From: Pseudorhodoplanes sp.
Lineage (GTDB): Bacteria; Pseudomonadota; Alphaproteobacteria; Rhizobiales; Xanthobacteraceae
Assembly: GCA_050246095.1 (NCBI GenBank)
Contig: JBFWWQ010000001.1
Coordinates: 1 to 45,992 of the forward strand
DNA length: 45,992 bases
Direction of reading: 5' to 3'
Part shown: one piece after another, positions 1 through 45,992 of the stretch
Layout of the letters: each line of letters begins with the position of its first letter
Position numbering within the stretch: the stretch's first letter is position 1
Translations under genes and position numbers: made by a program
The notes under the pieces: generated by a model
Seen by the model: the letters and a program-made list of their open reading frames with translations, nothing else
The model's database searches: none
Told to the model about the DNA's origin: nothing

Positions 1-612
1 GTCGGCCTGCGCGCGGATGTGGTGCGCGCGATGCACGAGGCCGGCTGGTATCCCGCCGATCCGGTGACGCTGCGCTCGAGTGTCGAGATCGTCGGCAGTG
101 TCGTGCTGCACCGGCCCTACCGGCATGCGCCGGTCTCGCCGCTCTATTACGAGGGGCGGCGCGAGGACCTCGCCTTCGAGAAGCCGGTGGGCGACAGCGC
201 CGACCACCGCCATCACGTCCGTTTCTGGCAGACGCTCGACAAGGGCGCGGAGGGCCGGCCGGTCTGGCTCGGATCGGCGACCTACGACCGCAGCGTCGGG
301 CTCTCGCATTATACCGGCGCCGTCACCCATCATATTGCTCCCGACATCGACGAGGAGCGTGCGCTCGTCCTCGACGATCTGACCCGGGCGCGCGTGGTGG
401 AAGCCTCCTACCGCGTCACCGGTGTCGGTCCGACGCTGAACGGGCGCAACGGCGGCGGCGACCGCTACTTCACCGATGGGGAAATCTGGATCGCGCGGCT
501 GACGCAAGATGCGCGGCCGTCCGAGACGCCGCCGCAGGTGCTGGAATCGCCGCCGCTGGTGGCGTGGAAGGATTCGATTTGGAACGGCGCCAAGGGCATG
601 TTCGGTCGGTGA
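1..612 (+). CDS. LssY C-terminal domain protein (5' end probably outside window)
   Basis: GWYPADP, APVSPLYY.GRREDLAFEK, RHHVRFW and TH.IAPDID.ER motifs typical of LssY_C; frame is open back to position 1. Confidence 0.75.
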   Translation, partial: VGLRADVVRAMHEAGWYPADPVTLRSSVEIVGSVVLHRPYRHAPVSPLYYEGRREDLAFEKPVGDSADHRHHVRFWQTLDKGAEGRPVWLGSATYDRSVGLSHYTGAVTHHIAPDIDEERALVLDDLTRARVVEASYRVTGVGPTLNGRNGGGDRYFTDGEIWIARLTQDARPSETPPQVLESPPLVAWKDSIWNGAKGMFGR

Positions 613-615
613 TTC

Positions 616-1146
616 ATGTTTCTGTTTCTTGAGAACAGCTTTGCGCTGATCGAGCCCTATATCGTTGCCTATGGCGCCGCGGCCCTGTTCGTCATCGTCT
701 ATTTCGAATCCTTCGGCGCGCCGCTGCCGGGCGAAACCGGCGTGGTGGCGGCTTCGCTGCTTGCCATCAAGGGCGACCTGTCGATCGTGGCGGTGTATTT
801 CGCGGTGCTGGTCGCCGGCATTCTCGGCGATTCCACCGGCTATCTGATCGGCCGCTTCGGCGGCCGCGTGCTGCTGCGCCGCTACGGGCCGCTGGTGAAG
901 CTCACGCCCGAATTGCTCGATGAGCTGGAAGCGAAATTCCGCAGGAACGGCGTCTATCTGGTGATGATCGCGCGTTTCCTGCCGCTGATGCGCCAGCTCA
1001 ACGGCCTGATCGCCGGCTCGATGGCGATGCCCTGGCACATTTTTCTCGCCGCCAATGCGATCGGCGCCGTGGCCTGGACCACGGTCTGGGTGCTCGGGCC
1101 GTACTACTTCTCGCATCTGTTCGAGTGGGCGCGGCACGCGCATTGA
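616..1146 (+). CDS. DedA/VTT family membrane protein
   Basis: PLPGE, GD.TGY.IGRFGG, ARFLP..R and AG.M.MPW..F..AN DedA motifs; hydrophobic helices. Confidence 0.9.
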   Translation: MFLFLENSFALIEPYIVAYGAAALFVIVYFESFGAPLPGETGVVAASLLAIKGDLSIVAVYFAVLVAGILGDSTGYLIGRFGGRVLLRRYGPLVKLTPELLDELEAKFRRNGVYLVMIARFLPLMRQLNGLIAGSMAMPWHIFLAANAIGAVAWTTVWVLGPYYFSHLFEWARHAH

Positions 1147-1164
1147 GGGCGCTTTAGCAGCCTG

Positions 1165-1551
1165 TTAGATCGCCGACAGCCGCCAGGCCTGCGGGAAGCT
1201 GCCATAGTCGGTGCTGGTCACGCCGTTGCGCGTGGAGCCGGGATATTTCTCCAGCGCCGCGGCGACGGTCAGGCGCAGCACGCCGGTCTCGCCCGGCTTC
1301 AGCAGTCCGGCATGCACGGCGGCCGCTCCGATGGTCGAATCGCGGGTATAGGTGTCGGTCCCCCACAATTGTCCCTCGGTCGTGCCGGTGACGCGGAAAT
1401 AATAGGTGGTGCCGGGCGTCTCGGAGAGACCGACCATGCTGGGCGGCGCGTCCGAGGCGATGAAGTTCTGTTCGAGCAGCTTGCGCAGCTGTCGGCGCGA
1501 CAGCTTCCCGCGCCGGTCGAAATAGGCGACAAGCTCCTGGATTGCCTTCAT
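1165..1551 (-). CDS. Small LCCL-domain protein (128 aa) with basic N-terminal helical extension
   Basis: LWGTDTYTRDSTIGAAAVHAG and YPGSTRNGVTS match the LCCL signature; ATG at 1551 overlaps the upstream stop (ATGA) and is preceded by AAGGAGG. Confidence 0.8.
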   Translation of the reverse strand: MKAIQELVAYFDRRGKLSRRQLRKLLEQNFIASDAPPSMVGLSETPGTTYYFRVTGTTEGQLWGTDTYTRDSTIGAAAVHAGLLKPGETGVLRLTVAAALEKYPGSTRNGVTSTDYGSFPQAWRLSAI

Positions 1552-2801
1552 GGCGCGTCCTCCTTCCGCATGGTGACGATCCGTCCGTAGGACGGCTGAA
1601 AACCGGAATTCTCGCGCGGCAAGGCCCACAGCACGGCATAGGGAGGGGCGTCCGGCGGAAAGGCGATGTCGCCGTCGGTGATCACCACGGCGGCCGTGAC
1701 GCGCGGATCGTCCGTCAGCGCGTGCATGGCCGGCGAGAGGTCGCTGCCGCCATAGCCGCTGATCTCGTATTCGGCGAGTTCGGCCGGCGAGACCCGCTCG
1801 TCGGAGGTGACGACGGTATCGCACTGGATGACGCGGATGTCGTCGACCCCGGCCGCTTCGCAGAAATCGGCGATCGCGCCGAGCGCGAACGGGATGTTGT
1901 CGCCCATCGACGCGCTGGTATCGAGCACGACATTGAGCAGCCAGGAATAGCGCTTGCGCCCCGGCGTCACGACGTCGGTGCGCTCGGCGCCGCCGCGGCG
2001 GGACGGGCGCATGAAGGTGCGTTCGCCGGGGGCGACGCCTTCGAGCCAGGTCTGCAGCGCCATCTGCCACGGGGTGCCGCTGATGCCGCGCAGCGCGCGG
2101 ACATTCTGCTGGGTCGTACCGCTCTGCGTGCCGCGCCCGCGCATCGTATCCATCGCTTTCGCGAGCGCCATGCCCTTGGCGGCGAGATCGCCGATCGCGC
2201 GCGCGCGCGCGTCCTGGTCGGTGCTGTCGTCGGGGAACATGTCGCGTTCGCGCGCCGCATCGAGCACGTCGCCCGCTTGCCTGCCGGCCGCCTGGCGCGC
2301 GGCGCCGAGCGCCTGATCGACGGTGGCGATGCCGCCTTCCCAAACCTGGGTGCGGGAAGCCATGTTGCTGCCGGAGGCGCGCATCTGCACGATGATTTCC
2401 TCGGCCGATTTCTCGCGCGCGCCCGGCATGTCGAGGCCGCCGGCCGGGATGGCGGTAAGGCCGAGCGCGTGGCGCAGCATGTCGTTGATGATGTAGTCGT
2501 GCGCGTAGTTGAATTCGAGGTGATGCGAGCCGCGCGCGCGGTCATGCGTGCGCAGCGCCAGATGCCGCAATTCGTGCGCCAGCACGAAGACGAGATCGTT
2601 GCCCGACAGCCGCGCCGTGAAGTCCCGGTTCGCGACCAGGCGCCCCGAGGCGAAAACGCCCATCGTGGGCACGCGATCGTCGAGCGCGACGCGCACGGCG
2701 GCGGCGAGCCCGGCGAGATGCGGGAACGGCACCGTGACCATGCGCAGCGCGCGCGCGATGCGCGCGAGCGCCGCGCGGTCCGCGGCAGCGGCGCCGGTCA
2801 T
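1548..2801 (-). CDS. DUF2201-type putative metallopeptidase (HExxH) fused to C-terminal vWA domain
   Basis: AHELRH followed by NYAHDYIIN; vWA MIDAS LDTSASM, GYGGSDL, VITDG; ATGA overlap with the ATPase stop at 2798-2801. Confidence 0.85.
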   Translation of the reverse strand: MTGAAAADRAALARIARALRMVTVPFPHLAGLAAAVRVALDDRVPTMGVFASGRLVANRDFTARLSGNDLVFVLAHELRHLALRTHDRARGSHHLEFNYAHDYIINDMLRHALGLTAIPAGGLDMPGAREKSAEEIIVQMRASGSNMASRTQVWEGGIATVDQALGAARQAAGRQAGDVLDAARERDMFPDDSTDQDARARAIGDLAAKGMALAKAMDTMRGRGTQSGTTQQNVRALRGISGTPWQMALQTWLEGVAPGERTFMRPSRRGGAERTDVVTPGRKRYSWLLNVVLDTSASMGDNIPFALGAIADFCEAAGVDDIRVIQCDTVVTSDERVSPAELAEYEISGYGGSDLSPAMHALTDDPRVTAAVVITDGDIAFPPDAPPYAVLWALPRENSGFQPSYGRIVTMRKEDAP

Positions 2802-3832
2802 GCCGCTGCGACCTTGCGCAGGAGGTCGTACATGGCGCGGTCGGCGCCGAGCGATCCCCATTTCTCGACCATGTCGGTCAGCACGATCAGCTGATGCTCC
2901 GACGACAGGCTGCGCAGGAAGCGGTTGATTGCGCGCGGCTTGAACCCGTCGGCCCTGCCGTCGCGCACGAATTGGCGGATGCAGTCGAGGATGAACCAGC
3001 GCGCCGAATCGCCCTTCGGCAGCAATTCGGGGTTGCGCAGATAGTCCGCCAGCGGGCGCACCGCCTCGATCGCCTCCTCCGCGAGCGCGCAGAAGACGGC
3101 GGCGTCTTCCGGCGAAAGCCGGCCGAAGGCGAGGGCGCGCCGCGTCTCGTTGGTGAGGACGCCGGATTTCTCCGCCATGTCGAAGGCGCGCGAGAGCAGC
3201 GTCCAGGCGCGCGGCGTGGAGAACGGCACCGGGTCCGCCGGCACCGGCCGCATCAGCGCGTCAGGCACCGTGGCGACGAAGCTGCAGATTTCGTTGCGGA
3301 CGCCGCTGCGCCGCGCCCAGGCGAGCCATTCGTCCACGTCGATTCGCAGTTGCAGGATGGTGACGCGGTTGATCAGCGCCGAGCTCATGGCGCGCACCAG
3401 CGCGCGGTCCTGCAGCCGGTTGCCGGCGGCGACCACCCAGGTGCCTTTGGGCAGCGCATGCTCGCCCAGGCGGCGTTCCAGCAGCAGCGAATAGAAGGCC
3501 TTCTGGACGTCCGGCGCGCAGGCCGGCAGCTCGTCGAGGAACAGGCAGAACGGCTCCGGACGCTCCGGCAGCAGGATGCGCGGCGGGCAGAACACCGAGC
3601 GTTCGCCGACGATGCGCGGGATGCCGCTCACGTCCTCGGGCGCGATCTGGGTGCCGAGCAGCGAGCGGCAGGGCAGGCTCGCCTCGCGCGCCGCCTCGTA
3701 GACCATTTCGGACTTGCCCATGCCGGGGGCCGAAAGCAGCAGGAAGCTCTGTTCGTGCGCCATGCACTGGATGAGCTTTTTCGCCTGGCGAAGCGTCACC
3801 ACCTCGTTGAACGCGCTTTGACCGCTCTGCAT
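2798..3832 (-). CDS. MoxR-like AAA+ ATPase (AAA_5 type)
   Basis: Walker A SAPGMGKS, Walker B LFLDE, sensor-1 AAGN, Arg finger LINR, sensor-2 TPRAW; GGGGAG RBS upstream (alternative ATG at 3838). Confidence 0.88.
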   Translation of the reverse strand: MQSGQSAFNEVVTLRQAKKLIQCMAHEQSFLLLSAPGMGKSEMVYEAAREASLPCRSLLGTQIAPEDVSGIPRIVGERSVFCPPRILLPERPEPFCLFLDELPACAPDVQKAFYSLLLERRLGEHALPKGTWVVAAGNRLQDRALVRAMSSALINRVTILQLRIDVDEWLAWARRSGVRNEICSFVATVPDALMRPVPADPVPFSTPRAWTLLSRAFDMAEKSGVLTNETRRALAFGRLSPEDAAVFCALAEEAIEAVRPLADYLRNPELLPKGDSARWFILDCIRQFVRDGRADGFKPRAINRFLRSLSSEHQLIVLTDMVEKWGSLGADRAMYDLLRKVAAA

Positions 3833-4017
3833 GGACATCTCCCCTGAATGACCGGCGCGAGCCACAAAGCGGCGCATGTGGGGGGGAGGCCGGGCGCAGC
3901 AAGGCCGCGCCGAAAATAATTTTATCGGACGGGGCGGGCGGCCCATTCGGCCGGCGTTCAGAATCCGCGCGCCGGGTCACCCCGTCCGCTGCACCCGGCA
4001 GGGGCCCGGCGGACGGC

Positions 4018-4674
4018 TCAGAACTCGACGTCGAGCTCCTCCAGCTCGTCCGGCTCGGTTTTCGCGCCGGCGATCCATTCCTGCATCGGCGGCATAGTCA
4101 TAATGACCGAGCAATAGGCCGCGCATTCGGAATCGAGCTTCACGTCGTAGGTGAGGAAGCGCGTGCAGACCGGCGCGTACATGGCGTCCGCCATGCACGG
4201 GTCCTTTCCGAACAGATACGGCCCGTGCGACTGCGCCAGGCATTCGCGCCAGATCGTCATCACGCGGTCGATGTCGGCTTGCGCACCCTGCCAGACCTTG
4301 AAGCCGGGATAATGCGCCTTGATGTTCATCGGCAGGGCCGAACGCAGGTTCGAGAATCCCGAATGCATCTCGCCGGAAATTGAGCGGCAGCGCGCGCGCG
4401 CCTTGCGGTCGGCCGGCATCAGTCCGGCCTGCGGCTTGATCTCGTTCAGGTATTCGGCGATCGCCAGCGTGTCCCAGACCGCTATTCCCGCGTGCGTGAG
4501 GCATGGCACCAGGAAGGAGGGCGACAGCAGCAGCAATTCGGCGCGGGTCGACGGGTCGTCGCTCGGCAGCATGACCTCTTCGAAGTCGAGGCCGGCCATC
4601 TTGCACAGCAGCCAGCCGCGCAGCGACCACGAGCCGTAATTCTTGCTGCTGATAGTCAGCGTTGCCTTGGACAT
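4018..4674 (-). CDS. Glutathione S-transferase family protein
   Basis: SKNYGSWSLRGWL, VPCL..WDTLAIAEYL, EMHSGFSNLR, ADAMYAPV motifs. Confidence 0.9.
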   Translation of the reverse strand: MSKATLTISSKNYGSWSLRGWLLCKMAGLDFEEVMLPSDDPSTRAELLLLSPSFLVPCLTHAGIAVWDTLAIAEYLNEIKPQAGLMPADRKARARCRSISGEMHSGFSNLRSALPMNIKAHYPGFKVWQGAQADIDRVMTIWRECLAQSHGPYLFGKDPCMADAMYAPVCTRFLTYDVKLDSECAAYCSVIMTMPPMQEWIAGAKTEPDELEELDVEF

Positions 4675-4863
4675 GAACCGTTCCCCCGTGACGCAGCATG
4701 ACAAGCGGCCACCCCGGACGGGGAGGCCGGCGAATCCCCGGCGGAAACGTGATTTATTATCTCGCAGTGCAGCGAGAAATGCACTAGCCTTTTCGCGCCG
4801 GGAGTTGGGGTGGGGGGGGCCGTCAGGCGTCGTCGCGCCTTTTTTGCGTGGATGACGCAGAAA

Positions 4864-6093
4864 ATGCTCTATCAGGCATATCAGGCCCATTCCGACATCA
4901 TGGTTCCGGTCCGGGCGCTGGCTACCGCAGCGCAAAAAACGCTGGGTGCGCCGGTCAACGGCCTGGCCGGCCATCCCATGATGGCGGGGATTTCCAATCT
5001 CAACGCCGCCTACGAACTGATCGCCCGCGCCGGGCTCACGCATCGCCGTCCCGATTACGGCATCCGCAGCGTGACCTGCGGCAACAGCGAGGCCGCGGTG
5101 GTCGAGCGGGCCGTGCATGTCACCCCGTTCGGCTCGCTGCTGCATTTCCGCAAGGAGGGTGTGGAGACGGCGCAGCCGCGCGTGCTGGTGGTGGCGCCGC
5201 TGTCGGGGCATTTCGCGACGCTGCTGCGCGGCACCGTGAAGACGCTGCTGCCCGAGAACGACGTCTACATCACCGACTGGCACAATGCGCGCGACGTCTC
5301 GACCGGGCACGGTCGTTTCGGCTTCGACGATTATGTCGAGCACCTGATCACCTTCTTCGAGGTGATGGGACCGGGCGCGCATGTGATCGCGGTCTGCCAG
5401 CCCTGCGTCGCCGCCCTGGTTGCGGTCGCGGTGATGTCGGAGCAGGGGCATCCGGCAACCCCGCGCTCGATGACGCTGATGGCCGGGCCGATCGACACGC
5501 GCGTGAACGCGACCAAGGTCAACGAGCTGGCCAAGTCGAAGCCGATCGACTGGTTCGAGAAGAACCTGATCGCCGCCGTGCCGCTGCGCTTCGGCGGCGG
5601 CGGCCGGCGCGTCTATCCCGGCTTCGTGCAGCTTGCGGCCTTCATGAGCATGAATATCGACCGCCACCTCAAGGCGCACGAGGAACTCTACCACAACCTC
5701 GCGCGCGGCGAGGTTGAGAAGGCGGAGACGACCAAGAGCTTCTATGACGAGTATTTCGCGGTGCTCGATCTGACGGCGGAATTCTATCTCGAGACCGTCC
5801 GCTGGGTGTTCCAGGAGCACCGCCTGCCGCTCGGCACGCTCGACTATCGCGGCCGCAAGGTCGATCCCTCCGCGATCCGCAAGACCGCGCTGCTGACGGT
5901 GGAGGGCGAGCGCGACGACATCTGCGCGGTCGGCCAGACGGTCGCGGCGCACGATCTCTGCAGCAAGCTGCGGCCGGCGCGCAAGAAGCACCATATGCAG
6001 CCGGGCGTCGGCCATTACGGCGTCTTTTCCGGCACCAAGTGGCAGAACCAGGTCTATCCGCTCGTCCGCAACGTCATCCTGCAGAGCGACTGA
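4864..6093 (+). CDS. phaZ: Intracellular polyhydroxyalkanoate (PHB) depolymerase
   Basis: VAPLSGHFATLLRGTV, YITDW.NAR, catalytic AVCQP, EGERDDI, GVGHYGVF; alternative start 4852. Confidence 0.92.
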   Translation: MLYQAYQAHSDIMVPVRALATAAQKTLGAPVNGLAGHPMMAGISNLNAAYELIARAGLTHRRPDYGIRSVTCGNSEAAVVERAVHVTPFGSLLHFRKEGVETAQPRVLVVAPLSGHFATLLRGTVKTLLPENDVYITDWHNARDVSTGHGRFGFDDYVEHLITFFEVMGPGAHVIAVCQPCVAALVAVAVMSEQGHPATPRSMTLMAGPIDTRVNATKVNELAKSKPIDWFEKNLIAAVPLRFGGGGRRVYPGFVQLAAFMSMNIDRHLKAHEELYHNLARGEVEKAETTKSFYDEYFAVLDLTAEFYLETVRWVFQEHRLPLGTLDYRGRKVDPSAIRKTALLTVEGERDDICAVGQTVAAHDLCSKLRPARKKHHMQPGVGHYGVFSGTKWQNQVYPLVRNVILQSD

Positions 6094-6168
6094 GCGATTC
6101 CGGCCGGCGCCGGGCGGCTTTTATTTCCGCCGCCGCTTCCTAAATGTCGCCCCCAACAAGGGTGTGAC

Positions 6169-6549
6169 ATGCTGGATTTTGTATCGGACTTCGCTACGGA
6201 AGCCGAAGAAGTCGTCCCGCCCGCGGCTCCCGCGGATAGCGACGCGGCCCTGCTCGACGCCTATTCCAGCGCCGCGCCGCGCCGGCATGCGCGCGTCGCC
6301 GGGATCGGGAATGCGTCCGGCGCCGTGCTGACCGCGCTCGATCCCGAAGGGCCGGCGGCGAAGGCCGGCCTGATGTCGCTCGACCTCGTGGTGCGCGCGG
6401 ACGGGCAGGCGGTGACCGGGGTCGACGACCTGATCCGCCTGCTCAATCACGAGCGGATCGGGCGTGCGGTGACGATCGAGGCGCTGCGCCGCGGACAATT
6501 GCGCCGGTTCGCGGTCACGCCGCTGGAACGGCGCGCCAAATCCCGGTAG
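6169..6549 (+). pseudogene. HtrA/S1C serine protease remnant: N-terminus fused in frame to the PDZ domain, protease domain missing
   Basis: N-terminal LLDAYS motif and C-terminal PRRH..GPAAKAGL..D.VV..DG..VTGVDDLIRLL PDZ match rhizobial trypsin-like proteases, but no TNxHV/GNSGG catalytic core; only 126 aa. Confidence 0.7.
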
Positions 6550-6613
6550 CGCGCCGCGTGCGCCGCCGACCCTGCTGCTGGGGACGGTTTCATTCATGTT
6601 ATGTCTGTCCCGC

Positions 6614-6654
6614 CCTCATCGTGAGGAGCGCAGCGAAGCGGCGCGTCTCGAAGG
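6614..6654. repeat. Alphaproteobacterial REP-like palindromic unit
   Basis: CCTCATCGTGAGGAGCGCAGCGAAGCGGCGCGTCTCGAAGG resembles, from recall, the CTCATCCTGAGGAG...CGTCTCGAAGG intergenic repeat of rhizobia; single copy in window. Confidence 0.55.
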
Positions 6655-6694
6655 CCGGTCGAGGACAAGGACTTCAACCGAGGTGAATCGGACT

Positions 6695-6801
6695 CTAAAG
6701 CACGTTCGTTTTACATGGAATCGGAACATGCTTTAGATTCTTTTATTCTATCGCATTTTCTTGACGCGAACCGGTACCCACTTCGCACGAAAATGCGCTA
6801 G
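6695..6801 (-). repeat. 107-bp two-hairpin intergenic repeat (RIME/Bru-RS-like, MITE-like), copy 1
   Basis: Reverse complement matches 26622-26728 with 7 mismatches by manual alignment; internal palindromes CTAAAGCA...TGCTTTAG and CGCATTTTC...GAAAATGCG; CTAG end overlaps the rne stop. Confidence 0.9.
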
Positions 6802-9665
6802 CTGCGCTTCGACCACCAGCCGAAACGGCGCGGCTTCTCGCCCTCGCCGTTGGTTTCGGCGGCGGCTTCGGGCTCGGGTTGGGCGGGAGCGGGCGGCGCA
6901 AAGGCCGGCGCCTCGTCCGCCGTCCCGAGCATCGGCGCCGGTTCGCGCACCGTGGAGCGGCGGCGCGGTGCCGGTGCGGGGATATCCGCCGGGGGTTGCG
7001 GCGCGGGCGCGGGCGCGGGTGCCGTGTGCGGTGCCGGCTCTTCCGCGGGGCGGAATTCCGGACCCGGCTCGGCATGGCCGCGCATGTCGTCGGCGCCGTC
7101 GCGCTCATAGGGCTGGGCCGCGGCTTCTTCGCGTTCCTCCTGATCCTCGCGCCGGTTGCGGCGTCCGCCGCGGCGGCCGCGCCGGCGCCGGCGCGGACCC
7201 TCGTCGGCGCCTTCGTCATCGCGCGGTTCCGACGCCTCGGCACCGGCATCCGCCTCGACTTCGTCTGCGCCGGATGCGGCCGGATCGAAATCCGCCGCAT
7301 CCGCTTCCGGCGCGGCCGCCGTCGCCGTGTCGTCGCGATCCTCGCGCCGGTGGCGGCCGCGGCCGCCGCGGCGTCCGCGCCGGCGGCGGCGGCCGTCGCG
7401 TTCGCCGCGTCCCTCGTCCTCGCCGGAAGCCTCGCCGTCCGTTTCCGCCGCCTCGTCGCCGGCCGGTTCTAGGGCTTCGCTTTCCTCCGCGTCCTCGTCC
7501 GCCGGGCGCGGCATGGCGCGGTCGAACTGCACCGCCAGCGCGCGTGCCTGCTCGGCGCTCATCACCTGCTCGCCGCGGTCGATGGCATAGGCGGGGATGC
7601 TGGTCAGGGTCGGATCGGTGGTGACGGTGATGGCGACCTTGTAGCGCTCCTCCAGCCCGCGCAGATGCGCGCGCTTGTGGTTGAGCACGTAGATCGCGAC
7701 ATCCGCGCGCGTGCGCGCGATGAGGTTATGCGTCGAGCCGCGCATGAGCGTATCGTCGAGCGCGCGCAGCAATTGCAGCGCGACCGAGGAAACCGAGCGG
7801 ACATGCCCGGTGCCGCCGCAATGCGGGCAGGTCTCCGTGGAGCTTTCCAGCACCGAGGCGCGCAGCCGCTGGCGCGACATTTCCATCAGGCCGAAATGCG
7901 AGATGCGCCCGACCTGGATGCGCGCGCGGTCGTCCTTCAGCGCGTCCTTCAGCTTGCGCTCTACCGTGCGGTTGTTGCGCTTCTCGTCCATGTCGATGAA
8001 ATCGATGACGATCAGCCCGGCCAGGTCGCGCAGGCGAAGCTGCCGCGCGATCTCGGCGGCCGCCTCCGAATTGGTCTTCAGCGCGGTTTCCTCGATCGAA
8101 TGCTCGCGCGTGGCGCGGCCGGAATTGACGTCGATCGCAACCAGCGCCTCGGTCTGGTTGATGACGATGTAGCCGCCCGACTTCAGCTGCACGGTCGGCG
8201 AGAACATCGCGTCGAGCTGCGCCTCGATGCCGTAGCGCGTGAAGATCGGCTGGGTGTCGCGATACGACACGACATTCTGCACATGGCTCGGCATGAGCAT
8301 GCGCATGAATTCCTTGGCCTCCTGGTAGGCGGCGTCGCCCTCGACCAGGATCTCGTCGATGTCCTTGTGGTAGAGGTCGCGGATCGAGCGCTTGATCAGC
8401 GAGCCTTCCTCGTAGACGAGGGTGGGAGCCTGCGAACGCAGCGTGAGATCGCGGACCGTCTCCCACAGCCGCAGCAGGTATTCGAAATCGCGCTTGATCT
8501 CCGCATTGCTGCGGTTGGCGCCGGCGGTGCGCAGGATCACGCCCATGCCTTCCGGCACCTGCAATTCCTCGGCGATCTCCTTCATGCGCCGCCGGTCCTC
8601 GGCGTTGGTCACCTTGCGGCTGATGCCGCCGCCGCGCGCGGTGTTGGGCATCAGCACCGAATAGCGGCCGGCGAGCGACAGGTAGGTGGTGAGCGCCGCG
8701 CCCTTGGTGCCGCGTTCCTCCTTCACCACCTGCACCAGCATCACCTGCCGGCGCTTGATGACTTCCTGGATCTTGTACTGGCGGCGGAAGCGGCGGGTGC
8801 GGTCGGGCACCTCGTCCATCATGTCGGCGTCGCCGCCGACGGATTCCACCACCTCTTCCTCGTGCGCGGCTTCGTCGCCGTTCTCGCCGTTCTCGCCGTC
8901 GCCATTCTCGCCTTCGGCGGTCGCGGCATCCGGCTGCGCCGCGTCGCGCGCCTCACCGGCCTCGGGCGCGACGGTCGCTTCCTCGAACTCGGCAGGCTCG
9001 TCGTCACGGCGGATGAAGGTTTCGATTTCGTGCGCGGGCTCGTCGTGGGCTTCCGCCTCGTGCACGCTCGCGGGCAAAACCTGCTCCTCGAACGGCGCCG
9101 GCGCTTCGGCGGGCGCGGCGTCGCCGTCGTCCGTGTCGTGGGCGGCCGTCGTCTCGACCGTCTCGGTGATCAGCCCGTCCCCGAACGGCGCTTCCGGATG
9201 CGGGGATTCCGCGCCGTCGGCGGGCGCCGTTTCGCCGCTCGCGGCAGCCATTTCGTCGCTCTGCACCGCCTCACCGCGACCGCGGCGACGCTCGGAACCG
9301 CGGTTGCGGTGACGCCGGCGGCGTCCGCCGCCTCCACCGCCGCCGCCGTTACGTTCCTCGTCCTCGTCTTCGCGCTGCGCGCGCTGCTCTTCCTCGATCA
9401 GCGCCTGCCGGTCGGCAACCGGGATCTGGTAATAATCGGGATGGATTTCGGAGAAGGCGAGGAAGCCGTGGCGGTTGCCGCCGTAATCGACGAAGGCCGC
9501 CTGCAGCGACGGCTCGACGCGCGTGACTTTGGCGAGATAGATGTTGCCGCGGAGCTGCTTGCGCGCGGCGCTTTCAAAGTCGAATTCTTCGACACGATTG
9601 CCGCGCAGAACGACCACCCGGGTTTCTTCCGGATGGGTCGCGTCGATCAACATTTTGTTGGCCAT
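6798..9665 (-). CDS. rne: Ribonuclease E
   Basis: MANKMLIDATHPEETRVVV, GNIYLAKVTRVEPSLQAAFV, IDVNSG, DLAGLIVIDFIDM, Zn-link CPHCGG, acidic/Arg-rich disordered tail, C-terminal GWW. Confidence 0.97.
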   Translation of the reverse strand: MANKMLIDATHPEETRVVVLRGNRVEEFDFESAARKQLRGNIYLAKVTRVEPSLQAAFVDYGGNRHGFLAFSEIHPDYYQIPVADRQALIEEEQRAQREDEDEERNGGGGGGGGRRRRHRNRGSERRRGRGEAVQSDEMAAASGETAPADGAESPHPEAPFGDGLITETVETTAAHDTDDGDAAPAEAPAPFEEQVLPASVHEAEAHDEPAHEIETFIRRDDEPAEFEEATVAPEAGEARDAAQPDAATAEGENGDGENGENGDEAAHEEEVVESVGGDADMMDEVPDRTRRFRRQYKIQEVIKRRQVMLVQVVKEERGTKGAALTTYLSLAGRYSVLMPNTARGGGISRKVTNAEDRRRMKEIAEELQVPEGMGVILRTAGANRSNAEIKRDFEYLLRLWETVRDLTLRSQAPTLVYEEGSLIKRSIRDLYHKDIDEILVEGDAAYQEAKEFMRMLMPSHVQNVVSYRDTQPIFTRYGIEAQLDAMFSPTVQLKSGGYIVINQTEALVAIDVNSGRATREHSIEETALKTNSEAAAEIARQLRLRDLAGLIVIDFIDMDEKRNNRTVERKLKDALKDDRARIQVGRISHFGLMEMSRQRLRASVLESSTETCPHCGGTGHVRSVSSVALQLLRALDDTLMRGSTHNLIARTRADVAIYVLNHKRAHLRGLEERYKVAITVTTDPTLTSIPAYAIDRGEQVMSAEQARALAVQFDRAMPRPADEDAEESEALEPAGDEAAETDGEASGEDEGRGERDGRRRRRGRRGGRGRHRREDRDDTATAAAPEADAADFDPAASGADEVEADAGAEASEPRDDEGADEGPRRRRRGRRGGRRNRREDQEEREEAAAQPYERDGADDMRGHAEPGPEFRPAEEPAPHTAPAPAPAPQPPADIPAPAPRRRSTVREPAPMLGTADEAPAFAPPAPAQPEPEAAAETNGEGEKPRRFGWWSKRS

Positions 9666-10216
9666 TGAAAATTCTCATGGCGGCGGGCGGGCGCAAGGCG
9701 CCGCTTGCAGCGCAAGCGGACAGGCGCAGGCGCGCTCCGCCGGATTGACGGTGAAGGGATGAGAGGCCGCGGACGGAATTCGCCGGTGCGCGCGAAACGG
9801 CCGGCGCCGCACGCCGCGCAAACGCGCGGCGGCCGGAACCGGATTTCGACTGCACCTGAACCATGACGTTTCGGCCCCTCGCGGGGCGGCCGCTGCCGTC
9901 GGGGCGCGACCGCCTTTAGTCTTGTTGCCGACGGGTCATGCCGGGCGGAAAGCGGATAGCCCGCCACCTGGCCGCGAGCGCTTTCCTGCAGGAACGCGCC
10001 GTGTGTCCGGTTGCCGTGGGACACGCCTCAATCATTCCCGGGCAAGGCCTCCGCGGCGTCTCCGCCGCCTGCATCGTGGCAGGGGGCTGGAGCGTGAGCC
10101 GCTGGCGCCCGCCGCCTCCGCGTCCGGAACTCAACCGGACCCTGTGCTGTCGAGGCGGGCGTGCCGGATGCCCGAACGCGGTACAACCGGAACCATGTAA
10201 AACCGTCAGCGCATCT

Positions 10217-10245
10217 TTATTAGGCGCGCGGGCCCGGCATGGCAA
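10217..10245 (-). promoter_or_regulatory. Putative sigma70 promoter of rne
   Basis: Minus strand TTGCCA-N17-TAATAA facing rne, ~550 bp upstream of its ATG. Confidence 0.5.
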
Positions 10246-10511
10246 GGGCGGGCAAAAGCTCAAGCAAATGCAGCTTTAGGACAGCCCCGGCGGTCCGTGG
10301 GCAGGGTCGGGGACGCAGAATCGCGGCGAAATGCAGCCGGCCGGCGAAGCCGGGGGAGGCCGCAAGATGACAAAACAATGACCGGCGCGGCCCCATCCCC
10401 AGCGGTATTTCGCGCCGGCCCGCTCGAATTTTGCGGCGGGACCCGCTAGCCTGCGCGCGACTGCAGTCACGCTCCTTGTGTCACGTCAGTCCTTTCAGTG
10501 AGGAGGAATGC

Positions 10512-10880
10512 ATGAGCATTTTCGGAAAGATCATGTCGGCTATTTTCGGAACCAGCGCGAGCGCGCAAACCGCCCCGGGCGGCGTCGGCGGCGGGGCCGC
10601 GGGCGGCGGCGCGCCGATGTCGCAGGTCGACGTCGAGAAGGTGGTTTCCGAGATGGCCGCGAAGAAGAAGGAGAAACTCGATTGGCGCAAGTCGATCGTC
10701 GACCTGATGAAGGTGCTCGATCTGGATTCCAGCCTGAAGGCGCGTCAGGAGCTTGCCAAGGAACTGAAATATACCGGCGACATGAACGACTCGGCCAAGA
10801 TGAATATCTGGCTGCACAAGCAGGTCATGCAGAAGCTGGCCGAGAACGGCGGCAAGGTGCCGGCCGACCTGAAGGATTGA
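10512..10880 (+). CDS. DUF3597 family protein
   Basis: MSIFGKIMSAIFG, LDWRKSIVDLMKVLDLDSSL.AR.ELAKEL, MNIWLHKQVM.KLA.NGG; GAGGAGG RBS. Confidence 0.9.
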   Translation: MSIFGKIMSAIFGTSASAQTAPGGVGGGAAGGGAPMSQVDVEKVVSEMAAKKKEKLDWRKSIVDLMKVLDLDSSLKARQELAKELKYTGDMNDSAKMNIWLHKQVMQKLAENGGKVPADLKD

Positions 10881-10893
10881 TTGCGCAGAATAT

Positions 10894-10937
10894 CAGGGCG
10901 GCGCGGGGTGCCTGCATCCCGCGCCGTCTGCTTTTTT
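10894..10937 (+). terminator. Rho-independent terminator
   Basis: GC-rich stem GGCGGCGCGGGGTGC/GCATCCCGCGCCGTC followed by a T6 run, between convergent genes. Confidence 0.7.
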
Positions 10938-10956
10938 CGGGTTCTCGCAGCGCCGG

Positions 10957-12387
10957 CTACGAAACTTTTTTGACCGGCGGTATCTTCCAGCTGCCGTTGA
11001 TGATCGACGGCGATTTCTCGTTCGGCCAGTACATCCGCAGCATCAGCACGAAGTCGCCGGGAGGTGCGGGCAGCCAGTTCGATTCCTTGTCGGCGCCGGG
11101 CGAGTCCTTCTGGATATAGAGGTCGGTCGAGCCGTCCGGATTGCTCTTGAGCTTCTGGCGCGCGCTGATCGAGTAGCGGTTGATCGGATTGGGAACGAAG
11201 AAATAATCGCTGTTGTACATGGTCAGCGACCAGAACCCGCTGACCGGCGGCAATTGCCCCTTCGGGAAGCGCATGACGTATTTGTGCTCGCCGCTGTATT
11301 TGCGGCGATCGGGATCCCGCTCCGAGGTCGGATAGACGGCGTCCTGCGGCCGGTTGGCGCCGAGCCCGATCGCGGTCACCAGCGCGCGCATCAGATAGTC
11401 GGTGCCGTAGATGCCGGTCTTGGTGGTGAACGACCAGCCATCATGATGGGTGACCGCCCGGTTGACCTTGAATTGCAGCATGATGCGGTCGAACGAGGCT
11501 TCCGGCACGCGCTTGAGGAAATCGGGCTTCAGCTTGCTCGGATCGAAATCCTTGCCGGGTACGATTCCGATGCGTGCGAACTTGGCGAGCTCGGGCGCGT
11601 CGGCGGCGGCGGGCGGATTGGCCTTCATTAGCTCGCACAGGAGCTTGAAATAGGACACCGCATCCATGCGGTTGACCTGTTCGCGCACCGCTGTCTTCAT
11701 GTCGATCGAGGCGTCGACCGTGCCGGCCGGCGGCGTGTAGGGCTTGCCGTAGGAGCTGAGCGGCACCAGCTTGAATTCGTCCTGCAGCTTGTGCACGGCC
11801 GCGTAATCCTCCGGCGTGCCGGTGCAGTAGATGCGCCCGAGCAGCCAGACGATGCTGGTCGGCGACTTGTATTCGGTCACGCCTGCGGGAAGCGTGCCCT
11901 TCCAGCCGGGGCCGGTGATCGCAAAGGTCTGCGCCTTGGTGCCGGTGGTGCGCTTGCCCGGGACCTGGAAGACGTTGGTCCAGCCGTCGAGCATCGGCAG
12001 CAGGAAATAGCGATCCTTCATGTCCGGAACGCTGAGCACCCAGGGCTCCTTGCCGACGTCGAAAAACGCCGTCGTATACAGCGTGTCGGCATTGGGCGCG
12101 GTGACGTCGCGGAACGATGCATCCGGATACTGGCGCAGCTTGATGATCTGGCCCATCGGCGCGCGCGTGCCTACCGGTGCGGCGACATTGGTGATGACGC
12201 GCCGGGTCATTTCCATCGTGACCAGCGGATAGCCGAAGACATAGGCGTCCGACGCCAGCCAGAATTCTTCGAGCCCTTCTCCGACCCCGAAAATCGTTTC
12301 GCGTACGGCGTTGGCCGGGTTGGCCATCGCGCCGGCGGTCAGCAGGCTTGCGCCGCCCAGAGCGGCGGCGCGTCGCGTGAACTTCAT
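10957..12387 (-). CDS. DUF1254/DUF1214 domain exported protein (Tat-like signal)
   Basis: TRR twin-arginine leader; AYVFGYPLV, PNADTLY, LPPV.GFWSLTMY, NWLPAP.G.F.L.LR.YWP motifs. Confidence 0.88.
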   Translation of the reverse strand: MKFTRRAAALGGASLLTAGAMANPANAVRETIFGVGEGLEEFWLASDAYVFGYPLVTMEMTRRVITNVAAPVGTRAPMGQIIKLRQYPDASFRDVTAPNADTLYTTAFFDVGKEPWVLSVPDMKDRYFLLPMLDGWTNVFQVPGKRTTGTKAQTFAITGPGWKGTLPAGVTEYKSPTSIVWLLGRIYCTGTPEDYAAVHKLQDEFKLVPLSSYGKPYTPPAGTVDASIDMKTAVREQVNRMDAVSYFKLLCELMKANPPAAADAPELAKFARIGIVPGKDFDPSKLKPDFLKRVPEASFDRIMLQFKVNRAVTHHDGWSFTTKTGIYGTDYLMRALVTAIGLGANRPQDAVYPTSERDPDRRKYSGEHKYVMRFPKGQLPPVSGFWSLTMYNSDYFFVPNPINRYSISARQKLKSNPDGSTDLYIQKDSPGADKESNWLPAPPGDFVLMLRMYWPNEKSPSIINGSWKIPPVKKVS

Positions 12388-12507
12388 TTTCGTCCTCCAA
12401 AATCAGCGGTCATTATGGTTATAGTCGAGCGATGCAGGGGGCACTCTTTACCAGCACGGCAAATTGGCCGACTATCCGTTTTCTGCATTTGAATATGGAT
12501 TGTCGAC

Positions 12508-13452
12508 GTGGATACATTGCAAGCGGTTTTCGATGACATCGATGCGATGGCTGCGAGCCCGATCGGCTGGAATCAGCAATACGAGCAGATCGGGCGCGGG
12601 AAATTCCAGGGCGCGGTGGCGCAGATCGTCCTGAATTCGATCCAGCTCGGCCGCGTGACCTGGTCGCCCGGCATATTGCAGCGTGGCGCCCCCGCCGAAG
12701 GCGCCTGGGTATTCGGCCTGCCGGTCGCAGCCTCCGGGTCGCTGCATGTGCGCTATCGCCAGGTCGAGCAGGGCGAGATCATCGCCGCGACATCCGACGA
12801 CGATATCGGCTTCGCGGCGACCGGCGACACCGATCTCGTCGTCGCCGTGCTGCCGTTGCCGCTGATCGAGCGCTGGATGCAGGCGAGACGCAAGGGCACG
12901 CCGCTGTCGAAGCCGCACGACACGCGCCTTGCGGTGACGGATGCGCAGTTGCGCATGCGCGCACGCGCGCTTCTCGGCATTCTCAATCAACTCATGGCCC
13001 GCAAGGACGAATTGTCCGCCGGCAATGTGATCGCCGCCATCGAGGCGCAGATTTTCGACATCGTCCTGGCCTCGCTGCCCTCGGCCGAGATCGTGGAGCC
13101 GCTGCATCACCGCGCCCGCATCGCCCGCAACATGCTGGCGATCCTGAAGGAGAGCCTGGAGATTCCCGTCGGCATCGGCGAATTGTGCGAGAAGCTCGGG
13201 GTGGGCGAACGCACCTTGTTCCTGAGCTGTGCCGAGGCGTTCGGCCAGTCGCCGGCGCGCCTGCTCGCGGAATTGCGGCTGAACGCGGCGCGCCGCGCGC
13301 TGTCGCAACCGAAGCCGCAGACCAGCGTGACGCAGGTGGCGATCCAGTACGGCTTCATGCATTTCGGACGCTTCGCGGAAAGCTATGTGCGCCAGTTCGG
13401 GGAATTGCCGTCGGCGACGCTGGCGGAGGCGGGGGCCTGGCGCGGCCATTAG
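12508..13452 (+). CDS. AraC family transcriptional regulator (EutR-like)
   Basis: N-terminal WNQQYEQIGRGKFQG; C-terminal double HTH GVGERTL...RLNAARR.L...SVTQVA..YGF.H.GRFA..Y..FGELPS. Confidence 0.88.
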   Translation: MDTLQAVFDDIDAMAASPIGWNQQYEQIGRGKFQGAVAQIVLNSIQLGRVTWSPGILQRGAPAEGAWVFGLPVAASGSLHVRYRQVEQGEIIAATSDDDIGFAATGDTDLVVAVLPLPLIERWMQARRKGTPLSKPHDTRLAVTDAQLRMRARALLGILNQLMARKDELSAGNVIAAIEAQIFDIVLASLPSAEIVEPLHHRARIARNMLAILKESLEIPVGIGELCEKLGVGERTLFLSCAEAFGQSPARLLAELRLNAARRALSQPKPQTSVTQVAIQYGFMHFGRFAESYVRQFGELPSATLAEAGAWRGH

Positions 13453-13568
13453 GGCATGATCCCGAAATAGTGCCAGCTGTCCGGTTCCCCGTCGGTGCGG
13501 GGATAGGGATCGCGGCCGCACTCCCCGTCACCCGCCGGACACACCGCGCCCGGGCCGGGCCTGCTTGG

Positions 13569-13584
13569 TTAAGAAGCGATTAAC
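13569..13584 (+). promoter_or_regulatory. CtrA-binding box upstream of amiC
   Basis: TTAAGAAGCGATTAAC = TTAA-N7-TTAAC consensus, 45 bp before the amiC start. Confidence 0.75.
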
Positions 13585-13629
13585 CGCCGCCCGATTATTG
13601 GAGTAAGGGGGAAGTCGGGAGGGCGCGAT

Positions 13630-14889
13630 GTGACGGGCCGCTTCGGACCATTGTCGATCCTGGCTGCGGCGCTTATGGGCGCGCTGGCCTGCCTGTCCGC
13701 GACGCCCGCGTCCGCGCAGGCGCCGGAGGCTTTCCCGGTCGCGACCGACGTGCGGCTCGCCGGCGACGAGCGGGAGACGCGCCTCGTCTTCGACCTGACC
13801 CGCCGGGTCGAGATCCGCAGCTTCACGCTCGCCGATCCCTATCGCGTCGTCATCGACATGCCGCAGGTGACCTTCGCGCTGCCGCCGCGCGCGGGGGAAA
13901 CCGGGCGCGGGCTGGTCAAGGCATTCCGTTTCGGACTGATCATGCAGGGCGGCTCGCGCATCGTGCTGGATGCGGCAAAGCCCGTGCGGATCGAGCGGGC
14001 GCAGGTCCTGGATTCCGCGCACGGCCAGCCGGCGCGCCTGGTGCTCGATCTCGCGGCGATCGAGCGCGACGCATTCATGCGCAACCTCGCGCAGGAGAGC
14101 CGCACGCGCGCGCCGCCGCGCGCGTCGGCGCCGGCGCCCGCCGCGTCCCGCGATCCGCGGCCGCTGGTGGTGATCGATCCCGGTCACGGTGGGCTCGATA
14201 CCGGCACCAAGGGCCCCGCCGGCGAGATGGAAAAGACCATCGTGCTGGAATTTGCGGCCCTGCTGCGCGACCGCATTGCGCAGGGCGGCAAATACCGCAC
14301 GGCGATGACGCGCGCCGACGACACCTTCATTCCACTCGGCGAGCGGGTGCAGTTCGCGCGCGACCGGCAGGCGGCCCTGTTCATTTCCATCCATGCCGAC
14401 TATCTCGCGCGCTCGGAAGGCGATGCCCAGGGCGCGACCGTCTACACGCTGTCGGAGACGGCGACCGATTCCGACGCCGCGCGCCTTGCCGATGCCGAGA
14501 ACCATGCCGACGTGATCGCGGGCCTCGACTTGTCGCAGGAGCCCAACGACGTGGCCGGCATCCTGATCGATCTCGCCCAGCGCGAGACCAAGTCGTTCTC
14601 CAGCCATTTCGCCCGCACGCTGGTGTCGGAGATGAAGAGTTCGGTGCGGCTGCACCGCAATCCGCTGCGTTCGGCCGGCTTTCGGGTCTTGCGCGCCCCC
14701 GACGTGCCCTCGGTGCTGGTGGAACTCGGCTATGTCTCCAACAAGGACGACCTGAAACTGCTCAATTCGGTGGAATGGCGCGCGCGCGCCGCCGACACCA
14801 TCGCGGCGGCGGTCGGCCGCTTCTTCGCCAGCACCCGCGCTTCCGCCAGCCCGGTCTCGGTCGCGACGCCCGCGTCGCCGCGGCGTTGA
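13630..14889 (+). CDS. amiC: N-acetylmuramoyl-L-alanine amidase (AMIN + Amidase_3)
   Basis: Signal peptide, DPYRVVIDMP AMIN motif, VIDPGHGG, FISIHAD, SVLVELGY; synteny with mrcA. Confidence 0.92.
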   Translation: MTGRFGPLSILAAALMGALACLSATPASAQAPEAFPVATDVRLAGDERETRLVFDLTRRVEIRSFTLADPYRVVIDMPQVTFALPPRAGETGRGLVKAFRFGLIMQGGSRIVLDAAKPVRIERAQVLDSAHGQPARLVLDLAAIERDAFMRNLAQESRTRAPPRASAPAPAASRDPRPLVVIDPGHGGLDTGTKGPAGEMEKTIVLEFAALLRDRIAQGGKYRTAMTRADDTFIPLGERVQFARDRQAALFISIHADYLARSEGDAQGATVYTLSETATDSDAARLADAENHADVIAGLDLSQEPNDVAGILIDLAQRETKSFSSHFARTLVSEMKSSVRLHRNPLRSAGFRVLRAPDVPSVLVELGYVSNKDDLKLLNSVEWRARAADTIAAAVGRFFASTRASASPVSVATPASPRR

Positions 14890-15130
14890 AGCCTCGGCCG
14901 GGCGGCAGGCCAATGGCCGAGTATCCGGCCGGACGCCGCGTTCGGTTCCCGGTCGCAGGGCGCGCGGCCCGCGCGGTCCGGTGGTGGGGCGGGGGCCTCA
15001 GTTTGACCATAAAATGCAGGGAGAGGGGACCGGCGGCTGGTCGCAGGTTGCGCCTTCCTGTAAGGATATCGGGGATTCGAGGGGCTTCAGCCGTCGCCGT
15101 CGCGGCGGCCCCGCGGAGCGGTTTCTGGCC

Positions 15131-17689
15131 ATGAGATTTCTGCTGCGCTTTGCAGGCTTTCTGTTCGCTGCGGGTACGATCCTGTTCCTGGTCGGGGTCG
15201 CCGGCGCCGCCGTGATGATGTGGCAATATTCCAAGGACCTGCCGGATTATTCCCAGTTGCAGGATTACGAGCCCCCGGTGATGACGAGGGTGCACGCCTC
15301 CGACGGCTCGCTGGTCGCCGAATATGCGCGCGAGCGGCGGCTCTATCTGCCGATCCAGGCGGTGCCGAAGATGGTGATCAACGCCTTCATCTCGGCCGAA
15401 GACAAGAATTTCTACGACCACGGCGGGCTCGATTTCCAGGGCATCATGCGCGCCGGCATCCTGTATCTGCAGAATCTCGGCACCAGCCGCCGTCCGCAGG
15501 GCGCCTCCACCATCACGCAGCAGGTCGCCAAAAACTTCCTGTTGACCAACGAGGTTTCGTTCAACCGCAAGATCAAGGAAGCGCTGCTGTCGCTGAAGAT
15601 CGAGCGCACCTATTCGAAGGAAAAAATCCTCGAATTGTACATGAACGAAATCTATCTCGGCTTCTCCGCCTACGGCATCGCCGCGGCCTCGCTCTTGTAT
15701 TTCGACAAGTCGGTGCACGAGCTGACGATCGCGGAAGCCGCCTATCTCGCCGCTTTGCCGAAGGCGCCCTCGACGCTGCATCCGTTCCGCCAGCGCGAGC
15801 GCGCGATCGAACGGCGCAACTACGTCATCGACCGCATGCGCGAAGACGGCAAGATCACCGCGGCCGACGCGGAGAAGGCGAAGAAGGAACCGCTCAACGT
15901 CACCTCGCGTCCGTCCAGCGCGCACATGTTCGCCGCGGAATATTTCGCCGAGGAAGTGCGCCGCGAAATCTTCGAGCGCTACGGCGAGAAGAAGCTCTAC
16001 GAGGGCGGCCTCTCGGTGCGCACGACGCTCGATCCCAAGCTGCAGGTGGTTGCGCGCAAGGTGCTCGCCGACGGCCTGGTCAAGTATGACGAGGCGCACG
16101 GCTATCGCGGCGCCGCCGCCAAGATCGAGGTCGGCGGCGACTGGGGCGTGAAGCTCGCGGAAGTGAAGGCGCTTTCCGACATCGGCTGGAAGATGGCGGT
16201 GGTGCTGGAGACCTCGGACCAGTCCGCGCGCATCGGCTTCCAGCCCGGCCGCGAGCCCGGCGGCGCCGTGCTCAAGGAGCGGCAGGTCGGCATCGTCCCG
16301 CTCGACGGCGTGCGCTGGGCGATCAAGGGCGCGACCGCCAAGAATCCGGGCCGCGTCAGTGCGGTGCTGAACCCGGGCGACGTGATCTATGTCGACCAGC
16401 TCACCACCAAGGAAGGTCCGGTGGAAGGCCAGTATCGGCTGCGTCAGATCCCGGAAGTGTCGGGCGCGCTGGTGGCGATGGATCCCTGGACCGGCCGCGT
16501 GCTGGCGCTGAGCGGCGGCTTCTCGTTCGAGCAGAGCCAGTTCAACCGCGCCACGCAGGCGCTGCGTCAGCCGGGCTCCTCGTTCAAGCCGTTCGTCTAT
16601 GCCGCCGCCCTCGACAACGGCTACACGCCCTCGACCGTGGTCATGGACGGGCCGATCGAGATCGACCAGGGCCCGGGCCAGGCGCCGTGGCGTCCGGAAA
16701 ACTATTCCGCCGGAAAATATTACGGGCCCTCGACTTTGCGCACCGGCATCGAAATGTCGCGCAACACCATGACGGTGCGGCTGGCGCAGGATGTCGGCAT
16801 GCCGCTGATCGCCGAATATGCCAAGCGCTTCGGCGTCTATGACGACCTGCCGCCTTACCTGTCGTTCGCGCTCGGCGCCGGCGAGACCACGGTGCTGCGC
16901 ATGGTCGCGGCCTATTCGATGTTCGACAATGGCGGCAAGCGCATCAAGCCCACCCTGATCGACCGCATCCAGGACCGCTACGGGCACACGATCTACAAGC
17001 ACGATCAGCGCGAATGCCGCGGCTGCGACGCGCCGAAATGGGCGAACCAGACCGAGCCCACCTTGATCGACAAGCGCGAGCAGGTGATCGATCCGATGAC
17101 GGCCTACCAGATCACCTCGATGATGGAAGGCGTCGTGCAGCGCGGTACCGCCACCACCGTGCGCGAGGTCGGCAAGCCGATCGCCGGCAAGACCGGCACC
17201 ACCAACGACGAAAAGGACGTCTGGTTCGTCGGCTTCTCGCCGGACATCGCGGTCGGCGTCTATCTCGGCTACGACAAGCCGAAGCCGATGGGCCGCGGTT
17301 CGACCGGCGGACAATTGGCGGCGCCGATCGTGCGGGAATTCCTCAAGGTGGCGCTCGCCGACAAGCCGGCCGTGCCGTTTCGCGTGCCCGCCGGCATCAA
17401 GCTGATCCGCATCGACGCCCATACCGGCATGCGCGCGGGTCCGGGCGAGGGCGGCAAGGTCATCCTCGAGGCGTTCAAGCCGGGCACTGCGCCGCCCGAC
17501 AGCTATGCCGTGATCGGCTATGGCGAAGGCGGCGGGATGCCGGGCGAGGATCGTTATCCGGCACCACCGCCGCCCCAGCCGGAAGCGCGCGGCGGCGGCT
17601 TTGGCGGTTTCTTCAACCCGTTCGGCTTCCCGGGCTTCGGGCAGCAGCGCGCGCCGCAGATGCGCGGCGGTACCGGCGGATTGTATTGA
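15131..17689 (+). CDS. mrcA: Penicillin-binding protein 1A (transglycosylase/transpeptidase)
   Basis: AED.NFY.H, GASTITQQVAKN, RQPGSSFKP (SxxK), SRN (SxN), GKTGT (KTG), C-terminal GGLY. Confidence 0.95.
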   Translation: MRFLLRFAGFLFAAGTILFLVGVAGAAVMMWQYSKDLPDYSQLQDYEPPVMTRVHASDGSLVAEYARERRLYLPIQAVPKMVINAFISAEDKNFYDHGGLDFQGIMRAGILYLQNLGTSRRPQGASTITQQVAKNFLLTNEVSFNRKIKEALLSLKIERTYSKEKILELYMNEIYLGFSAYGIAAASLLYFDKSVHELTIAEAAYLAALPKAPSTLHPFRQRERAIERRNYVIDRMREDGKITAADAEKAKKEPLNVTSRPSSAHMFAAEYFAEEVRREIFERYGEKKLYEGGLSVRTTLDPKLQVVARKVLADGLVKYDEAHGYRGAAAKIEVGGDWGVKLAEVKALSDIGWKMAVVLETSDQSARIGFQPGREPGGAVLKERQVGIVPLDGVRWAIKGATAKNPGRVSAVLNPGDVIYVDQLTTKEGPVEGQYRLRQIPEVSGALVAMDPWTGRVLALSGGFSFEQSQFNRATQALRQPGSSFKPFVYAAALDNGYTPSTVVMDGPIEIDQGPGQAPWRPENYSAGKYYGPSTLRTGIEMSRNTMTVRLAQDVGMPLIAEYAKRFGVYDDLPPYLSFALGAGETTVLRMVAAYSMFDNGGKRIKPTLIDRIQDRYGHTIYKHDQRECRGCDAPKWANQTEPTLIDKREQVIDPMTAYQITSMMEGVVQRGTATTVREVGKPIAGKTGTTNDEKDVWFVGFSPDIAVGVYLGYDKPKPMGRGSTGGQLAAPIVREFLKVALADKPAVPFRVPAGIKLIRIDAHTGMRAGPGEGGKVILEAFKPGTAPPDSYAVIGYGEGGGMPGEDRYPAPPPPQPEARGGGFGGFFNPFGFPGFGQQRAPQMRGGTGGLY

Positions 17690-17707
17690 TCGCCCGCGGC
17701 GCGGCGC

Positions 17708-18421
17708 TCAGCGCCGCGCGGCCTTCCAGCGTGCGTAATCCTGCTGCGACTTCTCGTCGGGCGGATACAGCCCGAATATGCCGGCGCCGCCCTTCACCTT
17801 CTCCGTGACATAGGTTTCGAACAGATCCTGTTCGGCGGCGTCGTGCGCGATCTCCTCGGCCAGATGCGCGGGGATCACCACCACGCCTTCGCCGTCGCCG
17901 ACCAGGATGTCGCCGGGAAAGACCGGGACGCCGCCGCAGCCGATCGGCACGTTCAGGTCGACGGCGTGATGCTTGATGAGGTTGGTCGGCGCGGACGGAC
18001 CGGCGCAATAGGTGGGGAAGGGCAGCTCGGCGATTTCCGGCGAATCGCGCAGGCCCCCGTCGCTGACCACGCCGGCCGCGCCGCGCACCATCATCCGCGT
18101 CACCAGGATGCTGCCGGCGGAAGCGACCGAGGCGTCGCCGCGGCAATCCATCACCAGCACATGCCCGGGCGGGATGTCCTCCACCGCCTTGCGCTGCGGA
18201 TGCGTGCGGTCCTTGAACACGTCGAGCACGTCGAGGTCCTCGCGCGCGGGGATATAGCGCAGCGTATAGGCCTCGCCGACCATCGGCGGCGCCTTCGGGT
18301 TGAGCGGCCGGATTCCCTGGATATAGGCGTTGCGGAATCCGCGCTTGAAAAGCTGCGTGGTCAGCGTCGCGGTCGAGACGCCTTTCAGCTTTTCGCGCGC
18401 GTCTTTGCTGATCCCGGCCAT
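17708..18421 (-). CDS. RraA-family / HMG-aldolase-like protein
   Basis: VSTATL, VGEAYTLRYIPARED, GVVSDGGLRD, CGGV.V.PGD..VGD.EGVVVIP motifs. Confidence 0.82.
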   Translation of the reverse strand: MAGISKDAREKLKGVSTATLTTQLFKRGFRNAYIQGIRPLNPKAPPMVGEAYTLRYIPAREDLDVLDVFKDRTHPQRKAVEDIPPGHVLVMDCRGDASVASAGSILVTRMMVRGAAGVVSDGGLRDSPEIAELPFPTYCAGPSAPTNLIKHHAVDLNVPIGCGGVPVFPGDILVGDGEGVVVIPAHLAEEIAHDAAEQDLFETYVTEKVKGGAGIFGLYPPDEKSQQDYARWKAARR

Positions 18422-18639
18422 GCTTCCCCCTTTTGCCTGTATCGCCGCAGGTTTTTCCGCGACGATCTATGCCGCCTGCGCCGCTGCCCGTCCAGCCGGC
18501 TGGCCCTGAGGCGCCAAGGTCGATGCGCCGCCGCCGGCCGCTGCGTCCCGGCCGGGGAGCCGGGACGGTTGCCTTCGTCCGACGCAGCGGCTACATCCGC
18601 CGCCTGCAATCGGAAGGCAATCGGAAGGCCTGGGTCGCC

Positions 18640-19771
18640 ATGCGCGCGGAAACCGAATCCATCGTCGAGGAAATCAAGCGGTCGCTCGGACTGCTGAGGA
18701 GGCATCTTTGACGTCGACAAGGCCAATGCCCGCCTGGCGGAGCTGAACAAGCTTTCCGAAGACCCGAATTTCTGGAACGATTCCGCGCGCGCCCAGAAGC
18801 TGATGCAGGAGCGCACCGCGATCGAGGATCAGCTCAAGTCGATCGGCCGCATCGAGCAGGAGCTCGACGACCACCTCACGCTGCTGGAACTCGGCGAAGC
18901 CGAGAACGACGCCAAGGTCGTGTCCGAGGCCGAGGAGGCGCTGGGCAAGCTGAAGGCCGATGCCGCACGGCGCGAGCTGGAGGCGCTGCTGTCGGGCGAG
19001 GCGGACAATCTCGATTCCTATCTCGAAGTGCATGCGGGGGCCGGCGGCACCGAGAGCCAGGACTGGGCGCAGATGCTCATGCGCATGTATACGCGCTGGG
19101 CCGAGCAGCACGGCTACAAGGTCGACTGGATCGAGGAGACCGAAGGCGAAGAGGCCGGGCTGAAATCGGCGACGGTGCAGATCAAGGGCCGCAACGCCTA
19201 TGGCTGGCTGAAGACCGAGAACGGCGTGCACCGGCTGGTGCGCATCTCGCCGTTCGATTCCAATGCGCGCCGCCACACCTCGTTCGCCAGCGTCAACGTC
19301 TATCCGGTGATCGACGACCGCATCCAGGTGGACTTGAAGGAATCCGACGTGCGCATCGATACCTTGCGCGCCAGCGGCGCCGGCGGCCAGCACGTCAACA
19401 AGACCGAGTCGGCGATCCGCATGACGCATATCCCGACCAATATCGTGGTCTATTGCCAGAACGACCGCTCGCAGCACCGCAACCGCGCGCAGGCCTGGGA
19501 CATGCTGCGCGCGCGCCTCTACGAACTGGAATTGAAGAAGCGCGAGGAGAAGGCGGCCGCCGATAACGCCGCCAAGACCGATATCGGCTGGGGGCACCAG
19601 ATCCGCTCCTACGTGCTGCAGCCCTACCAGATGGTGAAGGACCTGCGCACCGGCGTTTCCACCTCCGATACCGGCGGCGTGCTCGACGGCGACCTCGACC
19701 GCTTCATGGAGGCGACGCTGGCGCAGCGCGCCTTCGGCGGCGGGCCGGACGCCGTGGAGGATGTGGACTGA
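18640..19771 (+). CDS. prfB: Peptide chain release factor 2 (programmed +1 frameshift)
   Basis: [31 protein letters not shown]; the N-terminal 23 codons join the main frame through AGGAGG-CAT-CTT-TGA-C. Confidence 0.97.
18697..18712 (+). other. prfB programmed ribosomal frameshift cassette
   Basis: Internal SD AGGAGG, 3-nt spacer, slippery CTT TGA C. Confidence 0.95.
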
Positions 19772-20192
19772 TCCGCGTCGGTTGGCATCCGCGAAAGCGA
19801 CCCTTCAATTTGAAGATTCATGCACCCGCGTCGCTCGCGCGGGACTTCGGTCGGTGCGGGAATGCACGGATTCTGCGGCTTGGGTTGCGGGCGCAATAAC
19901 GACACCGGGGAGGGCCAAGGCGGGGCCTTGCCTGACTGTGCGGCCCCTTGGGCCCTCGCCGGTGCGCCGCTCGTGGATGTGGCCGCTACGCTCGCGTCCG
20001 AGCGGGTTTCGCTAGCGATGATCGCGGCCCATCTGCGTCGGTGGTTCCATCAAGACCTCCGCGCTGTTCGTCGATTGCACGACACCGATAGCCTCTCCCA
20101 AACGCCGCGCGTGTCAAGGGAGAAGTGCCGGCGAGGCGATCAACACTCGTGACTTGCGCACCGCCCTGTGAATTGCGAAGTCTGGCGTCACG

Positions 20193-20293
20193 AAAGCGGG
20201 ATGACCTTTCTCCGAACCGTCATTTCGTTTTAGCTCGTTGTTCTCGCGCATGATCCCGTCCGGAACCAGGAACCGGCTTTTCGGGATCGTGCT
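20193..20293. repeat. Degenerate two-hairpin RIME-like intergenic repeat
   Basis: AAAGCGGGATGAC...GTCATTTCGTTTTAG arm plus GCATGATCCCG...CGGGATCGTGC arm; same architecture as the 107-bp repeats but different sequence. Confidence 0.55.
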
Positions 20294-20311
20294 TCGGCAA
20301 AGGAAAAGGAC

Positions 20312-20845
20312 ATGAAACGCATCGTGCCGCCGGCCGCTCTGGCGTCCGCGCTCGTTTTGTCGGGGTATGTCGCTGCGATGGCGGCCGGGCAGGCCGGCCA
20401 CGGCCACGGCCATGCCCAAGGCCATGCGCCGCAGGGCCATGCCGCAGGCGATGCTCACGCCGCATTCTCGGCCGGCGAGCCCGGCAATCCGAAACGCCCG
20501 GCGCGCGTGATCCAGGTCACGATGCGCGAGGGCGACGGCAAGATGTTGTTCGTGCCCGACCGCGTCGAGGTCAAGCGCGGCGAGCAGGTCAAGTTCGTGC
20601 TGCGCAACAGCGGCGCGCTGGAGCACGAATTCGTCCTCGCCACCACCGAGGAGAATCTCAAACACGCCGATGCGATGGCGAAAGACTCGCAAATGCCGCA
20701 CGACGATGCGAATGCCAAGCGGGTTGCGCCGGCCAAGGTGAGCGAAATCGTCTGGAAATTCACCAAGCCGGGTCAGTTCGAGTATGGATGCCTGATTCCC
20801 GGACACCGGGAGGCCGGGATGACCGGCATCGTTGTCGTCAGGTAG
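20312..20845 (+). CDS. Periplasmic cupredoxin (CopI-like) with His-rich N-terminus
   Basis: Signal peptide; GHGHGH...GH...GH tract; HEFVL and CLIPGHREAGM type-1 Cu ligands; AAGGA RBS. Confidence 0.85.
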   Translation: MKRIVPPAALASALVLSGYVAAMAAGQAGHGHGHAQGHAPQGHAAGDAHAAFSAGEPGNPKRPARVIQVTMREGDGKMLFVPDRVEVKRGEQVKFVLRNSGALEHEFVLATTEENLKHADAMAKDSQMPHDDANAKRVAPAKVSEIVWKFTKPGQFEYGCLIPGHREAGMTGIVVVR

Positions 20846-20851
20846 CGCGGC

Positions 20852-22240
20852 TCAGTTTGCGCCGAGCCGGATCCCGGCGCGCAGGTATTTCTCCGGGTTG
20901 ACCGCTTCGCCGTCCAGCCGCGTCTCGTAATGCAGATGCGGGCCGGTGGAGCGGCCGGTCGAGCCGATCTTGCCGATGATCTGGCCGAGCTTCACGCTCT
21001 GCCCGACCTTGACGTCGATCTCCGAGAGGTGGCCGTAGCGCGTGGTCAGGTCGTTGCCGTGATCGATCTCGATCATCTTGCCGTAGCCGCCATTGACGCC
21101 GGCGACGGTCACCGTGCCGTTGGCGGTGGCGCGCACCGGGTCGCCGGTGTCGCCGCGCATGTCGATTCCGGTATGGATCGCCGGGCCCTTCACGAACGGG
21201 TCCATGCGCATGCCGAAGGGCGAGCTCATGTCGATCTCGCCGAAAATCGGCTTGCGTATCGGCACCGAGGCCAGCGTACGGGTCAGCCGCTCGACATGGT
21301 TGCGGGCGATGTTGATGCGGTAGATCTGGCGCTCGAAGCCGCCGGCATCGGGGCGCACCGGCACGAACGGTCCGCCGGTCGCCCCCGTATGCGCGAGGCG
21401 GGTGTCGGCGGGCGGCTTGCCGGCGTTGAGGCCGAGATCGGTCAGCACGCTGCGCATGCGGCGCGCCTTGCTGTCGAAATTCTCTTCCACCGTGTTCAGC
21501 GCCGTCATCTGCTGCTGTTCGAGACGGTCGAGCGAATCCTGCATCCGCAGCAGCGCGCCTTCGACGCCGCCGCGCATCCGCTTGCCGCCGGTCGGCGCAG
21601 CGAAGGCGACGGTGCGCGATTCCAGCCGCGCCTCGCGGTCGGGCGGCGCCTGGAAGATCACGGTGTCGTTGATCGGGGAGGGCTTCAGGATGTTGCTGCC
21701 GCGCGCGGTCTCCGGCGCGCTGCCCTTGCCCGCGGGCTTGACCGAACCGGTCGTGGCCGGATCGCCGAGCGTATGCAGCATGCCGGCGCGCTGCTCCAGC
21801 GTCGCCTGTTTGCGCGCGACCTGGTCGAGCTTCTGCTCGAATTGTTCCTGATCGAGCAATTGGCGGCTGGTGATGCGGTCCACCTGCGCGCGCAGTTCGG
21901 CGATGCGGTCCTCGTAGGCGAACTGCATGTCGGCCTGGCGCGCGATCAGGCGCTTCAGCACATCGTCGTGGAAGGCGAAATAGGTGCCGGTGGCGACCGA
22001 CCAGCCGGCCATCACGACCAGCGAGCCGACCACGATCCAGAACGCGACCGGTCCGAGCCGGACCTGCCGGCCGGCATGGACGAGCGTGTAGTCGGTGCGA
22101 TGTCCCTGCCGGCGGCGCGGCGGATGGGCGCGAGCGGCAGGCGGCGCAGGGTGCTGGTCGGGCCGCGCGGGATGCGGGGCCTGCCAGTTTGCGTGTGCGG
22201 GGGGATGGGGATGACTGCTCGAACCGTGGCGGTTGGACAT
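20852..22240 (-). CDS. M23 family peptidoglycan endopeptidase with TM segment and coiled coil
   Basis: HTGID, GGYGKMIEIDHG, YGHLS, STGRSTGPHLHYE. Confidence 0.92.
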   Translation of the reverse strand: MSNRHGSSSHPHPPAHANWQAPHPARPDQHPAPPAARAHPPRRRQGHRTDYTLVHAGRQVRLGPVAFWIVVGSLVVMAGWSVATGTYFAFHDDVLKRLIARQADMQFAYEDRIAELRAQVDRITSRQLLDQEQFEQKLDQVARKQATLEQRAGMLHTLGDPATTGSVKPAGKGSAPETARGSNILKPSPINDTVIFQAPPDREARLESRTVAFAAPTGGKRMRGGVEGALLRMQDSLDRLEQQQMTALNTVEENFDSKARRMRSVLTDLGLNAGKPPADTRLAHTGATGGPFVPVRPDAGGFERQIYRINIARNHVERLTRTLASVPIRKPIFGEIDMSSPFGMRMDPFVKGPAIHTGIDMRGDTGDPVRATANGTVTVAGVNGGYGKMIEIDHGNDLTTRYGHLSEIDVKVGQSVKLGQIIGKIGSTGRSTGPHLHYETRLDGEAVNPEKYLRAGIRLGAN

Positions 22241-22303
22241 CGACGCTCCCGCCGGTTCCTATCTGAAATCGACCGACGCTGACGGAGCGGATTTGAGCCT
22301 TGT

Positions 22304-22311
22304 ATGGTTAA
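22304..22311 (-). promoter_or_regulatory. Possible CtrA half-site upstream of the M23 gene
   Basis: TTAACCAT on the minus strand, 63 bp upstream of the start; adjacent inverted repeat CCGCAAA-TG-TTTGCGG. Confidence 0.35.
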
Positions 22312-22332
22312 TTTTCCGCAAATGTTTGCGGT

Positions 22333-22806
22333 CTAGGGTGTCTCCAGCGCCCGCACGGCGGCGAGGACCTCTTCGGCATGGCCTGGCACGGATACTTTCG
22401 GCCAGACTTGGGCGACCCGGCTTTGCGGGTCGATCAGATAGGTCGTGCGCAACACGCCGAGGAAGGTCCGGCCGTACATGGATTTCTCGCCCCAGGCTCC
22501 ATAGGCCTCGAGCATGCGGTGGGCCTCGTCGGATGCGAGGGGAATGCCGAGCCTGTGCTTTTTCTTGAACGAATCCTGCTTCTTGACGGAATCGGCCGAA
22601 ACCCCCAGGACGGCGGCGCCGGCCTTGGCGAAGCCTTTGGAAAGTCGGGAGAAATCCATCGCCTCGCGGGTGCAGCCGGGGGTGTCGGCGCGGGGATAGA
22701 AATACAGGACCAGGATTTGGCCGCGAAAATCCGCCAGCGCGACCTCTCCGCCGCCGTCGCGGGGCAGGCGGAAGGCCGGTGCTTTTGCTCCTATTTTCAA
22801 GGTCAT
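22333..22806 (-). CDS. bcp: BCP/PrxQ peroxiredoxin (single Cys)
   Basis: LYFYPRADTPGCTREA, GVSADS, LASD, RTTYLID. Confidence 0.92.
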   Translation of the reverse strand: MTLKIGAKAPAFRLPRDGGGEVALADFRGQILVLYFYPRADTPGCTREAMDFSRLSKGFAKAGAAVLGVSADSVKKQDSFKKKHRLGIPLASDEAHRMLEAYGAWGEKSMYGRTFLGVLRTTYLIDPQSRVAQVWPKVSVPGHAEEVLAAVRALETP

Positions 22807-22977
22807 AATGCCTTCCTTTCGTCGCTTTCGGCAGGACAGTGTGACGGTGAGGACTGAGCGGGTGGACGGGCGCCGGACGGGCTTCCGGGCCCTTGTCGGG
22901 AATTTCGATCAGGCGAAGCGACGGGCGGCGATCTTGCCGCATGGGGCGTAACGGACAAAGGGGATGTCCGGCCGAGC

Positions 22978-25900
22978 ATGACGGGTAAGCAGAAATCTTC
23001 GCGCCTTGCAGCCTTGCATGCGCTCGAAGACGACCTTCATCGGCACCACGGGACCTCGCGCAAGGGGCGCCGCCGCGCGCGTGCGTCCTGGCGCTGGCCG
23101 GCGCTCGGCCGCTACTGGAAGCGGGCGCAGATTCTTCTGCAGCAATCCGGTCTGAAACGGGGTTGGCGGCGCGTGGCGCCGAGCCGCACCACAATGCGGC
23201 AGGCGCGCAAGGCGCTGCGCCGTCCGCTGGTGCGCAAAATCGCCGTCGGCGGCGGCTTCGCCGCGCTGATCGCTGTGATCGGCATTGCCGGGTTCATCGC
23301 GCGGCTGATGATGGGGCCGATCGAACTCGGGATCGCCACGCCGTTCCTGGAATCGGCGATCAAGCAGACCATCGGCAACAGCCACGACGTGCAGATCGGC
23401 GGCACGCAGATCGAGCGCGATCACGGCCGCAACTCCATCCGCGTCAGCAATGTGGTGATCCGCGATGCCGACGGTGCCATCGTCGCCGGCGCGCCGAAGG
23501 CGGAGGTCTCCGTCTCCGGCACGAGCCTGTTGTTCGGCCGCCTGCGCGTGAAGCGCCTCAGCCTGGTCGAGGCGGAGCTGGCGATGCGCATCGAGACCGA
23601 CGGCCAGGTCACGATCTCGACCGGCGCCGAACGGCGTCCGATCGCGGTCACCCCGGCCATCGTCAAGCCGGCCGAGGCGATCGGCCCGAACCGCGTTCCG
23701 CTCGCACCGGGCACGACACCGTTCCCGACCGCCGGCGAGCATTTCGCCGCGTTCATGGAGTGGCTCGACAAGTTTGCCGCCGGCGGCGACGAATCGGTGC
23801 TTGGCGAGATCGGCCTCAAGGACGGCAAGCTTTCGGTCGACGACCGCCGCACCGGCAAGGCCTGGAGCTTCGACAACATCAATTTCAGCATGACGCGGCC
23901 GGGCCGCGGCGTGCTGGTGCTGCGGCTCGGTTCGGAGGAAGACGAGCGCACCTGGTCGCTGGTCGCCTCGGTCACGCCGGTCGGTCCGCAGCGGCGCGCG
24001 ATCCAGGTGGAGGCGCGCAAGGTCTCGACCCGCGACATCCTGCTGGCGACGCGCCTCGACGACGTGGTCAAGGCCGACGTGCCGCTGTCCGGCGTGATCC
24101 GCGCCGAGATCGGCGCCGACTCGCTGCCGCGCACGATCGAAGGCCGGCTGGTCGCCGAATCCGGCCTGATCGGCGATCCCGCCGACAGCGACGGCTCGTT
24201 CCAGCTCGACCGGGCGGAATTCTCCCTCGACTGGGATTCCACCCGCCGCTCGATGGTGGTCCCCTTCCAGGTCCTTTCCGGCACCAACCGCGTCACGCTG
24301 CTGAGCCAGTTCGAGGCGCCGTTCGAGGCGGGCGGGCCGTGGCGCGTCACCGTGACCGGCGGCAGCATCGTGCTCGGCCCCCGCCACACCAACGACAACC
24401 CGCTGGTGCTGAACCGCATCATGCTGCGCGCCAAACTCGATCCGGCGCAGCGGCGCATCAGCCTCGAACAGGGCGATATCGGCGGCGCCGGCGTCAATCT
24501 GGCGATGGGCGGCAATCTGGATTTCTCCGGACCGGAACTGCGCGTCGCGGGCGGCATGGCGGGCACGCCGATGTCGGGTCCGGTGGCGAAGAAAATCTGG
24601 CCGGTCTTCGTCGCCTCGAAGGTGCGCAGCTGGGTGCTGAACAACATGCATAGCGGCGAGATTTCGCGTCTCGAACTCGCCGCCAATGCGCCGACCGATA
24701 CGCTGCGCGAGGGCGGGCCGCCGATCCCCGAGGACGGCCTGTCGGTCGACATCACGGTCAACAACGCGGTGATCCAGCCGGTCGAAGGCCTGCCGGCGAT
24801 CCGCGACGCCGAGCTCGTCACCCGCATCAAGGGGCGGCATGTCGCGGTGACCGTCAATCGCGGCATCGTGGAAATGGAATCCGGCCGCAAGCTCACGCTG
24901 ACCAACGGCCTGTTCGAAATTCCCGACACCGACCCGAAATCCCCGCCGGCGCGCGCGCGCTTCAAGATCGAGGGGCCGGTGCAGGCGGCCGCCGAACTGC
25001 TCGGCTCCGACAAGCTGAGGGAAGCCGCCGCCGGCGCGCCGATCGACCCGGCGACCAGCCGCGGCAATATCAGCGGGCAGGTGAGCGTCGGATTCCCGAT
25101 CATGCGCGACCCGCCGAAGGGCGCGACGCAATACAACATCGCGCTCGACATCACGAATTTCGGCGCCGAGAAGCTGATGCTGGGCCAGAAGGTCGAAGCC
25201 CAGACGCTGAAGGTCACTGCCAACGCGCAGGGCTACCAGATCAAGGGCGACGTGCGTGTCAACGGCACGCCGGCGGCGCTCGACTACCGCAAGCCGCGCG
25301 ATGCGCCGGAGGCGGACGTGTCGCTGCGCGCGACGCTCGACGAGGCGGCGCGGGCGCGGCTCGGCCTCGATGCCGGCGCCGCGCTGAGCGGACCGGTGCC
25401 GGTGCGGCTGAGCGGCAAGATCGCCAACGACAAGGATGCCCGCATCCAGGTGGAGGCGGACCTCACCCAGGCCAAGGTGGAAAACCTGCTGCCCGGCTGG
25501 GTGAAGCCGGCGGGCCGGCCGAACCGTGCCGTCTTCACCCTGGTGAACAAGGACAAGGCCACGCGCTTCGAGGACATCTCGATCGAGGGATCGGGCGCCA
25601 ATGTGAGGGGCAATGTCGAACTCGATTCCGCGGGCGACGTGGTTTCGGCGTTGTTTCCGATCTTCGCGCTGGCCGACGGCGACAAGGCTTCGGTGCGGGC
25701 CGAGCGCGGCAACGACGGCGCGCTGCGCGTGACCATGCGCGGCGACGTCTATGACGGGCGCGGCTTTGTGAAGTCCTCCTTCAGCGGGCAGTCCGCCGAG
25801 CAGAAGGCGAAGCAGAGCTTCAACGATCTCGACCTCGATGTCCGCCTCGGCGCGGTCGCCGGCCACAACGGCGAGACCCTGCGCGGCATGGATTTCAAGA

Positions 25901-26625
25901 TGTCGCGGCGCGCGGGCCAGATCCGCACCTTCTCGTTCGCCTCCAAGATCGGGCGCGACACGCCGCTCACCGGCGATCTGCGCGGCGGCGCGCGCGGGCG
26001 CCAGGTGCTGTATCTGGAGACCGAGGACGCCGGCGCGCTGTTCCGCTTCACCGACAATTATGCGCGCATGCAGGGCGGCCAGATGTGGGTCGCGATGGAC
26101 CCGCCGACCGCCGATCACGCGCCGCAGGACGGCATCCTCAACATCCGCGATTTCTCCGTGCGCGGCGAGCCGGCGCTCGACCGCGTGGTGGGTGCGCATG
26201 CGACTGCGCAGACCGGGGTGGGCTTCTCGCGCATGCGCGTGGAATTCACCCGTTCGCCCGGCAAGCTCGCGGTGCGCGAGGGCGTGGTGCGCGGACCGAC
26301 CATCGGGGCCACGATGGACGGCACCATCGATTTCGCCAGCAACGAGGTGCGCATGCGCGGCACCTTCGTGCCGCTTTACGGGCTGAACAACGCCTTCGGC
26401 CAGATCCCGATCGTCGGCCTGTTCCTCGGCGGCAGCAACGAGGGTCTGCTCGGCATCACCTATGAAGTGGTCGGCGCGCCGAACAAGCCGGTGCTGCGGG
26501 TCAATCCGATTTCAGCGGCGGCGCCCGGCCTGCTGCGCAAGTTCTTCGAGTTTCCGGGCGAGCGCGGCACGCAGCCGGCCGATCAGCGGCCGAGCGCCTA
26601 TTCCAATCCCGAAGCCACACGCTAG
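22978..26625 (+). CDS. AsmA-like/YhdP (DUF3971) envelope lipid-transfer protein
   Basis: 1215 aa, one N-terminal TM, beta-rich body, C-terminal GTFVPLYGLN...IP..G..L.G.....L.GITY.V.G....P...VNP.S..APG.LR..F motif; synteny bcp-YhdP-tyrS; start uncertain. Confidence 0.85.
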   Translation: MTGKQKSSRLAALHALEDDLHRHHGTSRKGRRRARASWRWPALGRYWKRAQILLQQSGLKRGWRRVAPSRTTMRQARKALRRPLVRKIAVGGGFAALIAVIGIAGFIARLMMGPIELGIATPFLESAIKQTIGNSHDVQIGGTQIERDHGRNSIRVSNVVIRDADGAIVAGAPKAEVSVSGTSLLFGRLRVKRLSLVEAELAMRIETDGQVTISTGAERRPIAVTPAIVKPAEAIGPNRVPLAPGTTPFPTAGEHFAAFMEWLDKFAAGGDESVLGEIGLKDGKLSVDDRRTGKAWSFDNINFSMTRPGRGVLVLRLGSEEDERTWSLVASVTPVGPQRRAIQVEARKVSTRDILLATRLDDVVKADVPLSGVIRAEIGADSLPRTIEGRLVAESGLIGDPADSDGSFQLDRAEFSLDWDSTRRSMVVPFQVLSGTNRVTLLSQFEAPFEAGGPWRVTVTGGSIVLGPRHTNDNPLVLNRIMLRAKLDPAQRRISLEQGDIGGAGVNLAMGGNLDFSGPELRVAGGMAGTPMSGPVAKKIWPVFVASKVRSWVLNNMHSGEISRLELAANAPTDTLREGGPPIPEDGLSVDITVNNAVIQPVEGLPAIRDAELVTRIKGRHVAVTVNRGIVEMESGRKLTLTNGLFEIPDTDPKSPPARARFKIEGPVQAAAELLGSDKLREAAAGAPIDPATSRGNISGQVSVGFPIMRDPPKGATQYNIALDITNFGAEKLMLGQKVEAQTLKVTANAQGYQIKGDVRVNGTPAALDYRKPRDAPEADVSLRATLDEAARARLGLDAGAALSGPVPVRLSGKIANDKDARIQVEADLTQAKVENLLPGWVKPAGRPNRAVFTLVNKDKATRFEDISIEGSGANVRGNVELDSAGDVVSALFPIFALADGDKASVRAERGNDGALRVTMRGDVYDGRGFVKSSFSGQSAEQKAKQSFNDLDLDVRLGAVAGHNGETLRGMDFKMSRRAGQIRTFSFASKIGRDTPLTGDLRGGARGRQVLYLETEDAGALFRFTDNYARMQGGQMWVAMDPPTADHAPQDGILNIRDFSVRGEPALDRVVGAHATAQTGVGFSRMRVEFTRSPGKLAVREGVVRGPTIGATMDGTIDFASNEVRMRGTFVPLYGLNNAFGQIPIVGLFLGGSNEGLLGITYEVVGAPNKPVLRVNPISAAAPGLLRKFFEFPGERGTQPADQRPSAYSNPEATR

Positions 26626-26728
26626 AGCCTTTTCGAGCGAAGTGGGTACCGGTTCGCGTCAAGAAAATGCGATCAAATAAAGGAATCTAAAGCACGTTCC
26701 GATTCCATGTAAAACGAACGTGCTTTAG
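26622..26728 (+). repeat. 107-bp two-hairpin intergenic repeat (RIME/Bru-RS-like), copy 2
   Basis: About 93% identical to the reverse complement of 6695-6801; CTAG end overlaps the stop codon of the YhdP-like gene. Confidence 0.9.
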
Positions 26729-26773
26729 CGCGATGACGGCGCGTCGCGCGCCGCACGCATCTTTGGATCGGCG

Positions 26774-28027
26774 CTAGACCGGCTTCATCAGCACGTGCTT
26801 CTTGCGTCCGAGCGACAGCTTGATCACGCCTTCCGGCGTCAGGTCGCGCGGCGTGAGCATCATCTTCTCGTCGGTCACCGCGATGTCGTTGACGCGGATG
26901 CCGCCGCCCTTGATCTGGCGGCGCGCCTCGCTGGTCGAGGCGACGAGGGCCGCCATCACGTTGGCGGTGAGGATGCCGATGCCCCGGTCGAGATCGGCGC
27001 GGGAAATCTCCACCGTCGGCAGCGTCTCGGCGAGCGCGCCTTCCTCGAAGGTCTTGCGCGCGGTCTCGGAAACCTTGTCGGCCTGTTCGCGCCCGTGCAG
27101 CAGGGCGGTCGCTTCGCTCGCCAGCACTTTCTTGGCGTCGTTGATCTCCTGGCCCTGCAGTGCGCCGAGGCGGGCGATCTCGCCTAGCGGCAGCGTGGTG
27201 AAGAGCCTCAGGAAGCGCACCACGTCCGCGTCCTCGGTGTTGCGCCAGAACTGCCAGTATTCGTAGGGCGAGAGCATGTCGGCGTTGAGCCACACCGCGC
27301 CCGCCGCGGTCTTACCCATCTTCGCGCCCGAAGCGGTGGTGAGCAGCGGGCAGGTCAGCGCATGGAGCTGCGGCGTGCCCAGCCGCCGCCCGAGATCGAT
27401 GCCGGAGACGATATTGCCCCACTGATCGGAGCCGCCCATCTGCAGGATGCACCGGTAGCGCTTGTTCAGTTCCACGAAATCGTAGGCCTGCAGGATCATG
27501 TAGTTGAATTCGAGGAACGAGAGCTCCTGCTGCCGGTCGAGCCGCAGCTTCACCGAATCGAAGGACAGCATGCGGTTGATCGAGAAGTGCCGGCCGACAT
27601 CGCGCAGGAAGTCGATATAGTTGAGCGTCGCCAGCCACTCCGCGTTGTCGGCCATGATCGCGTCGCCGCGGCCCTCGCCGAACTTCAGGAAGCGGGAGAA
27701 CGTGCCCTTGATCGCCTGCTTGTTGGCTTCGATCTGCCCGACGGTGAGGATTCGGCGCGTCTCGTCGCGGCCAGAGGGGTCGCCGACCCGCGTGGTGCCG
27801 CCGCCCATCAGCGCGATCGGCTTCTGGCCGGTCTGCTGCAGCCAGTGCAGCATCATGATCGACAGCAGGTGCCCGATATGCAGCGAGGGCGCGGTGCAGT
27901 CATATCCGACATAGGCCACGATTTTGCCCGCGCGGGCGGCGGCGTCGAGCCCCTCCGGATCGGAGACCTGATGGATATAGCCGCGCTCGGTGAGCACGCG
28001 CAGGAAGTCGGAGCTGTATCGGGTCAT
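26774..28027 (-). CDS. tyrS: Tyrosine--tRNA ligase
   Basis: HIGH motif [24 protein letters not shown]-terminal S4 domain. Confidence 0.97.
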
Positions 28028-28095
28028 TGGGCTGTCGGGTTTCGGGGCGGTGGTGTAACAGGTCTGCCGCGGGATTCAAACGGGCGGGAAGCGGG

Positions 28096-29226
28096 ATGGG
28101 TGTGCGGACCTATCGGGCCATCGGGCTGATGAGCGGGACGTCGATGGACGGTATCGACGTGGCGCTGATCGAGACGGACGGCGAGAACGCCGTCCGTTTC
28201 GGGCCGAGCGCGCTGCACGCCTATCGCGGCGAGGCGGTGCGCACGCTGCGCGAGGCGATGGCGGCGGCGCAGAGTCTCACCGACCGCGCCGCGCGACCGG
28301 GCGTGCTGGCGCAGGCCGAACGGCTTGTCACCGACCTGCACGCCGCCGCGGTGCGGGCCTTTCTCGAGGCCAACCGCATCGATCCGCGCGGCATCGACGT
28401 GGTCGGCTTCCACGGGCAGACCGTGCTGCACCGGCCCGAGCGGCGCCTGACGGTGCAGATCGGCGACGGGCCTGCGCTGGCCGCGGCGCTCGGCCTTCCC
28501 GTGGTCTGCGACTTTCGCGCGGCCGATGTCGCGGCCGGCGGGCAGGGGGCCCCCCTGGTGCCGGTCTTCCACCAGGCGCTGTCGCGCAACCTCGCGCGCC
28601 CGCATCCGATCGCGGTGGTGAATATCGGCGGCGTCGCCAACGTCACCTATGTCGATGGCGGCGATCCGGTCGCCTGCGACACCGGGCCGGGCAACGCCTT
28701 GCTCGACGATTTCATGCGCGCGCGCAGCGGCCTGCCGCAGGATCCGGCGGGCGTGAATGCCGCCCAAGGCGAAGTCGATGAAGAGGCCGTCGCGCGCGTC
28801 CTGGCGCATCCCTTCTTTGCGAAGGCGCCGCCGAAATCGCTCGACCGCAACGACTTCCGCGAATGGGTGGCGCGCGAGGCCGCGCTCGATCGCAAAAGTA
28901 TCGAGGACGGTGCGGCGACCCTGACGGCGATCACCGCCGCGACCATCGCCGCCGCCGTTGCGCTGCTGCCGTCCGTGCCGCAAAGCTGGATCGTGTGCGG
29001 GGGCGGGGCGCGCAATGTCACGCTCATGCGCATGCTGGCGGAGAAGCTGGCGTCGGCGAGCGTGGAAACCGCGGATACGGTGGGCTGGAGCGGCGATGCG
29101 ATGGAGGCGCAGGCCTTCGCCTATCTCGCCGTGCGCACGCTGCGCAGTCTGCCGATCACGTTTCCTACGACAACCAATGCGCCGCGCCCGATGCGCGGCG
29201 GCCTCTCGATAGGCGTTCGTCCGTAA
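28096..29226 (+). CDS. anmK: Anhydro-N-acetylmuramic acid kinase
   Basis: [59 protein letters not shown]. Confidence 0.95.
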
Positions 29227-29249
29227 CGGGCGGGGACGGATTTCCCGCG

Positions 29250-29912
29250 CTACGTCGCGGTCGGCTTCTTCACGGTGCCGAGTCGCTTGTCGAGATAGCC
29301 GTTCACCGAGGTCATCAGCGCCTCGATCTTGCTGTCGAAGAAGTGGTTGGCGCCGGGCACGACCTTCTGCTCGATGATGATGCCCTTCTGCGTCTTCAGC
29401 TTCTCCACAAGACCGGTGACGTCCTTGTGCGGCACCACCGCGTCCTTGTCGCCGTGGATGATCAGGCCGGACGAGGGGCAGGGCGCGAGAAAGGAGAAGT
29501 CGTAGAGATTGGCCGGCGGCGCGATCGAGATGAACCCCTCGATTTCGGGCCGGCGCATCAGGAGCTGCATGCCGATCCAGGCGCCGAACGAGAAGCCGGC
29601 GATCCAGCAGGAACGCGCTTCCGGGTTGATCGACTGCGCCCAGTCGAGTGCGGAGGCCGCATCCGACAATTCGCCCGCGCCGTGGTCGAACGAGCCCTGG
29701 CTGCGCCCCACGCCGCGGAAGTTGAACCGCAGCACCGTGAAGTTGCGGTGCACGAAGGCGTAGTACATCTGGTAGACGATCTGGTGATTCATCGTCCCGC
29801 CGAATTGCGGGTGCGGATGCAGCACGATCGCGAGCGGGGCGTTCTTCTGCGGGGCGGGATGGTAGCGCCCCTCGATGCGTCCGGCAGGACCGGTAAAGAT
29901 GACTTCAGGCAT
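29250..29912 (-). CDS. Alpha/beta hydrolase (conserved, divergent from suf)
   Basis: HPHPQFGGTM, RFNFRGVGRSQG, GFSFG nucleophile, ANHFF. Confidence 0.9.
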   Translation of the reverse strand: MPEVIFTGPAGRIEGRYHPAPQKNAPLAIVLHPHPQFGGTMNHQIVYQMYYAFVHRNFTVLRFNFRGVGRSQGSFDHGAGELSDAASALDWAQSINPEARSCWIAGFSFGAWIGMQLLMRRPEIEGFISIAPPANLYDFSFLAPCPSSGLIIHGDKDAVVPHKDVTGLVEKLKTQKGIIIEQKVVPGANHFFDSKIEALMTSVNGYLDKRLGTVKKPTAT

Positions 29913-29969
29913 TGCGGCCTCTCGACCTCAGGCGGGCGTGCGCGCTCGCACACGGTTTCTCAACGGCGC

Positions 29970-29998
29970 TTGACGGAACCGGCTGGCGCACGTATTCA
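29970..29998 (+). promoter_or_regulatory. sigma70 promoter of the suf operon
   Basis: TTGACG-N17-TATTCA immediately before the ICE motif. Confidence 0.6.
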
Positions 29999-29999
29999 G

Positions 30000-30016
30000 T
30001 TTAGAACCATTCTAAA
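30000..30016. promoter_or_regulatory. Iron control element (ICE / Irr box)
   Basis: TTTAGAACCATTCTAAA, a perfect TTTAGAA-N3-TTCTAAA palindrome upstream of the suf operon. Confidence 0.92.
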
Positions 30017-30143
30017 TCTGGGATGCGCCCAGGGAGCCGCCAAGGGCCGGTCCGGCGCAATGGCGACCTTATCGCGATTTGGATGGCGAAATGCAAGGGT
30101 AACCCGCATGGCCATGCCAGGGGCGGTGCCGTATGAGACCGGA

Positions 30144-31310
30144 ATGAGCGAGCGCGCCTATCTCGACTGGAATGCCACCGCCCCGCTGCGGGCAGAGGCG
30201 CGTGCGGCCATGCTGTCGGCGCTGGATGCGGCCGGCAACCCGTCGTCCGTGCACGGGGAGGGCCGCGCGGCGCGGGCGCTGATCGAGCAGGCGCGCGAAC
30301 ACGTCGCCGCCCTGGCCGGCGCCCGGCCCGAAAATGTGGTGTTCACCTCGGGCGGCACCGAGGCCAACAACCTCGCGCTCACCCCGGACATCCAGGTCGG
30401 CCATGACCGCGCGCCGCGCGACCGGCTGCTGGTTTCGGCCATCGAACATCCCTCGGTCCTGGCCGGCGGGCGTTTTCCGGCCGGTGCGCTCGCGGTGCTG
30501 CCGGTGACCGGCGAGGGGATCGTCGATCTCGGCGCGCTGCGGGCGGTCCTGGCCAAGGGCGTCCGTCCGCTGGTCTCGGTGATGCTCGCCAACAACGAGA
30601 CCGGCATCGTTCAACCGATTTCCGAAGTCGCTGCGATCGTGCATGAAGCGGGCGGCCTGCTGCATGTCGATGCGGTCCAGGCCGCCGGCCGAATCGCCTT
30701 GGACATCAAGGCCTTGGGCGCTGATCTGTTGACGCTTTCGGCGCACAAGCTGGGGGGACCCAAGGGCGCCGGGGCGCTGCTGCGCGCGCACGAATCGATG
30801 CATTTTCCCTCGCCGCTGCTGCGCGGCGGCGGCCAGGAGCGCGGCCTGCGCGCCGGCACCGAAAATGTCGCGGCGATCGCCGGGTTCGGGGCGGCGGCAC
30901 AGGCGGCGCGGCACGACACTGCGGCGGAGGCCGCGGCCATGCTGGCCCTGCGCCACGCCCTGGAACGGGGACTGAAGGCCGTCTCGCCGGAGGTGACGAT
31001 TTTCGGCGAATCCGCTGTCCGCCTGCCCAATACCACCTTGTTCGCCCTGTCCGGGATCAAGGCGGAGACCGCCCTGATCGGGCTCGACCTCGGAGGCATC
31101 GCGGTATCCTCGGGCTCGGCCTGTTCGTCGGGGAAAGTGCAGGAATCGCACGTGCTTTCGGCCATGCGGGTGCCCCCGGCGCTCGCGGGCGGGGCGATCC
31201 GCGTCAGCCTCGGGCCGTCCACCACGCAAAGCGAGGTCGAAGGGTTTCTGGAAACTTGGAAAAAGCTGTCTGAATCACTAGGTAAGGAGCGACGTGGCAT
31301 AGCCGCTTGA
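30144..31310 (+). CDS. Cysteine desulfurase, group I (IscS/NifS-like)
   Basis: [36 protein letters not shown] (PLP Lys), SSGSACSSG. Confidence 0.92.
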
Positions 31311-31404
31311 TCGACCTTCGGAGGGTTTGTCCGGGCGCGATTTCACGACACTCATAACCGACACATCCATTCCCGCGGTCCTTGAAACCGCGACGGAGGA
31401 GCGA

Positions 31405-32898
31405 ATGCCGGCCGTACAAGAGACCGTCGATCAGGTTCGGCGGATCGACGTTGACCAGTACAAGTACGGGTTCGAAACCAAGATCGAATCCGAAAAGGCC
31501 CCGAAGGGCCTGTCCGAGGATATTGTCCGCTTCATCTCGGCCAAGAAGGACGAGCCCGCCTGGATGCTGGAATGGCGGCTCGAGGCCTTTCGCCGCTGGC
31601 TGACCATGCGTGAGCCGACCTGGGCGCGCGTCGATTATCCGAAGATCGATTATCAGGACTATTACTATTACGCGGCGCCGAAGAAGAAGCCGTCGCTGAA
31701 GTCGCTCGACGAGGTCGATCCGGAAATCCTCGAGACCTACAAGAAGCTCGGCATTCCGCTGCGCGAGCAGGAGATTCTCGCCGGCGTCGTGCGCGAGGAC
31801 GGCGAGGGGCGGCCCTATGCCAAGGTCGCGGTCGATGCGGTGTTCGATTCGGTATCGGTCGCGACCACCTTCAAGGAGGAGTTGAAGAAGGCCGGCGTGA
31901 TTTTCATGCCGATCTCGGAGGCGATCCGCGAGCATCCCGACCTGGTGAAGAAATATCTCGGCTCGGTCGTGCCGGTCACCGACAATTTCTTCGCGACGCT
32001 GAATTCGGCGGTGTTCTCCGACGGTTCGTTCGTCTACGTGCCGCCGGGCGTGCGCTGCCCGATGGAGCTGTCGACCTATTTCCGCATCAACGAGAAGAAC
32101 ACCGGTCAGTTCGAGCGCACGCTGATCGTCGCCGACAAGGGCTCCTATGTGAGCTACCTCGAAGGCTGCACGGCGCCGCAGCGCGACGAGAACCAGCTGC
32201 ATGCCGCGGTGGTCGAACTCGTCGCGCTCGACGACGCCGAGATCAAGTATTCGACCGTGCAGAACTGGTATCCCGGCGATTCGGAAGGGCGCGGCGGCAT
32301 CTACAATTTCGTCACCAAGCGCGGCGATTGCCGCGGGCCGCGCTCGAAGATTTCCTGGACGCAGGTGGAGACCGGCTCGGCGATCACCTGGAAATATCCG
32401 AGCTGCATCCTGCGCGGCGATGGTTCTCGCGGGGAATTCTACTCGATCGCCATCTCCAACGGCCGCCAGCAGGTCGATTCCGGCACCAAGATGATCCATC
32501 TCGGCAAGAACACGACCAGCCGGATCATCTCCAAGGGCATCTCCGCGGGCCGCTCGCAGAACACCTATCGCGGGCTCGTCTCCGCGCATCGCAAGGCCAC
32601 GGGCGCGCGCAATTTCACCAATTGCGATTCGCTCCTCGTCGGCAACAAATGCGGCGCGCATACCGTGCCGTATCTGGAGGCGAAGAATTCGTCCGCCGTG
32701 TTCGAGCATGAGGCGACGACGTCGAAGATTTCGGAAGACATGCTGTTCTATTGCCGCCAGCGCGGGCTGTCGGCGGAGGAGGCGACCGCGCTCGTCGTCA
32801 ACGGCTTCGTCAAGGACGTGCTGCAGCAGCTTCCGATGGAGTTCGCGGTCGAGGCGCAGAAGCTGATCTCGATCAGCCTGGAGGGAAGCGTCGGGTAG
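31405..32898 (+). CDS. sufB: Fe-S cluster assembly scaffold SufB
   Basis: [45 protein letters not shown]; GGAGG RBS. Confidence 0.97.
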
Positions 32899-33015
32899 TT
32901 CGATCCCGCGATCCCGGGCGGCCGCACGGCGCACGAGAACGACGGGCGGCATCCCTGGAGACACGGCGCCGCCGCGCATTCCGGGATGACGGATGGAGAC
33001 AGGAAAGAAACTGAA

Positions 33016-33771
33016 ATGGCTCTGCTGGAAATCAAGAATCTGCACGCCGAGATCGACGGCAAGAAAATCCTCAACGGTCTCAACCTGACGCTGGAAAAGG
33101 GCCAGGTCGCCGCCATCATGGGCCCGAACGGCTCGGGCAAGTCGACGCTCGCCTATGTGCTTGCCGGCAAGGAGGATTACGACGTCACCGACGGCGACAT
33201 CCTGTTCGACGGCGAAAGCATTCTGGAGATGGATCCCGACATCCGCGCCGCCAAGGGCCTGTTCCTCGCCTTCCAGTATCCGATCGAAATTCCCGGCGTC
33301 GCCACCATGACCTTCCTGCGCACCGCGCTCAACGCGCAGCGCAAGGCGCGCGGCGAGGCGGAAATCTCGACGCCCGATTTCCTCAAGCGGGTGCGCGAGG
33401 CTGCGGCCAAGCTCGACATCGACCAGGACATGCTGCGCCGTTCGGTCAATGTCGGCTTCTCCGGCGGCGAGAAGAAGCGCGCGGAAGTGCTGCAGATGAC
33501 GATGTTCGCGCCGCGCCTTGCGGTTCTCGACGAGACCGATTCCGGCCTCGACATCGATGCGCTCAAGGTCGCGGCCGACGGCGTGAACCGCCTGCGCTCG
33601 CCGGAGCGGTCGTTCCTCGTCATCACCCATTATCAGCGGCTGCTCGATCACATCGTGCCGGACGTGGTGCATGTGCTTTCCAAGGGCCGCATCGTGAAGT
33701 CGGGCGGCAAGGAGCTGGCGCTCGAACTCGAGGCGCGCGGCTATGCGGAATACCAGGACGAGGCGGCGTAA
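33016..33771 (+). CDS. sufC: Fe-S cluster assembly ATPase SufC
   Basis: GPNGSGKST, FQYPIEIPGV, GFSGGEKKR, LDETDSGLD, ITHYQRLL. Confidence 0.97.
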   Translation: MALLEIKNLHAEIDGKKILNGLNLTLEKGQVAAIMGPNGSGKSTLAYVLAGKEDYDVTDGDILFDGESILEMDPDIRAAKGLFLAFQYPIEIPGVATMTFLRTALNAQRKARGEAEISTPDFLKRVREAAAKLDIDQDMLRRSVNVGFSGGEKKRAEVLQMTMFAPRLAVLDETDSGLDIDALKVAADGVNRLRSPERSFLVITHYQRLLDHIVPDVVHVLSKGRIVKSGGKELALELEARGYAEYQDEAA

Positions 33772-33776
33772 CGGCG

Positions 33777-35099
33777 ATGGCTGATCTGACTGTCGTCAAG
33801 ACCGAGGCCGAGAAGGGCCTCGCCGAGGCCTTCAGCGCGGCGCAGCCGAAGCTGCCGGGCGGCGGCGCGGTCGCGGCCATGCGCGAAGCCGCGTTCCGGC
33901 ACTTCCAGACGCAGGGCCTGCCGCACCGGCGCGTCGAGGAATACAAGTATACTGACCTTCGCACGCTGATGCGCGATGCCAAGCCGCTGGCGACCCCGCC
34001 CGGCGCGGCCGCGCTCGACATGGCGCGTCGCCGCCAGCCGCTCGACGAACTGGGCGCGCTCACCCTGACGCTGGTGAACGGCAGTCTGGTGCCGTCCTTG
34101 TCCGACCTGTCGGCCAGGGAGCCCGGTCTGACCGTCGTCCCGCTGGCGCAGGCGCTGGCGGATGGCAGTCCGCATGTCGGCCTGGTCGGCAAGGTGGCGG
34201 GCGATCAGCGCGACGTCATGGTGGCGCTGAACACCGCATTCCTCAATGACGGGATCATCATCGCGGTCGCCGACGGCGCGTCGGTCGACCGGCCGATCCT
34301 CGTGCGCCATGTGTTCGGCGACAGCGCGGCGGCGGCGACCTATGCGCGCATCGTGCTTTCCGTCGGCAAGGGCGCGCGCGTGCACCTGATCGAGAGTTTC
34401 GCGGGCAGCGAGGCCGCCTATCAGGTCAATTCCGCGCTGGAAATCGCGGTCGGCGACGGCGCGCATGTCGATCACGTGAAGCTCGTGGAGGAGGGCGCGA
34501 GCGCCCTGCATGTTTCCAGCCTGCTCGCCGATATCGGCGCGCATGCGCGGTTCAACGATTTCACCTTCGTCACCGGCGGCGCCGCGGTGCGCAACCAGCT
34601 GTTCGTGCGCTTTGCCGGCGAGGAGACGGTGGCACGCCTGCACGGGGCGACCATGCTGCGCGGCCGCCAGCATGCCGACACGACGCTGGTCGCCGATCAC
34701 GCGGTCGGCCATTGCCAGAGCCGCGAATTGTTCAAGTCGGTGCTGGACGGCGAAAGCCGCGGCATTTTCCAGGGCAAGATCATCGTCCAGCCGCACGCCC
34801 AGAAGACTGACGGCAAGATGGCGACGCATGCGCTGCTGCTGTCGGAAGGCGCGGAGGCCGACGCCAAGCCGGAGCTGGAGATTTTTGCCGACGACGTGGT
34901 GTGCGGACACGGCGCGACGGCGGGCGCGCTCGACGACGATCTGCTGTTCTATCTGCGCGCGCGCGGCATTCCGCCCAAGGAGGCGGAGGCGCTGCTGATC
35001 CAGGCCTTCATCGGGGAAGCGGTGGAGGGCATCGAGCATGCGGGCCTGCGCGAATTGCTGATGGAATCCGCCACAAGCTGGCTGGCGGCGCGAGGCTGA
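33777..35099 (+). CDS. sufD: Fe-S cluster assembly protein SufD
   Basis: GLPHRRVEEYKYTDL, FQGKIIV...AQKTDG, KPELEIFADDV.CGHGAT. Confidence 0.95.
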   Translation: MADLTVVKTEAEKGLAEAFSAAQPKLPGGGAVAAMREAAFRHFQTQGLPHRRVEEYKYTDLRTLMRDAKPLATPPGAAALDMARRRQPLDELGALTLTLVNGSLVPSLSDLSAREPGLTVVPLAQALADGSPHVGLVGKVAGDQRDVMVALNTAFLNDGIIIAVADGASVDRPILVRHVFGDSAAAATYARIVLSVGKGARVHLIESFAGSEAAYQVNSALEIAVGDGAHVDHVKLVEEGASALHVSSLLADIGAHARFNDFTFVTGGAAVRNQLFVRFAGEETVARLHGATMLRGRQHADTTLVADHAVGHCQSRELFKSVLDGESRGIFQGKIIVQPHAQKTDGKMATHALLLSEGAEADAKPELEIFADDVVCGHGATAGALDDDLLFYLRARGIPPKEAEALLIQAFIGEAVEGIEHAGLRELLMESATSWLAARG

Positions 35100-35101
35100 C
35101 C

Positions 35102-36340
35102 ATGCTGACGCCCGCAAATGGCAGTTACGATGTGGCCCGCATCCGCGAGGATTTTCCCGCGCTTTCGATGCAGGTCTACGGAAAGCCGCTCGTCTATCTC
35201 GACAATGCCGCCTCCGCGCAGAAGCCGAAGGCCGTGCTCGAGCGCATCCAGAAGGCCTATACGTCCGAATATGCCAACGTGCATCGCGGCCTGCATTATC
35301 TCGCCAACGCCGCCACGGAGGGCTATGAGGGCGCGCGCGAGACGGTCGCGAAGTTCCTCAACGCGCCGCGCAAGGAAGAGGTGATCTTCACCCGCAACGC
35401 CACCGAGGCGATCAACCTCGTCGCCTATACGTTCGGCCGCGAACGCATCAAGGAAGGCGACGAGATCGTGCTCTCGATCATGGAGCACCATTCCAACATC
35501 GTGCCGTGGCATTTTCTGCGCGAGCGCCAGGGCGCGGTGATCAAATGGGCGCCGGTGGACGACGACGGCAATTTCCTGATCGAGGAGTTCGAGAAGCTGC
35601 TCGGCCCGCGTACCAGGATGGTCGCGATCACGCAGATGTCGAACGCGCTCGGCACCATCGTCCCGGTCAAGGAAGCGGTGAAGCGCGCGCAGGCGCGCGG
35701 CATCCCGGTGCTGGTCGACGGCAGCCAGGCCGCGGTGCATCTCGCCGTCGACGTGCAGGATATCGGCTGCGACTTCTATGTCCTGACCGGGCACAAGATT
35801 TACGGGCCTTCGGGGGTCGGCGTCTTGTGGGGCAAGCACGCGCATCTGGCCGCGATGCCGCCCTTCAACGGCGGCGGCGAGATGATCCGCGACGTGTTCG
35901 AGGACCGCGTCACCTATGGCGATCCGCCGCACAGGTTCGAGGCGGGGACGCCGCCGATCGTGCAGGCGATCGGGCTCGGCGCGGCCATCGACTATGTCAA
36001 TGCGATCGGCAAGGCGCGCATCCAGGCGCATGAGGATGCGCTGGTGCGCTATGCGCACGAGCGGCTCGGCGCCATCAATTCGCTGCGCATCATCGGCAGG
36101 GCGAAAGAGAAGGGCGCGATCGTCTCCTTCGAGATGCAGGGCGCGCATCCGCACGATGTCGCCACCATCATCGACCGCTCCGGCGTCGCCGTGCGTGCCG
36201 GCACGCATTGCACCATGCCGCTGCTCGCGCGCTTGGGCGTGAACGCGACCTGCCGGGCTTCTTTCGCGCTCTACAATACCCGCGACGAGGTCGACCGCCT
36301 CGCAGAGGCGCTGCTCAAGGCGCAGGAATTCTTCTCATGA
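35102..36340 (+). CDS. sufS: Cysteine desulfurase SufS (group II)
   Basis: YLDNAASAQKP, ANVHRG, EHHSNIVPW, TGHKIYGP, VRAGTHC. Confidence 0.95.
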   Translation: MLTPANGSYDVARIREDFPALSMQVYGKPLVYLDNAASAQKPKAVLERIQKAYTSEYANVHRGLHYLANAATEGYEGARETVAKFLNAPRKEEVIFTRNATEAINLVAYTFGRERIKEGDEIVLSIMEHHSNIVPWHFLRERQGAVIKWAPVDDDGNFLIEEFEKLLGPRTRMVAITQMSNALGTIVPVKEAVKRAQARGIPVLVDGSQAAVHLAVDVQDIGCDFYVLTGHKIYGPSGVGVLWGKHAHLAAMPPFNGGGEMIRDVFEDRVTYGDPPHRFEAGTPPIVQAIGLGAAIDYVNAIGKARIQAHEDALVRYAHERLGAINSLRIIGRAKEKGAIVSFEMQGAHPHDVATIIDRSGVAVRAGTHCTMPLLARLGVNATCRASFALYNTRDEVDRLAEALLKAQEFFS

Positions 36341-36729
36341 CCGACGACCGCAAGACCGAAACCGAATCCCCGGGCGTAACCCCGAACGCGCAGCTGCAGG
36401 CCTCCGCCATCCCCGCCGACGAACTGGGCCGTCTCACCGACGACATCGTCGCCGCGCTGAAGACCGTCTACGACCCGGAAATTCCCGCCGACATCTACGA
36501 ACTCGGCCTGATCTACAAGGTCGACATCAAGGACGACCGCTCGGTCGACGTGGACATGACCCTGACCACGCCGAATTGTCCGGCCGCCGCCGAACTGCCG
36601 GTGATGGTGGAGAACGCGGTCGCCTCCGTCTCCGGCGTCGGGCCGGTGAAGGTACAGGTGATCTGGGACCCGCCCTGGGACCAGAGCCGCATGTCCGACG
36701 AGGCGCGGGTTGTGCTGAACATGTGGTGA
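36337..36729 (+). CDS. sufT: SufT / DUF59 Fe-S assembly protein
   Basis: VYDPEIP.DIYELGLIY, MTLTTPNCP, WDPPW....MS.EAR; ATGA overlap with sufS. Confidence 0.92.
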   Translation: MTDDRKTETESPGVTPNAQLQASAIPADELGRLTDDIVAALKTVYDPEIPADIYELGLIYKVDIKDDRSVDVDMTLTTPNCPAAAELPVMVENAVASVSGVGPVKVQVIWDPPWDQSRMSDEARVVLNMW

Positions 36730-36786
36730 GGCCCCTGGGGCAGGGCGGCGGAACCGTGCTAGGTTCCTTCCGTCCGGGAGGGTGTC

Positions 36787-37116
36787 ATGCTTCGCATCGC
36801 CGTGGTCATTGCGGTTTTGAGCCTGGGGCCGGGGGGAGGCGCCCTCGCACAGACCTGCGATACGCTCGGCGGCAGCGCCCCGGGTTGCGCAACCAAGAAA
36901 GGCGGCCCGGCGGCGGCGCCGGCCGGCACGCAAAACGCCCCGCGCGGCCGCAACGACATCCGCTTCATGCCCGACATGTCCGGGCTGGTGGGGCGCACGT
37001 CGGAAGAGGACGACCGGCCCAAGGCGAGCCTCGGCGGGCTGACCACCGACAGCGAGGGACGCCAATGCCTGCAGATCGGGCTGTCGATCACCTGCAGCAA
37101 GGGCCCCGCACGTTAG
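36787..37116 (+). CDS. Hypothetical exported protein with four cysteines
   Basis: GGGAGGG RBS, signal peptide ending ALA-Q, fills the sufT-sufA gap on the same strand. Confidence 0.65.
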   Translation: MLRIAVVIAVLSLGPGGGALAQTCDTLGGSAPGCATKKGGPAAAPAGTQNAPRGRNDIRFMPDMSGLVGRTSEEDDRPKASLGGLTTDSEGRQCLQIGLSITCSKGPAR

Positions 37117-37201
37117 CCATGCGGCCGGAATGACTGGATTTTGGGCGCGCAGCGACTAAGTTGGGAAACGGGGGCTGCGCGGCTCCATGCGGAGACTGAT
37201 T

Positions 37202-37576
37202 ATGGGAACTCGCCTGCCGGTCATGCGCCTCACCGATGCGGCCGCAACCCGGATCAAGGAATTGATGGCGAAGTCGCAACAGCCGATCGCCGGCCTGCGC
37301 GTCGGCGTGAAGAATGGCGGCTGCGCCGGCATGTCCTACACTATGGAATATGCGCGCGACGTGCAGGCGAGCGACGAAGTGATCGAGGACAAGGGCGTGC
37401 GCGTGCTGATCGATCCGAAGGCCGTGCTGTTCCTGCTCGGCACTGAAATGGACTTCAAGACCGATCGCCTGTCGTCGCAATTCGTCTTCAACAACCCGAA
37501 CCAGACGTCGGCCTGCGGCTGCGGCGAATCCGTACAGCTCACCCCGGTCAGCCCGGAACGCGCCGACGCGCATTAG
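37202..37576 (+). CDS. sufA: A-type Fe-S carrier (SufA/IscA, HesB family)
   Basis: LRVGVKNGGCAGMSY, FNNPN....CGCGES. Confidence 0.93.
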   Translation: MGTRLPVMRLTDAAATRIKELMAKSQQPIAGLRVGVKNGGCAGMSYTMEYARDVQASDEVIEDKGVRVLIDPKAVLFLLGTEMDFKTDRLSSQFVFNNPNQTSACGCGESVQLTPVSPERADAH

Positions 37577-37591
37577 CGCTTCGGCGCGCAC

Positions 37592-37995
37592 ATGGACGCC
37601 GACGCCATCGGCGAAATCTTCCGCGCCTTCGGCCCGGTCGCGGTGCGACGCATGTTCGGCGGCGCCGGCCTCTACGCGCAGGGCCGCATGTTTGCGCTGG
37701 TATCCGACGGCGTCGTCTACCTGAAGGCCGGCGCATCGAACGATCGAACGCCGCGGATTTCGAGCGTGAGGGACTGGAACCCTTCGCCTACACCGTGAAG
37801 GGCAAGCGGCGGGCGATCCCGTCCTACCGCCGCATGCCGGAGCGGCTCTACGACGAGTCGGAGGAACTGGCCGAATGGGCCAGGCGCGCGCTCGCCGCTG
37901 CAGACGATGGGGCGGTGCGGACGGCCCGAGGAAAGCGCGTCAGGCCACGCGCGGCTCGGCCGGCAGGCCCATCTCCGGGTCGGTCTCGCAGATGA
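37592..37995 (+). pseudogene. TfoX/Sxy N-terminal domain protein, frameshifted
   Basis: RRMFGGAGLY..G.MFAL....VYLK in frame 1; FEREGLEPF.Y...SY..MPE.LYD..EEL.EWARRA in the shifted frame; 8-bp duplication ATCGAACG at 37735-37750. Confidence 0.85.
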
Positions 37996-39004
37996 CGCGG
38001 TTGCGGCCGCAGCGCTTGGCGGCATAGAGGCAGGCATCGGCGCGCGCGATCAGCATCTGCGGCGTGTCGTCGGGCCGGGCGGTGGCGACGCCCACAGAAA
38101 TGGTCACGCGCCCGAGATGCTCACGGGTGGAGCGCTTCATCAGTTCCTTGGACATCACCGCGCGGCGGATATGGTCGCCCACGGTCACGCCCGAGCGCAA
38201 GGCGGTGTTGGGAAGGATCACCGCGAATTCCTCGCCGCCGTAGCGGGCGGCAATGTCCTGTCCCTTGACGTTGCGCTTGATCGACTGCGCCACCAGGCGC
38301 AGCACCTGGTCGCCGGTGAGATGGCCGAAATTGTCGTTGAAGGTCTTGAAGTGGTCGATGTCGGTCATCAGCAGCGACATCGGGCGTCCTTCCTGCGCCG
38401 ATTCCGCCAGCGCCTTGATCAGCGTCTGGTCGAAGAACTTGCGGTTGGCGAGAGTGGTGAGCGGGTCGGTCAGGCTTTCGTTGCGCACATGCTCCAGGTT
38501 TTCCTGGAGCTGGTTGATTTCCTGCTTGGAGGCGGACAGCCGCGCCTCCAGCTTGTGGTTGACCTCTTCCATGTCGCGCGCGGTATGCACGAGGCTTTCC
38601 ACGATCGCGCGCAGGCCGTCGCGGTCGGCGGCGCCGAGTTCGCGCGACACGCCGGCCAGGCTCTCGCTGTAGCTCGACGCCGAGCCGACGGCGGCATCCA
38701 CCATCGCCATGACCTGGTTGATCTCGTCCATCACCTGCGAACCGACCTTGTCGATGCGTTCGCTGAAGCGGGTCGGCGACAGGAAGGTCTCGTAGATCTG
38801 GTCGATATCGGCCTCGGTCAACGTCCCGTTGCGGGACAAGGTCTCGTTGACCGTCTCGTTCAGGCTCGGATTGTAGCCGGTGGCGTAGCCGTACCAGAGC
38901 TCATAGGCGCGCGGCGTGGCCGGCTGGCGCAGCGAGCGGATCTGACTCATGGCGATCTCGGCGAACGCCATGGTGCGCTCGTGTTCGTCGCCCGATCCCG
39001 TCAT
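37940..39004 (-). CDS. Diguanylate cyclase (GGDEF) with N-terminal coiled-coil region
   Basis: TDPLT.LANR, DIDHFK.FND.FGH..GD.VL, ARYGGEEF, TISVGVA, ADACLY.AK..GRNRV. Confidence 0.93.
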   Translation of the reverse strand: MTGSGDEHERTMAFAEIAMSQIRSLRQPATPRAYELWYGYATGYNPSLNETVNETLSRNGTLTEADIDQIYETFLSPTRFSERIDKVGSQVMDEINQVMAMVDAAVGSASSYSESLAGVSRELGAADRDGLRAIVESLVHTARDMEEVNHKLEARLSASKQEINQLQENLEHVRNESLTDPLTTLANRKFFDQTLIKALAESAQEGRPMSLLMTDIDHFKTFNDNFGHLTGDQVLRLVAQSIKRNVKGQDIAARYGGEEFAVILPNTALRSGVTVGDHIRRAVMSKELMKRSTREHLGRVTISVGVATARPDDTPQMLIARADACLYAAKRCGRNRVICETDPEMGLPAEPRVA

Positions 39005-39166
39005 GCAAGGGCCCCCGGCCGTGGCAGACCCATGTTCCGCCCGGGCGACTGGGCTCCGGAGGATATCCCGATGGGGCACGCCGACGTGAATTCACAACCT
39101 CGGAGCGCCATAAATGCAGATTCGGCAAGCGCGGCCAAGGCTCGCCGGAACCTTAAAACCAGTTGT

Positions 39167-40504
39167 TCAGGCCTTAAGCGGGACCGGCCGCAGCAGGAAG
39201 GCGGGCAGGTGCGATTCGGCCGGCTCGTGATCGGCATGGCGGGAAGCGGGCGAGCGCCGCTGCCGCGCCTCGTCGATGCGGGCGACGGAAGCGCCTGCCG
39301 GCTTCTTGTCGGGCCGCGACCGGCGCTGGGGCTGCGTTTCGCGCGCAGGGCGCGGCGCGGCCTCGCCGCGCGGCGGACGGGCGGGGGAATCGGCCCAGGG
39401 GATGGTCTGGCCGGTCAGCTTTTCGATCGCCGCGACCGATTTCTGGTCCGACGGCGCCACGATCGTGAACGCGGCCCCGGAACGTCCGGCGCGGCCGGTG
39501 CGGCCCACGCGATGCACGTAATCGTCGGGATGATGCGGAACGTCGAAATTGAACACGTGGCTGACATCCGGGATGTCCAGGCCGCGGGCGGCGACGTCGG
39601 AGGCGACGAGGATGGTGGCTTCGCCGCGGCGGAACTGGTCGAGCGCGGCCATGCGCGCCGGCTGGTCCATGTCGCCGTGCAGCGCGACGGCGTTGAAGCC
39701 GTGCTTGACCAGCGAGCGATGCAGGACCGCGACTTCGCGCTTGCGGTTGCAGAACACGATCGCGTTCTTCAGCCCTTCCGCCGAGCGGATCAGGCTGCGC
39801 AGGGTGTCGCGCTTGTCGTGCGGTTCGCGGCCGGTCTTGACCAGGGATTGGGCGACGGTCGCTGCGGTGGTGGCGGGTTTCGATACCTCGACGCGCATCG
39901 GATTGTGCAGGAAGGTATCGGCGATGCGCCGGATTTCCGACGGCATGGTGGCGGTGAAGAACAGGGTCTGCCGGGTGAACGGCACCAGCTTGCCGATGCG
40001 CTCGATGTCGGGGATGAATCCCATGTCGAGCATGCGGTCGGCTTCGTCGATCACCAGCAATTCGACGCCGGTCAGCAGCAGGCGTCCGCGCTCGAAATGA
40101 TCCAGCAGCCGGCCCGGCGTGGCGATCAGCACGTCGACGCCGCGCGTCAGCTTGGCGTCCTGGTCGTCGAAGGAAACGCCGCCGATCAGCAGCGCGACGT
40201 TGAGCTTGTGCTTGGCGCCGTATTTGGAAAAGCTTTCCTCGACCTGCGCCGCGAGTTCGCGCGTCGGTTCCAGGATCAGCGTGCGCGGCATGCGCGCCCG
40301 CGCGCGTCCCTGTTCCAGCATGGTCAGCATCGGCAGCACGAAGGCGGCGGTCTTACCGGTGCCGGTCTGTGCGATGCCGAGGACGTCGCGGCGGGCGAGG
40401 ACGTGCGGGATCGCCTGCTCCTGGATCGGGGTCGGCTGGGTGTAGCCCGCTCCCGCGACCGCAGCCTGTACTTTCTCGGACAGGCCTAATTGAGAAAAAG
40501 CCAT
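39167..40504 (-). CDS. DEAD-box ATP-dependent RNA helicase (RhlE-like)
   Basis: Q motif PTPIQ, AQTGTGKT, PTRELA, TPGRL, DEADRM, ARGLD, HRVGRTGR. Confidence 0.95.
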   Translation of the reverse strand: MAFSQLGLSEKVQAAVAGAGYTQPTPIQEQAIPHVLARRDVLGIAQTGTGKTAAFVLPMLTMLEQGRARARMPRTLILEPTRELAAQVEESFSKYGAKHKLNVALLIGGVSFDDQDAKLTRGVDVLIATPGRLLDHFERGRLLLTGVELLVIDEADRMLDMGFIPDIERIGKLVPFTRQTLFFTATMPSEIRRIADTFLHNPMRVEVSKPATTAATVAQSLVKTGREPHDKRDTLRSLIRSAEGLKNAIVFCNRKREVAVLHRSLVKHGFNAVALHGDMDQPARMAALDQFRRGEATILVASDVAARGLDIPDVSHVFNFDVPHHPDDYVHRVGRTGRAGRSGAAFTIVAPSDQKSVAAIEKLTGQTIPWADSPARPPRGEAAPRPARETQPQRRSRPDKKPAGASVARIDEARQRRSPASRHADHEPAESHLPAFLLRPVPLKA

Positions 40505-40709
40505 AAAACCTCTATGCGTGACCGCCCGGGCGATCCGCCGCGCCGGTTGATCAGACAACGAACTGTGCTGCGCGGAGAAAGCGGCCTCGAATCCTTGAGC
40601 GTCGGGCCGTTGCCGCGAAACATAGGGGCGAATGCGTGAAAGTCAATCCTGTTGCGGCGCAGCAAGCTAAATAAATCCCTTAACTTTTCGCGATTCGAGG
40701 GGCGGGAGC

Positions 40710-41411
40710 ATGACCGAGGGTTTGCCGATCGTACTGGTTCCGGGGCTGCTCTGCACGCCGCGCCTCTATGCCGAGCAGATGCCGCCTCTGTGGGCGCTGG
40801 GACCGGTGACGGTCGCCGACCACCGCCGCGACGACAGCATGGACGGCATCGTGCGGCGGCTATTGGCGCTGGCGCCGGAGCGGTTCACGCTCGTCGGGCT
40901 CTCGATGGGCGGCTATATCGCGCATGCGCTCATGCGTGCGGCCCCGGAGCGGGTGGTCAAGCTCGCGCTGCTCGATACCGGCGCGCGCGCGGACACTCCC
41001 GAGCAGACCGAACGGCGCAAGACGCAGATCGGATTGGCGCAAACCGGCCGCTTCGACGAAGTGCTGGAAGTGCTGCATCCGGCCTTCGTGCACAAGAACC
41101 GGCGCTCCGATGCCGCGCTGAAGAAGATCGTGCTCGACATGGCCGCCGTGACCGGGCCCGGCGCCTTCGTGCGCCAGCTCACCGCGATCATGACGCGGCC
41201 CGATGCCAGGCCGCACCTGCCGGGCTATCGCTGTCCGACCCTGATCCTGGTGGGGGACGGCGACGAACTGACGCCGCCGTCGCTCGCCGAGGAGATGGCC
41301 GGCCTCATTGCGGGGAGCCGCCTGCAGACGATCGCCGATTGCGGGCATCTCTCGACGCTCGAACAGCCGGACGCGGTGACGCGGGCGCTGGTCGATTTCA
41401 TCAAGGCGTGA
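40710..41411 (+). CDS. Alpha/beta fold hydrolase
   Basis: LVPGLLC, GLSMGG nucleophile elbow, GDGDELTP, CGHLS.LEQP. Confidence 0.88.
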   Translation: MTEGLPIVLVPGLLCTPRLYAEQMPPLWALGPVTVADHRRDDSMDGIVRRLLALAPERFTLVGLSMGGYIAHALMRAAPERVVKLALLDTGARADTPEQTERRKTQIGLAQTGRFDEVLEVLHPAFVHKNRRSDAALKKIVLDMAAVTGPGAFVRQLTAIMTRPDARPHLPGYRCPTLILVGDGDELTPPSLAEEMAGLIAGSRLQTIADCGHLSTLEQPDAVTRALVDFIKA

Positions 41412-41412
41412 G

Positions 41413-42795
41413 GTGAGCGTGCCGACGAAAACCGTTCTCGATCTCATCGGGGAGACGCCGCTGGTTGCGGTGACGCGCATCGATACCGGCCCGTGCCAGC
41501 TGTTCCTGAAACTGGAAAGCGCCAATCCGTCCGGCTCGATCAAGGACCGGCCGGCGCGGGCCATGATCGAGGCGGCCGAGCGCGACGGGCGGTTGCGGGC
41601 GGGCGGCACAATCGTCGAGGCCACCGCCGGCAATACCGGGCTCGGCCTTGCCTTTGTCGGCGCGCGCAAGGGCTACCGCACGATCCTCGTCGTGCCGGAC
41701 AAGATGTCGCGCGAGAAGGTGCTGCATGCGCGCGCGATGGGCGCGGAAGTCGTCCTCACGCGCTCGGATGTCGGCAAGGGCGATCCCGATTATTATCAGG
41801 ATCTCGCCGCCGCCATCACGCAGCGCACGCCGGGCGCGATCTACATCAACCAGTTCGAGAACCCGGCCAACCCGCTGGCGCACGAAAATTCCACTGCGCC
41901 GGAATTGCTGCGGCAGATGAACAACGACGTGGACGCAATCGTGGTCGGCGTCGGCTCCGGCGGCACGCTGACCGGGATCGGCCGCTTCATGCGGCGGGCC
42001 TCGCCGAAGACGGCAATGGTGCTCGCCGATCCGGCGGGCTCGGTGCTGGCGCCGCTGGTGAAGACCGGGCGGATGATCGAGGCGGGAAGCTGGACGGTGG
42101 AGGGGATCGGCGAGGATTTCGTGCCGCCGAATTGCGATCTGTCGTTGGTCGGCGACGCCTATACCGTGTCCGATCCGGACAGTTTCGCGGCCGCGCGCGA
42201 ATTGCTGCGCAAGGAGGGCATCTTCGCGGGCTCCTCGTCCGGCACCTTGCTGTCGGCGGCGTTGCGCTATTGCCGGGCGCAGAGCGAACCCAAGCGCGTC
42301 GTCAGCCTGGTCTGCGACAGCGGCGCGAAATATCTCTCCAAGGTGTTCAACGACGCCTTTCTCGCGCAGGAGGGGTGGATCGACCGCAAGCGCTCCGGCA
42401 CCGTGCGCGACCTCGTCATCAACCGCCATACCGAAGGCGGCGCCGTCGCGGTGCGGCCCTCGGACAATCTGCGCACGGTGTTTGCGCGCATGCGCACCGC
42501 CGACGTCTCGCAGCTTCCGGTGGTCGAGGGCGAGCGTATCGTCGGCCTGATCGACGAAAGCGATTTGCTCGCCGCCATGCTGCAGCCGGCGGACAGCGTG
42601 ACCGCCGCTTTCGCGCGCCCGGTCAAGGACGTGATGACCGCGCGCCTGGAGACGATTTCGGCGGATGCGCCGATCGTCGAGCTCGTCGCCCTGTTCAAGA
42701 AGGACTATGTCGCCATCGTCATGGATGGCGAGACTTTCCTCGGCCTCGTGACCCGCATCGATCTCGTCAATCACTTCAGGATTGCGTTGCAGTGA
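41413..42795 (+). CDS. Cystathionine beta-synthase (PLP domain + C-terminal CBS pair)
   Basis: NPSGSIKDR, EATAGNTG, GVGSGGT, EGIGEDF, DSG.KYLSK and tandem CBS domains (VSQLPV, VKDVM, GLVTRIDL). Confidence 0.88.
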   Translation: MSVPTKTVLDLIGETPLVAVTRIDTGPCQLFLKLESANPSGSIKDRPARAMIEAAERDGRLRAGGTIVEATAGNTGLGLAFVGARKGYRTILVVPDKMSREKVLHARAMGAEVVLTRSDVGKGDPDYYQDLAAAITQRTPGAIYINQFENPANPLAHENSTAPELLRQMNNDVDAIVVGVGSGGTLTGIGRFMRRASPKTAMVLADPAGSVLAPLVKTGRMIEAGSWTVEGIGEDFVPPNCDLSLVGDAYTVSDPDSFAAARELLRKEGIFAGSSSGTLLSAALRYCRAQSEPKRVVSLVCDSGAKYLSKVFNDAFLAQEGWIDRKRSGTVRDLVINRHTEGGAVAVRPSDNLRTVFARMRTADVSQLPVVEGERIVGLIDESDLLAAMLQPADSVTAAFARPVKDVMTARLETISADAPIVELVALFKKDYVAIVMDGETFLGLVTRIDLVNHFRIALQ

Positions 42796-43961
42796 CCAGA
42801 CCCAATCAGCCGGAATTCGCCACGCGCTGCGTGCATGCAGGCCAGTCGCCGGACCCCACGACCGGCGCGGTGATGATGCCGATCTACGCCACCTCTACCT
42901 ATGTGCAGCAAAGCCCGGGCGTGCATAAGGGCTACGAATATGCGCGCACGCAGAATCCGACGCGCATGGCCTTCGAGCGCTGCATCGCCGACCTCGAGGG
43001 CGGCAGCGCCGGCTTCGCCTTCGCTTCCGGCCTGTCGGCGATCGCGACCATTCTCGACAGCCTGGAGCATGGCGCGCATGTGGTTGCGGCGGACGACCTT
43101 TACGGCGGCACGCGGCGCCTGCTGGCGCGCGTGCGCAAGCGCTCCGCCGGCATCGAGACCACCTATGTCGATCTGACCGATGCCGGCGCGCTGGAAGCGG
43201 CGATCCGCCCCGACACCCGCCTGATCTGGATCGAGACGCCGACCAATCCGCTGCTCAAGCTGATCGACCTGCGGCGCGTCGCCGAGATCGGCCGCAAGCG
43301 CGGCATCCTGACCGTCGCCGACAACACCTTCGCCAGCCCCTATGTGCAGCGGCCGCTGGAATTCGGCTTTGATATGGTCATGCATTCGACCACCAAATAC
43401 CTGAACGGGCATTCCGACATGGTCGGCGGCTGCGTCGTGGTCGGCGAGAACGCGGAACTGCGCGAGCGGCTGGGCTTCCTGCAGAACGCCGTCGGCGCGG
43501 TGCAGGGGCCGTTCGATTCCTTCCTCGCCTTGCGCGGCCTGAAGACGCTGGCCTTGCGCATGGAGCGGCACTCCGCATCGGCGCTGCAGATCGCGGGCTG
43601 GCTGGAGCGCCATCCCAAGGTCAAGCGCGTGCTCTATCCCGGCTTGCCGAGCCATCCGCAGCATGCGCTGGCGCGCGCGCAGATGCGGGCCTTCGGCGGC
43701 ATGATCTCGGTCGAATTGCGCGCCGACCTGGCCGGCGCGAAGACGTTCCTGGAGCGCTGCGCATTGTTCGCGCTGGCCGAAAGCCTGGGCGGGGTCGAGA
43801 GCCTGATCGAGCATCCGGGCCTGATGACGCATGGCTCGGTGCCGGAGGAGGTCAGGGATGCGCTGGGCATCAATGACGGGCTGGTGCGGCTCTCCGTGGG
43901 AATCGAGGATCCCAGGGATCTGATCGCAGACCTCGAAGGCGCGCTCGCAGGCATCGCATAG
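42792..43961 (+). CDS. Cystathionine gamma-lyase/gamma-synthase (Cys/Met PLP enzyme)
   Basis: PIYATSTY, YARTQNPTR, IETPTNP, HSTTKYLNGHSD, LAESLGGVESL, RLSVGIE; GTGA overlap with CBS. Confidence 0.9.
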   Translation: MTRPNQPEFATRCVHAGQSPDPTTGAVMMPIYATSTYVQQSPGVHKGYEYARTQNPTRMAFERCIADLEGGSAGFAFASGLSAIATILDSLEHGAHVVAADDLYGGTRRLLARVRKRSAGIETTYVDLTDAGALEAAIRPDTRLIWIETPTNPLLKLIDLRRVAEIGRKRGILTVADNTFASPYVQRPLEFGFDMVMHSTTKYLNGHSDMVGGCVVVGENAELRERLGFLQNAVGAVQGPFDSFLALRGLKTLALRMERHSASALQIAGWLERHPKVKRVLYPGLPSHPQHALARAQMRAFGGMISVELRADLAGAKTFLERCALFALAESLGGVESLIEHPGLMTHGSVPEEVRDALGINDGLVRLSVGIEDPRDLIADLEGALAGIA

Positions 43962-44077
43962 CGGCGCCGGACAATCGCACAGAACGGAAATGTGCTACTC
44001 AATCCCTCCGGCATCGCTTTTTCCTGCTTCAAGGCTTGGCTAGCCTTCCGTAAAAGAAGGGAAAGCAGGGAGAATAC

Positions 44078-45244
44078 ATGCGCACCCAGGTCGGCATTGT
44101 CGGCGCGGGCCCCGCGGGCCTGATGCTCTCGCATCTCCTGCATCTGGCAGGGATCGAATCCATCGTGATCGAGAACCGCAGCCGCGCCTATTGCGAGGCG
44201 CGCGTGCGGGCGGGCCTGATGGAGCACTGGGTTTCCGAATTGCTGAAGGAAACCGGCGTCGGCGGCCGGATGCAGCGCGAAGGCATGATCCATGACGGGA
44301 TCAATGTCGCCTTCGGCGGCAGCCTGCACCCGATCGATTTCAAGAAGCTCATCAACAAGCACGTCATGGTCTACGACCAGAAGGAAGTGGTCACCGACCT
44401 GATCGCACGTCGCTTGACGGATGCCGGGGAAATCTATTTCGCAGTCGAGGACACGAGCGTCCATGACTTTGCGACCGATCATCCAACCATCCGGTTCCGG
44501 CATGGCGGGCAGGACAAGCAGATCGAGTGCGATTTCATCGCCGGCTGCGACGGCTTCCACGGCGTCTGCCGGCCGAGTTTTCCGGCGGGAACGCTGATCG
44601 GCTATGACCGAGTCTATCCTTTCGGCTGGCTCGGCATCCTCTCGGAATCGCCGCCGCCGGAGAGGGAGCTGATCTACGCCTTCCATCCGAACGGCTTTGC
44701 GCTCTATTCGATGCGCGGACCGAATTTGTCGCGTCTCTACATCCAGTGTGCGCCCGACGAGAATATCGACAAGTGGTCGGATGCGCGCATCTGGGAGCAA
44801 CTGCATCTGCGGCTCGGCGGCACGCGCAAGCTCGCTGAGGGCAAGATCCTGCAGAAGGGCGTCACGCCGATGCGCAGCTATGTCGCCGAGCCGATGCGCT
44901 CCGGCCGGCTGCTGCTCGCCGGCGATGCCGCGCATATCGTGCCGCCCACCGGCGCCAAGGGCATGAATCTGGCGATGGCGGATGTGCGTGTCATGGCGCG
45001 CGCGCTGGAGGCGTTCTACGGAAAGCGCCGCAGCGACCTGATCGAATCCTATTCGGACACGTGTCTGCGGCGGGTGTGGAAAGGGCAGCGCTTCTCGTGG
45101 TGGATGACGCAGATGCTGCACCGTTACAATTTCGAGGACGATTTCGACCTGCGCCGCCAGATCGCGGAACTCGACTACGTTACCGGTTCCGTCGCCGCCT
45201 CCACCTCGCTGGCGGAGAACTATACCGGGCTGCCCATGCAATAG
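44078..45244 (+). CDS. pobA: 4-hydroxybenzoate 3-monooxygenase
   Basis: GAGPAGL, RAGL.E, GCDGFHG, YPFGWLGIL, ELIY, GDAAHIVPPTGAKG.NLA, AENY.GLP. Confidence 0.9.
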   Translation: MRTQVGIVGAGPAGLMLSHLLHLAGIESIVIENRSRAYCEARVRAGLMEHWVSELLKETGVGGRMQREGMIHDGINVAFGGSLHPIDFKKLINKHVMVYDQKEVVTDLIARRLTDAGEIYFAVEDTSVHDFATDHPTIRFRHGGQDKQIECDFIAGCDGFHGVCRPSFPAGTLIGYDRVYPFGWLGILSESPPPERELIYAFHPNGFALYSMRGPNLSRLYIQCAPDENIDKWSDARIWEQLHLRLGGTRKLAEGKILQKGVTPMRSYVAEPMRSGRLLLAGDAAHIVPPTGAKGMNLAMADVRVMARALEAFYGKRRSDLIESYSDTCLRRVWKGQRFSWWMTQMLHRYNFEDDFDLRRQIAELDYVTGSVAASTSLAENYTGLPMQ

Positions 45245-45358
45245 GGCGGGGGCGCGCGGCGGTTCCACGAATTCGTCTTCCGAAACGCAACCAAGCGGCT
45301 ATGCTCGCCATGTTGCTAGGGCGGCACGACCGCCCGCCACGATCCACGGGAGGACACC

Positions 45359-45992
45359 ATGACCGCGTTCCTCGCCGCCGCGCGCCTTGCCGCGTTTGCC
45401 GCCATCCTGCTGGCGGCCGGGTCGCCAGGAGCCTCCGCGCAGAACGATTTTGCCGCCTCGTTCCCGAACAAGCCGATCCGCATGGTGGTGGGCTTCGCCG
45501 CCGGCGGCGGCAACGATATTTTCGCCCGCCTGATCCAGAACAAGCTGCAAGAGCGCGGCTGGACGGTGGTGGTGGAGAACAAGGCGGGCGCCGGCGGGCG
45601 CGTTGCGGCGGAGGCGGTCGCGCGCGAGCCGGCGGACGGCTACACGCTGCTGGTCGGCGCGAGCGGGGCCATGGCGATCGGTCCGCTCATCTACAAGACC
45701 GGCTACGACACGCTGCGCAGCTTCACCCCGGTCACCATGATCGGGGACTTTCCGCTGTTCCTGGTGGTGAGCGCGAATCATCCGGCCAGGACCGCCAAGG
45801 AGCTCGTGGCCTGGACAACGCAGAATCCGGAAAAGGCGTATTACGCGAGCTCGTCGCCGGCTTTCTCGCTGCCCTCCGAATTGTTCAAGATGAAGTCCGG
45901 CGCCAGGGGCGTCGCCATCCCCTACAAGAGCAGCAGCGAATCGCTGCTGGGCGTGATCGCGGGCAACGCCGCCATGACCATCGTCGACCCGC
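45359..45992 (+). CDS. Bug/TctC tripartite tricarboxylate transporter substrate-binding protein (3' truncated by window end)
   Basis: Not in the ORF track; manual translation gives a signal peptide then FPNKPIRMVVGFAAGGGNDIFAR..VENKAGAGG..PADGYTLL..IPYK; GGGAGG RBS. Confidence 0.9.
   Translation, partial: MTAFLAAARLAAFAAILLAAGSPGASAQNDFAASFPNKPIRMVVGFAAGGGNDIFARLIQNKLQERGWTVVVENKAGAGGRVAAEAVAREPADGYTLLVGASGAMAIGPLIYKTGYDTLRSFTPVTMIGDFPLFLVVSANHPARTAKELVAWTTQNPEKAYYASSSPAFSLPSELFKMKSGARGVAIPYKSSSESLLGVIAGNAAMTIVDP

Follow-up and report, generated by a model that had tools for sequence, protein, structure and literature searches.

Several machines couple an AAA+ ring to a vWA domain bearing a MIDAS site, among them NorQ-NorD, CbbQ-CbbO, RavA-ViaA and midasin/Rea1 (MIDAS-UBL), and the locus described here has the same arrangement; a metallopeptidase domain, however, is absent from those systems, which act on large enzymes or ribosome factors, and no gene for a client of that sort is linked to our locus. 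Rea1 pulls its clients via a small N-terminal handle domain, and among MoxR ATPases the TM0930 subfamily is associated with a COG3864 partner. A pair of the same two families as ours, with the same fusion of a metallopeptidase to a vWA domain, is known from phages, core genes 24/25 of N4-like phages being a probable example (PMC4193335). In its treatment of the pair, Iyer et al. 2021 (PMC7824862) places it in group 2.2 jumbo phages, proposes chaperone activity together with proteolytic processing, and describes no tagged or LCCL third gene. The ternary systems of Kaur 2020 (PMC7159879) and Kaur 2021 (PMC8195603) likewise combine a MoxR ATPase and a vWA protein with a dedicated, coupled third protein, which is VMAP, iSTAND, FtsH or a beta-propeller in the former and iSTAND2 or TERNS3 in the latter.

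The window (i.e., the whole 45,992-nucleotide stretch of Pseudorhodoplanes DNA that was analysed) holds three minus-strand genes (ORFs 3832-2798, 2801-1548 and 1551-1165) joined by two ATGA overlaps, exactly where the first-pass annotation had placed them. Together they encode 889 residues, with the following features:

2798..3832, minus strand: MoxR-like AAA+ ATPase, 344 aa (AAA_5; PHROG 1297 family)
3710..3733, minus strand: Walker A, SAPGMGKS, residues 34-41
3530..3547, minus strand: Walker B, CLFLDE, residues 96-101 (invariant, 59/59)
2798..2801, minus strand: ATGA stop/start overlap, ATPase to peptidase-vWA gene
1548..2801, minus strand: metallopeptidase-vWA protein, 417 aa (DUF2201_N and DUF2201; PHROG 1314 family)
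2562..2576, minus strand: HExxH (H76-E77-x-x-H80), predicted zinc site (41/41 LCCL-clade homologues)
2496..2510, minus strand: NYAHD motif, residues 98-102 (N98 invariant, A100/H101/D102 at least 90% conserved, n=57)
1953..2024, minus strand: flexible basic loop, residues 260-283 (RPSRRG...PGR), 5' of the MIDAS strand (pLDDT <50)
1908..1922, minus strand: MIDAS DxSxS, here DTSAS, residues 294-298 (D294 and D376 invariant, n=57)
1548..1551, minus strand: ATGA stop/start overlap, peptidase-vWA to LCCL-protein gene
1165..1551, minus strand: third component, 128 aa, tag plus LCCL (ORF and Pfam LCCL)
1456..1551, minus strand: N-terminal amphipathic helix-turn-helix tag of about 32 aa, common to the non-LCCL third genes of sister systems
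1168..1446, minus strand: LCCL domain, residues ~36-128 (Pfam match 58-118)

A ribosome-binding-like GGAGGA lies immediately 5' of the second overlap. Of the GTDB loci that were scored, 54 of 69 have a vWA-to-LCCL overlap of -4, and in 60 of 62 the ATPase gene stops at ATGA or GTGA, so that the coupling of these genes goes beyond chance. Neither a sigma-70 promoter nor a terminator above chance level was detected at the trio, and no flanking repeats were found as marks of insertion. One 241-nt identical contig from a single RNA library falls within the vWA gene, which is insufficient to show transcription.

HMM searches matched every Pfam family that had been proposed for the trio (AAA_5, DUF2201_N, DUF2201 and LCCL), whereas no NCBIfam family matched any of the three proteins. 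The ATPase scores over the cut-off for AAA_5 (PF07728, E 5e-5) and reaches E 2e-59 against PHROG 1297; judged by its AAA_5 profile and its coupled vWA gene, it is a member of the MoxR clade, and a helix-2 insert is likely at residues ~70-85 of the sequence. The motifs reported earlier as intact are indeed all present, with GKS, LFLDE, sensor-1 AGNR, the Arg finger NR and sensor-II TPR found in 59/59 aligned homologues, except that Walker A (SAPGMGKS) has its usual first Gly replaced, by Ser clade-wide and by Ala in 5/40. No sequence relatives of the ATPase or of the peptidase-vWA protein were found in the PDB.

The 417-aa protein matches DUF2201_N (E 5e-16), DUF2201 (E 9e-15) and PHROG 1314 (E 8e-47), and it adjoins a PHROG 1297 ATPase as in the phage pair; the top phage matches are nevertheless only 27-42% identical. 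In the AlphaFold model of the 417-aa protein (mean pLDDT 86), H76, E77 and H80 belong to a helix of residues 67-82, and another helix, 94-113, bears NxAHD. A helical HExxH followed by a conserved downstream ligand suggests a zincin-like N-terminal domain, and thus a predicted peptidase, with D102 as the candidate third zinc ligand; fold searches with the model were filled by vWA-domain matches, and the peptidase domain had no separate match. Those vWA matches reached Z 9-11.6 (rmsd 2.6-3.3 over ~130 residues), the top Foldseek rows being the MDN1/Rea1 MIDAS and NorD at E ~1e-3 to 6e-3, which is short of the tool's 1e-3 bar. Both the AHELRH...NYAHD motifs and the MIDAS noted in the first pass are present, S353 and D376 being further MIDAS residues, although the MIDAS 'T' position is occupied by Ser (GYGGSD). 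In the basic loop R268, R269 and G281 are invariant; NorD likewise has a flexible finger before its MIDAS strand, and on the template of the NorD finger model, as set out in the relevant part of PMC9976466, the loop is predicted to be a pore-inserting 'finger'. The vWA domain runs almost to the end of the protein (to about residue 412 of 417), and LCCL-clade homologues are 404-453 aa long; neither they nor the window's protein have an effector fused C-terminal to the vWA. Three entries (P0275-P0277) look like natural fusions of vWA and LCCL, but each is a lone sequence that is out of frame in places, and we read them as frameshift artefacts.

The literature searched contained no demonstration of peptidase activity for DUF2201_N, and the characterised MoxR/vWA pairs, as presented in the pertinent sections of PMC7159879 and PMC9976466, all act as chaperones. 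The pair might thus be a non-proteolytic chaperone for assembly or metal insertion, similar to NorQD or CbbQO, with metal or client bound by the HExxH domain and the LCCL protein itself in the role of client. We regard this as improbable: HExxH retains its catalytic-type Glu in 41/41 LCCL-clade homologues and in nearly all sister sequences (one has HQxxH), and a dedicated chaperone would hardly be expected to have a single-domain protein of 128 aa as its only client.

The third protein had been described simply as an LCCL protein of 128 aa. Its LCCL domain is clear (Pfam E 2e-14, 53.9 bits against a cut-off of 22.6; core WGTD/YxxDS/AAVHxG invariant in 41/41; best PDB sequence matches Rxt3, 8i03_I, E 4e-7, and the cochlin LCCL, 1jbi, E 5e-3), but it spans only residues ~36-128, and residues 1-32 form a separate element, the tag. 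By sequence the LCCL fold is common to this protein, cochlin, Rxt3 and bacterial M56- or kinase-LCCL repeat proteins. A representative search was dominated by LCCL-repeat proteins, and among the 69 of its 150 matches that were scanned, most others have the domain in tandem repeats, in many cases joined to BlaR1-type M56 peptidases or Ser/Thr kinases, positions that we read as sensory. The window's protein, in contrast, has a single, Cys-free LCCL copy fused to the tag, and neither a signal peptide nor a transmembrane segment was detected in it (maximum 19-residue hydropathy 0.89).

The third component has 849 homologues of 70-224 aa. The tag always starts at residue 1, and with a mean identity of 72% it is better conserved than the LCCL domain (62%). 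Its hydrophobic face is conserved (positions 1, 3, 4, 7, 8, 11, 17, 22, 25, 30 and 31), and in the model of a sister protein its helices occupy residues 2-13 and 19-27. Profile comparisons of 19 tags gave sub-threshold matches only, to EAD7 (three tags, E 0.007-0.14), CARD (two, E 0.01-0.02) and SHOCT_2 (one, E 0.27), leaving each of these identities unproven. EADs, moreover, occur in at least two copies per genome on different proteins, whereas the tag is single-copy in genomes G000, G722, G725 and G727, and its second copies in G709 and G810 belong to further tag-plus-LCCL genes. MshEN, another candidate identity, had zero matches among the 19 tags, and an Atlas search with the tag returned no usable match.

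A dedicated role for the LCCL protein, as put forward in the first pass, is borne out by linkage in both directions. When GTDB loci were anchored on the LCCL gene and had at least 2.7 kb upstream, both partners were present in order in 65 of 66; the sole exception (L074) retains 13 codons of the vWA C-terminus, and its genome has the trio elsewhere. Conversely, in metagenome loci that were anchored on the ATPase and had room, the LCCL gene was present in 20/20 at 70% or more ATPase identity and in 0/16 below 70%, a split set after inspection of the data; these counts exclude 44 short loci (<=632 nt). The sequence of L202 is full of frameshifts, and L208 is a duplicate of L207. No fourth conserved gene was found in the flanks of the LCCL loci, and the trio is kept across dozens of different genomic contexts.

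Because the LCCL-type ATPases form a single clade on a quick-version tree, the linkage could be a single historical event, and the LCCL gene a passenger, joined to the operon once and co-inherited without functional connection. Orphan second LCCL copies (at L074 and L276) might be read in the same way, but both of their genomes also hold the ATPase. That the trio survives relocation into so many contexts, and that the tag occurs on different third genes on either side of sister ATPases and only together with this ATPase clade, makes a mere passenger exceedingly improbable.

The sister systems (i.e., those with ATPases below 70% identity) have coupled third genes of 330-780 aa, upstream or downstream of the ATPase, each opening with the ~30-aa helix-turn-helix tag of the LCCL clade. 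When an HMM built only from LCCL-clade tags was run against 34,459 six-frame ORFs, sister-adjacent N-termini ranked at the top (best E 3e-7), with the first unrelated match at E 4.2, and hhalign aligned the tags of the two groups with probability 97.5 (E 5e-12). Across 301 genomes, strong tag matches (E <= 1.5e-9) were confined to 7 of the 8 genomes having an ATPase of at least 60% identity, including a non-LCCL case outside the training set (G144); six weak partial matches (E 0.003-0.01) were taken as chance. L155, a sister locus with enough sequence on either side, had no tagged gene, and the tags at four others were recognised by eye alone.

Behind the tag, sister proteins carry an unassigned helical domain, in some cases accompanied by HEAT or FGE-sulfatase domains; these are cargoes of the binding type, among which no enzyme was found. 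The helical domain matched no Pfam or PHROG family and had no Foldseek match at E <= 0.001 (best VIA Z 5.2, Atlas <0.9), which does not imply a new fold, and a search for its longer fusions came back empty, a weak piece of evidence. Because sister systems have the same tag on third genes without LCCL, comparison of the sequences suggests that LCCL is not the constant part of these systems but a lineage-specific cargo, and that the tag is their constant feature. Like the systems of Kaur, the sister loci combine variable binding domains, FGE-sulfatase among them, with a small all-helical terminal module. Unlike in those systems, the peptidase precedes the vWA in the same protein and the vWA has no C-terminal fusion partner; the third genes (tag plus LCCL or tag plus helical domain) match no Pfam model of a Kaur third component, and the main texts and two supplement files of PMC7159879 and PMC8195603 make no mention of LCCL.

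An alternative is that the third protein is itself the substrate. In sister proteins an acidic linker, disordered in the model (pLDDT <50), comes after the tag, with 10-17 D/E between residues 33 and 75 in 13 of 18 tagged proteins. Such a stretch would suit either a site of cleavage or a ligand of the MIDAS. In the LCCL clade, acidic residues occupy positions 6, 12 and 34 (41, 41 and 40 of 41), and A32 and P36 at the tag-LCCL junction are invariant. The machine might therefore grip the tag or the acidic stretch and cut at the junction of tag and cargo, freeing or activating LCCL, much as a metalloprotease releases LCCL from the vWA domains of cochlin in the account given in PMC7526977, a likeness in outline only. 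We consider this unlikely: The LCCL-type linker has only about five residues, no conserved cleavage motif common to both clades was found, and a stable subunit fits the 1:1 translational coupling of the genes and the degree to which the tag is conserved. A role of the tag as MIDAS ligand is not obvious, since none of its acidic residues is invariant across the clades. When the sister-protein model was used for structure searches, several alignments ran from residue 1 to ~310, which hints that in that model the tag is packed on the protein's own C-terminal helices; it could then be an intramolecular element and not a free handle.

The trio travels together across many Proteobacteria. It is present in 22 of 30 genomes of the window's genus (11 of 13 of those of high quality), in 23 of 81 genomes of a Bosea-centred genus sample and in 5 of 301 genomes of the order, and it moves as a unit, with two sequence types within one genus. 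Distant ATPase homologues occur in 810 phage and 135 plasmid records, but a search of IMG/VR viral contigs for the clade's signature motif had no match, nor was a close ATPase or a full-length third gene found on plasmids. Such mobility and patchiness, together with the variable cargo and duplicated ATPases of the sister loci, one ATPase paralogue of which carries an RNA-polymerase alpha-CTD (Pfam E 1e-20) that could be a decoy, would be in keeping with a role in anti-phage defence or conflict like that of the MoxR-vWA ternary systems, whose third components are described as sensors in the corresponding part of Kaur 2020 (PMC7159879). The third protein would then sense the invader, and the peptidase would serve as effector or trigger.

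For the LCCL clade, however, neither neighbourhood nor distribution supports the anti-phage role that had been suggested. The three proteins matched no PADLOC 2.0 family at E <= 0.01. PADLOC matches were obtained for 16 of the 140 proteins in the flanks of 40 loci, a count without a background rate and including ten ABC-ATPase cross-hits, and only one match, a type II restriction enzyme at L010, was judged a real defence gene; the flanks are housekeeping genes. In that the trio is near-core in its genus, its ATPase core evolves slowly (87% mean identity) and no effector is fused behind the vWA, we hold a conflict function to be unlikely, and our guess is a stress or quality-control role.

We envisage the trio as a conserved, self-contained, cytoplasmic machine for ATP-driven protein remodelling that is likely proteolytic. 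By analogy with NorQD, CbbQO and midasin, a MoxR hexamer would take up one peptidase-vWA subunit, the basic loop would enter the ATPase pore, and ATP turnover would pull whatever the MIDAS metal binds. The tag would bind the core formed by ATPase and peptidase-vWA protein, and the cargo (LCCL here; in sisters the helical domain, alone or together with HEAT or FGE-sulfatase) would bring or sense a client that is remodelled and then cut at the HExxH site. The reading that we prefer, and to which we give about an even chance, is that the third protein is a tag-docked, exchangeable specificity subunit of this ATP-driven remodeller or protease. More tentatively, DUF2201 peptidase-vWA/MoxR pairs, which occur widely in bacteria, might in general be tag-directed, ATP-dependent proteases that dispense with a chambered peptidase and use subfamily-specific terminal tags, the 32-aa tag being a portable handle that delivers fused domains (LCCL, HEAT, FGE-sulfatase) or a bound client.

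The pair itself was already known from phages; what is new is the tag common to LCCL and non-LCCL third genes. Literature searches found no paper on an ATPase/peptidase-vWA/LCCL trio and no functional study of a MoxR and DUF2201 pair, and, with the NCBIfam and PADLOC searches, they agree with the earlier statement that no such trio is a named, characterised system. In cultured Bosea and Pseudochelatococcus strains the trio is compact, soluble and highly conserved, and because it includes a defined candidate docking tag, the substrates of DUF2201 pairs and ATP-coupled proteolysis become testable by tag swaps. The trio also gives the LCCL fold, whose ligand is unsettled, a cytosolic bacterial setting; and if these pairs are indeed tag-directed proteases, they would represent a new class of energy-dependent proteolysis.

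The first-pass annotation had described three coupled minus-strand genes, and the three open reading frames were recovered with ATGA overlaps connecting all of them; the domains it proposed for profile searches (AAA_5, DUF2201_N/DUF2201 and LCCL) were all matched by Pfam.

3832-2798, minus strand, MoxR-like ATPase, 344 aa; AAA_5 (Pfam), PHROGs family 1297
2801-1548, minus strand, peptidase-vWA protein, 417 aa; DUF2201_N and DUF2201 (Pfam), PHROGs family 1314
1551-1165, minus strand, third protein, 128 aa; LCCL/Rxt3 (Pfam)
1146-4018, surroundings of the trio, flanked by a dedA-like gene (616-1146; convergent, gap of 18 nt) and by a GST gene

None of the three proteins matched a model in NCBIfam or PADLOC, and hydropathy indicated no transmembrane or signal segments. 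Each gene occurs once in this 87%-complete genome, with GC3 values (0.85-0.91) similar to those of adjoining genes, and close relatives are in Pseudorhodoplanes sp. and other Hyphomicrobiales. The ATPase and vWA protein of the pair may belong to TM0930/COG3864. PHROGs gives phrog_1314, the DUF2201 peptidase-vWA family, the label 'HNH endonuclease', apparently in error.

Conservation of the trio, which had been put forward for a gene-neighbourhood survey, was borne out from both ends. A GTDB scan with the LCCL protein confirmed 118 relatives, the best 80 of which were kept, and the ATPase followed by the vWA gene lies directly upstream of the LCCL gene in 65 of the 66 loci with at least 2.7 kb available. 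The sole exception, locus L074, retains the final 13 vWA codons near transposase-like ORFs, and all three genes are present elsewhere in its genome. From the ATPase side, a metagenome motif scan (127 of about 400 stretches obtained, 76 with flanks counted) placed LCCL downstream of 20/20 ATPases with room at 70% identity or more and of 0/16 below this line, which was set after the data were seen. Within the order, 8/301 genomes hold an ATPase of at least 60% identity; the LCCL gene is present in all five at 74% or more and absent from the three at 61-64%. In a quick IQ-TREE run on 68 ATPases, the 41 LCCL-type rows share a single branch (SH-aLRT 99) surrounded by sister types. We regard the notion that the third gene is a passenger as scarcely credible. 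No fourth gene common to LCCL loci was found by a crude ORF caller, by which the flanks vary with lineage and hold mostly transport and housekeeping genes.

Because congeners (other genomes of the genus) have the dedA-like gene close to the GST gene with the trio absent, the trio is inserted at this site. DNA similarity to congeners ends at its borders, the genus holds two trio sequence types (79-86% and 56-63%), and the window ATPase clusters in a quick tree with copies from Bosea, Phreatobacter and Beijerinckiaceae; thus, the module moves as a unit. The third gene occurs in 22/30 congeners (11/13 of high-quality ones), in 23/81 genomes of a Bosea-centred genus sample and in 5/301 genomes of the order, and the remaining 400 genomes of the class sample contain no close ATPase. 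The GST (4018-4668) and PHB-depolymerase (4834-6093) genes are divergent, paired in many congeners and unrelated to the trio.

The suggestion that such loci adjoin defence genes fared less well. At 40 loci, 16 of 140 flanking proteins (140 of 153 called) matched PADLOC (a raw count, uncorrected for background), and we judged one to be a genuine defence gene and ten to be cross-matches of ABC ATPases. A role in anti-phage defence is distinctly improbable.

Sister loci, those of related ATPases below 70% identity that lack LCCL, carry another third gene, which may precede or follow the ATPase and is often closely coupled. Its product begins with ~30 residues that share homology with the LCCL protein's residues 1-32 (consensus MKVIxQLVxYFxxRGxLSxxQxxxLxxxGF). 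With a profile trained on LCCL-clade N-termini only, sister N-termini scored better than every other non-LCCL ORF in a set of 34,459 ORFs (best E 3e-7, against E 4.2 for the first unrelated match), and profile-profile comparison of the LCCL-clade and sister tags gave a probability of 97.5 (E 5e-12). Where both flanks were long enough (12 sister loci), the tag is present at E < 1e-3 in seven and recognisable by eye, as a tag-like start, in a further four; L155 shows none. Strong matches occur in 7/301 genomes, all within the eight having the ATPase clade, and in the eighth a contig end truncates the third gene; the held-out non-LCCL case, G144, joins its tag to a cut gene. Elsewhere there are six weak partial matches, and Pfam returned sub-threshold matches only.

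The tag is modelled as two helices (residues 2-13 and 19-27) with a conserved hydrophobic face, and its conservation is 72%, versus 62% for the LCCL domain. Most genomes checked have one copy of the tag, so it falls outside the EAD definition of Kaur 2020 (PMC7159879). Several fold-search rows extend over residues 1 to ~310 of the sister-protein model; therefore, the tag there may be packed against the protein that carries it, which speaks against a free handle. Transposase-like ORFs lie close to the orphan tag-LCCL genes (L074:8001-8384 and L276:7927-8313), whose genomes also contain the ATPase; these copies would be relics or additional partners acting in trans.

In sister proteins the tag is usually followed by an acidic disordered linker and then by an all-helical domain of ~220 aa (e.g., L102:2525-3526, P0273; 20-55% identity among 13 members), for which no Pfam or PHROG family and no clear fold match was found. 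One adds HEAT repeats, another an FGE-sulfatase domain, and in L181:3803-4867 a Cys-rich (CxxC) insert replaces the linker. Many other proteins (P0128, P0133, P0136, P0144, P0142, P0195 and others) bear 3-11 LCCL domains in tandem together with a fused BlaR1-type M56 peptidase, Ser/Thr kinase, caspase or OmpA domain, apparently a common, little-described sensor architecture. In some sister loci an extra ATPase paralogue has an RNA-polymerase alpha-CTD in place of its C-terminal part, possibly as a decoy or a transcription link:

L207:4830-5816, alpha-CTD paralogue, Pfam E about 1e-20
L143:4202-5203, alpha-CTD paralogue, Pfam E about 1e-20
L212:2111-3199, alpha-CTD paralogue, Pfam match sub-threshold

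Tandem duplicated ATPases in the sister loci L187 (2289-4103, two fused into one 604-aa protein), L184, L190, L173 and L202 suggest mixed rings.

Walker B (CLFLDE) is kept in 59/59 aligned ATPases, and the first Walker A residue across the clade is Ser, not Gly. HExxH is kept in 41/41 LCCL-clade peptidase-vWA proteins, and D294 and D376 are invariant across 57 sequences. In the peptidase-vWA model (mean pLDDT 86, pTM 0.63), helix 67-82 of the N-terminal domain carries HExxH and helix 94-113 carries NYAHD, and a long helical linker and a disordered basic loop (260-283) separate this domain from the vWA domain (fold-match Z up to 11.6); the top Foldseek rows are MDN1/Rea1 MIDAS and NorD (E 1.4e-3 and weaker), and these fold searches gave no match to the predicted peptidase domain. 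In the NorD model of Kahle et al. (PMC9976466), a finger one strand from the MIDAS enters the ATPase pore, and the basic loop of the window protein has the matching position. Past the linkage, motifs and tag homology, everything we propose is inferred: a MoxR ring and a single peptidase-vWA subunit would act in the manner of NorQD or midasin, with the third protein docking via its tag and its cargo selecting or sensing a client, which would then be remodelled and probably cut, a reading on which our confidence is evenly balanced. That the third protein is instead the cleaved substrate seems unlikely, and with HExxH so uniformly kept, a non-proteolytic chaperone is very unlikely.

The first-pass annotation knew of no characterised system with this trio, and none is described in the searchable literature, although MoxR subfamily papers may describe the pair; PMC11432383 and PMC9964418 list such subfamilies, and PMC7526977 concerns cochlin. 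Within open literature, no paper was found on LCCL with MoxR, nor on COG3864 or 'VWA-like domain' with 'putative metallopeptidase' and ATPase, and the DUF2201 literature found is apparently unrelated. Iyer 2021 (PMC7824862) noted the MoxR/peptidase-vWA pair in jumbo phages, proposing virion assembly with proteolysis, and according to PMC4193335 the N4 core genes include 24 and 25 (vWFA). Kaur 2020 (PMC7159879) and Kaur 2021 (PMC8195603) define six MoxR-vWA ternary systems, none of which, in the text searched, includes LCCL or a vWA protein with an N-terminal peptidase, although their source-data tables could list related loci. The trio is real, conserved and undescribed in the searchable literature, a new ternary MoxR-vWA variant built on a known but unstudied DUF2201 pair, and the most useful new feature of the module is a common N-terminal tag with exchangeable cargo.
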